Shown here: in pieces, positions 1-64,000 of the stretch
Position numbering within the stretch: position 1 is the first letter of the stretch
Layout of the letters: each line of letters begins with the position of its first letter
The notes under the pieces: model-generated
The model's input: the letters and a program-made list of their open reading frames with translations, nothing else
Told to the model about the DNA's origin: nothing
Database searches by the model: none
Source of the DNA: Podarcis liolepis
Lineage: Eukaryota
Length of the DNA stretch: 64,000 bases
Assembly: GCA_965112155.1 (NCBI GenBank)
Contig: OZ218112.1
Reading direction: 5' to 3' (one strand)
Position numbers and translations under genes: made by a program

Positions 1-328
1 ATTCTCTCTCACTTTCCCCTTACCTTAAAAAGTCCAATCCATTGGGCAAAACTGGTTTGATGTGCAAGACCACCTAATAGTCCACCCCACATTTGCCAGA
101 ATATGATTGAATCCCAGCCTCAAATAGCAGTTGTCTGGAAGCACCCTACCTGCCACACACGGAAACTGATTGTGTGAAGACTTTTAACTTAGCTTTGAGA
201 CAATGGTTCATTTTGAAGAGAGTCAGCAGTAGCAGAGATTTCTTAGGTGCTTTCCAAGATGTTCCAGGTGAAAAGGCCCTAGTGCATCCTATGTGCTCTT
301 CCTGAACACCTGGATTAATTTTCAGCTG

Positions 329-376
<48 letters not shown>

Positions 377-385
377 CGCACACAC
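329..385. repeat. (AT)n(AG)n(CA)n compound microsatellite
   Basis: Directly visible; explains the spurious ORF 146..385. Confidence 0.95.
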
Positions 386-1278
386 CTATCTATTTCCATC
401 TTACAAATGCTTCAGGGTATGCTGCTCTAATGTTGTAAAAGTTTAGTAGCTGACAAGGGCATTTTAGCTTTATATAAGGTGTGTTGTTTTTTTTGCCTTC
501 TAAAATTAAGCTCCTCTAGAGATTTGGTTTTGAAAATGTCTGCTGTCTCCAAGGCTTCTCTATGATTATCATGCCATTCCCATCATCACCCCATCACCCC
601 CATTTGGCTATAAAACCCAGGCTCTCTTTATTGCTGGCAAAGCTGCATTCGTGTTGATCTGGCGTCTTTTTGGCAGCCACCCAGCCTACTGCCTCCCTGC
701 TAGCAAAAGGAATAATCTACATGTGTGGTTCCATAATTGCTGGTGCCAGGAAGTGTATCTGTGCAAGCATATGGACCATGCCTCTTGACCTCTAGGCCCC
801 GCCTTTTGAAAGCCCTTTCACAGCCCCTGTTGTGATCAGCCTATAGAACCTGATTGTGGAAACTGGGAATGGCTGCTCCCCACCCCACCCCCCCACTCCC
901 TTTGCGTCTGCCAACAAGCTTTGCTGGCAAGTTCCTGTGCATAAACAACAGCCAAATTTGGCTTATTATATGAGGAGCTGTGTAAAGGCCTCCTGGCCTT
1001 TTCACTTGCTTTTCATATGCACAGATATGGCATTACAGGGATACAATGTTTCCTTAGTGTTTGGATATGTTGCACAGTAGACACTTTGGGTCCTCTGGTC
1101 CTCTTGTGGGAATTCACAGAGGCTTTGCTCCAAGTAGGGATGCTTTAGAAATATTCTCCCTCTGAATATTTTCTCTGGATTTTGTAGTTCCCCCGAATTG
1201 CCTAGTTATGCTTCCAAAGTGGAAATTGGCCATTGTGATATATAGTGATACACACACACACACACACACACACACACC

Positions 1279-1536
1279 CCGTATTTTTTGCTCTATAAGA
1301 TTCACTTTTTCCCTCCTAAAAAGTAAGGGGAAATGTGTGTGCATCTTATGGAGCGAATGCAGGCTGCGCAGCTATCCCAGAAGCTAGAACAGCAAGAGGG
1401 ATCGCTGCTTTCGCTGAGCAGCGATCCCTCTTGTTATTCTCGCTTCTGAGATTCAGAATATTTTTTTCTTGCTTTTCTCTCCCAAAAACTAGGTATGCCT
1501 TATGGTCTGGTACATCTTTTAGAGCGAAAAATACGA
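1279..1536. mobile_element. Tc1/mariner-superfamily MITE, family A (CCGTA termini, Tc2/pogo-like)
   Basis: TIRs ccgtattttttgctctataaga / tcttttagagcgaaaaatacga, followed by TA. Internal palindrome caagagggatcgctgct..agcagcgatccctcttg. Second copy at 12427-12648 in the opposite orientation. Confidence 0.85.
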
Positions 1537-1546
1537 TATATATCTA

Positions 1547-1882
1547 CCGTGGTGCCCCGCAAGAATAATGCCTCGCAAGACGGAAAACTCGCTAGACGAA
1601 AGAGTTTTCCGTTTTGGAGGTGCTTCGCAAAACGAATCTCCTATGGGCTTGCTTCGCAAGACGACAATATCTTGTGAGTTCCTGCTGGGGTTTTTTCCTC
1701 CCCCCCCCTTTTCTAAGCCGCTTATCAGCTGATCCGATCAGCAGATAAGCCGCTAAAAGCCGCTAATAGCGCTAATAGCGCTAATCCGCCAATCCGTCAA
1801 TGGGCTTGCTTCGCAAGACAAAAAAACCGCTAGACGAAGAGAATCACAGAACGGATTCTTTCCGTCTTGCGAGGCACCACTG
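1547..1882. mobile_element. Tigger/pogo-like MITE, family B
   Basis: TA-[c(c)gtggtgccccgcaaga ... tcttgcgaggcaccactg]-TA, with many internal cgcaagacg and gccgctaa subrepeats. Related copy at 50783-51061. Confidence 0.9.
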
Positions 1883-1904
1883 TATATATCTCAACAACAA
1901 AATC

Positions 1905-1958
1905 TAAAGCACAATAGTTTTGTAAACAGCTTAAAGCACAACAGTTTTGTAAACAGCT
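1905..1958. repeat. 27-bp tandem duplication
   Basis: taaagcacaa(t/c)agttttgtaaacagct x2. Confidence 0.9.
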
Positions 1959-4900
1959 TTGCACATGATGCATTATTTGCATCTTTCCCTCCCTCAGAAT
2001 TATCAACATGCAGCTGCAGTTTTTCACTAACATCCTAAGTGCAGATGCACCTCCTCTTCCTACATCAGGTGGAGCCTCTCTGCATGCATATGCTGGTGAT
2101 AAGCTCACTAAAATTTGCTTTTCTCTTACAGCAGATGTTGGAAAGTTGTTTCAGCTCAAGTGCTGCCTTCCATTTCGGGCAGCTTTCTAGGAGACACATG
2201 CCAGTGTTGGGCAGGGCCAGAGGCAAAAGTGGGTGGAGCAATGAATGCAGGTGTTGACTTTGAACAATAGGCAAGTTTCATCACACACCCCATCTCTTTC
2301 CTCAACTCCAGGCATGTGCAAATTATAAGTGTTGATGTGAATGTATAAATTATTACTATTCTTTGAAGAGAAACACAATACATCTCACCCTAGCAGGAAA
2401 AGGCTGTGCCCAGGGGAAGTTTGTGCCTGCTCAAGTCTGCTGTCTAGGTGCTGACTGTTAATTGGCAACATCAAGCTAAATTCCTTCCTATGGTTCATTA
2501 TCTTTAATCTTGACTTGGACAAGGCAGCCCAGGCAGGACTTCTCTATTTGAAGGGTTTTTGGTCCAAGTCCATTAGAAGGGAGAACAGGGGCCTTGAAGC
2601 TGCTCATCAGCAAAACTAGGGAGCAAACTCTATGGTTTCTTCTGCTCCTCTTGAATTTTGGTTCAGTTGGGAGATTTATTATTAGGATTAGTTCTGGAAT
2701 CAAAGTTTGCTTGGTTTGCTACAACTTCAGTTCATTTGTATCTCTTTCTCCCAGAACTTACATCCCTACTATATGGATGCAAATGTGTGTAGCAATTGTG
2801 GTTAGTGCCCATTGGGACTGGTAGAGAAGAAGATAGAGAGCCCAACAGTAGGTGGAACCAGAGTCATTGACAGGGGCAGCTGGAGCAAACAACCAGCAGA
2901 GCTAACAAATTCTAGTTTTGCCCCCATCTTCTGGTCCTACAAGAGCAACATCGAGACCAGGGAGGAGGAAGCTGACAGGCAGTGCTGCCAGCTCCTGGTC
3001 TCATTACAAGTAAGATGATAAGCATTTGGGTGTTGACTGGTGGCAGACTGGGGTCAGTGAGGCAGTGCCCCATTTGCCCTCATGGACTAGCCTCCATTGC
3101 ATTGACAAAACACTACTAGAAAGAAATATTGATGCAGTAGTGTCTCTTTTGTGCATTATTTTATTCAGGTAATGACTGCAGACTTCCCACATGCATCTGG
3201 TTGGCCTCGTGAGAGCAGAATGCTAGACCAGGTGGGCCTTTGGCCTGATCTAGAGGGGGCTCTTTTTTCCTCCATTATTTTGACACAGGTCTCTGGATCC
3301 TGTAGTTAATTAAGCATTTCTGGAAAGTTCTCCAGAACTCTTGGTCTCATGGAACTCATTTGATAGTAAGGGAATGGAGGTCCTAGTGTTCCAGATCTAT
3401 TAAATGCAGATCTATTAAACATGACAGAGATCACAGATCTATAGTACGGATCTTTCAGAAGACTCTGTGTACTTATTTTCAGATGAAGGGCCATATTTTT
3501 ATCCAGGCAATCTTCCAGGGCCCAGATGCTAGTTCTGGATGGGGTCATAGGGCAAAAGTTGGCAAAACAACCAATGCATTGTTTCCCTTTGCATAGGAGG
3601 ATAGTTTCTACACATCCATTCTACAAATGTTTTCATGTAGTGATATGTATCAGTGTCAAGGGCAAGTTTGTCCCTCTTTGCTTGTATTTTGCAGAAAATT
3701 ATTTCTCAGCTCTGAGGATAGTCCATTGTTATAGTATTAGGCCTCTCTATCCTCCATTCAAACAACCAAGAGGCAGTATCAGAACTCAAGGGCAGGTAAA
3801 AACACCCAAGGAGTTATGAAGTATAGCTGGTGAGGGATGTGGCTTGGGGAAAGTCTTCGGGGCTAAACCAAGAGGTCTAGAGGGTCACATTTAGTCTCTG
3901 GGTCTGACATTCCTAATCCCTCCTGTAAACCAACTTTATACTGAGACCACATTTACACAAAGCTGGGAATGACACTCAGTAAAATGAGCGTCCTGTTGTG
4001 TCAAAATGCTTATGAAGTGCTGAGTGTTTCATTTTCAGGTAGAACTCTGAATGATTCATAGTTTATCTTCACTTTCATTCCTTCCCCACTCCTAAGCAGG
4101 AGGCCCGGACTCTTACCTTCCTTTTAAAAAAGAAAGTAGTTCAATTCAACATTTAGCAAGAAACTTGAAAAGCAAAATGTGGAGGCAACATTCTATGACT
4201 AATTAGGTAGATCCAGATTCACTGCTGTTGCTAAAGATGCTTAATCACTATCAGAAGTAAAGAATGAGGGAATATCCTGTGTCTTTGCTTGCAGTGAGAA
4301 GTACATGTACAGGAGCAAGACGAATGGTGCCTTGTGCCTTTAACAGCAGTGTGGCTGGCACAAATTAAACAGAGGAAGTCTTGCCTAGTATGAAAATGCA
4401 ATTATGGGGAAAGTGTCACCAGCTGATATTCTATCTGTCAAACATTTTATTACTTGTGCTTGGCCCCAATTTACTTTTGGACTCTATACTTCACCAAAGC
4501 AACTTGTACTATTCTGAAAGCTGGAGGATGAACTTTTTATGAACTAAACAGTTCATTTGGATGTACTTGAGCAGAAGTAATTCATGGGGGGGGGGATCAA
4601 ACTTGAATTGGAATTAGTTCATTTTTAAAATGAATTTTTCAAGCACTGGGTTTGATGCTTATAAAACAGGAACTCTGAAACATTCCACCCCCAGGGCCCA
4701 CTTGAAAGAACTAAAAATGCCTTAAGGTCCACCAGTCACAAGATATCAGTGCAAGGCAGGAAACAGTAACAAGATCAGGGCAGCGCCTGGCATAATTAAC
4801 AGGCAACTACTGAGACCATTTTCTATTGATATAAAACCCTTATTTGGAAATTGCTAAATTCATTGCCACAGTGCCTTGTGGCAGGGAGTACCACAGTGCA

Positions 4901-5324
4901 ACTTGTTGAAGGCTATCTGTTAGAACTGTGGAGTCAAGTGAAGTCTTTCTGAAGAGATTGTCTGAGAAAGAAGCTGGAGAATTGCCAAACTTTGGAACTC
5001 AAAGGACCCTATCAGCTGCAGGAGTCTGGAAGTGACTGAAGTTAGGACTTGACAAGTACTTTGAAGTAAAGAACTCTCTCTGGGCTCAGTTATAAAACTA
5101 GTTGTAACATCAGTAAATAGTGTTTGTATGCACAGAGGTTGATGTTGGCGTAGTAAAGACAGCTCTTTTCTGTGGTGAGCTTAACCACTTGACTGAGCTT
5201 CCTCAGCTCACACACCAAACAACACCAACAACAGGAAATAGGGACTCCCATTTGCCATAAGATTTCCATGTGATTCTTTCATGAAGCAAGCATTAGTTAT
5301 ACCCCTATTCATACCATTTTAAAT

Positions 5325-5870
5325 GTTTATTTATTAAATTTGTTAGTCAACTTATTTTGCCCAAGGCGGCTCAAAGTGACTTACAACCAACCAACTAGCC
5401 CCCCCCCATAGATAGATTAAAACTGGGGTGGGGGTGTTACATTGAAAACATCCCACTCACTTCTAAAAGGTCACATGTAGTTAAATGCCAAAGATCTGGT
5501 TACATAGGAAACTTTTTGTCTGCTGCCTAAAGATAGATAATGATGGCACCAGGTGAGCCTCTCTGGAACATTTCACAAATGGGGAGCCACTGCAGAATAG
5601 GTCCATTCTCACGTTGCCACCCTTTCATGGAAGGGGCACTCAAAGAAGGGCATCAGATGGTGATCACAGGGTTGGTTCATATGGCGAGAGGTGGTCCTTG
5701 AAGTACTGTGGTCCTGAGCTATTTAAGCTTTTATAGGTGAGAACCATAATTTTGAATGGGGCCTGGAAACTAACTGGTAGCCAGTGATGTTATATGCTCA
5801 AACTGTCTGCTGAATTCTGTACCAGCTGAAGTTTCTGAACTGTCTTAGGAGGCAGCCCTACATATAATGC
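5325..5870 (-). mobile_element. Old L2-clade LINE 3' fragment
   Basis: Reverse complement resembles the degenerate L2 ORF2 end and 3' tail (gtaagtcactttgagccgcc...aataaa). Boundaries approximate. Confidence 0.6.
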
Positions 5871-5878
5871 ATGTATAC

Positions 5879-6208
5879 TGAAATATACTCAGAGTCACAA
5901 AGTGATTTCATGCTCTTTATTCAGCTCATAGTGGTGAGGAGGAATGAATGAATGTCCCCTCAAAGTATCTGCTTTATATACATTATTTACACAATGGGCT
6001 GCACATGATTGTCTAATTCTGGAATTCTACTGTAAGCCAATCAGGTTGTGGATTCACTTATATCTGGAGCATGATTGGGCGGTTCCTGCCAACCAATCAT
6101 ACTGCTGCATTGTTCTAGGACCAATCAGACTGCTGCATTCTGAATCCTATTGTTCTAGGACCAATCAGACTGCTTCAGTTTGGATCCTATTCAACTCAGT
6201 ACATAACA
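5879..6208 (-). mobile_element. Solo LTR
   Basis: TG...CA termini with a perfect 5-bp TSD TATAC (5874-5878 / 6209-6213). AATAAA and TATATAAA on the minus strand, clustered CCAAT boxes, internal duplication attgttctaggaccaatcagactgct x2. Confidence 0.85.
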
Positions 6209-6458
6209 TATACTATTTCATGGAATTCTAGGCAGGTTCAGGATGTGTGATAAAGCTCTCTGAACTACATGGCAGCAGTCTGGGCTCTGTAGAGGATGCA
6301 TACAGACAACTGGGCTACTGCAGGCTGAGGTATTTTTCTTTCTCACTCCAGTGTAGCCTGATTGTCTGTATCACCCTGCCAGGTTGCAGGCAGAATTTTA
6401 CCATGCATTAGGTGCAAAAAGGGTCTTAAAAATGTGTGATAAATATGTTCACCTACAC

Positions 6459-6868
6459 TAAGGATGGGGGAGAAATGTGATACAGTTCACATTTAAAGGC
6501 ATATCTACCTAATTCTCAGTTATCAAAACAGTACGCGGACTGAAACACAGCCATTGAAATGCACACTTTCCTGAATTTTGCAATGCAGTTTTTCAACTGA
6601 ATAATGTGTACAAAAAAAGGGCTTTTGTCCTAGGGGAAACTGTGCATAAATGCATATTGTCATGAAAGTAACAGGCAAAATTGCATTATATTGCTTGCAA
6701 AATATGAACTTTAGGCAAAATCACATTAAAAAATGTGTGTATTAAGAGAAATGCACACACTGATGGATTTCCATGAGGATATATCTGCATATCAAACTGC
6801 TGTAGCTAGGTGGAGAACTCATCTTAATGCTGGAAAAATGAGAAACTGGACAGATTTGCCCATCTCTA
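6459..6868. mobile_element. Old AT-rich non-autonomous hAT-like element (TAGGGATG TIR family)
   Basis: ta(a)ggatgggg ... cccatctcta termini; homologous to copies at 16124, 16876, 25436, 42817, 43409 and 58413. Confidence 0.7.
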
Positions 6869-7894
6869 GCTACCACTGCCAGACTCTTGGTTTGGCAACG
6901 TGGATAATTGTGGAAAGCTGCTAGTTGGGTAAATGGTTATCTGTGTTCACTCCCTGAAGAAAGTGCAGCATGAGAGAGATTTCCTGGGACTGTGAGTGTG
7001 TGGCAAAATCAGCTGGCTCAAACATTAGTATGTGCAGTTCCTTTTGAAAACACACACACACACACACACACCCTCCAAATTAGCCGACCCTCATAAAACA
7101 TCTTGGTGTATTTTTGTTTTTGCTGTTCCACCCTCTCCACTGTTCTCACAATGCTTCATTCCATCCCCCTCCCCTAGCAGCCATTGCCACACGCAGCTTG
7201 CTGTATGGGGACTCCATTAATCCTACATTTCCTAGATGGTATCTAAGTCACAGTGGGTTTCCACAGAAATTAATTTGTCCTGACAACAGGCCTAAAGATT
7301 GGAGTCCGGGGATCGCTTGGCATATTCCCTTTTAAACCGAGGACAATAATAAACAGAAGGCTGATAAGGACAGTTCTTAAAGACCACACAGAGAAGCGGC
7401 CTTGAACAGACTTTACTCATTGGGTATTGGTGGATCTGCCTGATAATTGCCACGCCAAAAGCTCTGTGTTTGAAAGGAGAACAAGCAGCCTGGATTTATG
7501 TGCGGTTTCAGTACAACAGCAGCAGGTTGAACAAACAGAAACTCAGAATGTAAATTTCTTGCTATTTTAAGGTGTAAAATAATTTTCAAAACTTATATTG
7601 GAAGCCTGAAGAGAAGAGCTTATTCTCTTTTCCTTGTGGGGGCTGTATTTTTTTATTTTTCAAATGCCTTGCAGTTTACACGTTTTTCAATTTTTATCAG
7701 AACATTGGTCTAGATAATTTTCCCCGAGGCAGCCAAATCACACAAAATATGGAATTAAGAAATTCCACAGGTCCTGGGTCCAACATGCAGAGATTTACAG
7801 CAAATACTATTTATTTGAGTCATTCCTGTTTAATTTTTTTTATTTTATTTTTTACTCTATCTGATCCTGGAGGATCTGAGTGGGTAACAATCTA

Positions 7895-7896
<2 letters not shown>

Positions 7897-7936
<40 letters not shown>
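7897..7936. repeat. (GT)n microsatellite
   Basis: Directly visible. Confidence 0.95.
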
Positions 7937-7937
<1 letters not shown>

Positions 7938-8860
7938 TTGTTGTATTGCAGAGGCCTAATTATTTTATTTTTCCACTTTTACCTCAGCTGTGAGGGAAAG
8001 GACCCTCAGGGTATCTTACAACAATAATGAAACAACCATTGTAAACAATAAGGTCATTAAAGACAGAATAACTCTGGAATTGAACTACTCTGTATCATAA
8101 TGACACCCTTTTAAGCATATGGCTGCTTTAGGAATGTGTAGACATGTTTTCCATTCTTTGGTATATGGTTGAGACACACACATGCATACATTTCTATATT
8201 CCGTTTATAACTTTGCTGGGTAAATAACACTTTTCATCCCTGTGCTTATTTTTATGCAAGATGTTAATTGGGCGGATAACCCAGAATGTTTTTAATGTGC
8301 TTCTGTTTATCAATAAGGAATCCTGGCACTCTGAAGAATTGTGATTTATGAGGTTGTCAATAAAATCCATTTCAACAAATTTATGAAAACACCATCATAA
8401 TATTGTGAACAGGTTACCATATGAAGTACAAGGAATGTTGCTCAACTTTTTCACCAGTCAGGCATAGAGGATATAACCGAGAAAATGCAGAGAAGCAAAT
8501 TGAGATGGAAGCAACTGAAAAAATGGCAGAGAGTGTCTGAAAGATTCTCCCACCATCACATCATCATCATAATTGTTATTATTTTGCTAAAGTGAACATT
8601 GATTTTGCTTTTAATGAAATGACAGCTTCTCAGTACTGAGAGAGAAATAAATAACTGCCTTAAAAGCAAGGTGTTAATACATTTGGCAGGGGATGCTTTA
8701 TCTACACCTAAATTGCATAAATCAAATATTACTTTAATACACCTGATGGTGCCTTCTTTCTTGGTGAAAATTTAGCTGCATACTTTTTAAAACCATGGTA
8801 GTCTCCAACTAAAAAAAGATACAACAGAGCATAGTAGATTGCCTCACCAGCCTGCAATAC

Positions 8861-8861
<1 letters not shown>

Positions 8862-8932
<71 letters not shown>
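8862..8932. repeat. (CA)n(GA)n microsatellite
   Basis: Directly visible. Confidence 0.95.
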
Positions 8933-8942
<10 letters not shown>

Positions 8943-9194
8943 TTAGAATATCTATGTAAGTCAGATAAGAAGTAGCATTTAAGCTGTGACTCCACAGTGC
9001 CAGGGGAAGGGGAGGGAAGAAGGTAAATGATCTAAAGTGTTTGCATGGATCACTTGGAATGAATGGTCCTAATTTATTTATTTTTAATGGGTGGCTGAGA
9101 GTCACTCTGTAAGGCGTGAGACTAACTGCAGCTGCAATCATATCCCCCCAAAAAGGGAAAGCAAAATTATCAAGAGGATTGAGCAACTCCTCTA

Positions 9195-9661
9195 GGAAGA
9201 ATGGTTACATTTGGAGCTTTTTAGTTTAGAGAAAAGGCAATTAAGGGACAACATGGTATAACATTATGTGCAGATTTGAGAACATGAACAGAGAAAAGTT
9301 TCTCTCTCTTAAAAACAGTGCAAGATCTCAGGGGCATCCAATGAAACTGAATGTTGGAAGACTCAGGACAAACAAAATAAAGTTGTTTTTCCCCCACACA
9401 GTGCAAAAGATAAATAATGGGATTTGCTCCCAAAAGAGGCAGTGACCACCACCAACCCTGATGGCTGATTAGACAAATCCAGGGAGGATAAGACTATCAG
9501 TGGCTGCCAACCCTGATGGCTATCTTCTCTTTCCACTGTTGGAGGCACTATGTCTCTGGATGCCAGTTGCTGGGGATCACCTGTTGCACTCAGGTTGCCA
9601 CTGTGAGAAAAGGATGCTGGACCAGATGGACCACTGGCCTGATCCAGCAGGGCCCTTCTTA
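9195..9661 (+). mobile_element. CR1-clade LINE 3' fragment
   Basis: Degenerate CR1 ORF2 end (tttagtttagagaaaagg; ggggcatccaatgaaactgaatgttggaaga..caggacaa) and 3' UTR (gatgctggaccagatggaccactggcctgatccagcagggc). Confidence 0.75.
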
Positions 9662-9748
9662 GCCCCCCCCCCCATTTACTCCCACTGGTGATCTCCATTA
9701 GTGCCTTAGAAGTGTATTGCTCTGATTTTTTTCCACAAGTTGTCGTCG

Positions 9749-9798
9749 TCTTCTTCTTCTTCTTCTTCTTCTTCTTCTTCTTCTTCTTCTTCTTCTTC
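9749..9798. repeat. (TTC)n microsatellite
   Basis: Directly visible; explains the poly-K and poly-F ORFs. Confidence 0.95.
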
Positions 9799-10665
9799 AT
9801 ACTGTCCACTATACTGCTTTATACTGCTGGTGACTCAGGTACATGTGTAGCTGGAGCACAACAACCACCTGCCTGCAAAAAGTCTCATATTTATTACAGC
9901 AAAAACTTTTAAGAAGAAGAAGAAGAAGTAAATAACACCTTTCCCACAATTGGGTTTAAAATTAGTTTTTATGCTAAATATTAATCAATTACAGCTGGCA
10001 TGCTTTTAAAATTAAATTGTGAATGGCTGCATTTTTTATTTGTCACACTTAAAGAACTCCATTAATTGTGCCAAAGTAGAGAAGGTTGAGAGGTGGGTGA
10101 ACCACTGAATTAAAAACAAATACCCTTCATTGCTCCTCTTTCTGATTTTTGACACCGGACCAAAGTGATGTTCATGGTGCTATGGCTGAAATATGCTGTT
10201 CTATCATTCCATGCATTTCAGTGGATCAGGGGGAGCCCTCTGTAAAATAGAGTATATGGCCACCTTACTTTTGTATATTTCAAACACCCCCATTCTCACA
10301 CAAAGGCTCATTGCTTAATTCCCTGTGCACACTAGTACACACTGATGCAAACCTCCCTTCAACATTTGCTGGGTGTAGTATTCCCATTGTTTGCAATAGC
10401 CTGTCCTGTTCCAGATTCTCTGGAGCTGGTGGGTTAAGTAAGGTATTCACAAAGACCTCCTAGTTGTTTGCTTAGTTAACATTCCAGTGCATACCCTAAC
10501 CCTTTTGGCTCCATGCAAGTCAGGTGGAGAGTTAAAAATTCAATACGTGTTTCCTAGAATGCTTAATCTCCCCATGGATCCGGTGGCTGAGCTCATAGAG
10601 CAGCTGCCCCTCAAACACATTTAGCAATATATTATTATCTGGCTGGGAAGGTGGGCTATTGATGT

Positions 10666-10701
<36 letters not shown>

Positions 10702-12426
10702 ACACAAGCAAATGTGGGAAAGTGATTAATGGAGGGCCGATACCCTCAAAACAGCTCTGTCTCCAGTCAATAGGGGGAGCTTTGACCACCAAAGGGAGTG
10801 GAGAGCAACACAGTGCTATTGTCATAGGGCTCATACTAACCCCTCATTCATTTTAGTGGAGCTCATGCGGGAGACTTTCGCAGTGGATGATATAGACCCC
10901 CCTCCCTCCCCAAGCTATTAAGTGTTTCTGCATTAGGGCCAAATCAGGCATTGTTTCCCCTCCTTTTTATCCTTCCTTTCCTCTTTAGCGAACCTTTCTC
11001 TAACATGCTTTATCTATTTGACGCGTTTTATATATTTGATTAGAGTGACTTTGTATTATTTGATGCTCTGATGAGATAAACAGTCAACTTTTTGAATATG
11101 CTCCCCCCCCCTCCATTAGAATACAAGCCCATGGATGTTTCACCCTGTCTGCTTCTTCCAGTTTGATTTCCCTAGGGACTCATTATCATGCTGCTCACTC
11201 CATCCGTCACCTACACTGTTGAACTTGCTATCAAATAACCTTCAAAACATTCCTAGTTATTATGTGTCATAGGCCAGATTTATGATAAACTAACTTTGAA
11301 ACAAGCGTGAATCTTTTGGACTTTTTATTATTATTATTTTGGTTTCTCGTTAATGTTCCTTTGCGATTTCCTTGCGATTTAATTTTTAAATTGGTTAGCT
11401 TTAGTCTGCCCCTCTTTTTATGCTGGATTTCAGAAGAGAGACGACCCCCCCCACCACCACTTCTTCCCTTGCTCAAATGACTCCCCTTCTTCGATATGAT
11501 TTCATGATGATATTTAAGCTCCATGTTTTTATTACGGAATGCAAAGTGAAGTGCCTTGGCCCATTTTGGTCTCCAGAGCTCATTAGAAGGCTCAAAAGCC
11601 TTCCTTTACAGTTAAACTTTGTGGGGAAACGAAAGCAATGCAATTGTTTCTGTCACTGCCATAGACCAACTAGCACGTCAAAGGGTAGGAAGATCCTCAG
11701 TAAGCATTTTAGGCATAAGTGAAAGGGACTGTCCTTCATGTGGTAATTGAGAAACTTGAGACTGAAGCTACGGGTCAGATATGTCCTAACTGAGTACTTC
11801 TACACAGCAGCTTGGGAGGGGGACACTTAACCAAAAAAACACACAAAAAAAACCTTTTCTGGGTCCTCTCAAATAACCATAGCTGTCAACATTTCCCTTT
11901 TTAAAAAGGTAAATTACCTTATTCCGAATAGGATTCCTCGCAAGAAAAGGGAGAAGTTGACAGCTATGCAAATAACTCAAGAAATCATTACTGCATGAAG
12001 ACCTCAGAGATGTATTTTGTTAGAGAGCACCAGGGCTATTTCCCCCAGAGTTCTCTAGTAGGCAGTCCAAGAACCAGGCAGGGGGTGGGAGTCAAAGGCA
12101 AATGGGGTGGTCCATGCAGGCTGATGGTAGGCAAATAAGCATACAAAATGACAATTCTAAAATGTGCTGCAGGTTGGGTTCTTTTGCAGAGCAGTGGAGT
12201 AAGAAAAGCTAAGAGTCTGTTGAGCCCCTTCTCTGACAAAGTTGCTCGGTCTCAGACAGAGCAGCTCCACCAAGGAGAGTTTTTATATAAGACCAGCAGG
12301 AACGCTTATTTGTGTGCTCACCTTACAGTTTAAAGTAAGGTGGTCTACAAGAGGGCATTCTTTGTGCAGCCCCTAAAACGTGTAATTCCCTCCCCATAGA
12401 GGTGCATCAGATATCTTCATTATATA

Positions 12427-12648
12427 CCGTATTTTTCGCTATAAGAAGCACCAGACCACAAGACACACCTAGTTTTTGGAGGAGGAAAACAAGAAAAAAA
12501 AATATTCTGAATTTCAGAAGCCAGAACAGCAAGAGGGATTGCTGTGCAGTGATAGCTGCGCAGCCTGCATTTGCTGCATAAGATGCACACACATTTCCCC
12601 TTACTTTTTAGGAGGGAAAAAGTGACTCTTATACAGCAAAAAATATGG
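12427..12648. mobile_element. Tc1/mariner MITE family A, second copy
   Basis: TA-[ccgtatttttcgctataaga ... tcttatacagcaaaaaatatgg]-TA. Inverted relative to 1279-1536 and lacks one arm of the internal palindrome. Confidence 0.88.
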
Positions 12649-12907
12649 TAGTTTTGTCACATGCTGGAGACACACCTCTTTAACCTGACCTTTGACACCA
12701 GTATGTACACACTCACACACACACGGATCTGCCCTATTCTGTTTATTGTAATATGTTTTAACTGTTTTACTGTATTGTATTTTTAAATTGTTGCAACCTG
12801 CCCTCACGGTGAAGGATGTGTAAGAAATCTAAATAATAATAAAAAACTCCTCAGGTCACCAGCCTCTCTCTCCACCTGTGCATTATCTCAGTGACATAGG
12901 TAATAAA

Positions 12908-13126
12908 CAGGGAACCAGGCAGAGGGCCTTCTTGGTATCTGCACCCACACCATGGAACACCCTCTCATCAGATGTCAAGGAAATAAACAACTATCTGACT
13001 TTTAGAAGACATCTGAAGGCAGCCCTGTATAGGGAAGTTTTTTTAATGTTTGATGTTTTATTGTGTTTTAAATATTCCGTTGGCAGCTGCCCAGAGTGGC
13101 TGGGACAACCAAGTCAGTGGTGGCAT

Positions 13127-13159
<33 letters not shown>
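12908..13159 (+). mobile_element. L2-clade LINE 3' end with (ATC)n tail
   Basis: Encodes GTRQRAFLVSAPTPWNTLSSDVKEINNYLTFRRHLKAAL, matching the L2 ORF2 C-terminal motif RAFSvxAPxLWNxLP. Confidence 0.85.
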
Positions 13160-13183
13160 GGTAGGTATTGCAGTAAAGTGATA

Positions 13184-13404
13184 CAGTGGTACCTCGGGTT
13201 ACATACGCTTCAGCTTACAGACTCGACTAACCCAGAAATATTACCTCGGGTTAAGAACTTTGCTTCAGGATGGGAACAGAAATCGTTCTCTGGCAGCGGC
13301 AGCAGGAGGCCCCATTATCTAAAGTGGTGCTTCAGGTTAAGAACAGTTTCAGGTTAAGAACAGACCTCCAGAACGAATTAAGTTCTTAACCCGAGGTACC
13401 ACTG
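13184..13404. mobile_element. Tigger-like MITE, family C
   Basis: TA-[cagtggtacctcgggtta ... taacccgaggtaccactg]-TA, perfect TIRs; near-identical copy at 56696-56937. Confidence 0.92.
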
Positions 13405-13459
13405 TACCCCAATATACCTCCTTGCCAAGGGCACAAGGGACCCTAGATGTGCCTCTGTC

Positions 13460-13806
13460 CCTGTATACCTGAAGGAGCATCTCCACCCCCATTGCTCAGC
13501 CCGGACACTGTGATCCAGCATCAAGGGCCTTCTGGTGGTTCCCTCATTGCGAGAAGTGAGGTTACAGGGAACCAGACAGAGGGCCTTCTCGGTAGTGGCT
13601 CCTGTGGAACGCCCTCCCATCAGATGTCATGGAAATAAGCAGCTATCTTATCTATAAAAGACATCTGAAGGCAGCCCTGTTTAGGGAAGTTTTTAATATT
13701 TAATGCTGTATTGGTTTTAACACTCGATTGGGAGCTACCCAGAGTGGCTGGGGAAACTCAGCCACATGGGCGGGGTATAAATAATAAATTATATTATTAT
13801 TATTAT
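13460..13806 (+). mobile_element. L2-clade LINE 3' end with (ATT)n tail
   Basis: Same family as 12908-13159 but longer (tacctgaaggagcatctccacccc...gggcggggtataaataataaatt). Confidence 0.85.
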
Positions 13807-14106
13807 CCTTGATGAGATCCTCAACATATAAATTCCCCATAATCTAGATAGCCAGGCCATAAGCAAAGAGCAGAAATGAGCAATATCCCACTGTGAATCC
13901 AAAGCTTTTGGAACCAATGTACTGCATATATTGCAGCTTCCCCGTTGCCATCCTCTGCTCCTACCCCCACTGCCACATCACATCAAATTCTAGATTGTAA
14001 TCTCCACGGAAGCTGGGAGCTGTGCTTTTTGTATTCTGTAAAGCAACATGTACGCTGAGGCACTGTATAAGAAAATAAACACATAAATAATATTTTTGTA
14101 GGGATA

Positions 14107-14456
14107 AAAGGTAAAGGGACCCTGACCATTAGGTCCAGTCGTGACTGACTCTGGGGTTGCGGTGCTCATCTCACTTTATTGGCCGAGGGAGCCGGCGTAC
14201 AGCTTCCGGGTCATGTGGCCAACATGACTAAGCCGCTTCTGGCAAACCAGAGCAGTGCACGGAAGAGCTGTTTACTTTCCCACCAGAGTGGTACCTATTT
14301 ATCCACTTGCACTTTGACGTGCTTTTGAACTGCTAGGTTGGCAGGAGCAGGGACCGAGCAACGGGAGCTCACCCCTTCGTGGGGATTCGAACTGCCGACC
14401 TTCTGATCGGCACGTCCTAGGCTCTGTGGTTTAACCCACAGCGTCACCTGCGTCCC
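14107..14456 (-). mobile_element. Sauria SINE (Squam1-type), full length
   Basis: tRNA-like head with B-box (agttcgaatcc on the minus strand), (ACCTTT)n tail, 13-bp TSD ttttgtagggata. Confidence 0.93.
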
Positions 14457-14989
14457 TTTTGTAGGGATATTGAGATTTAAATGTTCAAGAAGGCTAGCCA
14501 CTTGATAAGACTCTAGTCCTTGATTTGATTGGGAGACACTGTGGCAGCTAAGTAAGTTTGAAACTACTTTAAATGGGTTGCACAGGCATCCCTGCACAAT
14601 GAATAGATCAGATGACTCAAGCAAGCAAAGCCACCATGGGCCTACTCACTCAACTTACTTAGCACAGCTGCCAATCAATTTGAGTTATCTGCAATAAAGT
14701 TTTAATTACCAGCCTCAGATGCAGTAAGCTGTTGGAGTCTCTGGACCCCTCCTCTGGATCTCACTGAAATAAATGTTTCTGCCTTATCCAGTACCTTTCC
14801 TTTCCCCATTTTTCATTGCATGAACCTGCTGTAGATATCTGCAATGAAACAAAGAATATGGTGGCTCTGATTGATACTGTATTCTTGTTTTTTGCCAATG
14901 AAGTTATGCCTTCATGACAGAGTTCATGCAATTATTTCAATATGGCTATAGGGTTGGAATGGGGTTTTGAATGTTGAGGACATTGAAAT

Positions 14990-15312
14990 GAATTGCAGGG
15001 GTTCTAGCAACAAGGTAAAATATAAGATTGGATTAATAATAGATAGAATAATAGGACATGAATTTGCTGAATTAACTTTTAAAAGGGATACAAAAATGGG
15101 AGACGTGAGGAAGTCAGGAAAATAAGTTAACTAAAGAGGAGAATTTAAGAAAGAGGGAATTTTTGTCTTTTTTAAATATATGTCTTTTTCCTATTTCTTT
15201 TTTGTGTCTAATGTCTGTATCTTTGTATTTTATAACTTTGCATCTTTTTTGTTTTTACTATTTCTCTAAACTTTTTATTGTTAAAACCTAATAAAATATT
15301 ATATATAAAAAA
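14990..15312 (+). mobile_element. Probable L1-clade 3' UTR and poly(A) tail
   Basis: T-rich 3' UTR, then aataaa and an A-rich tail; resembles squamate L1 3' ends from recall. Confidence 0.5.
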
Positions 15313-15655
15313 GGAATGGGGAACTTTTTCTGCCTGAGGGCCATGTTCCCTTCTAGGCAATCTTCCATGAAATGTCAGTGGTGGGTGGGGACAGAGGTAA
15401 AAGTGGGAGGATCAACAAATGTACATTCCAACTTTGTACAGTAGGCTTCTTTCTATACATACTCACTCACTCTCACACACTATTGAGGAAAAGCAAGAGG
15501 AAGTATCAGAGCTCAAGGACACATTATAGGCAGGCAAGAGCACTTGAGAAGACTAAGACTACAGAGGGGGCATGGCCTGGAAATAGCCCCAAGGGCATGA
15601 TAGAGAGGCTTGGAGGATCACATTTGGTTCCTGGACCCAAGATTCCTCATCCCTG
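15313..15655. mobile_element. Old hAT(Charlie)-like non-autonomous element
   Basis: aggaatggggaactttt...gagggcca / ...ttcctcatccctg termini; related pieces at about 2190-2270, 3825-3925, 20030-20670 and 28150-28840. Confidence 0.6.
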
Positions 15656-16123
15656 AAATGTCATAGGTGGCCCAAATACATTCCAGTAATTCCATCTTCT
15701 AAACCTGATCTGAGAATCAAGTTCATTCCAATTCCTCAGTATTGCCCTTATATATGGAAGCCTATCTCCAATACTACAATACTGTATCCAACTAAGTTCT
15801 GCTCAGAGTAGACCCTTTAATACTAACGAGCCTAACTTAGTCATGTCATTAAGCTCAATGGGTCTACTCTGTTGCTCATGGTGGCAGCAGTTATTCTTAG
15901 AATTATAGAAGATGCTCAGCCCAGGAATTTGTTTGCTGTACTGGAACTGAGCTTGCTGTCCCATCACACAAACATCTACAGTACTTCTAGCTTTTCAAAG
16001 CTTCCTTAAGCTCAGCAGTCTAATTTAGAGAGTGTGTGTTTGTGCACAGGAGCCATTGGGTTCTTGGTGTTGTTAAGTAGCAATCAGAAACCCTCGCTGA
16101 CCTACTACAAAATCACCCAGAGA

Positions 16124-16784
16124 TAGTGATGGACTAAACTGTCAGTTTTAGTTTTTCTTCATTTCTTATTTTTCCAGTTTTAAGTTCTGTACATCGCATT
16201 TCTGCATCAGTATGTGAAAACGCTCAAGGAAATTGACATCATGCATTTCTCCTAACATTCACATTTTTATATGTAATTTCTCCCAATACAAAACAGTTTT
16301 GCAATCAATTTTCTCCACTATGGTGCATTTTCGATATGCCTTTTTCATTAATACATGCATTTTATGCTCTTTACCCTGCTGTAGACATTTTGTACAGATT
16401 TTGGAGAACTACATTTCTACATTTTGGAGAACTACAAAATTCATACAAGTGTGCATTTCCAAAGATACTTTGTTTCAGTTTGCATACTGTTTCATGGAAG
16501 GCTGTGTTAGGGCTCATCCAAACTTCTGGTTGGCCCATGACTAGAAAGCATGCGTCCAAGTGGTTTTGCACTTGACCTGCTCCTTTCCCAAGGAAATCTC
16601 ACTCTATAGCTCTAAATTGGAACAAACGTCAGTCCGGAGGAAACTTAAACTGCCATTTGCTCCAATTGAGCACTAAAGAGCGATTTTCCCTGGAGGAGAG
16701 TAATGGCACAAGAAGAAGCGTGGATAAGCCCTTAGGTTTGCATTAAAATGGGAACTAAACCAAATCCCAGACTCTCCATCCCTA
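16124..16784. mobile_element. hAT-like TAGGGATG element, interrupted by a Harbinger MITE
   Basis: tagtgatgg...ccatcccta termini; 8-bp flanks cccagaga/cctagtga (6/8 match). Confidence 0.7.
16510..16731. mobile_element. PIF/Harbinger-type MITE
   Basis: TTA-[gggctcatccaaactt ... aagcgtggataagccc]-TTA: 3-bp TWA TSD, GGGC-starting TIRs and an imperfect internal palindrome. Confidence 0.8.
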
Positions 16785-16875
16785 CCTAGTGAACTGTTAG
16801 TAGTTCTCAATTTACCTTATGTCGATTCCTGGTCTAAAGCAGCCAAATCACTCTATTATCCCAGTCGTCCATGGG

Positions 16876-17306
16876 TAGGGAGTGGGAATAAATTCAACTC
16901 AGTTTAAATTTAAGAGAACTTGCCCTTTGCACATTCTGAAGCAAGATTTGAACTGAGAAACAACCATCCTTTGAAACTCACATATCTTTGAATTCTGCAA
17001 TGCAACTTTCCAGCCAAGTGATACATACAAGAATGCACATGTGTGTAAAGGCATATATTAGTGAAAACAACCTTAAAAATGCATTATATTTTGGGCAACT
17101 GCTTTGCAATGCGTATGTTTGGGGAAATAGCCTAGAAACATGGGCATATTAGGAGAAAGTCACACTATAATGCTAGTGAATTTTAATGAGGATGTATAAC
17201 CTCCCCCCCCAAAAAAAATGGTGTGTAAATGTGGAGAACTGAACTTAAAACTGGGATAAAATTAGAAACAGAGATAAATTGAAATTGACATATTTGCCCA
17301 CCCCCA
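16876..17306. mobile_element. hAT-like TAGGGATG element
   Basis: tagggagtggg...gcccaccccca termini; 8-bp flanks tccatggg/cctatggg. Confidence 0.72.
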
Positions 17307-17910
17307 CCTATGGGATCTCATTATGTTTTACCATTCTTTTGGGATGTTTCTGGATGGAATATACACAGGATGGAAAGTGACTGTTGTTTATTTATAAAAC
17401 ATCTAAAACTTGCTGGGCATTATATGGAAATTAAGACAGAATACAGTTCCTGTTCTCGGGCTTACATTCCAATAGATATGACTTATGAGCCCTTGTTTGA
17501 TTTTTATAGTTCTCAGGTTGTTGTCTTATTAAGGATGTTATGTAATTTTAATAATTGACTTGTTGACTTGTATTTTATCGAGTGTATTTTATTGAGAGCC
17601 ACTGAGTGATGGAAAAATAGTGTAGAAGCGACCCCCCCCCCAAAAAAAAATCTCAGAGGAGGGGTGTGCAGAGAGAAGTCTTGTACAGATAAGTGCTGTT
17701 TTGAAATCTGCTCTTCAGTTTCTGGAAAGTTTAATTCCTCTGCAAAAGAGGCTTCCATTTATATGGCTCATTCTCAGGAAACCTAAGGAGATCTTTAGCA
17801 TTTCAGTCCAGATTTCCCAGCTTAAAAGCTGCTTCTGACAGTATTTTGCTCTTCATTTTGCCAACCACCTTGCAGATGAGAGGGAATCCAAACATGATGT
17901 TCCCATATGA

Positions 17911-18056
17911 GGCTGCAAACAAACCATATACAACTTCCCCTAAAGAGTCTTGGGAACTGTAGTTTGCTAAGAGTGCTGGGAATTACAGTTTCCATTATTC
18001 TTTGGGGGATGTCATGTCCTTTAAATGTGCTTTAAGTGTATGCTGTGTATGCAGCC
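17911..18056. mobile_element. Palindromic Harbinger-like MITE
   Basis: ggctgcaaaca...tgtatgcagcc termini, internal gggaactgtagttt / attacagtttcc; relatives at about 40965-41170 and 57020-57143. Confidence 0.6.
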
Positions 18057-18159
18057 ACAAACAGCAATACTCTTGGAATGTATACCTAATGCTTTTCCTA
18101 CTACAAAATAAAAAAATTCCTTCTAGTAGCACCTTAAAGACCAACTAAGTTAGTTCTTG

Positions 18160-18197
18160 GTATGAGCTTTCGTGTGCATGCACACTTCTTCAGATAC
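18160..18197 (-). ncRNA. Minimal type-I hammerhead ribozyme (Penelope pLTR)
   Basis: Minus strand reads GUAU-CUGAAGA-A-GUGUGCAUGCACAC-GAAA-GC-UC-AUAC: stem I GUAU/AUAC, CUGANGA core, palindromic stem II, GAAA, self-complementary AGCU stem III, cleavage triplet CUC. Confidence 0.85.
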
Positions 18198-18377
18198 ACT
18201 GAAACAGAAGTTGCCAGATCCTTCTATATAGTGAGAAGGTGGGGAGGGGTATTACTCAGAAGGGTGGTGGGAATGGGTGATTGGCAGATAGCTGAGATGA
18301 GCCTGTTGACGACTCTTAACGACTGCAATAGGTCTTACAGGAAAAGGCAAGGGGTGAGAAGGTGAAAAATGGCTTAG

Positions 18378-19034
18378 TCATGTATAATGAGATAAGAATC
18401 CAATGTCTCTGTTCAGACCAGGTCTCGCCATGGTTTTAAGTTTGGTAATGAGTTGCAATTCAGCAGCTTCTCTTTCCAGTCTATTTCTGAAATTCCTTTG
18501 TAGTAAAACAGCTACTTTGAGATCTTGTATAGAATGTCCTGGGAGATTGAAGTGTTCTCCTACTGGTTTCTCTGTTTTGTGATTCTTGATGTCTGATTTA
18601 TGTCCGTTTATTCTTTGGCGTAAGGTTTGGCCTGTTTGTCCAATATAGAGAGCTGAAGGACACTGTTGGCATTTGATGGCATACACAATGTTAGATGATG
18701 AGCAATTAAATAGTCCTGAGATGGTATGTGTGATGTTGTTGGGGCCAGTAATGGTGTTGTCCGGGTGTATGTGGCAGCAAAGTTGGCATTTGGGTTTATT
18801 GCAGGCTCTGGTGCCAGTGTCCGTGTTAAGTCTGGTTGTAGTATTATTGTGGGTTAGGAGTTGTTTAAGATTGGGTGGCTGTCTGTAGGCAATGAAAGGT
18901 CTTCCTCCCAGAGCTTGAGAAAGAGAACTGTCATTGTCCAGGAGAGGTTGTAGGTCTCTGATGATGCGTTGTACCGTTTTAACTTGGGAGCTGTATGTGA
19001 TGACTAGAGGTGTTCTGTTATTTTCTTTTTTGGG
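18378..19034 (-). CDS. C-terminal fragment of Penelope-like RT/EN polyprotein (Zn-knuckle linker + GIY-YIG endonuclease); no start codon
   Basis: Stop-free 219 codons (incl. stop): PKKENNRTPLVITYS...RPFIAYRQPPNLKQLL...CNKPKCQLC...CSSSNIVYAIKCQQCPSALYIGQTGQTLRQRINGH...VGEHFNLPGHS...ELQLITKL...GLN. Contains VY..YIG, conserved R/E/N and the CCHH motif typical of PLE endonucleases. Confidence 0.92.
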   Translation of the reverse strand, partial: PKKENNRTPLVITYSSQVKTVQRIIRDLQPLLDNDSSLSQALGGRPFIAYRQPPNLKQLLTHNNTTTRLNTDTGTRACNKPKCQLCCHIHPDNTITGPNNITHTISGLFNCSSSNIVYAIKCQQCPSALYIGQTGQTLRQRINGHKSDIKNHKTEKPVGEHFNLPGHSIQDLKVAVLLQRNFRNRLEREAAELQLITKLKTMARPGLNRDIGFLSHYT

Positions 19035-19562
19035 TCCTACTGTGAATGTTTCTCATGTGGAGGCTGTTTTTAAGGCTAGGGAGACACAGGTTCAAACTCC
19101 TCCTTAGTCTTGAAGCTCACTCAGCCATGCTGGATCATCTACTAATCAACCTACCAATCAACTCACTGGGTTGTTGTGAAGGTAAAAATGAGGCGAATGG
19201 TCAGATATATGGTAAGGGAAAGAAAGATATAAAGGAAAAAGACTTACAAATGTACAAAGGAGGGCAATAGGGCAGAATTTCAAGGCAAGACATAAACAGT
19301 GAATCAAAAACTCATAATCAAAACCAGCAACATATGAAATGATATTGGGATAGAATTTGACATCTGTGTGACTGTGACTGTGTTGTTAAATAAGCAACAG
19401 AAAACCACCAGACAGCTGTGGCTCCACTTCTTCCCGGAGAACCTGAAGTGGGTAGGCCAATTTCTCTTATGTAGGTATAAAGAAGGCTTTTATAAACCAG
19501 TCCTTCCAGCCTTGGGCCATGAAAATTGAAATTTGAAGCTGTTAGCAAATGAATTATCAGTA

Positions 19563-19756
19563 CAGTAGTGCCTTGGTTTAAGAACAGCTTAGTTTATGAA
19601 CAACTTGGATTAAGAACTCTGCAAACCCGGAAGTAGGTGTTTTGGTTTGTGAACTTTGCCTTGGAATAAGAACATGTTTCGCTTCCTGTTGAGTGTGTTC
19701 CATTTGTAAATTGAGTCCCCCGCTGCTATGGGAAAGCATGCCTTGGCTTAAGAACC
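19563..19756. mobile_element. Truncated Tigger-like MITE
   Basis: TA-cagtagtgccttggtttaagaac, with repeated ttaagaac subrepeats like family C; no right TIR. Confidence 0.65.
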
Positions 19757-20713
19757 TTGAGGACAGGTTTTGGAGCCACACCAATGGCCACTGCTTTCAG
19801 GCAGGGGTTTGATGAGATCCGAATGGTAGATCTTTAGCAAGCAAAACATACTCTCACTGAGCTACAGTCCTCCTCAGACTTTAATAATCTGGCTATTTTG
19901 CTTTATGCTAAAAATACAACATCTCACTCACTGGTCTTTTCTCTGCTTTCCTTTAGGCAGCTCACCTCCAGTCATCATTTCTGATGACTGGCAGGAAAAG
20001 CACACTTCTACAATGACCACTAATACAAGAAGTGGGGAGCTGTATGTCTGAGAGCCAATTGGGGCCCTTTGGCCTCTCTCTTATAGGACTTTCTGCAGGC
20101 AACACCCCATCTCCCTAGGTTACTCCGCTCATTGGCCCTACATTGCACCCTCCTTGAGTGTTTTGCTTGGCTGGAATGTGTCCTTGAACTCTAATCATGC
20201 CTTTTGCTTGCTTGGATGGAGGATAGAAAGGTAGACTGGCCTATTAGGACCATTGCCCCACAAAACTCAGTCTTGATTCATCCAAGTCCACCTCCCTTTT
20301 CATTTCTCTTTTTACTTACAGCCACTCCAGAGAACAGATCTGCCTATCATCCTCTTCCTCTTTGGCCTCACTGTTATCCATGTGAAATTCAGCAAGGGAA
20401 TGGTTAGAATTAGTTAGCTCTGCATGTTGGGCTCCTTATTTAGCACCTTCTGCTAAGCTGCTGCTGGGCCTTTGTTTTCTACCCCACCAGTCCCAATGGG
20501 CACCAAACACCACTGGGTGTGCAAATGTGAGTAGAAACTAGCCTACTGTATTAAAAGTAAAAGTTAATTCATTGCTCTGCCCACTTTTGCCTCTGGCCCC
20601 ATCCACCACTGGCCCCTAGAATGTTGTTTGGGAGGGAATGTGGTCCTTGGTCTGAGGAAGGTTCCCTGCATTTGACTTCTATTTTGGATCACTGTTGACT
20701 TGATACTATAACA

Positions 20714-20845
20714 CAGGCATGGGGAGCCCTTGATGTTGCTGAATTAAAACTCTCATCAGCCCTAGCAAGCATGGTCAATGGTTGGGGATGATGAGATGAT
20801 GGTAGTCCAGCAACTACTGGAGGGCAAAATGTTACTCACGTCCGC
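20714..20845. mobile_element. Short palindromic hAT-like MITE
   Basis: caggcatgggga..gatgttgctg..ctctcatcagc / gatgagatg..gtagtccagcaac..ctggagggc; same family at about 26910-27030, 35555-35620, 41735-41850, 46070-46165 and 56095-56210. Confidence 0.65.
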
Positions 20846-20848
20846 TCT

Positions 20849-21252
20849 CAGGGGCGTCTTACCTATAGAGACTAGTGGTGCGGGGCGCCAGGGCACCAAG
20901 TTCTGGAGGGCACCCAGGGAAGAGGTGGAGGCTGGATGTGGTGCCTCCTGGCATCAGCTCGCTTCCCTCGCCCACCTCCGCCATGCCGTGCCAAAGCAGC
21001 GTGTGCCCAGAACCTCTGTCAGCCGTGGCCACTGTGGCACGAAGAGGCCAACTGAGCAGGGAGGCACCACGTCCAGCCTCTGCCTCTTCCCTGCTGGAGG
21101 AGCTGCCCTCCAGCCACTGCATGCCTCCTCCAGCCCCGCCGGCAGCACCGTCATCCCTAAAAAAAGTTGACAATTCTGGGAAATGGGTGTGTGTGTGCGC
21201 GCGCCAGGGGGGGCTTTGCACCACGGTGCCGGATATGCTTAAGACGGCCCTG
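20849..21252. mobile_element. GC-rich non-autonomous hAT element
   Basis: TIRs caggggcgtctta / taagacggccctg; 8-bp TSD tccgctct/tctgctct; internal 34-bp inverted repeat. Confidence 0.85.
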
Positions 21253-21319
21253 TCTGCTCTAATGTGTATTTGGAGGATATGCACACATCTGCTTTCTTAA
21301 GCCAATCTTAAGAAAATCA

Positions 21320-21519
21320 NNNNNNNNNNNNNNNNNNNNNNNNNNNNNNNNNNNNNNNNNNNNNNNNNNNNNNNNNNNNNNNNNNNNNNNNNNNNNNNNN
21401 NNNNNNNNNNNNNNNNNNNNNNNNNNNNNNNNNNNNNNNNNNNNNNNNNNNNNNNNNNNNNNNNNNNNNNNNNNNNNNNNNNNNNNNNNNNNNNNNNNNN
21501 NNNNNNNNNNNNNNNNNNN
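21320..21519. other. Assembly gap (200 N)
   Basis: Run of N. Confidence 0.99.
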
Positions 21520-21608
21520 GTTTCCTCCCCCCACTTTCTTTAGGGTTTAAAGGTTGTCAGATGTATAAATGATCTTTGCTGGAGATTTTTTTTTTTTTTA
21601 CAATTCTT

Positions 21609-21648
<40 letters not shown>

Positions 21649-22444
21649 GTTGTTTAAATGTGGGTAATGTTTTTCACTGGTGCATTAAAGAAGGGCGGGA
21701 AAAAAAGACATATAATGTGGCCTACAGAATACCAGAGAATGTGAACATGGCAAATTGTAATAGGTTTATGGGGTTCACCACCTACAGTGGATTACATATT
21801 TATATTGCAAAATTTTCTAAATGTAATTGTTAAACATTTTTGCTAAAATCTTTGTCAGCACCACCAGCATTTTGTGCACTGATGTTTGCATTTATCAGGA
21901 ACTGTTCTTTGTCAACAGCTAGTTAAAGACATTTTACTCTCAGATTCAGTGTTAAGAGCCACCTAATTGAATTCAAGGGAGTGCATAACACAATCTGAAG
22001 TCAAAGAGGTTAGCACAGAATGGTCCTTTTAAAAACTCATTCTTGTGCCTGACTGTCCAAGTAATTGCCACCATCCCTGAGGGAAAATAATTACTAGTAT
22101 AAATAAATATTTTCTTCAAAGTCCCAGTTCTCATTTTAAGTTTGCTAAGAGCTAATTCTGGTGCTTTATCCACACGATAGCTCTTGGAAATTATCCTGTA
22201 AGTATGTGGGGGAAAAATCTGAGTGAAATGGGTAAATTATCCACGAAGCACTGCTACATAAACACGATCCAGAAATGTTGGATCTGGTCATCCCTAGATA
22301 AGTGATATGTAGTTCTGCCAAAAGCCTTCAAGTGAGTGGTCCTTCCTAATTTTCTTCATCTCTGATAAACAGCTTTCAAAGCTGCACCCATTTCATTTTA
22401 CCCTTCATATTGTTGACTAGGTCCTTTCTTGCTCTTAGGATCAA

Positions 22445-22602
22445 AGGAAGACACCTTACACTGAATCAGATTATTGGCCCATCTAGCTCAGTATTGCCTA
22501 CATTGACTGCCAGCTGCTGTTCATGGCTCCATGGAAATGCTGGGGATTGAAATTGGGACCTTCTGAATGCAAAGCAGACCTCCTATCATTGAGCTATGGT
22601 CC
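22445..22602 (-). mobile_element. tRNA-derived SINE (Squam2-like), degenerate
   Basis: Reverse complement has gctcaatgatag...gaaggtcccaatttcaatccccagc and tail actgagctagatgggccaat; matches 53979-54360. Confidence 0.65.
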
Positions 22603-25435
22603 TTTCTGGGTAGGCCACAATCTCAATACTGCTGACACAGTAAGTATCCTTTTGCTTGTCTACTTCTGGTTTGACGTTTTGGGAAATGTAGTCACTTGCA
22701 GCTTCCGTGACCAGGGTGCTTCTCCCTTATCTTCTTCACCTCTTTTCCCTGGCATGGACCCTGCCCTTGCATGGCCACAGTGTACTGGACACACACTCTG
22801 ACTCTATACTATAAGAATCAAATGAGTTAGGACAGTACCAGTTTTCAGTTGGAGTTTTAATTCTGTTGAATATTCTCCATGAGATATCTTCTGGGTGTGA
22901 AACAATAGCCTAGGGTTGTGCTTGGGATCTGGATGAATCCTGAATCTTGAGCCAAATTGGGGTGCACCTCAGAGGGATTTTGAGTTTGTCAGAGATAGAA
23001 CAGGATTTGGAACTACTCAGCATGAGCCGAAATGAGGACTTCTGAGGTGCCTTGTGGTGATTTTGCAATCCAAATCTATATGCTGTAGACAAGTGTCTGT
23101 TTAAAAAATTACATTGAGGGAGCAATCCTATAGCAAAATCCACTGGGATGAAAGGGTTAGGATCCAGCATATCGCCAGCTGAATTGGGAGGTCCCTGGCA
23201 CAGCTGAACTAGGCTGGCTTAACTCCTTCATCCTTGGCTCAGCCAGAGATACACCAGTGTATCTCCTCCATCCTGACTCAGTTGGGAGTCAGTTGGCTGA
23301 GCTGAGTGCAATGGATCGTAAACTGGTTTAAGGTTTGAAAAATGAGTGCTATAGGGGCATGGTGGGGGAGGAACCAAAGAAGGGAGACCTAGGCTGGATC
23401 CTACACTGGTTCAGCTCAGTCATGTGACCTGAAAACTAGGTATAAGTTAAGGCAGCAAAAAGGGTGGTGCACCTCAAACAATATTTCAAAGGCTTATTTT
23501 CCCTCTGCCAGTCTGAAGCCTGCTCAATCAGCAGTAGGGCTACTGCTGAATAAAGTTTGGATCTGGTGTAACTTTACACTGTCTTAAATTACACTGGCTT
23601 GCTTTATGCCAGCTTCTTGTATATAGGGTTAATCTCTAAATGTCTCTAAGATTACCATATAAGGTAAACACCAGGGAGGGATGATGAGGGAAAGGAAACC
23701 ATGGAGAGGATGGTGGAGGGAAAGCTCCATGTGACAGACAAGCCTGTAATCAGAGGGTATGATTTTATCCAGAAAGTGCAAGTTTTTCTAGTTCCCCACA
23801 TCAACTCAACTTTAAAGGAACCATGTTAGTAACCTTTGCCATTTCATTCCATGAAGTAATTCCTCAGATGGGCATGGGCATGAAAACGTTTCAAGTCAAA
23901 TTGCTCCCATCCCTAGTCTGTCAATTGTACAATAAGTCACTTCAGGACAAAATATACCAGAATTATTTAACATTCTTGGAAGAGGGTGGGAAAAGGTATT
24001 TGAAACTTTATTCTTTCTTTGTTTTGGCTTGGGAACTCTCAGCTGCTTGTATCCAATGACTTAAATCTGATTTCAGCAGAATGTCCTTTTCGGAAGGTTG
24101 CATGGTGTCAATAGCTTTGCTTTTTCCTTTGTAATGGTAATCTCTTCTAAAATATTAATCCCTGATCATGATTCCTTCTGTGTCATCCCAGAGACAAGAC
24201 CCAGGAAAACTGCTCTGGCACATAAAAACTAAAGACATTTGAGTAGTTCCAAGTATACCTCTTTAATGTGCAACGTGAGACCATTTTGGGTGGAGAAACT
24301 TACAAACATCCATTCTGGTCTTGTGCACACTCCTCCTTACACACTCTGCTGTCAAGAAATGGATGAGTCCATATTTTTAAGACAGACCCAGAAGGTTTTT
24401 GCATATTGAGAAAATTCAATGCAGTGCAGTATGGGATAGCTTCAAGTTTGTTCTGTTGGAGGTGTTGCTTCTCCCACAATTGCTATTACAATTTGTTAGT
24501 CGCTTTATCTTGCCCAGATGTACTCAAAGTGGCTTTCAAGCAAACAACCAGACAACATCCCCCTCCCTGATGCATTAAAACCAAGGAGAAAAAGAAATAC
24601 ATTAAAATCATCCCACCCACTTCTTAGGTCATAGAGGAAAGCTTTTGCCTGGCGCCTATAGGTGATGGAATGTTGCGTTTTGATTAATGTGTCTGACAGA
24701 AATAGCAGAGCGATCCAATTGGCTATGGTGGGGTTGTACTGGAGTTGTGATGCACCCATTCCTCTTTTCCTGGATGAAACACGATGGGACATTTCTGTTT
24801 ATGCATAGGCTGAAACCCAGTGGTGCGATTAGGTAATTTTAGCTCTGAACTTAATGGTCTTCTGCTCTCCCCCTATTCAGGTTTTTAATAGGTATTACTT
24901 GCTTCAAAATGTGGTAAGAAAGGCTTGCTACATTTAGGGGCCCTCATTTTGCTGAGTGGGAGGGGGCTGGCACAGCTGCCCCAAAGTTCTGCTCTGATGT
25001 CACACACCACTGCTGAAACCAGAAAAGCTGTTAACTCATAACCACACAGACACACTTTTATTTGTAAGGTCTCTCCTCAAAATACTTCTCTGAAAGGCAG
25101 AACAGGGACAGTGATTTCCTAGGGAAGAAAAAGCTGTCACTCTCTCTGGTAAATGGAAACCATTTACTAGGGCTGTCATTTTGGTTGAGATTTTCTTATG
25201 TACATTTTTTTAAAAAAGTAATTTCCGAAGGATTTATTTTGTCTTGTAACTAGTCACACACATTAACTGGCACTAAGATAATATCTTTTGACCAGCTTTG
25301 CTGGTAAATCACTGGGCTATGTAATTGACTTTTGTGCAAAAATTATGCATTATAATCTCTGGAAGAAATAAAATGGAAACATGTTTAAACACTTCCTTTT
25401 CTAAATGCTTTGGAGGGGGCCCCCTCTCCCACTGC

Positions 25436-25870
25436 TAGGGATAGAAGGATTTGTCAATTTTCTCATTCTCCCATCTTAAATGCAGTTCTCCATATTTCTG
25501 GAGCAATTTGATTTTAAAAAAAAATATTCTCATAAAAATTCACCAGTATTTTACTACACATTTTTCCTAATAAACACATTTTTGTATGTAGGTTTGACTA
25601 ATGTACATTTCTGCAAGCAATCCCCCCTAGTATAACACATTTTTGTAGGTTATATTCACTAATATATTCGTTTTTGTGCATACTTTCCCATTGCATATGT
25701 ATTTTTTGCAAACATTTATTGGTTGGAGAACATCACAAAAAATGAATAAGTGCAATTTTTTAAGGATGGCTGTGTTTCAGCTCTTATATTGTTTCAGAAA
25801 TTGCAGATTTGATACATTCATTTTAATATATGAGCTTAATCAACGTAATCAAATTTCTCTCCCAACCCTA
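25436..25870. mobile_element. hAT-like TAGGGATG element
   Basis: tagggatag...cccaacccta termini; body homologous to 16124-16784. Confidence 0.7.
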
Positions 25871-28671
25871 TCTGGTAGTTCATTGTAGTTCAAATGAGGG
25901 GGAAATAGAAGCCTCAATTTCATTTTGTAAGTGGCCTTCATTTTTTTCTTGGTGGAGTTAATCAATTGGATTCATACACATTGACATCACAATTTTAGTG
26001 TTCTTAAGAGGAACAGCTATGGACTTTTGGGAAACATAAAGTTACATTTCCTGGGGTTGTTTTTGTTTTGTTTTTTTAAAAAAAGTTTTAGCATCAATAT
26101 TGCTGTTCTGAAACAGAGATGGAAAGCAGAATATTTTCACTCCAAGAACAATGAGTAGCTCATAGAACTTCTCATCAATTTTCCTCTAAGATATCTTCAT
26201 AAAAAGTAGGAGAAATGCAGACATCCTATAAGAGGAACAATATTTCCTTTAAGTAGTCCCCAAAGCACTTCATTTCATTTTATACTTCCTGTAGCCTGAG
26301 CCAACCCAAGTGCTTTTGTCAGGTAAGAAAGTGGTTTATGTTGATTTAAACCCCACCTTGCCCTCTCCTTGGCCACCAAAAGTCACAAAAATATTTTCTG
26401 TTACTTCCTGAGGACACCCAGCCTTATGGGTCTTTGGTGTGCCGTTGTAGAACTGAGCTACTGTATGGACAGTAAGCTTATGAGGGTGTCCCTGGTTATC
26501 TTAAATATTGTGATGGAACATAGTCATAGGAAGGGGGAGGTACTTTGAACAGCAGATAAAGGAAGCAGGGGGAACACACTCCATACTGGCACAACAAAGA
26601 TAAAGGCTCTGTCCCAGTCTGTTCCCTCCTGTGATAGTTTTCTATATGTGAGGAGAGTTTTGTAGAGGAACATGACACATACAACCAGTTACTGTGCCAC
26701 AGTCTACTCTGCTCAGACCCCTCAGGGGACATTGTAAAGAGGGAACGAAGCCTGGCTCCACTTCTGTGGTGACTCACAAGCATGAAATCGCAAAATGCAA
26801 TTAAATACATCGCTTCTATTGCTATCCTAATGAGCACTCTGCTAGACCTTCAACTAGTTGTCTATTATCAGGTGAGAAGCAAGAATGACATGCAGACCAA
26901 AATTTAGAATACTTTCCCTCAACCTGCTGCCTTTTAACTCCCATCAGCCTTGGCAATTGGCTATGCCAGTTGAGGTTAATGAGAGTTGTCGTCTAAAACA
27001 TCTGAAGGGCACCAGGTTGAAGAAGGCTGTTTTAGAGGGGGCTGTGTCTTTTGGATAAGTATCTATAAGTGACTCTGATAAGGTTTGCAAAAAGAAGAAG
27101 AAGCATAGCCTGGGCTTGAACTTTTAAATAGCTACTTGATACAGAAACGTAACATTATTTTATAGTTGGAAGGGGCTGATGGCTTGGCAAATGCCTTTTG
27201 AGATATTGCCAATGAAAAGAACAAGATTAATATGAATGTTTGCATTTATCCAGGATTAGTCAGCTGGTTGTTGTTTTTTAAACACCCTCATTGGAAATCA
27301 ATTCATCATTCAGAAGTACCTACTGACTCTCAAATGTTACAGTACCAGTGGAGAATGAGAGTTGGTATATATTGTTATTTTATCCAGATGGTGCTGTATC
27401 CCATGAAGTTTGGGAATAGCATTAATTAATTAATATACCACTTGATGAAGCCTCAAAGTTTTTATAAATGCACTCGCTGTATGAGAAGACCTTGCAACAG
27501 GCCTACCCTGAAACCACGAAGCAGCTTTATTGAGGAAGGCATCAATAGCCATGTTTATTTGTGAACAACAAATCAACAATTCAGCCTAGCAGTAAGTGAG
27601 GCTAACGTTCAAGCTGGTTCCCATTTATGCAGGGAATCACCCTCAGGGAGGGGTTTGCAATAGATGCTGCCCCAACAACTGGTGTTTTATTTTTAAGTCT
27701 TAAAAAAGTGTTATATGTATTTTCATAAACTATTTTTCAGTTTATGTTAACAAACAACCACTTTTCAGTTTCTGAAAATACATATAACAAATAATCACCA
27801 CATACCCACACCTCCAAGAAATATTCCATGCATGTAAAATGTAACTAATACAGTCAAACATTCACAAGTTTGAGTAATAATTTAGAACTGATTACAGCAG
27901 TTTGGGAGCTTCCACTCTCCAGCTTTGGGGCTTCCATATACATTTGCATCTCTGCATAGAAACTATCATGTTTGAATATTATGCAAATCCGCGTCCTCAT
28001 TTGTCCTCTCTTTTTGGTGATACCTAAGTAGCCATTCTACTCTGCTCTCAGCATCAACTGCTACATCTTGACATCATGATGCTGAATGTTTCCTTACCTT
28101 GCCAGCAGCCAGTTGTCAAGACTTGAGAAAGTTATCATAAGTTATCACCTCAAGCTCAAAGGCCAAATGTGCCCTCCAGCCTTCTCTGTCCCTCAGATAG
28201 CGGCAGATTTTGGGCTCCCAAATGTTAGTGGCGCCCTGTGTGATTCTAAAATTTGGCACTTCCTGCCTCTTGCACTCCATTCTACATCACTGTTGCAGCT
28301 CCCACTGTGGTGCCAGTGCCTAGTGCGGCTGAACTGGTCGTGCTACCCTAAAACCGCCTCTGCCTCAGGTTATCCCCAGGCCACACCCCATATTATTTTC
28401 CCAGGCCACAACCCTCCCCACAGAAGTGGTTTTAGGGTCGCACAACTGGTTCAGCCACACTGGCTGCCACACTGCAGGGGGCACCACAACAATGGTGTAG
28501 AACCAAGAGGTGGGGCACTGTTAGCATTGCACAGGGCGCCATTGAAATTTGAGAGCCTGAAGTTCATCACTGTTGCATGGCTCTGCTTTGACACTCTTTG
28601 AGTGTTTTTGCTGGGCTGGAATGTGTCCTTGAATTCGGACTGTGTTTCTTGTTTGCCTGAATGGAGGACAG

Positions 28672-28717
<46 letters not shown>

Positions 28718-28949
28718 AAACCAAGTTAGAGTATGAAGGTAACATTCAGATTCATAGCTTTGCTCACTTTTTCCTCCAGCCTCTCAGAAGTTGCCTAAAT
28801 GGGAATGAGGCCCTTGGACTGAAACTTGCTCCTCTTCCCTGCAGTGAGTGATACAAAATGGGGAGGGGTTAATGAGACACACAGTTGCCTTGGAGGGCAA
28901 GGCTATCAGCAGCTACCCTCTTGCACTGTCAGAGGCAGTATGTCTTGAT

Positions 28950-29320
28950 GATCAGCTGTCCCTATTTTACCAGGGATGTCCCTGATTTAGAGAAGCCTTC
29001 CTGGTTTCTGATTTGATCCTGCTTTCCCTTAGGATGTCCCTATTTCCACTGGAGAAATGTCAGAGGGCATGGTAGGATGCCCCTGTTTCCATTGGAGAAA
29101 TGTTAGAGGGTACGGAGTTATCCGACTTCCAAGCCATCTGAAGGCAATTCTGTATAGAGAAGTTTTTCAAATGTTTAATGTTTTATTATGTTTCTATATA
29201 TGTTAGAAGCTGCTCAAAGGTCTGGGGCAACCCAGTAAGATGTGTTGGGTATAAATAGTAAAATTATCATTATGGAATGGGACGTCCCTATTTTCAGTGG
29301 AGAAACATTGGAGGGTATGG
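28950..29320. mobile_element. hAT-like element with triplicated subterminal unit enclosing an L2 3' fragment, inserted in a CR1 tail
   Basis: ggatgtccctatttycaytggagaaatgttrgagggyatgg x3; L2 tail sequence at about 29130-29270; CR1 3' UTR resumes at 29320-29478. Simpler copy at 53199-53336. Confidence 0.65.
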
Positions 29321-30579
29321 ACGAGTTGCTGGGAATCACAAGCGGGGAGTGGGCTTCTGTGCTCAGTTCCTTCTTGTGGGCTTCTCATAGGCATCTGGTT
29401 GGCCACTATGAGAACAGGATGCTGAACTAGAAGGGGCTTTGGCCTAATCCAGCAGGACTCTTCTTATGTTCTTATGTTCAGAGTCGGATGCATATATAAT
29501 ATCTGGTTCCAGCCTCAGAGGCCACAATGCAACACAGAGCTAAGTGTCTATAAGCCAGCTGATTTCAAAGGGCTTAAGTGTTCTTAACGCTGCATTGGAT
29601 TGTAGCCAGTGTCCATAGATCTGATCAGACATTATGGCACAGAGTAAAAGAAAAAGTCAATACTCACCAAGCGAGGTGTATGCATGGGGGAAGGGAGCTT
29701 TTCAAATTCCTCATCCATCCCTATACCCCAAGTAAGCTTCCCTTCTCTGTAGAATTGGCATGGCTTTTTTACAAGAAGATCCAGTCCCAAATGCTGACAA
29801 AACAGCACATCTAAACACAAATGCACATCTTTGTTTCAAAGTTTGCTGCTGCCAGGTGTGCATGGGAGAAATCAATTAATCTTGAGCATTTCTGATTGTA
29901 TGTTAAAAAGAGTGCATTGGTCTGTGTGTTCAAAATCAATTGTCAAAACGATTGAGGATTAATAACTCTGGAATCCTAACCTTTTATGTTCCTGCAAGGC
30001 CATGTAATAGGATGATTCAAGATCTGATGCCATATTTCATTAGTACCAGAGAGGGAAACAGATTAGGCTTTACCAGAGCTGTGTAAATAACTTGTAATAC
30101 TGTGGATACTTCTAATACTGCAAATAATGAATAATGCATTTGATGTATTTTGCCTCATGTTCTCCTGTTTCAGTAGTGGTTCGCAACACTGTTTTGCTTT
30201 GTTTTGTTTTAATTTAATTGAATCTGTGCCTGGTTACATGTTAGGTTACTTTGTGGTGGTGGATCACAAGCCACATCAGGCTGAAAAACTTTAGTGAACA
30301 AAATAAGTGACGTGTTTCTACAGTTGACCCTCTGAATATGGCATAAATGGCAATCACATATGCTCATTTGCCATTGCCTTTAATTCCTGTTTTGGATCAC
30401 CCAGCCTTTTGCTTTAATGATGAACATCACAAATTCCTATTGTGGAGAAAAAGGTGAATCTATACAACTAAATATATTTTGCCCAAAGGCCGACACATTT
30501 TGGAAAACTTTAATAATAACCATAATAATAATTGTATTATTTATACCCCACCCATCGGGCAAAAGATGTCCCATATAAT

Positions 30580-31495
30580 TGGCTCCAACTCAAGCAAGTA
30601 TATTCCTACTCTATAAAGGAGAAGGGCTCTGTTGCTTGACATTTTTAAAATCCTTTTGTTCATATACAATTTCCAGTCAAAGTGGCCTAGCTTCTAATAT
30701 ATACAAATATCTACTCAGTATAGAATCTGGCTCCTCCCATGGACTGAGATTAGTTTGTGAGAGTAACCCAGGTATTCAGACAGAGGAACATGACTGGGAA
30801 ATGTTGTGGTCCAGAGCCCTGTTAAAAACCATATCTGCAAGAATACAAGAAGTTACTCTAAAGATGCTATTGAGATGTCATTGGACTCAACTAAAGCTGA
30901 AAAAGCCACTCTAGTCTATGCTGGGGAGGCTGTGGTTCCCCTGGAATGCTACTTCATATGTGGTTGAATTGCTGCGTCATCCAGAAGTTTTGGTCTTTAG
31001 TTTCTGATATATCCATGATGACAACTCCAATGCCAACCCCAGCTCTGGTACTCCACTCCTTGGAAGGGGGCAGAAATCCCTCAATTGTTGATAAGTTCTT
31101 AGAATTCATGCTCCTAGCTGCAGACAGACTCACAGTTGCTTCTCATTGGAAATCTAACCTACCACCCCAGCTCTCAGGAGGAGTGGCTTGGAAAGATTTT
31201 AGAACACCTAATACAGCAAAGGAGAGCCCTTAGACTTTAGAGGCAAGTCAAAAATAGACTGTTTTCATTTGATGTGGCATGAATTCTTTTCCTTTGTCAA
31301 CTCAGATGCAAAATCCACTGAACCTCCAATTTCCCAGGTTACTATGTGGAGAGGTTTAGTAGAAGATTACCTTATTTTCTTATTCCTCTCCCTTGCACAT
31401 TCTATTTATGATCACTAGGTAAAACTTACTATGCTTTATTATTATTCCCCTTACTGTGAAAAGTCTATGTGTAACTTATGCTTCTTCAAAAAAGA
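30580..31495 (+). mobile_element. Degenerate L1/Tx1-clade ORF2 C-terminus and 3' UTR
   Basis: Broken frames give WEMLWS...KML...(C)WGGCG..GMLLHMWLNC..IQKFW...LLAA..LTVASHWK, the L1-clade CCHC region. Confidence 0.75.
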
Positions 31496-31546
31496 ATGTT
31501 AGTGAGTTTGATTCCAGATTATTCTGTAACTACCTACTCAAGATAA

Positions 31547-31895
31547 GGGACGTGGGTGGCACTGTGGGTTAAACCACAGAACCTAGGACTTGCCGATCAG
31601 AAGGTCAGCGGTTCGAATCCCCGCGACGGGGTGAGCTCCCGTTGCTCGGTCCCTGCTCCTGCCCACCTAGCAGTTTGAAAGCACATCAAAGTGCAAGTAG
31701 ATAAATAGGTACCGCTCCAGCAGGAAGGTAAACGGTGTTTCTGTGCACTGCTCTGGTTCGCCAGAAGTGGCTTAGTCATGCTGGCCACATGACCCAGAAG
31801 CTGTACGCCGGCTCCATCGGCCAATAAAGCGAGATGAGCGTCGCAACCCCAGAGTTGGCCATGACTGGACCTAATAGTCAGGGGTCCCTTTACTT
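31547..31895 (+). mobile_element. Sauria SINE, full length
   Basis: gggacgtgggtggc head, ggttcgaatcc B-box, TSD tacctactcaagat. Confidence 0.93.
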
Positions 31896-32162
31896 TACCT
31901 ACTCAAGATGTAAACTCCATTGAGTTCAAAGGGACTTACTCCCAAATGAAGACTGCAGCCTGATTAACCCACAAGCCTAAAATGGGGGTGGGGGTGGCAC
32001 TCATCTCCAAGTATTGACCAGTACCCCCTCCTTTTTAGGCATGTGAATATTTCAGATTGCAATCCAATCACACTTCCTAAGGGAACTGAGCTGTGTGAAA
32101 CCCACATCCAAATCATAATACTACTTTTCATTCAGATATATATTTTTTAAAATATATAAAAA

Positions 32163-32208
<46 letters not shown>

Positions 32209-33055
32209 GGCTTTCTTCTTTGTTCTGCTTGTTATTTAGGGCTGTGCTGATGGACGTTCTGAAACCAGCCGTGAAGGTTTTGACGGGGCAGCAGTGAAAA
32301 TTATGTTTCCTTTTGATCCATTATTTTTGCTTCTGTTTATATATATTTCTTTATGGGAAACCCACAACACATTTTCCAGCGAAATGCACACGTACAGTCT
32401 CAGGAGCCCAGAGTACCATTTAACTGTCATTTCCTTTGATTAACCTTCACCTGATCCTAATCCCACTCCCTTAGGCAATTTCCCTTCCCTTTGTCCTGCC
32501 ATTTAAATACCACTCTCTAGCAGGTGGGCCTATCTGTCATTAGAGGCCTGCCTATGTAATCTATATGTGTATTTTTGGATGCCACAATGCCAGCTTAGCT
32601 ACTGCGAGGCAAACAGGGAGCTGCTGTTGGCTAGTGTTATAATCGCAAAGGGGTGTTTGCAACACATTGAGAGGCGATTCAAACTGGAGGAAGGAATATA
32701 GTATAGTCCTCTCCTAGGCTTGTACTGTCTCAGAACCCACATGGATAGCAGTCTTTATATGAGGGCACATTGCCAACATTTCCCCACATATGGAAGGCTT
32801 GTGTGACTGGGGTGGGGGACAGAATCTGGGCCTGAAGGTTTTTCAAACTTTACATTTCCCTGCATACATTTTGCTGTGGAAGAGACCTATTGAAAGATGA
32901 CAAAGCATGCCTTTTTGCTTGTTTGAATGAACCCTACGGAATTTGCTCTCAGCAGTTACCCTCTGATAAACTTTTGCTTCTAGAAAATAGCCTTTAGTTA
33001 GAGCCCAGGGGTGTGCATGATGTTGGATCCAGACAAGCAGCACATTTACTTGGAA

Positions 33056-33346
33056 GATCAGAAGGTTGGCGGCTCAAATCTCCCCGACGGGGTGAGCTCC
33101 CATTGTTCGGTCCCAGCTCCTGCCAACCTAGCAGTTTGAAAGCACGTCAAAGTACAAGTAGATAAATAGGTACCGCTCCAGCGGGAAGGTAAATGACGTT
33201 TCTGTGTGCTGCTCTGGTTTGCCAGAAACGGCTTAGTCATGCTGGCCACATGACCTGGAAACTCCCTAGGCCAATAAATTGAGATGAGCGCCGCAACCCC
33301 AGAGTCGGTCACGACTGGAACTAATGGTCAGGGGTCCCTTTACCTT
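33056..33346 (+). mobile_element. Sauria SINE, 5'-truncated with a small internal deletion
   Basis: Starts at gatcagaagg; lacks the gctgtacgccgg segment seen in the other copies. Confidence 0.9.
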
Positions 33347-34386
33347 AACCGCCACTATTATCAGTTGGGCTTACTCTCACATAGGTGTGCATCGAATTTC
33401 AGTCAAATAGGATTTAAAAATCAGTACAAATAATATGAAGTGGGGTAACAGTGTAAGATAAACCTTCAAATAATTACAATTACTTGTATCCAATCTAAGC
33501 TACATGCACTTAGGTCCATTGAATTCAATGACTAAGTTCACCATTGATTTCAATGGATCAGAAACACAAATAATTACTCTAGATGTAAGTATTTATTTTA
33601 ATTTCTAGATTGCACTGCTGCCATTCTTTCATTTGAAACATATTGCTTGTGTTGTGCTTTAAATGCTGTTATTCTGCTTGCATTGGTTTTTAGGTAAGAA
33701 ATCAATTTGATTTTTTAAAAAAAATGTTTTAAGTGTTTTAATTATCGTTATAATAGTTTAACGATTTAATTGTATATTGTTTGAACTCTGTGTGAATCAC
33801 CCAGAGGACTATGTTGATTGAGCAGTCAACAAATGTTCTAAATAATTTTGATTGTCAAGGTTCTTTGCCATATAGAGGGAGTTCATATTCTGATCTCTCC
33901 CAATTTGAAGTTAGCTCACATCACCAGTTTCCAAACTCATCCTTGGGAAGGTTCTCTGAAGAATTTAATTATTCAACACTGATATACAGATCAGTTTTCA
34001 AGTCACTGATCTATGCAAAATTATTTCAAATCCAGATCCTGAGAAGTGGATCACCATTTCAGGGCCTTTTGTGCTTTTGTGCATCCAGTAGGAAACAGAT
34101 GGGGAATTTGTTAATTTATAGGTTGACTTGTAGCTTGGGATGGAGGATAATTTCATTCAGTCTGGATTTCAAAGTCAAACCCATCTAATCCATAGTTCCC
34201 AGACTTTCATGTGTATAAAATTATCATTCAGATAGTGCACTTCTCCAAAATTTGTGATGCCATTTTTATTCAAACATGTGTGCATTGTAAGAGAAATGCA
34301 CACAATTTAGAGATGATGGGTGCACAAAAATATATATTTTATGGGGTAAATATTTTTTAGTGGAAGGTACATGCAAAATGAGTATA

Positions 34387-34634
34387 CAGTGGTACCTTGG
34401 TTCTTGAACTTAATCAGTTCTGGGAGTCTGTTCAACTCCCAAAGCCTTTCAAAAACTGAGGCACAGCTTCCGATTGGCAGCAGAAGCTTCCTACACTCAA
34501 ACGGAAGCCATGTCAGATGTTCAACTTCCGAAAAACGTTCGCATTTTACTTTTGGAACATTTACTTTTGGGTTTGCGGCATTCGGGAGCTGATTTGTTTG
34601 GGAGCCAAGCCTTTCAAGTACCAAGGTACCACTG
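34387..34634. mobile_element. Tigger-like MITE nested in an older hAT-like element (about 34180-34770)
   Basis: TA-[cagtggtaccttggttcttgaa ... ttcaagtaccaaggtaccactg]-TA. Confidence 0.88.
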
Positions 34635-35419
34635 TATTGGGGGAAATGCAAATGATTTAAATAAAAAAAATTCATTTAAAATCTACAGAAAACCATACGG
34701 AGAGAAGTTAAGATCAAGCATACGTGTATGAAACTAAAGTGGGAAAAAAATAAAGTGATTTGTCTGCCACTTGCAGTAACCCAATCTGGGACTTCAGACT
34801 TCAACAGGTTATCTGCCAGGCAGTTTAATATGCATAGGAATTGACAAGTTACATTTACCCATGTAGAAATTATTGCCACATCTGTAGAACAACAGCAACA
34901 ACCAAAGACTCTACACCCAGCCGGTTTCCAATAGACTCAGTAGATGAATCTGAGGATCCAGTTGTGGTACCAGGGCAATGTGCTGAAAGATAACTATTGT
35001 TTTTAGAGTGTTTCTGTTTTGAGCTAAACATTTTAGGTTGATTCAGTAAGCAAATTCCTTGGTATGAATGCTTAGATTCTAATGCCTTTACACCTATTCA
35101 TTCATTACACATACCTTGCTTTTCCTCAGCCTAATGATGGTTCCCAGGAGACCTCCTACCCAGTCATCTTATAGGTCAACCCTGATTTGGTTCAGCAGTA
35201 GAACTGCATCTATATTCATATCATTCTCTGGGTTTTCTTTGCTGTATTCTGCTGCTCCAAGCTCTTTCACCGATCATCTTTCATTGTCCAGCCATTGCAT
35301 TTTAACCCACTATTTTGGAATCTCTGAACTGGATACACTGCCTGTTTAAAAGAGAATATCTCACATTTCTGTTTCTTAAAAAAATCAAAATACAGTGGCC
35401 TATTTTCAGTAGCTATGTG

Positions 35420-35538
35420 TTTTCTTCTTTGGCGATCACTCGTAGCTGAGTAAGATTGTCTTCCATAAACACGGTTTTAACAATGAGTCTGTAAGTGACT
35501 GTGGAGGCCAATTCTGGATCCACATGTCTTTCTACAGT
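35420..35538 (-). mobile_element. Short LINE 3' end with (GAA) tail (RTE-like?)
   Basis: CpG-retaining ttcttctttggcgatcactcgtag...; clade assignment from recall only. Confidence 0.4.
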
Positions 35539-35961
35539 ACTCTATGTATAATATGCTGGCTGGGGCTGATGAGAGTTACAGTCCAACAATATATGGAAGG
35601 CACTACATTGACTAGCCATGTGCATAGGTCCTAAATCTAGTAGCAGACAGCATGGTAGGGCTGCACTGCTCAGCTGACCTCCCACTAGTTGCATTCACTG
35701 CTGCATACTGAGAAGGAAGAGGCATTGATGTATCCAGCATGGTGCAAACATATTGGCAGGTTAGTTTCTTTTTGTACATTTGCATCACACAAGCCTCACT
35801 CCTGCCTCACCTCTCCCTTTATCCATCCTGGTAAACAGCAGTGATCCAGCTGGATCGTAGTCAGGTGTGTGGTGCAGCTCCACCACATCTACAGCTGCTT
35901 AAAACTGAGAGACCTGATTTCAAATCCCTGCTTAGGCCAAAAAAAAAAAAAAAAAGTTACT

Positions 35962-36207
35962 AGAAGGAGAAGAGTTTGGATTTGATATCCCACTTTATCA
36001 CTACCCGAAGGAATCTCAAAGTGGCTAACATTCTCCTTTTCCTTCCTCCCCCACAACAAACACTCTGTAAGGTGAGCGGGGCTGAGAGACTTCAAAGAAG
36101 TGTGATTAGCCCAAGGTCACCCAGCAGCTGCATGTGGAGGAGCGGAGACACGAACCCAGTTCCCCAGATTACGAGTCTACCACTCTTAACCACTACACCA
36201 CACTGGC
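35962..36207 (-). mobile_element. tRNA/CORE-type SINE (Squam3-like)
   Basis: Minus strand: gccagtgtggtgtagtggttaagag (A-box), ggttcg B-box, gtgaccttgggc CORE-like motif, L2-like tail. Older relatives at about 19070-19190 and 40760-40962. Confidence 0.85.
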
Positions 36208-37766
36208 ACCACACTAGATGTCCTTGGCCCATTCATTGCCTCTCAGCCTAGTCTACCTCTGCCTCTGAGAAAGAAAACAACTATGGGTGCTCTTCCTGAA
36301 CTATTAGGACAAGACCAGGATAAAAATAAAATAAATTGATTAAGATTATGATAAACACAACTGTTGAAGGAGTCTTATGCCTGCAAAACCTGGTGGATAA
36401 TCATTTGGGGAGATACCCACAGAGAATATGGGTTGATCGGTGGTATTCTAAATCGAGTAATAAATATTATGGATATAAACTCACCACATATTTTGGTCTG
36501 GATCCTAATTTAGTATGCTGGTAAACCACCCACCTCAGCCTGAGGTTATTGATAGGTTGCCTGATTCAGCTCATGTCAGTCTCTTTCTCTCCCACCCTCC
36601 CCCTGATTCAGTTTGGAGAATTCTCTCCTTCATTACTGGAATTCCTCCCACCTTTTCAGAGAAGTGGGTGATAATTGCAGCAGCCCCTCCAGTGAAAAAC
36701 ACCTGCCAAATCACAAGCGAATAGATCCAAGGGCATTTATTCTAGGCATTTAAATTCTGATTTTTTATTTTTTTTAAATCTGTTGTTTGCTTGGAGTTGG
36801 TGGAAATTTGGTAGACATTCTGAGGGCTCAACTTCTGCTAAAGTCCAGAAAGATACCTATAGTGGTTTTCTGCACAAGGACTGCTTTTACAATTTGGGGT
36901 AAGTAAAAAAGGAATCACTTATTTTTTACATGTGCTTTTTGGGCAATTGGTCTGAAAACTGTGGCCGGAAGAGGGGTTCCCTTGGGTAGGAAACCTGCCA
37001 AATTGCTCAGATCAGCCCAAGTACTAGACACATTTAAAGCTTATTTTGTGGTGGGAAAACTAAGAGAGATTTACTTTCCATGTAAAATGATCACAAGCTT
37101 GATCTGTCAGTCAGGGCAAAGCTGTTCCTTCACTATCTCCCCATTCTGGTGTTTGTTGTCTCTTTGGCCATCATTCTACCTGTGTGCTCTGATAAGGTTA
37201 GATTCATTTCTTTGGTTTTCAGTACGTGCGTCCCTGCATTTATTTATTTTTAAAAATCTGAATTGTTGAAGCACTACAAAGTGCTTCCATCTATGGCATC
37301 TCACTTCACCTCAGGATGAGGGGATCATGTACGAATGTGTCTGAATGCCATGCATATCCCCAAGAAATACTATTTTTTTTTTTAAAAAAAAAACCACTTC
37401 TATTATATATTGTAAGTTGAATGAAGGTGGGAGTGTCAAGGATGAGCAGTGCAGCTCTGGTTGTGAGAACATCAAGAATACCATGTCTTATGCAGCTCAG
37501 GACCAAGATACCTGAAAGATTACCTCATCCTAACAGTATATACCCAACCAATTACCATACTCTGCAGGAAAGCACATCCAGCAAGTATAATCTCATCAGA
37601 CAACCCATCTCACACATCTTTATCCTGGATTTAGACACTTTAGATGTCTATTTTTGTGATTGCAAGTTGTCTTAAATCGTTTTTGATAGTCTGTTTTAAT
37701 GTTGTAACCCACACTGGGACCTTGGGGTGAAGGATGGGTTAATGATGATGGTGTGAGTTTGGAGGG

Positions 37767-38622
37767 TGGGGTTAGGCTGCATGCCTGAGCCTCTTCCAAT
37801 TCTTGGATTCATCAATGATTCAATTGTTTGAATAGCCAGACTAGCTTCCTGGTGAGGTAAGGTAAAGGTAAAGGGACCGCTGACCATTAGGTCCAGTCGT
37901 GGCCGACTCTGGGGTTGCAGCGCTCATCTCGCTTCAGGCCGAGGGAGCCGGCGTACAGCTTCCAGGCCATGTGGCCAGCATGACTAAGCTACTTCTGGTG
38001 AACCAGAGCAGCGCACGGAAATGCCATTTACCTTCCCGCCGGAGCGGTACCTATTTATCTACTTGCACTTGGCCGTGCTTTCGAACTGCTAGGTTGGCAG
38101 GAGCAGGGACCAAACAACGGGAGCTCACCCCGTCGTGAGGATTCGAACCGCCAACCTTCTGATCAGCAAGCCCTAGGCTCTGTAGTTTAACCCACAGCAC
38201 CACCCGCATTCCTGGTGAGGTAATGGCCCCCTAAGTACAGGTTGTTAAGGTAACCAAAGGAAGGGGCTCTGTGCCAGAGGACAAATGGGTGGGCCCCCTT
38301 CCTTTACCTGGCTGTTGGTGAGAAGGACAAAGGCCAGACTTGTGTGGGAGAGCTAGAAGCAGGTGGTAGGCTGAAGTCTATGAGGGAGAGCCATGCTTGA
38401 TTTCTGTTGGAATCCAAGGCTGTGACTATGGGGGAAGCAACATCTTCTTGGCATGTTAATCCTGGGGGGGCCCTCCATCACAGCCTAAGTTTGTATAGAT
38501 GTGTAAATGACCCATATATCCTAAAGACTCCATTGTCCCTCATTCCCAGGAAACCAAAGTCTGGGTAAGTGCCTGGAACCCCGGTATCTCGCACTGCTTT
38601 GAGATTGGGGTGAGATGCAACA
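37767..38622 (+). mobile_element. LTR-like element split by a Sauria SINE
   Basis: Sequence on both sides of the SINE is collinear with 51591-51870 (aggctgcatg..., ggctctgtgccag..., gagctagaagcagg..., ggaatccaaggctgtg); ends ...caaca. Confidence 0.7.
37861..38210 (-). mobile_element. Sauria SINE, full length
   Basis: Consensus match; TSD ttcctggtgaggtaa. Confidence 0.93.
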
Positions 38623-39499
38623 ATAATATTGATACTGGACATCTAAAGTGGTGACACCTACCCTTTGGAATTCTCTCCTGCTACATTCTAGGCAGGCACA
38701 ATATTCACTGTCATTACAGTCTCTATTGAAGACTTTCTTCTTTCAACAAGCCTTTTACCTGAAATTTTTTATTTCAATGGGCATCTGCACTGGATTTGAA
38801 ATTCCTTTTATTTTTGGATTTGTTTTAGTTTTTTATATGCAATTGTTTAAACTGCATGCGGTTCTTTTATTTTTGATGTGCTTTGAGAAGTGATTCATAA
38901 ATGAAATAAATAAGAAAAATGAAATACGGTAAATAACAACCTTGTCATATATGAAAAAGGGGGGGGGAGTGCAGAGACTGTGTGAGAGGCAAACAACTTC
39001 CTTCCCCATCACAGGATTTTTGTGCCTTCAAAGCAATTCTATTTAATTTCAAAATTGTAGGGCCAGATGCTGAACCAGCATCTGTACCCACAAAGGTCAA
39101 TGATATTGATAGTGTCTGCCTTCTCCCAGGAAGTTCATCAATGAGCAAATTCGAGTGATCTTTCTCCATCGGCCTCAGTTCAGCTTGTAACATCTTTCTC
39201 TCTCTTTTGAAAAAGGGAGATGTGTTTCTAATGGCGCTATGCACTGATGGATGGAATGGAAACAAATATATTAGAGATATATTTGGCATTATTCCTGTAT
39301 CTGTTACAGCATCAAGTAAGGGGTTAATCTGAGCCAGAAACTCATTTTTTAATAATGAAGATGAGGTGGCAGGTTCAGCACTGACACAAGGAAGTGTTTG
39401 CAAAATTTATTTATTTTATTAAAAGACCAAAGAATGGTCCCATATTGCAAAAAAATACAAGGTAGCATATAAATGTAATACAGAATACAAAATTGAAAA

Positions 39500-40325
39500 T
39501 AATGTTAGTGAATTGTACAAAGCGTGTTCTCCTTCATGGAGAGCACGTGTTGCAGTGGGGGCCGCCAGGACACTCCAAAGTTGGGGGGCGGGCTGACTGA
39601 TCGTTGGCCACTGATGCGATTGGGGCTTCCCTTGTTGTTGGGAAGAAGATAATGTTGCCAATTTTTGATTGACAGCCAGAAATAGTAAAACCCCTTGCAT
39701 GAGGCTTCCTCTTTTCGCCCGTGCAGCGGATTGCCCGTCCCCCCACCCTATATTTAGGGTTGTTCGCATTGACCTTGCTATGGCTGTCATGGGGTCGTCT
39801 GCTCTTGGGGCAGGGGCCTGGTAGGAATTTTGTCCATCTGGCTGATTGGCTGGGGCCATTTGGTTTTTGCCTACTGCGTAGCAAATCGTCACAACTTGTA
39901 AGGTTCGCGGTTAGGCATTGGTTTATGGTTTGGTTGGTTGAGGGGCATGGATTGGCTGTGCCTGCCCCTCTAATGCTGCTGCTGCTGCAAGGGATTCCGT
40001 TAAAGAAATTGGGGGCTAACTATTGCTTGTCCACTCTGTCAAGGGGGCTCGGGCCATAGCAATGAGCTCCTGGTTGCATTTGGGGTGAGGGCAGGTTCCC
40101 TGCTCCGCGTAACCCCCAAGTGTATTCCCCCATTCTGACTTTTGCATCATGCGGAATGTCAGTCTGTCCCCCATGGTGGGGGCAGATAGTCGCAAGCAAT
40201 GCCTACGCAACCACTCACAAATTTGTATTTTAATAAAGTTGTGGCCAAAATTATGCCAAAAATCTTAAACAAAAACTTCTGTGTGATGTGTGAGTTATTG
40301 GGGTGGACCTGGGGACCTCGACACG
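39500..40325 (+). mobile_element. CpG-rich LTR-like unit, possibly DIRS/Ngaro-derived
   Basis: GC box, ATTGG, TATA-like ctatatttag (39748-39757), structured motif 39771-39898 and aataaagttgtggcc (40232); homologous architecture at 48470-49150 on the minus strand. Boundaries and class uncertain. Confidence 0.55.
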
Positions 40326-43300
40326 CAATGAGCATAATATAAAATATCAAAAAATGACTTAAATCATTGGCCACAAGGAGTCTAGCAAGGAAAGAATACA
40401 AAGGTTGCAGCAAGATGCACCTCAATGGAGATACACTGGTGTGGAGCCACCACCAAAAAGGTCCTTCTATGAACCTCCACACTACGCACCTCATTTAACA
40501 TAGGAAACGCCAGGGCAACTTTTTATGATGAATGCTCCTACTAACTATGGCATTTGATATGTGATGCCACCTTCACACATGTAAGTTATTGATGTTGCAG
40601 TGATCAAATGCTGAACATGCCTGTGTGGTCTGGAGATGAAACCAAAGGTTTCCATACATATTTTTTGTAAACTGCTTTGAGGATTTTTTTAATTTTTTAT
40701 TTTACAATGAGGCATTGTATAAATTTATGAAATAAACAAGTAAACACACACACACATGCCACATTTTCTCCAAGGAACTCAAGGTTGCATAAATTATTCT
40801 CTCCTCTTTCATTCGTTCCCCTTTGAGGTAGGCTACACTGTGAAAGACAAAGGGAGAGAGAGTGGTCCAAGGTAATCCTGTGCGTTTTATGGTTGAGCGA
40901 AGATTCAAAACCAGGTCTTCCCAGGCCTAGCCTGACATTAATTGTCACACCATGCTGGTTCTCAAGTCACATCAATGCTATGCATTCAAAGTGGGCACCA
41001 TTTCCATTAGAAGAGAACAAGGGAAGTGTTCATGGTGAGTTCTGGCACCTCCTTTTCTAGAAAACTAGGACTGCTCAGCACCATTAACAAACTACAGTCT
41101 TTGGGATTCTTAGGGGGGAGCTGTGACTCTCAATGTGTTATGAAAGTACTTTATGGTATGGATGTGACCTCAGCATGAACCCAGGCCTCTCATAATGCTC
41201 AGCAGGTTAATCAACCACAGTATCCTCTCAACATTCATCTCCAGTTCTTAAAGTGCATTGAACTGTTGCATGTGGGTTCAGCAGTTTGGGCTCCCAAAGC
41301 TAACTGCTCTGCTAGGCTGTGTGGAAGACAACACGTACAGTAAATATATCCAACAATCACATTGTCTTGACCTTGGGATTTTTAATGTGCACATGCACAT
41401 ACCTAGCCAATCTCCAACGGTGCACATGCTGATGTTACTGACCAGAAGAAAACTCTCCTTGAGCTGGTGAGAACCCACACATCAAATGAACCCAAAGTTG
41501 GGTGTTGTTGTTGTTGTTTTTTTAAAAAAAGATGCACATGTATTGTAAAATTGTAAACCACACCGAGTGCCTTGGCAAAAAAGGCGATAAACGAACAAAC
41601 AAACCTGCTACCAAGAGAACATCCTCTCTGCACAAATGAAGTCCATGCAATGGACTTAAAAAATATTGTGAATTCCTGAGAATGAATCATACATTCAATT
41701 ATGATTACATGCACACCTCTTAAACAAAGATAGGGAAATGGCGTCCCTTCAGAACCTGTAGGACTACAACTCCCAACTAGCATGGCAATGATCAGGATTG
41801 TTGGGAATTGGGGTCCAATAACATATGGAGGGCTGCAGCTTCCCCCAATGTTGTGTAAAGGCTTACTGTGGATAAAGGACTGAATTGGACCTCACTTTTT
41901 GGATTACATCTATCTAGGAAAATGGCAGTTCTCCTGGGCTTATATATTCCCCAGACTAAATTGCAGTGTGGGAAAAGAGGAAGGGGATCCATGAGCAAAA
42001 CGGAAGAATCTCCATTTGTTTTCTTAAGCTCTTTCTCTGGATAACCAAATGATCAATTCTCACTGTGTGCAGAAGAAAATTGAGTTAAGTTTCGTAATTT
42101 GCTGGTGCTGCTAGAGCTGTGGGTTTTGCTTCATTTTTTTAAGTGGATGGGGAATCCTTGATTTGGACTATCCTGTTAAATTCTTATGGTTTTTGTTTTT
42201 TTTTTTGTATTTGCATTATGTTAAAACACAGTTTGTCAGACAATGGTGGACTTCTGAAAAGATAACCACTCTTGATATTTTGTGCCTATTAGCTTTCGCT
42301 CTTTCCTTATAAATCTGAGTCTGGCAATGGCAAGTTCACCGACTCCAGATTTGAAACTTGATTTCCTTGGCATCACAGCATTAGCATTCAGCTGTGGGAT
42401 GTAACATAATAGTATTATAAGCAACCTTCCATCCTGTTGTCATGGATGCAACACAACCCAATATTGATAGCAATATAACACCAGAACATTATGAAATCTC
42501 ATTTTTATCTACCAATTTTAATTTAATTACAGTGGAAATTCTTTTCAAATATCAAATGTGCATTTATTTTTTCTCACCTACCCCCATTTAAAGGCATTCA
42601 TTCCATTAGCATTATGTAGCAGAATTCTCTTTGTCCAATGTTCCTTTTCTTTGTAGTCGAAATATATGTCAGTGTTAGTTTTGGAGACTATTTGAAATAA
42701 GCTTCCATAAAACGTATTTGTTTCTGAGTCAGGGTGGTGTTATTTATTTATTTGCAAATAAATTTTAAAGAACATTTGCATTTCTGCTACAAGGGCTGCA
42801 TCGCACTACTTGCAAATAGGGATGGATGGATCAATCTGTTTCCAGTTTATGACAATTTTGCATGCGTTTAGCCATAACTCTGTTCCATCCTGTTTCTACA
42901 TTAATCTGCAGTATTTGATTTTAGAAAGAACATCTGTACAGAAATTGGCTTTTAGTCTTTATTTTATTTTTATTTTTTTGGTACGGTATTGCATTTTCCA
43001 TAACAGAACCATATAAAATTACAAAAGGTATGTTTGTCCAAGAGAAATAAATTGCTACAATTTCTACTTTGAGGTTGTTGCTTGTTTGTTTTTTTACATT
43101 CAAGCGGTACATAAATATTATGAAATAGATAATGAAGATTCATAGAGAAGCTGCGTCATCTTTTGAGTCTATTAGGAACAAAAAAAGTGAAATGCACATT
43201 GAAGTATGGATTTAAAGAATCCTTAAATGCATAGTTTATCTCAAAAATGCATTTAAATACATATTTTATCCCAATGTATGCATTTTAAAATGCATTTTAT

Positions 43301-43523
43301 CCTAAAATATGTGGTTAAACACACACACACATTCTGATACTTCTTTGATCTGAGAACCATGCTGCAAAATTTGGAGAAGTGCAAAATCCAATGGATATTA
43401 CATTCTGTAAGGGATGGATGAATCCATCAGTTTCACTTTCTCTCCACTTCTCTTCTTCCCAATCTTAAGCTTGGTTCGTTGGTTTGCAAAAACAAAACAA
43501 AACAGCAACAACCCTGGAAAAAA

Positions 43524-43723
43524 TTAAAAAAATTCCTTCCAGTAGCACCTTAAAGACCAACTAAGTTAGTTCTTGGTATGAGCTTTCGTGTGCATGCACA
43601 CTTCTTCAGATACCATGCACACGAAAGCTCATACCAAGAACTAACTCAGTTGGTCTTTAAGGTGCTACTGGAAGGAATTTTTTTATTTTGACTATGGCAG
43701 ACCAACACGGCTACCTATCTGTA
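43524..43723. mobile_element. 200-bp Penelope pLTR fold-back (inverted) insertion
   Basis: 11-bp TSD cctggaaaaaa (43513-43523 / 43724-43734); about 72-bp inverted arms nearly identical to 18110-18197; ends in the PLE-type 3' terminus agaccaacacggctacc. Confidence 0.9.
43574..43615 (-). ncRNA. Minimal type-I hammerhead ribozyme (second copy)
   Basis: UGGUAU-CUGAAGA-A-GUGUGCAUGCACAC-GAAA-GC-UC-AUACCA, with a 6-bp stem I. Confidence 0.82.
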
Positions 43724-44124
43724 CCTGGAAAAAAAGGTCTGCATGAAAATCAGTATGCGTTCTCATGCCTGTTCTCCTAATATATGTATTTTTTAAAACA
43801 TTATTTTCACTAATATACACTTTTGGTGCACATTTTTTTTTGTTTGAGAACTTCATTGCAAAATTTCAAAGTGTGAATTTCAAAGAGGAGCTGTGTTTCA
43901 GTTTGCATCTTGGTTTGGGATGTATGAAGTTGGCATTAAAATGAATTTCTCTCCCACCCCTAAATTTTGATCTATGTATTAGTTCCAGAGATGTGAATTA
44001 GGTCAGTTTGTTTAAAACTGCAAACCAAACCAAATTTTCTTCCAACAATATATTGCAAAAGAACTGAGAGAAAATAATTGTTTGAATAATTAAGATGCTT
44101 CCTAAACATCTCTTTAGGATGATT

Positions 44125-44127
<3 letters not shown>

Positions 44128-44179
<52 letters not shown>

Positions 44180-44212
44180 CCTCCCTCCCTCCCTCCCTCT
44201 CCCTCTCCCTCC
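44128..44212. repeat. (TC)n(TCCC)n polypyrimidine microsatellite
   Basis: Directly visible. Confidence 0.95.
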
Positions 44213-44428
44213 TTCGGAATGCTCAGAAGGGTACCATTCCCTGAAGCTACAAGAGGCTGGTACCTGTACTATCCTCAAAATTGAGGCTGTGTAGCATTAA
44301 TGTGCCAAATGTGTGCATCCAGAAGATCTAACTTCTTTGCTAACACAGATCTGTTGTCATCCCTTTAGTAATTCTAAGTCTGACAGGATGTGGTTCTCAA
44401 AATTGAAAAGGGATCCAGAGCAAGCCTG

Positions 44429-44598
44429 NNNNNNNNNNNNNNNNNNNNNNNNNNNNNNNNNNNNNNNNNNNNNNNNNNNNNNNNNNNNNNNNNNNNNNNN
44501 NNNNNNNNNNNNNNNNNNNNNNNNNNNNNNNNNNNNNNNNNNNNNNNNNNNNNNNNNNNNNNNNNNNNNNNNNNNNNNNNNNNNNNNNNNNNNNNNNN
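44429..44598. other. Assembly gap (170 N)
   Basis: Run of N. Confidence 0.99.
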
Positions 44599-45226
44599 CC
44601 ACTGCTTACACAAGGGTTCAGTTTCAGGGGTCCATGTGCAAAGTCAATAACCCACGGAACCCGACCTCCACAGGTGGAGGGTTGCATGCTAGGGTCTGGG
44701 AAGGTCACAGGAAGGCCATGAGAGCTTTCCAGGGCCCACCTGCGATCTTCCCAGACCCCAATTAGCAAGGCGGTGCCTTCCCAGAGCCTTCACACCTCCT
44801 TCCCAGAGGGAGATAAGGAAGGTGCTGCCTGCTCACCTGGCTTTGGGAAGGTGGTACAAGGGCTGTGGGACTCTACCAGAGCCCTCAAACTGCCTTCCCA
44901 TAGCCAGGTAACTGAGGTGCCAGGCTTTGGGATGCAGGGGTGAGGGCTCCAGCTGTGTCTCAGAGTCCTCGCTCTTTCTTCCCAAAATCCCATACCTCAC
45001 ACAGCTTTGGGAAAGTGGCATGAGGACTCTGGGATGCTGTCAAAGCCCCCTCACCAATCCTTTCCAAAACCCTAGTAAATGAGGAAAACCCACTGGATGT
45101 GTCAGTGGGGAAAATAAATAAACAGAAAGCCAATATAATTGCAAGTTGTATGTATTAAAATTTTGAAAATGCATAAATAAAAAAGACTGAGCTATGTCTC
45201 TTCCCCTTGAAGAGAATGAAGGGCAT

Positions 45227-45345
45227 ACAGGGAACCAGGCAGAGGGCCTTCTCGGTAGTGGCGCCCTCCCTGTGGAACGCCCTACCACCAGATGTCAAAG
45301 AGAACAACAACTACCAGACTTTTAGAAGACATCTGAAGGCAGCAC
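45227..45345 (+). mobile_element. L2-clade LINE fragment
   Basis: Encodes GTRQRAFSVVAPSLWNALPPDVKENNNYQTFRRHLKAA. Confidence 0.85.
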
Positions 45346-45569
45346 CTGAGGTTCCTGAGGGCCTGATGTTCCCCACTCCTAGGTTCCTGCTCTCTTTGCA
45401 TCCTGACAGAGTTAAACATAGGAAACATAAGAAGCTGCCCTTTATGGAGTTGGACTACTAGACCATGTTTTATGCAAGTGGGCTGTTGGTTCTCCTCCTC
45501 TCCCTCCAAAAGGACCATGTGCAGCCAAGGTCTTTTGGCTTAGAACAAAATGAGGACTCAAAATGGAAT

Positions 45570-45982
45570 GGGAAAAACTTGCCCTCTCACTCTTGGAACA
45601 CTAGAACTTGAATGCTATTCAATGTAGATGGTCGGTGGGAGATTCAGGACAAATGGAAGTATTTTTCCCCACACAGCAATTGGTAAAGTTATGGAATTTG
45701 CTGCCACATGATGTGTTGATGATGACCACAGGCTTTGATAGCTCTGAAAGGGGGATTAGACAAATGCTTAATGAAATACTTTTATGAATGGTTGGTTGCC
45801 ATGACGGCTATATACAATCCCCATGTTGAAGGCCAGTATGCCATTGAGTACCAATTGCTGGAGAGAAATTACAGGAGAGTGTTGTGACTTTTAAGTTTTG
45901 TTTGCTGTATTCTGGGAAGCATCTGACTGGCTTTTACTAGGTTAGAAGGACATTTGGTCTGATCCCACATGTCTCTTGTTAT
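45570..45982 (+). mobile_element. Old CR1 3' fragment
   Basis: Homologous to 9195-9661 (gggagattcaggacaa, ggattagacaaat). Confidence 0.65.
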
Positions 45983-48469
45983 GTTGGGAAAACCCTGTTT
46001 CCTTAAAAGGGGGAAAAGCAAAGTCTTTACCATTGACCAATCTTTTCCAATGCGGCAAAGTATAGATTTTTTTGAGCTTCAACTCCCATTCAACATGGCC
46101 AATAGTCAGGGTGATGGGAGTTGTGGTCCAACAATGTCTGGTGGACAGCAAGTTGGGGAAGTCTGCTATAGATGTTTTTGAATGTTGTTATGACTACATT
46201 TTAAATTGTTTTAGCCACCCTTTCATAATTGCACATTGTTTTCTGGTAACCATATTTAATTGTTTTCCCCCCCTTTTCCTCCCCCCTTTTACACAGAAAA
46301 GCAGCTTTTCCTGCCTAGATTCTGTGCACACCCCTAATTAAAACTACTATGAAGGTGCCTGCATCAGTCAGCAAAACCAGGCAGAGAACATTATGGAGTG
46401 AAAATTAAAGAAGGAAAACATCAGAGAGTCTACTGTATATGCCTGCTGTTAGACACTCAAGCATGGAGAACAGGATACACTTCCATGGATGGATAGCTTT
46501 CCTTATTAAAAAAACCCAGTAGGACGCACAGTAGGGGAACATACTAAAACAAGGCTTTGTAGTAATTTCCTTGAAAGAAATTTCCCAAGATAGCAAGTTG
46601 AAAAGCTTTTAATCTTACAGCTGGCTTAAGGAGGGAGTTTTGCTGTAGGTGGTATAAAGACAGACCATTTGATTACAGCTGATCAGGTAGAGTTGGTCCA
46701 ACAATCCAGACACTTTTGTTCCCCCAAGGGACTTTGAATTTCCACTAATGAAAAAAAAAAAAAGGTTGAAAAACTTTTGTCTGAAATTTCCAGTATCTTT
46801 AAGGACATGAGAATATTTGGGGGTTGGAGGGAGATGTTCTTATTTCAGTTTTTGTTAATAATAAAAAAAAACCATGTTAAGCGCCAGATGAAAAATCTCT
46901 TTGCAAGATGACAGACAGCTATGGTAGTGTTTGCTTCCTTTCTAGACTTTTAACTCATTCCTTGGATGACCTAGATGTTTCTGCAGGTGAACGTGAAAGA
47001 CAATGTCATGTCATTTCTGCTGTCATTCCGAACTTCCGATTTCCTCCCGAATAATGGCGCTATAAATAGCACCCTCTTAGCAATGTAAGCTGCCCAATTT
47101 AACCATCCCCGTTTTGAAAAGGGGATTGAAAAGACTTCCTGTGAATATTTGCCAATTCAAAGAGAATGACTTGGATAGCGCACCCTGTATTATTACCATA
47201 GACTGCCCTATATTATTACTCATATTCCTGCCCGTAAACTTTGTTTGAGGACTGCTAGCCAATTCAGTCATTAGCCTTTGCCTAAATTCCAAATATGAAA
47301 AGAAAAAAAGGAAACCATGAACCAGAATTATTTGTGTTTTAGGCCACTGGTAGATTGAAACAAGCTGTATGGTGGTGGTGGCGGAACAGAATGGGAGGCT
47401 AAACAGATGGGTTTGTATCTAATGAAGTTGAAGTCACTTAGCAGTGGACTTGTCAAACTAGTGAAAAATTTAGTGCTGCTGGAACATTATTGTGCAAAAG
47501 AACATAAAATCAAACTGGTGGTAACTTTGTTGTGGAATAGATTGCACAATTTGTTGTGCTGTGCGTTTCTGCTAGCACAACTGTTATGTTGAATTCCTGT
47601 TGTGCAACATTAAGACTCACCCCTCCATTAGCTCAAGAGCCCTTGTGCTAGTGGACAAAGAATGTTGGGTACAGCCCATGATGTAGCTGAGCCCCATTTG
47701 TGCTCTTCTCTAAGCACAACTAACAGGAGTTCCTGCCTTTGGTATATGAAATCGGATAGACAACTGAGAAAGGGACTGACAGCAGTATAGCAAGACACAG
47801 TAGTGGGATGAAGTTCAGTTTTAGCCTGTGACTAGAACAGCTGTGGGAAAGGATATTGTAGACCCGGGAAAGGTTCAGAAAATGGAATTAAAAATAATCA
47901 AATAATTGGGGTAACTCATCTATGACAAATGGTTGCAACATTTGGGGCTTTTTCATTTGGAAAACAGGAATATTTGCCTACAGACCTGTTTCTCAATTCT
48001 GCCCCCTGCTGTGGACCCTCGAAAGGCCTTATAAGGCTCACATGGGCTGGAAGTGCCCTAGAGTGATGCTATTCCAGGGGTACTTGTGGGGGGTTGGATA
48101 GTTAAAATGTGAGCCACCTGGCACCAATCAGAGGAGTACTGTGGTTAGGTGAGCCAACCGGAGCATCCACTGGCATGGAAGCAGTTCCAATGTCAAGGTG
48201 TCCATCAAATTTGGAGCTCTAGCCCTGATCCCTAGTTCCACTCAGAGCTGGAAATAAAGGAGAACAGGCTTTGCTACTCCAGTATCTGATAACTCTGCAG
48301 TAAAGTGAACCTGAAGGAAAATTTGAGCAACAGAAACATAATTGTTAAGTTATCGTGCCCTCTCTTCCCATTCTTCTCCCACCTCATTTTCTCTGACTTC
48401 CAATAGAAGTTTGCACCTCTGTTTTCTGTCACATGATGCCTGTAGTACAGTGAGGGGCAAACCACAGAA

Positions 48470-49150
48470 ATTTGTGTTGAAGTAGACCACATTTTTATTG
48501 TTTACAGATGTACAGATGGCCAAGGCATTGGGAATGTATCTGGCATCAAGCAGCCCACCTGCTGGTTGATGAATAAGGTGCAGTTGACTCAGAGCAGGGG
48601 AGTCACCCCTGACATGGACTAGGTGCTATGATCCCACTTGCGTCACCATTGGGAGATGTGCTGTGGTCCATCACCCCCTGTGTGGACCCCCAGAGACACC
48701 CTTCCTGGACCCCTTTAACCTGACCAGCTAAGGATCCAACCCAATGGCTTATCCACCCAAATTGTGACTGTTACTATGAGGTAGGTGAAAAACTGCAGAC
48801 TGGCCAATTCGTCTGCAGGAAAAAAATTCCTCCCTGGCCCTGAATACAGCCACTGAATAACCATAGCAAGGTCCTGTTGACCTGCGTGCTCACCTTCAGG
48901 CTGACCAATTACAGCCTAGGTGGGTGAGTGGTGAATCTAACAAATGAGGGCAAACTACACCAGGCTGACCTTTTAAATACTACAGGGGCGGGCCTGGTTC
49001 AGCCTCCTCCCCTGCAACTTGATTGGCCCATTCAACCAGATCATCCCCATCAGGCCAGCACAGCCAGAGGGGGAGGCACTAGACATCCCCTCCATTGTGT
49101 GGGAAGGAGCTAGCCCCTGGGACCAGGCTGTAGCCGTGCCACACCACACC
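48470..49150 (-). mobile_element. LTR-like unit related to 39500-40325 (DIRS/Ngaro-like?)
   Basis: Minus strand order: CCAAT, GC box, tatttaaaa, structured motif 48758-48873, gttaaag, then caataaaaatgtggtc. Confidence 0.55.
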
Positions 49151-49913
49151 AAACAGCAAATGCTGCTCCCCTGGAGTCCCAGGTGAGAAGATATTTCTGC
49201 ATTTAGAGCTGAATAACCTATAATAGCAACACATGAAAAAAAATGCTAATCAGCCCAATTTCTTGCTTAGGCATGAGCTCTGTTGCTATTGTATATAAAT
49301 ATGTTAGAAATCAGTTGGAAAGGGTTTAAATTACAGTCCCCTTGGCACAGGACTTCTAGGTCATGTTTTGCCCAATACGATGAGGTACCAGTGGTGGCCT
49401 GATTCAGTTCAAGCTACGTTCATGAGACCTGAGAGTGTTTTCAGCACCTTGTAAACCTGACTAACCCAGAGCTGAGAAACACTCTCCGTGTCCTGAATAT
49501 CTCATGTCGGCCACCAAGGGCTGAGAACAGGAAACAAACACGCTTTATAATGCGTTTCACATTGAAATAATTAAAGAGAATTGTTGCTGGAGGGAAACGT
49601 GTCTTTAAAAATTAACCCTGATTTTTTCACTGACACATTTCATTTACTTAGAGCGGTCCTTGGCATTTCCCTCCCCTCCCCTCCCCAATAGAACAAGCTT
49701 AACATTGGCTGAAAAGGGAAATCAGGGAGTGGGGTGCGAAAGAGAAAAGAAAACTTGGGATCAGGAGGAATAGAAAATCCATTCCTACAATTCTTACTCG
49801 CTCAAGCAGTTCTTATGAGGACTGTGCTTGTGACTTTGGATAAGAGGCTTAAAACTGAGTTAAGAACCCAAATTCGCAAAATAACAACTTTAAGGATTCA
49901 TATCCCTTTCCTG

Positions 49914-50272
49914 GGGACGCAGGTGGGGCTGTGGGTAAAAGCCTCGGCGCCTAGGACTTACTGATCAAAAGGTCGGCGGTTCGAATCCCTGCGGCAGGGT
50001 GCGCTCCCGTCGCTCGGTCCCAGCCCCTGCCAACCTAGCAGTTCGAAAGCACCCCCGGGTGCAAGTAGATAAATAGGGACCGCTTACTAGCGGGAAGGTA
50101 AACGGCGTTCCGTGTGCTGCGCTGGCTCGCCAGATGCAGCTTTGTCACGCTGGCCACGTGACCCGGAAGTGTCTGCGGACAGTGCTGGCTCCCGGCCTCT
50201 AGAGTGATATGAGCGCACAACCCTAGAGTCTGTCAAGACTGGCCCGTACGGGCAGGGGTACCTTTACCTTTT
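49914..50272 (+). mobile_element. Sauria SINE, divergent subfamily
   Basis: Same architecture with many diagnostic differences (aaagcacccccggg, gtgtctgcggacag, ggcccgtacgggcaggggta); 13-bp TSD tatccctttcctg. Confidence 0.9.
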
Positions 50273-50576
50273 TATCCCTTTCCTGCTGCATCCCTGGGGG
50301 CTCCAAACTTTCAAAGTGTTATGGAAGTAAGTAGAGCTGTATAGTAGATTTGACAAGGGCCTGAATCCAGGGCCAGATAAGACCTTTTCAGAGGGATCTG
50401 GGCATTATTCGACTTGGGTTGAGAGAGCCCCAGATCACTATAGGTTGGGCTGAGCAACCCAGAGACATACAGGGCTGTCAGGGGAAGGGCATTAGGCAGG
50501 AAGGAGAGGTAGGCATGAGCAAGAAGAATGGGGAAGCTGTGAAAAGTTTCTGGGTGGCTGCATGTTTGTGGGAGAA

Positions 50577-51222
50577 GGTAAAGGTAAAGGTAAAGGTAAA
50601 GGGACCCTGACCATTAGGTCCAGTCGTGGCTGACTCTGGGGTTGCGGCGCTCATCTCGCTTTATTGGCCGAGGGAGCCGGCGTACAGCTTCCGGGTCATG
50701 TGGCCAGCAAGACAAAGCCACTTCTGGCGAACCAGAGCAGCACATGGAAACGCTGTTTACCTTCCCGCCGGAGCGGTACCTACAGTGGTGCCTCGCAAGA
50801 CGAAATTAATCCGTTCCGTGGGTCTCTTCGTCTTGCGGTTTTTTCGTCTTGCGAAGCACGGCTATTAGCGGCTTAGCGGCTATTAACGGCTTAGCGGCTT
50901 TAAGAAAAAGGAAACAAACTTGCAAGAACTCGCAAGACGTTTCATCTTGCGAAGCAAGCCCATAAGGAAATTCATCTTGCGGAACGACTCAAAAAACGGA
51001 AAACTCTTTCGTCTTGCGCGTTTTTCGACTTGCGAGGCATTCGTCTTGCGAGGTACCACTGTATTTATCTACTTGCACTTTGAGGTGCTTTCAAACTGCT
51101 AGGTTGGCAGGAGCTGGGACCAAGCAACGGGAGCTCACCCCGTCGCAGGGATTTGAACTGCTGACCTTCTGATCAGCAAGTCCTAGGCTCTGTGGTTTAA
51201 CCCACAGCGCCACCCACGTCCC
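50577..51222 (-). mobile_element. Sauria SINE interrupted by MITE family B
   Basis: TSD gtgggagaa; consensus ggtaccTAtttatct is split by the MITE. Confidence 0.93.
50783..51061. mobile_element. Tigger/pogo-like MITE family B, nested copy
   Basis: TA-[cagtggtgcctcgcaagacgaa ... ttcgtcttgcgaggtaccactg]-TA. Confidence 0.93.
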
Positions 51223-51590
51223 GTGGGAGAAAGTAGAGAGACACATTTCCTGTCCTCCTTCCCCAAAGCAGTGCTACATAGGATCAGAATCTCCAACATA
51301 ACAGCTGAAGGATCTGAATCTGTGCATGCAAGAGATTTCCCTTGCATGCAGGGGATCCACTCATGAAAGAGCAGCGCCATGCAAGTTTGGATCCTTCTAC
51401 TAAACAGCAGTTAAGCCAGAGGATCCAGTCTTGCACAGTGCCAGTTGCTGCTCCTTTGTAAGCGGCAATATGAAGGATCAGATTCTCTCATGGATACAAT
51501 CTTCAGTGGCTCCATACAGGATCAAATTCTCCCATATTTTTAAAGGCTATTTTTATGGTACTTTTTGTGAGTTGGGTGTGTGTGTGTGTG

Positions 51591-51870
51591 TGTTTAGGCT
51601 GCATGAGCCCCTTCTAACTCCTGGATCCAGCAAGGATTCAGTGGTTGGAATAGCCATGCCAGGTCCTTGGCAAGCTAATGGCCTTCTAAGTATGGGTTGT
51701 TAGGATAACAAAGGAAGTGGCTCTGTGCCAGGGGGAGCCCTGAGTTTTGTGTGTGAGCTAGAAGCAGGCAGCAGGCTGAAGCCTGTGAGTGGGAGACATG
51801 CCTGATTTCTGCTGGAATCCAAGGCTGTGGCTATGGGAGAAGCAAGACCTTTTGGGGTATAAACACAGTG
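51591..51870 (+). mobile_element. Partial LTR-like element (same family as 37767-38622)
   Basis: Collinear similarity with the other copy. Confidence 0.65.
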
Positions 51871-51925
51871 AGCCCCTTCACCCTTGTACCTCACCCCTGC
51901 TTTAAAACAATCTACTTTCCACACT

Positions 51926-52280
51926 GGGACGTGGGTGGCGCTGTGGGTTAAAGCACAGAGCCTAGGACTTGCCAATTATAAGGTCGGCAGTTCGAATCCC
52001 CACGATGGGGTGAGCTCCCGTTGCTCAGTCCCTGCTCCTGCCAACCTAGCAGTTCAAAAGCACATCAAAGTGCAAGTAGATAAATAGGTACCGCTCCGGC
52101 AGGAAGGTAAATGGCGTTTCCATGCGCTGCTCTGGTTCGCCAGAAGCAGCTTAGTCATGCTGGCCACATGACCCGGAAGCTGTACGCCGGCTCCCTTGGC
52201 CAATAAAGCAAGATGAGCACCGCAACCCCAGAGTCGGCCACGACTGGACCTGATGGTCAGGGGTCCCTTTACCTTTACCT
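51926..52280 (+). mobile_element. Sauria SINE, full length
   Basis: Consensus match; TSD tactttccaca. Confidence 0.93.
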
Positions 52281-53198
52281 TACTTTCCACATTCTTCTTA
52301 TGAATTTAGAATATTCTTCACCATGCCAGAGATCTAGGAAAAGGGCTCAGTTGACTTCACTGAGAAAACTAAACACAACATTCCTTACCACAACCACCTT
52401 TTCATTACTTACAGGATGTTAAAATATCTGAAGTAAACATGGGTGTTTGGTGATGATTATTTTATTTCAGGATTTACACAACATGATCTTTAATTTAGTT
52501 AAACTAACAGTAGACAGTCATAGTCTCATGCGGTAATAACTTTCGAAATTCAGTCCTGCTTGTTTGATCAAAATTTGGGAAATCCAACATGGAGAAGTTT
52601 GGTCTCTCTCCCCCCACCCCACCTTTTTTATTTGATCATTCTTCTTGAACCAATCAAATATTGCAGTACGTATTTAATGAGAGAGAAAAGTCTTGGGTGA
52701 AAAGCTTTTATATATGAATTCTGTCTCCTTTTATCATTTGATGTTGTTTTGGTTGTCTAGAATTCTAAAAGAAAAACATACACATTCCAGGGTGTCTGTC
52801 TGTCAATGTTGAGTTTAAATCATTTCTTTTAGTCAAAAGGCTGTTCTGTTCTAAGGAGTACATGAAAAATATTCACAGGTTGGGGTTTTTTTTTATAAAA
52901 AGATATAGAATATGCCATAAAAGCTGATTTCTAGTTATAAGTGAGAAATTGACTTATCTTCCCATTTGTATTAGGGGTGTACATTGGCCCCAAGATTGCT
53001 TTGTATTTGCATCTGTGCAATCTTTAAAATTTTGATGCTTCTTAGCCACCCTGTGCTCTTTCTCTACTTTGGTCCATAATTTGGTCTCCAATACATTCTG
53101 TGAAGCTCCAGGTTTCCCAGTAGCTATAATGGATAATCTAAACATGGCAATACTCCACTTCTGCTTTTGGTCAATGAAATTTACAGGCACAGAGTAAC

Positions 53199-53336
53199 AG
53201 ACCGTCCAAGTGTCTTTATTTTCCTGGGACAGTCCTGAATTTACAGAAGCTGCCCCAGTTTCTGATTTAATCCCAGAATGTTCCACTTTTCCTTAGGTCA
53301 TCCCTATTTTCATCAGAGAAATGTTGGAGGGTATGG
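53199..53336. mobile_element. Short hAT-like MITE
   Basis: cagaccgtccaa / ttggagggtatg imperfect TIRs; same family as 28950-29320. Confidence 0.65.
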
Positions 53337-53619
53337 AGGAAGCCTGCCAAATTGCAGACAAATCGGTCTTGTGGGGGAAGGACAAACAACTCAGTTTCCT
53401 TCATAATCTGCATTAGTTCAAAATAATTGAGGGGTGGGGTGGGGTGGGGTTGGTCTCTTGCTCTTTGTTACCTGAAAATAAGAGGTGGCTGAGTAGTGCG
53501 TATTCTTGCTTATACACTGACCGTTCTAGTGCTAGGCCTTCATACCTCTGATAGGTCTTGCAATGTCAGGTTGTCTAGAACACCATACTGCCCAACTTTT
53601 TGGGACATGAAAGCGGGAC

Positions 53620-53850
53620 ATCCATGCAGTCTTTCTGCCCCCACCCCCTCACAACGCATGCTCTTTATCCCATCCCCTGCCTGATCCGTGTGCTCTTTTT
53701 ACCACCACCCATCCTCCCAATCCATGCATTTTTTCTCTCACCCCACACCTGATCCCCACACTCTTTCCCCCACCTACCTGCCCAATCCACACACTCTTTT
53801 TATCACCACCTCTCCCCCAATCCACACACTCTTTCTCCCACCCACCCCCA
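53620..53850. repeat. Degenerate C-rich minisatellite, unit about 33 bp
   Basis: About 6-7 diverged units of atccacacactcttt(y)ccccacc...; probably internal to a hAT-like element starting near 53584. Confidence 0.65.
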
Positions 53851-53978
53851 AAATTGCTATCAACTCTGGGAGAAAGCTTAGGTGACAACACTTCTTCGGG
53901 CCATGCCAGTTTTCTATGCACAAGGCATTTATTTGGATGAAAGTGCATTCTGTCATGTAAGTGCATCTACTGCTTTAA

Positions 53979-54360
53979 GTGGTAGGTCAGTGGTGGAGAG
54001 CATATTCTGTATGCTGAACATCTCGAGTTCAGTCTTCGGTACCTCCAGGTAGCTCTGGGAAGGGCCCCCATCTGAAAACATTGAGAGTCACCGCTAGTCG
54101 TGTAGGCAACACTGAACTAGATGGAAGAACAATCTAACTCAGTATAAGGCAGCTTCATATGTCCACCCTACATCAGGGAAAGGACCACAGCTGAGTGACC
54201 GTTTGCAAGCAGAAGGTCTCAGGTTCAGTTCCTAGCATTGGCTCTAGATGAGGTAGGAAAAGGTTCATCTAAAACTCCAAAGAGCTGCTGCCAGACATGT
54301 AGATAATTCTGAGCTAGAAGGACCAATAGTCTGAACTGGTATAATAAAGTTCCTTATGTC
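53979..54360 (+). mobile_element. Two tandem tRNA-derived SINEs (Squam2-like)
   Basis: Two successive units, each with a tRNA-like head and tail ctgarctagawgga..aat..tctractsrgtataa...ttcatatgtc. Confidence 0.7.
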
Positions 54361-55595
54361 TCCTGAAATAGATTTACTACCTCTTCTTCCAACTAGACTT
54401 AAAAGAAAAATACAAATTTGGACGAGCTCAATTGTAGCTGTGCCTCAGCCTTTGTTGACCTCAGGAGCCTATTTGAACAATTCAAACCAAAACCAAATGC
54501 ATCAGAAATAGCCTGATTTTCTGCAGCAATTGTTCCAAAGCTGCTGCTATTGTTGGCTCATGCTATATTTTTAGTTATTTCTCTCTCTCTCTCTCTCTTT
54601 TGCTTTCTGTGCTGTATATTATTTTCCACTCAAATAGCATGATACAACATTTCTTTAACCAGAATGTTAAATGTCAAGGAAAAAGGCAATTAATCTACTA
54701 TATGCATATATTAGTATGGGGGGAAATCCTTGGATAACATGCAATTTTATTTGTTTAATATATAGGGTTTCTTTTTTTCTCTTTTCTTTTTTTGGCAGAA
54801 GGAATTCCTGCAGGGAAATGGTTAATCTATTTTTAACTAAAGCTTACTTTTGTAATCTATCCAGTGCTTAGAGTTCTGTCATTGATCTATGATTTATGTG
54901 TTTTAAACCACCTCTTGGCTGCAACATTGGTTTCTATCCAGGATGCTGAGCTGAATACTAATTGCGAGATCAAATTTATGCTGTTGGGCTAAGCAGCTGA
55001 CGGGAGTTCTCTTTGCAGGGCTCCCATAAAGCATGCCATGGCGCTGGAACCTCAGTGAAATACTTTTTGGGGAGGGGCAGAAATACAGCAAATGTTTTCT
55101 GGGGGGGGGGGGAGAGAAGGGAAGTGTGTCCTTTTCAAAGGGGTATTTTAAAACCCCCAGAAAAAAACAGGGCTTGCTGAGGATGTGCTGGATTTTGGCT
55201 CAATGCATTGCAGAGATGCACTGGCAAGAGAGTGCAACACATTGATATGAGCCAAAGATTCAATTGGTTGCTCTGAATCAATATGGGAAGGTCAGACCTT
55301 CTTACCTCTCTGCATCCCTTTGTGTGAACAGAAGAAGCCCCCACCTATCCCTTTAGAGTGCTCAGATTATTGGGGAGAGGAGGGGGCTTAATGATACACA
55401 TTGTGATGTGTATCATCACAATGTGGCTTAATGAAACCCCACCCTCTGACTACTCCAAATTGCAGCCAAATCATACCCCTAGTAGCCTTTTAAAACCGTA
55501 TCTAGGAGGGGAATCACCACAGAAAGTAAGAGGCCCCAGCTTCCCCTCTGCCCCCTATAATCTTTGAGCACGGAGTGTTGCCCAATACTCCTACC

Positions 55596-55867
55596 CAGGG
55601 CCAGCTCTACAATGAGGCAGAGTGAGGCAGCTGCCTCAGGTGGCAGATGGTGAGGTTCGGGGAAGGAACACAGTTCTGAGTGCCATGTACCGTGCGCTGT
55701 ACCCTATGCACTAGCCTGCTGCCCTCCAGTGCAGTGGAAGACACTGGCCTTTCACCAGTATTGGAGTAAGATTCCATTGCCAGTCCAATCAGCTTCTGTG
55801 TGTTCCTTGGGAAAGGGTGCTGTCTTATCCTTTGCCTCAGGCAGCAAAATGTTTTGAGCTGGCCCTG
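55596..55867. mobile_element. Non-autonomous hAT element
   Basis: TIRs cagggccagctc / gagctggccctg; 8-bp flanks ctcctacc/gccctacc; relatives at about 57143-57341 and 62410-62520. Confidence 0.8.
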
Positions 55868-56024
55868 GCCCTACCTCATGCTCATCCTTGCTTTTGATAC
55901 TGATTCACCTGCCCTTTACCAGCTGACAAGAAGTACCTTCCAAGTCTCTGTAGCACACAGCCTTCCACCCCTTGACTATACCCTATGGATTCCCCCTCCC
56001 CTTCCCATCTGCTTCCGATGTGTG

Positions 56025-56028
<4 letters not shown>

Positions 56029-56078
<50 letters not shown>
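56029..56078. repeat. (AAT)n microsatellite
   Basis: Directly visible. Confidence 0.95.
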
Positions 56079-56695
56079 TAATATAATATAATCTGTTGCT
56101 CTCCAGATATTGCTGGACTGCAACTCCCACCACCCCTGACTATTGGCCATGCTGTCTGGAAATGATGGGAACTGGAGTTCAGCAACATCTGCAGGATTGC
56201 AGATTCCACACCACTAATGAATATAAACAGGTATATTTAGCAACCAGGAATCTTTCTGGCTTGCAGTAATGATCAGACAAGTCATCTACCATAAGCCAAT
56301 GACACAAGTGAACAAATACACAGGACTGGGAATATTTTCTCCTGTTTTGTATTATGTGGCTTTATTTTGACACATGTCGAGCAGGCAATGTGATTTATGA
56401 AGACTTCATAGTATACTAGTGAACGCGCTGTAGTGTGTTTTATTAAGTGTAATAAAGTCTTAGTAACATGAACATCATCTGTACTCTGTCTCTCTTTGCT
56501 TTGTCTCTCTGCTCCCCCTCCCTGAACATCAAAGCAAGCAGGGATTACTGTTTCCCCCATCAGCAGTGTAATTCTTAACAGCTTTGCACAGATCCTCTGT
56601 GTGTGTGTGCGTGCTCGTGCATGTGTGTGTGTGTGCATGCATGCATGCATGCATTTAAAAGAGAGAGACAGCGCACAAGCAGAATAGTCCAAGTA

Positions 56696-56937
56696 CAGTG
56701 GTACCTCGGGTTACATACGCTTCAGGTTACATATGCTTCAGGTTACAGACTCTGCTACCCTAGAAATATTGCTTCAGGTTAAGAACTTTGCTTCAGGATG
56801 AGAACAGAAATTGTGCTCCGGCGGCGTGGCAGCAGCAGGAGGCCCCATTACCTAAAGTGGTGCTTCAGGTTAAGAACAGTTTCAGGTTAAGTACGGACCT
56901 CCAGAAGGAATTAAGTACTTAACCCGAGGTACCACTG
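56696..56937. mobile_element. Tigger-like MITE family C, second copy
   Basis: TA TSD, perfect TIRs cagtggtacctcgggtta. Confidence 0.92.
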
Positions 56938-57566
56938 TATAAATGGCAGCCTCCACTCCCAACCATAGCAAAAGTTCAGCACGTGTGAATGCTCCTTGTT
57001 GGCCATTCCCTCCTTTCTCTGGTTACATCCATATTGAAAAGCACAATGTAAAGCATATGACTCCCCTAAAGAATCCTGGGACATGTATTTAATTTAAGGG
57101 TGCTGGCAATTGTAGCTCTGTGAGGGGTAAGCTACAGTTCCCAGCTGTCCTGGCTCACCCATGAGGTGGAGTGAAGCAGCAGCAGGTGGTGGAAGCCCTC
57201 ATGCTGGTGTCCCCTTGGATGCACCTTGCTGTCTCCAGCAGTGGTGGCTGCAGGGTGAGCTGGGTGGTGTGGCACCAGCAGCAGGGTGGAGCAGCAATTC
57301 CCATTTCGCCTCAGGCGGCAAAATTTGATGCACTGGCCCTGGTTCCTAGAATTTGTTGGGAGCTGGAGGTAGAGCAAAGGTTGAAGGGCCATTCGCTGGG
57401 GATGCCGAAGCTGCCTTCTCCACTGCAAATCCTGCATTAAGCAGAGGGCTTGCACTATATGACCTACAAGGTCCCTTCAAGTTTTATGATTCTGTTCTTT
57501 CTTCTGTCTCTCCCGAACCCTCTTTCAGTTCTCTTTCCCGCTATCGAAATTTAGATTGTAAGCATA

Positions 57567-57917
57567 GGGACACAGGTGGCGCTGTGGGTTAAACCACAGA
57601 GCCTAGGACTTGCCGATCAGAAGGTTGGTGGTTCGAATCCCCGTGACAGGGTGAGCTCCCATTGCTCGGTCCCTGCTCCTGCCAACCCAGCAGTTCAAAA
57701 GCACGTCAAAGTGCAAGTAGATAAATAGATACCACTCCGGCGGGAAGGTAAACGGTGTTTCCGTGTGCTGCTTTGGTTCGCCAGAGGCGGCTTAGTCATG
57801 GTGGCCACATGACCCGGAAGCTGTACGCTGGCTCCCTCGGCCAATAAAGCGAGATGAGTGATGCAACCCCAGAGTCGGTCACGACTGGACCTAATGGTCA
57901 GGTGTCCCTTTACCTTT
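57567..57917 (+). mobile_element. Sauria SINE, full length
   Basis: Consensus match from head to tail. Confidence 0.92.
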
Positions 57918-58412
57918 TATGTAGCTGCATAGATATAGTTAGATATGGATTGTGCTAAATAGCCGACTCATGGTATCCATGGTAATGAAGCCACAATAAC
58001 TGAATCGAGCCTCCAGTTTCAGAGGCAGTAGGCCACTGGATAGTGGGCTACTGCCTTCATGTCCTGCTTGCAGGCTTCCCAGAGGCATCTGATTCGTTGC
58101 ATGGAGAAACAGGATGCTAGACTTGATAGAACTTTGGTCTGGGTGAAGAGGAAGGTTCTGATGTTCTAATTAAGGACAAAACTAGTTAATAGGTGACCAG
58201 TCTGCTGTCACCAATCTGCTTTTCTTCCCCGCACCCCCTGGTAACATCTTGTTGAAGCAGATGAGTGGTGTGATACCATCACGTTCAATGAACCCTTGCC
58301 ATGTAGTTGGCTGCTGCACATGGCAAAACCCTGACTGTTATAATGCCACAAGTGGGTCCTTCATGGGTCCTTGAAGCATGTGGAGTGCTCCCTCTTCAGC
58401 ACCTCAGTTACT

Positions 58413-58770
58413 TAGGGATGGGTAGACTTGTACATTTCTCTCAGTTTCTCATTTTCCCAGTCTTAAGTACAGCTCTTTCTTTTAAGCCTGTGAAAGTTCA
58501 TCAGTCTTTTACTGCAAATTTATCCTAATATACACACCTGTAAGCAATTTTGACTAATATATACATTTTTTTGCAGAGCAATGTTCCTTAATGGAATGCA
58601 TTCCTGTATGTCATTTTCACCAGCCCATGCATTTTTATGCACACTTAGCATGTGCCTTTTTGTACATACTACTTTGCTGAAAAGCTGCATTGCAAAATTT
58701 GGAGAAATGGGAATTTTACAGGATGTTTGTGTTTCATTCTTCATATTGTTTCAGAAAGTGAGGATTAGGC
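58413..58770. mobile_element. hAT-like TAGGGATG element, partial
   Basis: tagggatgggtaga... and homologous AT-rich body. Confidence 0.65.
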
Positions 58771-61700
58771 AGAGTCACCATTATATCCCATCCATAGTCA
58801 CTCCATTCCATTCAGTTTCCCACCATGCCCACTATCAGTCAGAATTCTGTTACTTGAGAGCAAACCTCAATCCCCCTCCTCCAACACTGCTGATATTTTG
58901 GCTCCATAAGCGACAGCACTCACATCCTGAACTTCAGAAATAAAGAGAATGATGTCCCAGCTCCAGCTTGGAGATACGGGTGCAGGTGGTGACAACTGGG
59001 TGTTGCAGGTGAGGCAAAAGATGAACTATCACTCTGTGATAACAAAGATGCATTGCATGTAGAAAATCCTAGATCCAGTTCTTGGTTTCTCTAACTTCAA
59101 AAAGCACCATGTAGTAGTTGCTTATGAAAGACTTCTGTCTATATTCCTGGAGACTTATTGTCCCCCAAATAGTCTGACCTGATATGAGGCAGCTCCTGCC
59201 ATTCCTGTGTCTTCTTCGCCTCTCACTAACCGATTCTGGGCTGAATCTTCCACACTGATCAGCCTGAGCTTCCCCAGGGATACAGCCACATGAAAGAAAC
59301 AAATTGGACCCAGGGCATCCTTGGTTACAGCTGCTGCTTCCCAGTAGCAATTTGGGGGACTGTTGTGGCTCGTTTTTCAGCTTGTTGCACTTGCACAAAG
59401 GATATTTGCATTTTCCTAGTCAGTCAGTCAGTCCATCCGTCTATCCGTCTGGCTGGCTGTTGCTGAGTAGAACAACATTATGACAATTGTAACAGCACAT
59501 TCTATGTGGACTACTTCTTCTCTACAATGGAGCAGCTAGTTTAGCAAATTTGGCATGCTGAAACGATATCCATATAAACAGTTGTGAAGGGTTCCCAACC
59601 CTCCTGCAAGATGTTCTCACCCCATCTGCCTTGCTCATAGGCTGGGTGGGTTCCAGGTGTGAGGGGACCCTAGGCAATGAGCCCTCTGGTGTATCTCCTC
59701 CTCCTCCACTGGTGAGTCCTGGTGATCAGTGTTCGAAAGAGCATTAAGCTTTGGGGTCTAGTTGCTATTACACAATGCCCCTGGATGCAGTACATTGTGG
59801 GAAATTAAAAAGGCAGCTACACTCAGGCACCTGTGTCTCTGATCAGTGCACCAGAAAAAAGTGCAATGGGGAACCCTAGGTAGATATTAATGGTGGGTCT
59901 TTCTGAGGAACTGCTCAAGGGCACCAGTCTCTAGTGCTGGCCATGTTTATAGGATTCACTGCCACTGAACTGGTGCAAGCTATTTTTTTGGTCATATTCT
60001 TATGTTTTGGGTAAAGGCTGCTGCTGTATGTTCAGAATACAGTTGAGTGCTGAATTGAGACTTGATCTGCTCTTGCACAATGCCAACTGTGAAGGGCTAG
60101 CATATTTCGTCTGAAGTCAGCAGGCTATCAAGTCTCGACTGCGGGAGGCTTTGCAGTGCAGAACTCACTTCCCTCTGTTGTAGGCCTTATTTAATCTATC
60201 CCCAGTGTATTCTTTGCTTTAAAAGGGGAAGTCTTCTGGTTTCATGCAAGGATCTTTTGCTTGTGTGTGTACATCCATGTGTGTGTGTGTATGTGTGTGT
60301 GCATGATTCTTACCCTATTCCCCAACCCCTCCACCAGTCAACTAGTGGGTGCATGTGGGTATGAGTATGTGGGTGAGGCAAAGGGACCCCATCCATCTAC
60401 TTCATCCATTTAATCACCTATGTGCTTTATTGCTTGCAATGCATACTATAGCTCAGATGATTGGGGGAATTAAACCCACAAGTGGGGAATTAAACCCACA
60501 AGGTGGACCCTCTGATTAACTCTCATTATAGTCACATTATAACCCCCAAGGATTCTAATACAATAGCTAAGGATTCAGAATCCCAAGTAAGGGAGTTGGG
60601 CCCCTGTAATTTGAACACTGGGTTCATTTATGTTCATGTATGTGATTGGTATGCATGTTACTCGTGTGAGCACACACACGGCACGGTTCTTTCCCTCAGA
60701 GAAGCCTCTTGCAAAGAAGCACCCTGCAGAATTGACCCGCCCCCTCCTCTAGGAAAGGAGACACACATGTTTAATTAGGATCCTCCCTAATTAAACATTA
60801 GCCCCACCCCAAATTAATTTGGGACTAGTTCTGAGGTATGGTGGGTGACCCCCCCTGGTTGGTGCAGGGTGGGTTGGTCTGATGGGGGGAACTCAGCTCA
60901 GAGCCATGGGGCAAATCTGGGGGGTTGTGCGCAGCCCTGCTGGAAGACAATCAAACTGGCCCAGAAAAAGTCGGCTATGTGCAGATGTCAGCACACAGTA
61001 TAACAGTTTGGTTGATGATTTCATGGAGTTCCCAGGTCACAGTCCAATTCATATTTACTATGCTACTGCAAAGTGGCTGAAAATGAGTTTGAGCAATAAG
61101 GTTTTAAATATTAACACAGAAGCCAACGCTCCATCAGGTCAGGCATTGTGCAGCAAAGTTCCATCAAGTCAGAGTTTGCTTTAAAGAGACATACGGTGTC
61201 CTTCTCGCCAAAGTAATGTGACATGGAGACCCTTATCCTAATGCTATTCCTCAGCTTCCAAGTAAGTAGGAAGTGGGAATTTTATAGAATGGCTGTGTTC
61301 CAGTTAGCATATAGTTTCAGAAATTGGTAGCTTTGCCTTTGAATGCAAACTGGATTTGAATTCTCTCCTGTCCTAGTTGTAGAGAAGCTACTCCAATTCC
61401 CTTATCATTTTGGTTGCCCTTAATTTGCACCCTATCCAATTCTACAGAGTTCTTTACTGCACCCTATCCTATACTTCACCATTCACCAGTGTATCTTATT
61501 TTCATATATGTTTTAAAATCAACAAAAACGGTTTGTTTTTTAAGCACAGTGTGGGGCTTGTATTCGAAGGGTGAAAGTGCTTGATTAGGATCAGGCCGTC
61601 TAAAGGGTCATGCAAAAAATGAAAAAAACAAAACAAAAAACAAAAACCCCACCAGTCATCTGACAAATGGATTACTGCTGTAACTGATATGGTATTTTGT

Positions 61701-62220
61701 CTAATCTTATATATCTGACATGAGTTTTCTTGCCTTAGCAAAGAAATAATTTGCTCTTTCAACAGTCCTGTTTATCATGAATTAAGAAAAGAAAGAGAGG
61801 GAAGGAAAGGAAACAAGAAAAAAAGATGAAATTTAATATTTATTGCTACACTTTGTTTCCCTTTGGGAAATTTCAGAGAAAATGATCTCCCCTTTATTTT
61901 TGTCTATTTACTGAAGGCTGCTACATATGGGACATCTTCCATACTATGAGAAAAAAATAGCTCATGTGATTCCATTATAAGATATGAACCATTTTATTTG
62001 GATAACTATTTCTATGGTAGTTGCTTCCTTTGGAGGATTTTGGTCAGCTTTTTATTTTATGACCCTGTTTTAATATAGCTTGCTTTTCTCTCCACGCTGC
62101 GTATGAGCATCTAAAACTTTACAGGGTTGCAGATCCAGACAAATGTAGTTCTACATTTGTTCGTATATTGGTAAAGGGGACTGGAGCACATAATTATATT
62201 GTTAAGAGCTGGAAGCATCG

Positions 62221-62352
62221 CATCATAGAACTGTAGAGTTTGAAGGGACCCCTAGGGTCATCCAGCCCAGCCTCCTGCAATGAGGGAATCTCAGCTAAAG
62301 CATCCATGATAGGTGTCCATCCAACCTCTGCTTAAAAATCCCCATTGAAGGA
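62221..62352 (-). mobile_element. CR1 3' end
   Basis: catagaactgtagagtttgaagggacc is the reverse complement of the CR1 stem-loop and ATTCTRTG-like tail. Confidence 0.75.
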
Positions 62353-62885
62353 GCAGTGAAGGAGGTCTTCTAACAACTCATAGCACTCTTAACAAATTAC
62401 AGTTCCCAGCCCATGAGGTAAGGTGAGGCAGCTGCCTTCGGCAGCAGAGACCCAAGAGGTGGCACCTCCAGCAACAATGACAGCGTCCAGCAACATCTTG
62501 CTGGATGTTGCTGCCACTTTGCTGGCTGCTTTTGATTCTCTATATACTTTGATAGAAGCTATGACTGTTGAAGCGGTATGATACTGTGTTAAATGTATAG
62601 CACAGATGGGGCCTGTGTTTGTATAGGATAGCAGACCTAACTGGATTAGCCAAAATGCTATGAAGGCTTTATGCTGCGCAACAGCTTTCAAAAATATGAA
62701 AACCAACAGCTCAAAATTGAGGAGCCAGTCATTGTGTGTTCCATCCTAAGTGAAACCTACAATTGAACCTAATATGGTTAAGTCTGGTTTCCTCCTACAC
62801 TCTATCTTAAGACTATGTCTTAAGACAATCTTTGAGGCTCAGCATCCAGCCAGTTTCCCCTTCTTCCCCTCCTGTTTCTTAATTT

Positions 62886-62927
62886 TGAGCCTGATGAAGA
62901 ATTCTGGGAAACTCAAAAACTTGCTCA
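62886..62927 (+). ncRNA. Decayed type-I hammerhead motif (second PLE family)
   Basis: UGAGC-CUGAUGA-A-GAAUUCUGGGAAACUC-aAAA-aC-UU-GCUCA: perfect 5-bp stem I and CUGAUGA core, but GAAA has become AAAA. Confidence 0.6.
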
Positions 62928-64000
62928 CTATCTTATGTCATTTGGATGGGGGCATAATAACAGTATTGCTCAAGTGTGGCTTTTGGAATTTATCTGATGC
63001 AAAAAGCTTCATTCATTTCTTGGTTTAAGCTGGTATATATTGCAGTGCCACAACCTGGCCTCTTGAATGGTGAAAGGATAGACAGTGCGTGTAGGAAGAA
63101 CATTAGCAAAGTAATGATTTCTTTTTCTCCTTACTAGGTAACTAGCTCTGAGGAACAGGCAAGGAAGGCCCAAGGAAGTTTGCTGTTCAATAAAGGATGC
63201 TGGGTTGCTTGGCAACCAATCGTTAGGCCCAATGGTGCAACCAGCCAGCCAGGCATTCCAAACTGGCTGCTTCCATCGTCTTACATCCTAACAGAGGTGT
63301 TTCTCCTTGGCTGATTTTACTGCCTTTTTGTAACCCATGGGGTCATGCATCCAGAAAGTCCTGGGCAGGAATTACAGCTGTATATAACTCCAAACTTTTG
63401 CCCCCTTTCCTAGAATGACTATTAAGGTATTTTGTCCACAAACTGGAATGGTCTTTTGTATATTGAAAATGTGATTCTCATTCCCGGTTACACATGAATG
63501 CCCTTATACCGCCAAGGTTTGTCAGCAAGAACAAATATAAAGCATATAAGGATGCTGAAAGTGTATTTTCAAGTTCAGGTGGAGCTCACGTCAACGCTTG
63601 GAAGTTTGTTGTGATGAGCATCACAAATGAATACCAAATTGGACTAAGTAAAAACAACATGCCCAGTGTAGATGAGAAGACAGGGCAGGTTGTTTGCCCA
63701 CCAGTGAAAGGTCAGAAGTACTTCTGAAGAGCATTCACGTATTTTTCATATTTTCTTTCTCTTTCTCCAATGAAGTAAATGTATCTGCTGCAAACTGCAT
63801 TTTTCTGGATGATATTATATGGTTTTATTATTATTATATCAAATGCCGCTCTGGGTACTTTTGGTAGACGAGTGGGATGTTACACATGAGCAACATGTGC
63901 TTTTAATTATCTTTTGAATGTTTCTAAATATCTGTTTTTGACCTTCTTTTATTTATGCTTCCAGTGTTGTTTGTAAATTGCTTAGAGGGCTTATGACAAT

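Follow-up and report, generated by a model that had tools for sequence, protein, structure and literature searches.

A conserved predicted RNA fold in the spacer of a lizard Ngaro retrotransposon and its possible role as an ENE-like poly(A) clamp

Introduction

In a 64,000-nucleotide stretch of Podarcis liolepis DNA (contig OZ218112.1, assembly GCA_965112155.1; hereafter the window), two places on opposite strands, termed copy A and copy B, carry the same short sequence anchors around what appears to be one RNA fold. This raises three questions. First, what kind of element carries the two copies? Second, is the fold itself kept by selection? Third, what could such a fold do for its carrier? 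An earlier note, made from the letters of the window, had offered tentative answers, and these are taken up below together with the results that bear on them.

Results

Parent element of copy A

The 781 bases around copy A were used to search the genome (1.57 Gb). The best 40 of 3305 candidates match over the whole length with 94–95% identity, and besides them there is one partial match. At one locus a partial copy stands head to tail; taken over a greater length, this locus (L061) is a complete element with the order A1, a long ORF, RVT_1, a phage-type integrase, a GDSL hydrolase, B1, A2, a unique spacer U and B2. The long ORF after A1 in L061 has no match in Pfam. The domains of L061 are recognised with E-values of 1.5e-12 (RVT_1), 1.3e-4 (integrase) and 0.057 (GDSL hydrolase), the last of these reaching 8e-5 to 1.7e-3 in 4/4 relatives. 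RVT_1 exceeds the cut-off in 3/3 elements; the Phage_integrase/SAM matches (E 6e-5 to 1e-3) are under the curated cut-off, as are those to Lipase_GDSL_2 (E 8e-5 to 0.057 in 5/5). A methyltransferase domain gave no match on the three RT ORFs.

The split direct repeats of L061 are identical, with A1=A2 over 223 bp and B1=B2 over 419 bp (100% each), and those of L061 and 18 further elements are 98–100% identical. Vertebrate Ngaro elements are defined, in the accessible part of 10.1101/2021.08.05.455354, by split direct repeats and a hydrolase, without a methyltransferase. Since the parent element has split direct repeats and a hydrolase and lacks a methyltransferase, it is assigned to Ngaro. By homology, copy A lies in a solo end (A-U-B, 810 bp) that belongs to a young Ngaro element, a retrotransposon of the tyrosine-recombinase type (Table 1). 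Its termini have AA on both sides and no longer target duplication; the ends AA-AGCGTG...ACACGC-AA are common to 30/30 fetched loci, again with no longer duplication. Solo AB ends are known for Ngaro in Cafeteria, as far as the accessible text of PMC8547959 goes. The window copies are solo ends of this kind, likely produced by recombination between A1 and A2, and are probably inert remnants.

Two further observations concern the surroundings. The elements L061, L209 and L233 are inserted in a 185-bp satellite array. Within the window, a SINE-like repeat of 350 bp lies at 14100–14457 and at seven more places, with at least 8 copies of 78–91% identity.

Table 1. Coordinates of the features in the window.
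Feature	Position	Strand	Basis
Solo A-U-B end, Ngaro	39519..40328	+	homology to close copies and full element L061
Split direct repeat A	39519..39733	+	A1=A2 in L061
Pyrimidine initiator CTTCCTCTTTT	39705-39715	+	same offset in full elements; putative start site
Unique spacer U	39734..39906	+	163-181 nt in 19 full elements, once per full element
Small hairpin CCCUA-UAUU-UAGGG	39746..39759	+	CCC..GGG stem kept with varied loops
Structured motif, copy A	39771..39897	+	folding, covariation, covariance model
P0, copy A	39771-73/39888-90	+	predicted fold
P1, copy A	39775-82/39877-84	+	predicted fold
P2 arm, copy A	39792-39819	+	predicted fold
Lower stem, copy A	39820-25/39870-75	+	predicted fold
U-rich internal loop, copy A	39826-33/39864-69	+	predicted fold
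Upper stem, copy A	39834-39863, loop 39844-53	+	predicted fold
Tail GUCACAACUU, 5′ strand of predicted long-range helix, competes with P0	39888..39897	+	complementarity, covariation, folding
Split direct repeat B	39907..40328	+	B1=B2 in L061
B-closing helix UUAGGCAUUGG	39911-39921 with about 40195-40205	+	11 pairs, covariation
Poly(A) block	40224..40258	+	UGUA 40224-27, AAUAAA 40232-37, AAGUUGUGGC 40236-45
AAGUUGUGGC, 3′ strand of predicted long-range helix	40236-45	+	complementary to tail
CC-A, presumed cleavage site; GU-rich tract downstream	40256-58	+	sequence context
Older solo element of same architecture, carries copy B	48432..49200, ends approximate	-	family homology limited to span
Structured motif, copy B	48759..48873	-	covariance model

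Position of the motif and promoter signals

A search for YR gave 142 scored hits, from which 40 loci were fetched across the identity range. In 19 of these 40 YR-bearing loci the motif lies between two poly(A) blocks. As for the others, one carries the motif behind a damaged B1, 14 stop at B1 and have no motif, one breaks inside A2 and five are without a B tail. According to this census, a complete element carries the motif a single time, in U. All 20 coding loci that carry the motif have it in spacer U, between A2 and B2, and U is the sole structured block upstream of B2 but not of B1. The motif had been taken mainly for a 5′-end element; in the full element it stands at the 3′ end. The motif core pattern has 1072 matches in the genome and 0 for the reversed control, the former being a lower bound because the pattern excludes copy A's own subfamily.

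The string ctatatttag ahead of copy A, previously regarded as TATA-like, was rejected as the promoter. It forms the loop of a CCCUA/UAGGG hairpin that is kept in relatives, the string itself is found in only 1 of the 30 closest copies, and the relatives have their TATA boxes and a pyrimidine initiator inside repeat A. In the 19 full elements, TATA(T/A)A and CCTCTT are found at the same offsets: counted back from the end of A, the TATA-like box comes at about 55–60 nt and the pyrimidine initiator at about 25 nt. The TATA is weak in the L061 subfamily. Repeat A of the window has GC and CCAAT boxes, with the TATA position at about 39680–39690. A reading of the ctatatttag stretch as a splice acceptor was also dropped, the AG not being kept among relatives.

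The 14 coding loci of the form A1-ORFs-B1 end cleanly at B1 (L199, L201, L205, L209, L211, L222, L224, L226–L229, L233, L236 and L237). They are the complement of the abundant A-U-B solos and could come from B1/B2 recombination or from recombinase action at the internal B1-A2 junction. Many of the YR-search hits fall on contig G000:C20, in a dense cluster of a 61–65% subfamily with open YR frames; the usual B1-A2 junction is present in 0/9 loci fetched from this contig, and the motif in L230 alone.

The fold and its covariation

The minimum-energy fold of copy A shows exactly the stems described for it in the earlier note, and the anchors on which the comparison with copy B had been built are all in place: GACCTTGCTATGG at 39771 (+) and 48873 (-), together with GG.AGGAATTTT, ATTGGC, TTTTT(G/CA)CCTAC and GTCACAA.TTG, as well as the AATAAA at 40232. 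Copy A alone is no more stable than shuffled sequences (z -1.23, with 27/200 shuffles equally stable), and the best fold of copy B itself (z -3.14) is without P1, so that the statement of a same fold rests on the alignment. The stems had been said to be rebuilt between the two copies, which is right for the P2 extension and the apical stem, whereas P1, the P2 core and the lower stem have nearly the same sequence.

For this alignment, 36 diverged copies were picked from 85 matches and aligned by sequence after removal of near-duplicates and mis-cut rows. Over the 32 named pairs, 86.3% of the cells are paired, in comparison with 31–45% in slid controls, and two-sided changes occur in 12 of the 32 pairs, a result reached by 5/500 shuffles. 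The 24 matches aligned with the covariance model, 22 of which come from loci of coding elements, give 90.0% pairing and 9 pairs with two-sided change (1/500), and a second model-fitted alignment gives 15 (0/500), though such alignments favour the model to which they were fitted, and the copies are all relatives of one another. From the unfitted alignment, RNAalifold gives back only 12 pairs, in P2, the lower ENE stem and the apical stem. The covarying changes cluster in the P2 extension, the apical stem and the first pair of the lower stem. The view that the RNA structure of the motif is under selection is supported.

It is extremely improbable that the motif has no RNA function, its conservation reflecting DNA or cDNA signals or shared descent only. 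The kinship of the copies does inflate the shuffle controls, ATTGG is a reverse CCAAT box, and copy A alone is not unusually stable. However, the near-invariant G.U pairs and the one-sided changes suit the plus strand only, the reverse strands fold at z -0.68 and -0.94, and compensatory changes are found both among the young subfamilies, where 6/26 have A-U for G-C in the lower stem, and between Ngaro and the bird-like module described below.

The motif core is composed of GG-AA-U3-5 opposite U3-6-(C)G-CC, with CC/GG closing above. GG/CC below the loop and CC/GG above it are present in 25–26 of 26 copies, and AA and (C)G separate these pairs from the U tracts. Across the 21 full-length copies the 5′ tract is U3-5 and the 3′ tract U3-6; pairing of AA with UU would shorten the loop. 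Some young elements have short tracts, the 5′ one being U3 in 6/21 and the 3′ one U3 in 1/21 and U4 in 8/21. In partition-function folds of 12 predicted short RNAs, the 5′ UUU is unpaired in all 12 (paired with a probability of 0.10 or less), the lower stem forms with a probability of 0.51–1.00, and P1 is variable (0.00–0.98). The 552-nt RNA predicted for the window copy has neither the motif nor the tail helix in its fold (z -1.26).

In the 21 full-length copies, the apical loop AUUGGC is kept in 10, reads AUUAGUG in 8 and is replaced in 3. A tertiary contact or protein site had been suggested from its conservation in copies A and B; because it is lost in 11 of the 21, it is not the essential contact. 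Pseudoknots of AUUGGC with GUCA or GGCC were considered, and they were not counted since the loop changes without a change of the partner; no pseudoknot partner for the apical loop holds across subfamilies.

Run on the 64-kb window, the covariance model finds exactly copies A and B, both of which are in its training set. Rfam has 0 matches in the window at the gathering score and chance-level ones only at E 10, the best (E 1.6 and 0.063) lying elsewhere or belonging to unrelated families; the motif therefore corresponds to no annotated family there. These results bear on two functions named beside an ENE in the earlier note. Unspliced RNA needs export, and the 3′ position and the conserved internal loop would suit a nuclear export element of the CTE/RTE-like type. 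We consider this very improbable, given the lack of an Rfam match, the apical loop that is not conserved, and an internal loop that is U-rich on both sides, unlike CTE loops, which are purine-rich. Less credible still is a self-cleaving ribozyme. Retroelements often carry ribozymes, and the compact branched fold with conserved unpaired bases is of a suitable kind; against this, no ribozyme family matches even at E 10, no loop pseudoknot partner holds across subfamilies, and a cut in U would part the B-A junction from B2. The ENE remains the best reading of the motif.

The copy B locus

Copies of the copy B family are 65–75% identical to one another, and their homology is confined to about 49200–48432; an element start at AAAGCGTGTT (49546) is accordingly not supported. 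No coding remnant was found in the loci tested for this family. Judged from their sequences, the copy A and copy B elements are relatives, because they have the same motif, the same B-closing helix and the same poly(A) block, and the idea that the motif is shared here by unrelated elements is not supported. The copy B tail GUCACAAUUU and its signal AAAAUGUGGU (48495–48486) together carry one compensatory change, C-G to U-A, and one mismatch. As separate observations, the copy B family has a splice-donor-like AAG/GTGAG 15–25 nt before the motif (window 48900–48890 on the minus strand, relatives L034–L040) and TATTTAAAA at 48979–48971.

The tail helix and the poly(A) block

At its 3′ foot the motif carries a tail, GUCACAACUU, which complements AAGUUGUGGC with one G.U. 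The latter starts in the last two A's of AAUAAA, about 335 bases from the tail. Across copies, the UGUA-AAUAAA block is located 140–380 nt (mostly 300–340) downstream of the motif, with a presumed 3′ end behind it. The signal is preceded by UGUA and followed, after about 20 nt, by CC-A; together with a GU-rich tract these match an ordinary poly(A) site, for which the consensus is established. A processed poly(A)-ended copy was found in none of 8 candidate loci, all of which have intact B ends.

The tail helix is paired at 10/10 positions in 50 of 66 copies, 13 of the original 79 rows having been dropped because no signal was found or the distance fell outside 140–400. In 46 diverged copies, 95.6% of its cells are paired. 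Two pairs show two-sided change, A-U to G-C in L059 and C-G to U-A in copy B, and both events come from old copies. Partition-function folding of the short RNA predicts the helix with a probability of 0.31–0.99 in 11/12 full elements; in the young element L223, which has a tail mismatch, the probability is 0. It is the only 9-bp complement between U and B common to 12/13 elements, and shuffled B sequences give such a partner at a rate of 10–26 per 2000. The tail helix is nested outside a second covarying helix, which closes B and has 94.4% of its 11 pairs formed and 4 with two-sided change (46 copies). In the U-B region, the 8-mers with the highest conservation fall, among other places, in the poly(A) block, GGAATTT, AGGCATTG/CAATGCCT and GTCACAAC.

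The overlap of the tail helix with AAUAAA suggests another function, namely that U is a poly(A)-site switch, in which the tail masks the signal at B1, giving read-through, or at B2, silencing a short RNA from the A2 promoter, while the U-rich loop is a protein site. We regard this as unlikely. It agrees with the tail also pairing with the B1 signal, at 0.5–0.96, in 5/8 nascent-RNA folds, and with B1 having another upstream partner, GUGAGUGGU. This sequence surrounds the hydrolase stop (L061 2080–2070 region), just upstream of B1, and pairs with the stretch before AAUAAA in B1 only, at 0.82–1.00 in 6/6 elements having it; B1 and B2 are therefore predicted to fold differently. On the other hand, U is made 300–500 nt after the B1 signal, only two of the six signal bases are covered, and the U-rich loop and the bird-like occurrence are left unexplained. 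A masking of the B1 downstream element through pairing of the C-rich start of U with the G-rich end of B1 is not predicted either, the duplex forming in isolation but at 0–0.19 in context. A poly(A)-site switch is compatible with the ENE model rather than exclusive of it, and a signal for Gag or RT, considered below, could coexist with it too; these two are its serious rivals.

Some local features were also noted. In B, a hairpin at window 39997–40012 (+), alignment columns about 320–335, has the loop G(U/G/A)UA(A/C)A, which is conserved and which CC/GG closes in almost every subfamily; this loop is a possible tertiary docking site for the U-rich loop. The apical-loop bases UUGG(C) at 39844–39850 (+) complement (G)CC-AA at 40253–40259 (+), a relation not conserved in 11/21 full elements, and could pair with the presumed poly(A) junction, where the tail would provide the A's. 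In the solo L250 (G000:C18:19012948), A14 replaces the A-rich stretch after the presumed cleavage site, before the normal B end; slippage may account for this, or else a jump of the cDNA at the poly(A) junction.

A related module in bird-like DNA

Pattern scans gave 92 matches in metagenome sequences and 2 in viral ones. When these 94 loci were scored with the covariance model, L127 reached 62 bits and L191 52 bits, and the next best 21.5; the remaining 90 of the 92 metagenome matches are chance, and both first viral matches are without a model score. Another scan of viral contigs gave 4 matches. L127 and L191 are 83% alike over 638 bp and show no Ngaro homology. We take their DNA to be bird-like, judging by a CR1 end. 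Relative to Ngaro, the stems differ in a compensatory manner, by G-C to A-U in P2, U-A to A-U in the lower stem and a rebuilt apical stem; the U loop and the stems are kept, and the tail GUCACAACUU is absent. Downstream in both loci follows a second, degenerate module, in which mainly the U tracts and a GGAAGG/CCUUCC stem are kept.

About 900 nt upstream of the module and on the same strand, L127 has a 67-bp, 73% match to the end of lizard CR1 ORF2 (E 2e-5 pairwise, 5e-4 against the fetched loci, tblastn 0.035), at this single locus. L127 DNA itself has no match in this lizard genome. A CR1-type pattern has 0 matches there, and a looser one has 2, both in Ngaro-type old solos. The link to CR1 3′ UTRs, as suggested in the earlier note, thus has partial support, from the module in 2/94 loci, both in bird-like DNA; the CR1 match itself is weak and confined to one of them. 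It is doubtful, though conceivable, that CR1 LINEs and Ngaro elements have passed a portable 3′-end RNA module between them and that in Ngaro this module acquired the tail, which zips it onto the poly(A) signal, a triple helix then holding the poly(A) 3′ end as the start for RT and so supplying the DIRS primer. If the CR1 link holds, the RNA module would be common to unrelated retroelement orders.

The same occurrence matters for a further reading, in which the fold is a cis signal for Gag or RT, packaging the read-through RNA and keeping its 3′ end in place where reverse transcription begins, perhaps by self-priming. The motif is single-copy and confined to the read-through RNA, its multi-way junction is conserved more than an ENE core, the tail helix carries the 3′ end to the fold, and the primer of DIRS-1 cDNA is stated as unknown in the accessible part of PMC7192593. 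Weighing against such a signal, the module without a tail also occurs in an element with a CR1-like remnant. Since priming on target DNA is expected of the CR1 RT, the core that the two elements share should have a function common to both, for example stability. On balance, we find a Gag or RT signal somewhat unlikely.

Discussion

The features above lead us to propose that the motif acts on the read-through RNA as an ENE-like clamp for poly(A), docked to the 3′ end of that RNA, a reading to which we give an even chance. It is based on U sitting before B2 and not B1, on the ENE-like anatomy, and on the nested helices that bring the poly(A) site near. Transcription would start near the end of A1, and many transcripts would end at B1. 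Only read-through of B1-A2-U into B2 would yield the B-A junction, which is needed to rebuild both ends; that a read-through RNA is required is inferred from the element layout and from the DIRS-1 model, as given in the accessible part of PMC7192593. In such an RNA, B would fold as a closed domain and the tail helix would bridge the 335 nt, leaving only about a dozen bases between the cleavage site and the foot of the motif. The poly(A) tail could then form 3–5 U.A-U triples in the U-rich loop. These triples would slow deadenylation, with the replication template being selectively stabilised as a consequence.

In favour of an ENE, a two-sided U-rich internal loop between two helices is indicated by both prediction and covariation, and the Evade ENE requires G-C pairs beside its loop (PMC12501189, accessible part). 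Against it, the invariant 5′ AA could pair with two of the 3′ U's and shrink the loop, the tail helix over the last two A's of AAUAAA could hinder 3′ processing at B2, and conservation of P1, P2 and the junction goes beyond what an ENE needs. The short U tracts of some young elements also count against it, as do the pairing of the tail with the B1 signal, the tail helix's two compensatory events and its mismatch in L223, the window copy's predicted RNA that folds neither motif nor helix, and the 8 candidate loci with no processed copy among them.

If the ENE-like clamp is true, it would represent a new architecture, namely an ENE that a long-range helix docks to its own poly(A) signal, and this in a tyrosine-recombinase retroelement of a vertebrate. 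It would suggest how an element whose two poly(A) repeats are identical separates its replication template from its mRNA, and it points to a place in which to seek the unknown primer of reverse transcription in the DIRS order. The cassette formed by U plus B is about 520 nt long and non-coding.

ENEs are established in viruses, in MALAT1/NEAT1 and in plant and fungal transposons. A survey of transposon ENEs by Tycowski et al. in 2016 reportedly mentions one fish species in its abstract, and its tables or supplements may therefore already list a related ENE from a fish element. In the literature searched, which is other than this main survey and was available in part, there is no description of the motif or of a helix between spacer and poly(A) signal.

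The element itself is of a known type. It resembles the hydrolase-bearing members of the Ngaro superfamily (order DIRS), such as DIRS-53_XT of Xenopus, in the layout A1-gag-RT-YR-SGNH-B1-A2-B2 and in the identity of the repeats (10.1101/2021.08.05.455354), and the Ngaro of Cafeteria in having solo AB repeats (PMC8547959). Different from the published Ngaro elements, so far as the accessible text of these sources describes them, the lizard element adds a unique structured spacer of 163–181 nt between A2 and B2.

Two families of triple-helix RNAs share single features with the motif. In the double ENEs (dENE) of plant and fungal transposons, for instance rice TWIFB1 (PMC13541005, accessible part), the likeness is a 2x2 pyrimidine loop above a short CC/GG duplex, which is seen in the A-type subfamilies. 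Membership of the dENE class was rejected, because the upper 2x2 loop is base-paired in the copy B family, leaving one loop there where a dENE has two. With the MALAT1/MEN-beta triple helix (accessible part of PMC13541005), the A-type subfamilies share encoded A runs just after the signal (GGCCAAAAUU..GCCAAAAACC). In contrast to MALAT1/MEN-beta, these A runs are missing from other subfamilies and a canonical UGUA-AAUAAA block is present; a MALAT1-type triplex with an encoded A-tract was rejected, with one apparent compensation (L213, L215) and A runs that are not general.

The closest resemblance is to the single-domain ENEs of KSHV PAN (PMC13541005) and Arabidopsis Evade/Copia93 (PMC12501189). 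As described in the accessible parts of these two papers, they likewise have a U-rich internal loop between two helices and G-C pairs adjoining the loop, and the likeness extends to a position in a retroelement's 3′ spacer, ahead of the presumed poly(A) site. Unlike them, the lizard motif is embedded in a multi-way junction, has its 5′ U tract preceded by an invariant AA and its 3′ tract followed by (C)G, goes down to three U in its tracts, and has a predicted long-range helix to the poly(A) signal. Its host is a vertebrate tyrosine-recombinase element, in which the triplex and the stabilisation are putative. Set against the literature searched, the structured spacer and its predicted helix to the poly(A) signal are the new part.

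Follow-up and report, generated by a model that had tools for sequence, protein, structure and literature searches.

Comparison of two diverged copies identifies the 116-nt motif on the minus strand at 48758-48873 of the 64,000-nt stretch of DNA analysed here (the window) as a three-way-junction RNA domain, the helices of which were held by selection through the divergence of two subfamilies. The motif is best explained as a structured RNA domain that forms the 5' terminus of an interspersed element of low copy number, of which the unit described here as copy B is one member and which is probably a retroelement. The long arm of the domain has the outward form of an ENE, the class of RNA structure that clamps a poly(A) tail in a triple helix. 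The firm result is narrower than such a function and consists of a fold under selection that forms part of a transposed unit, with the clamping of a tail put forward as a hypothesis.

The motif is built from a helix, P1, that encloses a small hairpin and a long arm. In copy B all three lie on the minus strand, where P1 pairs UUGCUAUG (48869-48862) with CAUAGUAA (48778-48771) over 8 bp, one of which is a G-U pair, and the small hairpin (48852-48835) has a 5-bp stem, UGGCU/GGCCA. The long arm (48780-48834) is 55 nt in length and is composed of a lower stem, a U-rich internal loop, an upper stem and an apical loop, which read from 5' to 3' as GGGAGG, AAUUUUUUUC, CUGCAGAC, the loop GAAUUGGCCA, GUCUGCAG, UUUUUCA and CCUACC. 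The lower stem, GGGAGG/CCUACC, has a G.A mismatch at its third pair, and the upper stem, CUGCAGAC/GUCUGCAG, extends for 8 bp (48818-48811 with 48800-48793). Between the two stems the internal loop contains a tract of seven U residues on its 5' side (48820-48826) and of five on its 3' side (48788-48792). All of these strings are present at 48873-48758 as the initial annotation had quoted them, and the arrangement that it had taken as the defining ENE topology, a stem, a loop that is U-rich on both sides and then a second stem, is seen in both copies of the motif.

Folded on its own, the copy B 116-mer has a minimum free energy (MFE) of -36.4 kcal/mol (z -3.1), a value that none of 200 shuffles equalled. 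The MFE structure adopts a different register, GGAGGAA being paired there with the 3' U tract, and the open-loop fold of the initial annotation lies 7.7 kcal/mol above it.

A low-stringency blastn search of the window returned a single significant match to copy B, termed copy A (63.6% over 129 nt, E 7e-4), and blastn together with a repeat search found no close copy of B in the window. Copy A of the motif (39771-39898, plus strand) belongs to a diverged subfamily and is 64% identical to copy B. With a covariance model (CM) built from the two copies, A scores 147.6 bits and B 123.5 bits, and the model finds no third copy in the 64-kb window, where the next score is 9.7 bits against 123-148 for the pair. 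The flanks of the two copies are hardly alignable, and their global alignment gives only islands of similarity that continue as far as a common AATAAA-NN-TGTGGYC; the AATAAA downstream of copy A lies at 40232-40237 (plus strand) and is followed by TGTGGCC, as in copy B. The long arm of copy A (39820-39875, plus strand) has a lower stem GGUAGG/CCUACU, a 5' loop AAUUUUGU and a 3' loop UUUUUG, and its upper stem is interrupted by a 2x2 internal loop. The MFE fold of copy A is exactly the model of the initial annotation.

How well has the fold survived the separation of the two copies? In a structure-blind MAFFT alignment, where 74 of the 116 aligned bases are identical, 94.3% of the cells are paired under the model, and when the partners are slid by 1-3 columns as a control the pairing falls to 31-48%. 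Substitutions have reached 36.5% of the paired bases and 35.9% of the unpaired bases, and 3 of the 26 pairs are broken in B. Changes on both sides affect four pairs, three of them within the 5-bp apical helix, and a further six pairs have one-sided changes that are compatible with wobble pairing. When an equal number of random substitutions is put into the paired columns of copy A, the simulated P for so few broken pairs ranges from 3.5e-5 (kappa 1) to 2.2e-3 (kappa 4). RNAalifold, applied to A and B together, independently gives the same three-way junction with a GAC/GUC extension of P1. The stems covary between A and B, and the U tracts and the AGGAA that precedes them remain fixed. The two strands also differ in their folding, with MFE values of -44.0 and -36.4 kcal/mol for the sense strand of copies A and B, respectively, versus -26.4 and -26.8 kcal/mol for the antisense. 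The sense strand is 10-18 kcal/mol stabler owing to its many G-U pairs, a sign that the RNA is made from this strand as annotated.

Covariation between copies was one of the checks that the initial annotation had proposed, and it is seen here as the four double changes, with a simulated P for the kept pairs of at most 2.2e-3, on the basis of two sequences together with summary read data from paralogs. The proposal of a structured RNA-type element on the minus strand is supported by helices that are kept despite 36% substitution, from the compensatory changes and from the strand asymmetry based on G-U pairs.

The extent of the repeat to which copy B belongs can be read from sequencing runs of related organisms. 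Runs of five such organisms contain the locus, and contigs from two of these were mapped on 48200-50300 at a likeness of at least 80%. The depth of single-copy contigs is about 10 in one (X3) and 7-9 in the other (X7). Depth reaches 150-330 at 48697-48909 and 140-190 at 48484-48625, with 30-45 between 48625 and 48697, where the paralogs diverge or have deletions, and it is at the single-copy level upstream (48910-49200) and below 48483. Two independent paralog contigs lose their likeness at 48874/48875, and the excess depth stops at around 48481-48482. From these edges and the duplication that adjoins them, the copy B repeat unit occupies 48481-48874 on the minus strand, a length of 394 nt, and begins with GGACCTTGC and ends with GGTCTACT. 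The hexamer TCAACA adjoins the depth-defined edge on both sides (48875-48880 upstream and 48475-48480 downstream, minus strand), and since it stands exactly at the edges, copy B can be described as a 394-nt insertion with a 6-bp target site duplication (TSD). The chance of the TCAACA duplication is 0.4% within +/-5 nt of the edge and 3.3% in a 91-nt zone. The unit contains an AATAAA (48499-48494, minus strand) that lies 13 nt from its 3' end with no A tail after it, and 259 nt past the motif, close to the distance of about 270 nt given in the initial annotation. The depth edges, the duplication and the AATAAA together bear out the view that the motif sits inside a transposed unit with its own polyadenylation signal. 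The CCAAT (49026-49022), GC box (48994-48985) and TATA-like TATTTAAA (48979-48972) of the minus strand, which had been noted with it, are indeed present upstream, but by their depth of 10-17 they lie in the single-copy flank outside the repeat and so do not constitute a promoter of the element.

The copy B family is a low-copy dispersed repeat, represented in the reads of two related species by at least 26 distinct contigs. At one site, up to 26 different contigs of a species agree on the same alternative letter, and the paralog pieces are 82-87% like copy B. A 3,990-nt contig of one related species (organism B) covers the entire copy B unit with about 1% divergence, so the insertion is old and is common to that organism, and shorter contigs from organism E match parts of the unit. 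As copy B is old, slightly decayed and common to relatives, any function would belong to the active ancestor of the family. No TSD was found around copy A. The sequence TATATTTA lies at 39749-39756, 14 nt upstream of the copy A motif, and may or may not be within the unit of A; at this spacing a TATA-directed start would land on the first bases of the conserved domain. Beyond these organisms, raw metagenomic reads (X21) contained no reads of the copy B unit, word searches of public assemblies with the open reading frames (ORFs) that overlap B and A were blank, and a scan of viral sequences with an exact pattern gave no match. Two metagenome contigs matched by the exact-pattern scan (L001 and L002) were set aside as AT-rich microbial chance matches and not homologues.

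The majority letters of the paralogs listed agree with the fold model, in that a wobble or mismatch of copy B becomes a Watson-Crick pair. For instance, among the matches listed, most paralogs have C at 48773 in place of the U of copy B, which makes this P1 pair G-C and not G-U. Most of these listed matches also have G in place of U at 48792, where it pairs with C 48819 to give a 9-bp upper stem and a 3' tract of U4. The remaining majority differences among the matches listed fall in the apical loop (48810) and the 3' tail (48761 and 48747), several of them being the letter of copy A. Insertions and deletions in the same matches are located in the apical loop, in the linker after P1 and in the U7 tract, which has one U less (U6) in a few paralogs.

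The label of LTR or DIRS-like element that had been attached to the unit is not borne out. What speaks for an LTR is the combination of defined ends with a TSD of 6 bp, within the LTR range of 4-6 bp, and a target duplication of this length is compatible with integrase-type or retroposon insertion. The TG...CA termini of an LTR were not found at the unit, which starts with GG (or AG) and ends with CT, and the AATAAA, at only 13 nt from the unit end, leaves no room for a U5 region. No second LTR was found in the 64 kb, where the CM recovers A and B alone, in convergent orientation and 64% alike, and no gag or pol was seen nearby, where the ORFs gave no Pfam domains. DIRS-like elements have inverted or split terminal repeats and a tyrosine recombinase, and insert without target duplication. 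Such an element is made unlikely by the TSD, by the lack of a recombinase or reverse transcriptase ORF, and by the divergence of A and B, which is too great for two ends of one element. A Pol III SINE, which should have internal A and B boxes and a sense strand free of T4+ runs, was rejected on account of the T7 and T5 runs within the first 90 nt and of the lack of any match to tRNA, 5S or 7SL, and a processed copy of L1 type is unlikely given that there is no A tail. A MITE with TTGCTATGG...CCATAGCAA as terminal inverted repeats would have to end at about 48612, and the repeat runs on to 48481 in paralog contigs. A CR1-like TTCTGTG tail that is common to A and B lies, by depth, outside the copy B unit.

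Several other repeats were recorded in the window. A SINE-like repeat of about 350 bp is present at 49914-50272, 31547-31900, 33008-33350, 51926-52279, 57567-57920, 14100-14458, 37863-38213 and 50581-51237; its summed contig depth in related species is 1e5-4e6, and a loose-end consensus upstream of truncated copies has a tRNA-like head with GGTTCGAATCC. At 46065-46138 there is a near-perfect palindromic hairpin that matches Rfam mir-5408 on both strands at 23.8 and 21.4 bits (gathering score 90), and which is probably a foldback or MITE-like repeat and not a called miRNA. A 93-nt direct repeat (18105-18197 and 43521-43613) is 98% identical, and an inverted repeat (1279-1482 and 12481-12648) has arms of 80-98 nt that are 79-95% complementary, with about 11 kb between them. 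Runs of N are found at 21320-21519 (200 nt) and 44429-44598 (170 nt).

What, then, might the conserved domain do? The hallmark of an ENE is a stem-loop in which a U-rich internal loop adjoins G-C pairs (PMC7583470), and neither the U tracts nor the G-C pairs that flank them are dispensable (PMC12501189). In the lizard arm the two tracts are U7 and U5 in copy B, U7 and U4 in the paralog majority, and UUUUGU and UUUUU in copy A, and they abut the upper stem in both copies. Both copies also have a C-G pair closing the upper stem and two invariant G-C pairs atop the lower stem. Against an ENE, spacers of 2 nt separate the lower stem from the U tracts, with AA on one side and CA (or G) on the other, and only about 4-5 triples are possible, or about four in copy A, the 5' tract of which is broken by a G, and in most of the family. 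The arm belongs to the 5' end of the unit and is 300-380 nt away from the poly(A) site, a distance that is not disqualifying since the ENE of Evade lies upstream of the entire 3' LTR (PMC12501189).

On this anatomy the most likely reading, though somewhat short of an even chance, is that the polyadenylated RNA of the element clamps its own tail in the long arm as U.A-U triples and that deadenylation is thereby slowed. The RNA would be made by RNA polymerase II and polyadenylated at the element's own AAUAAA, following which the long arm would act as an ENE, with its two U tracts clamping a stretch of poly(A) in U.A-U triples and the G-C pairs of the lower stem receiving A-minor contacts. The tail would in this way be shielded from deadenylases, allowing more element RNA to accumulate and giving the element a greater chance of being copied. 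The purine run GGAGGAA or GGUAGGAA may pair with the 3' U tract to form a closed state that poly(A) would displace. Such an alternative register, which competes with the open loop and counts against a clamp, is possible in both copies, and from inspection of the two sequences the change at G42, a broken pair in the annotated register, becomes compensated within it. A more elaborate model, in which a squamate element has a working single-domain ENE that is set in a three-way junction, gated by the purine run and provided with an apical loop that also acts as a CCAAT box in the DNA, must be regarded as doubtful.

Also weighing against tail clamping, no run on record as RNA contains the stretch. 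A small run of organism E, guessed to be RNA, has one 153-nt contig on 48694-48849 (depth 2.7, 4 mismatches and 7 gaps) and nothing on the single-copy flanks of copy B, which gives a weak hint that some member of the family is transcribed.

The strongest alternative to tail clamping is that the motif is a conserved structured RNA domain with some other job, an explanation that is tenable though on balance unlikely. It might be a platform for a U-binding protein, a signal for packaging or for recognition by reverse transcriptase, an element for nuclear export, or a U-rich enhancer that acts upstream on 3'-end processing. In that case the U tracts would bind protein or pair with the conserved purine run. 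A conserved fold of itself has no specific tie to poly(A), and the register in which GGAGGAA pairs with the 3' U tract, open to both copies, is the MFE structure of copy B. The position of the domain at the 5' end of the unit, several hundred nucleotides (300-380) from the poly(A) site, also favours another role. The same is true of a second conserved partner for the 5' strand of P1, the distal CAUAGCA (48624-48630, minus strand), which is conserved in copy A at 40053-40062 (GCCAUAGCAA). Complements of the P1 strand are thus found 170-290 nt downstream in both units, and in the MFE fold of full-length B the CAUAGCA, followed by a GUCC that pairs with a 5' GGAC, replaces P1. This distal partner suggests either that the domain can be closed over a long range in another way or that the motif is repeated at DNA level. 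We know of no other described motif with the two-sided U-tract anatomy. The placing of U tracts on both strands of the loop, where they abut G-C-closed stems, is the hallmark specific to ENEs (PMC7583470) and argues against a role unrelated to the tail, as does the presence in the element of its own AAUAAA.

Conservation could also have acted on the DNA, with the motif serving as an internal promoter or enhancer of 120 bp that has an NF-Y-type inverted CCAAT and repeated TTGCTATGG/CCATAGCAA, the RNA fold being incidental; this is improbable. It does account for the inverted CCAAT that forms part of the apical loop in both copies (ATTGG at 48808-48804, within GAAUUGGCCA of copy B, and at 39845-39849 in copy A), for a second CATTGG found 18-24 nt past the motif in both, and for the 8-9-mer TTGCTATGG, of which each unit has one forward copy and two complementary ones. 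An element that starts at its own 5' end would, moreover, require internal promoter signals. Protein-binding sites, however, predict neither the double changes in the helices nor the retention of 23 of 26 pairs at 36% substitution, and they do not explain the asymmetry of 10-18 kcal/mol that the G-U pairs create between the strands. Promoter and RNA roles are in any case not mutually exclusive.

There is only a slight probability that the two copies are decaying members of an old repeat that happen to fold alike, without any selected structure. The topology itself is not rare. A strict descriptor (lower stem 5 bp or longer, four or more U residues on each side of the loop, closing pairs of G-C and a contiguous upper stem 7 bp or longer) has the long arm of copy B as its sole match in the 64-kb window, yet matches by chance 0.17 times per shuffled 64 kb, with at least one match in 16% of dinucleotide shuffles. 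At this expectation the ENE-like shape alone is not above chance, and the motif exceeds chance only because it is conserved in copy A and belongs to a repeat family. Taken singly, copy A is no stabler than its shuffles (z -1.2), the stability of the units at full length is unremarkable (z -0.8 and -1.0), and the covariation comes from two sequences only. Against a chance resemblance stand the simulated P values for the retained pairs, the recovery of the same fold by RNAalifold, and the majority letters of the paralogs, which restore Watson-Crick pairs lost in copy B.

It is very improbable that the arm belongs to a MALAT1-like 3'-end module, composed of an ENE, an encoded A-rich tract and a tRNA-like RNA. 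The squamate genome and the ENE-like arm would suit such a module, many loci of this type having been reported from a lizard (Zhang et al. 2017, as cited in PMC12941219), but the module is contradicted by the lack of an A-rich tract after the arm and by searches with ARAGORN and Rfam around both copies, which gave no tRNA-like or mascRNA match, and there is a canonical AATAAA instead. A short coding exon, with ...GPGRNF... in one frame of both copies and the motif covered by ORFs of 49 aa in copy B and 112 aa in copy A, is the least probable explanation of all, for the gaps in the alignment (10, 1 and 1 nt) put the copies out of frame with each other and no frame is both open and similar in A and B, which means that the motif is not coding, and the ORFs have no Pfam domains and no relatives by word search.

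The reading of the arm as an ENE invites comparison with known systems. Like the ENE of KSHV PAN RNA, the lizard arm has a U-rich loop on two strands, tracts that abut a G-C-closed upper stem, and G-C pairs below. A canonical poly(A) signal is likewise present, the PAN ENE acting on a real tail and not on an encoded A tract. Unlike that ENE, the lizard arm forms a branch of a 5'-terminal three-way junction in a unit of about 0.4 kb, is 300-380 nt distant from its poly(A) site, and has AA and CA spacers, about 4-5 triples and a competing register, its clamp function being a prediction only. The arm has no sequence or covariance-model likeness to any Rfam family: Rfam 15, which does not necessarily include ENE models, gave no family match up to E 10, search spaces of 151-161 nt included. 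Matches to gut-2, mir-5408, Six3os1 and mir-564 were far under their thresholds and were rejected.

Plants, fungi and slime mold have transposable elements (TEs) whose RNAs contain ENEs, and further cases are predicted for retroviruses of stickleback (Tycowski et al. 2016, as cited in PMC7583470). In Arabidopsis, transposition of Evade/Copia93 is promoted by an ENE that lies upstream of the 3' LTR and protects the tail (PMC12501189). As far as these accounts describe the TE ENEs, the lizard arm is like them in being a stem-loop with a U-rich internal loop, in a mobile element that has its own polyadenylation signal, and in being conserved across diverged element copies, and like the Evade ENE it lies hundreds of nucleotides upstream of the tail (PMC12501189). 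It differs from most plant TE ENEs, described there as double-domain, in being single-domain and in having a squamate host, and from TE ENEs more widely in belonging to an element in which neither TG...CA ends nor a coding part is seen, the stickleback comparison being a second-hand one. MALAT1-like loci, or tancRNAs, are numerous in Anolis carolinensis (Zhang et al. 2017, as cited in PMC12941219) and resemble the lizard family in combining ENE-type U-rich structures with many copies in a lizard genome. By that account they are unlike it in their use of a blunt-ended triple helix, an encoded A-rich tract and an RNase P cut at a tRNA-like element. Full-text literature searches, the coverage of which did not extend to Tycowski et al. 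2016 and Zhang et al. 2017, returned no poly(A)-type ENE in a squamate repeat.

ENEs represent the best-understood route by which an RNA guards its own poly(A) tail. Those of TEs are documented mainly in plants and fungi, where one of them, that of Evade, has recently been shown to drive mobility (PMC12501189). For vertebrates, the literature reached, in part through secondary citation, contains only the predicted cases in stickleback retroviruses and the distinct modules of MALAT1 type. If the hypothesis proves true, the lizard arm would give amniotes their first case of a TE triple helix that clamps poly(A), extending the ENE strategy to amniote mobile elements and offering a compact vertebrate element of 55 nt for the testing of tail protection. 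Should the function hold, the family would add a new host group and an unusual setting, in which the arm is part of a 5'-terminal three-way junction of the unit and may possess a closed state.
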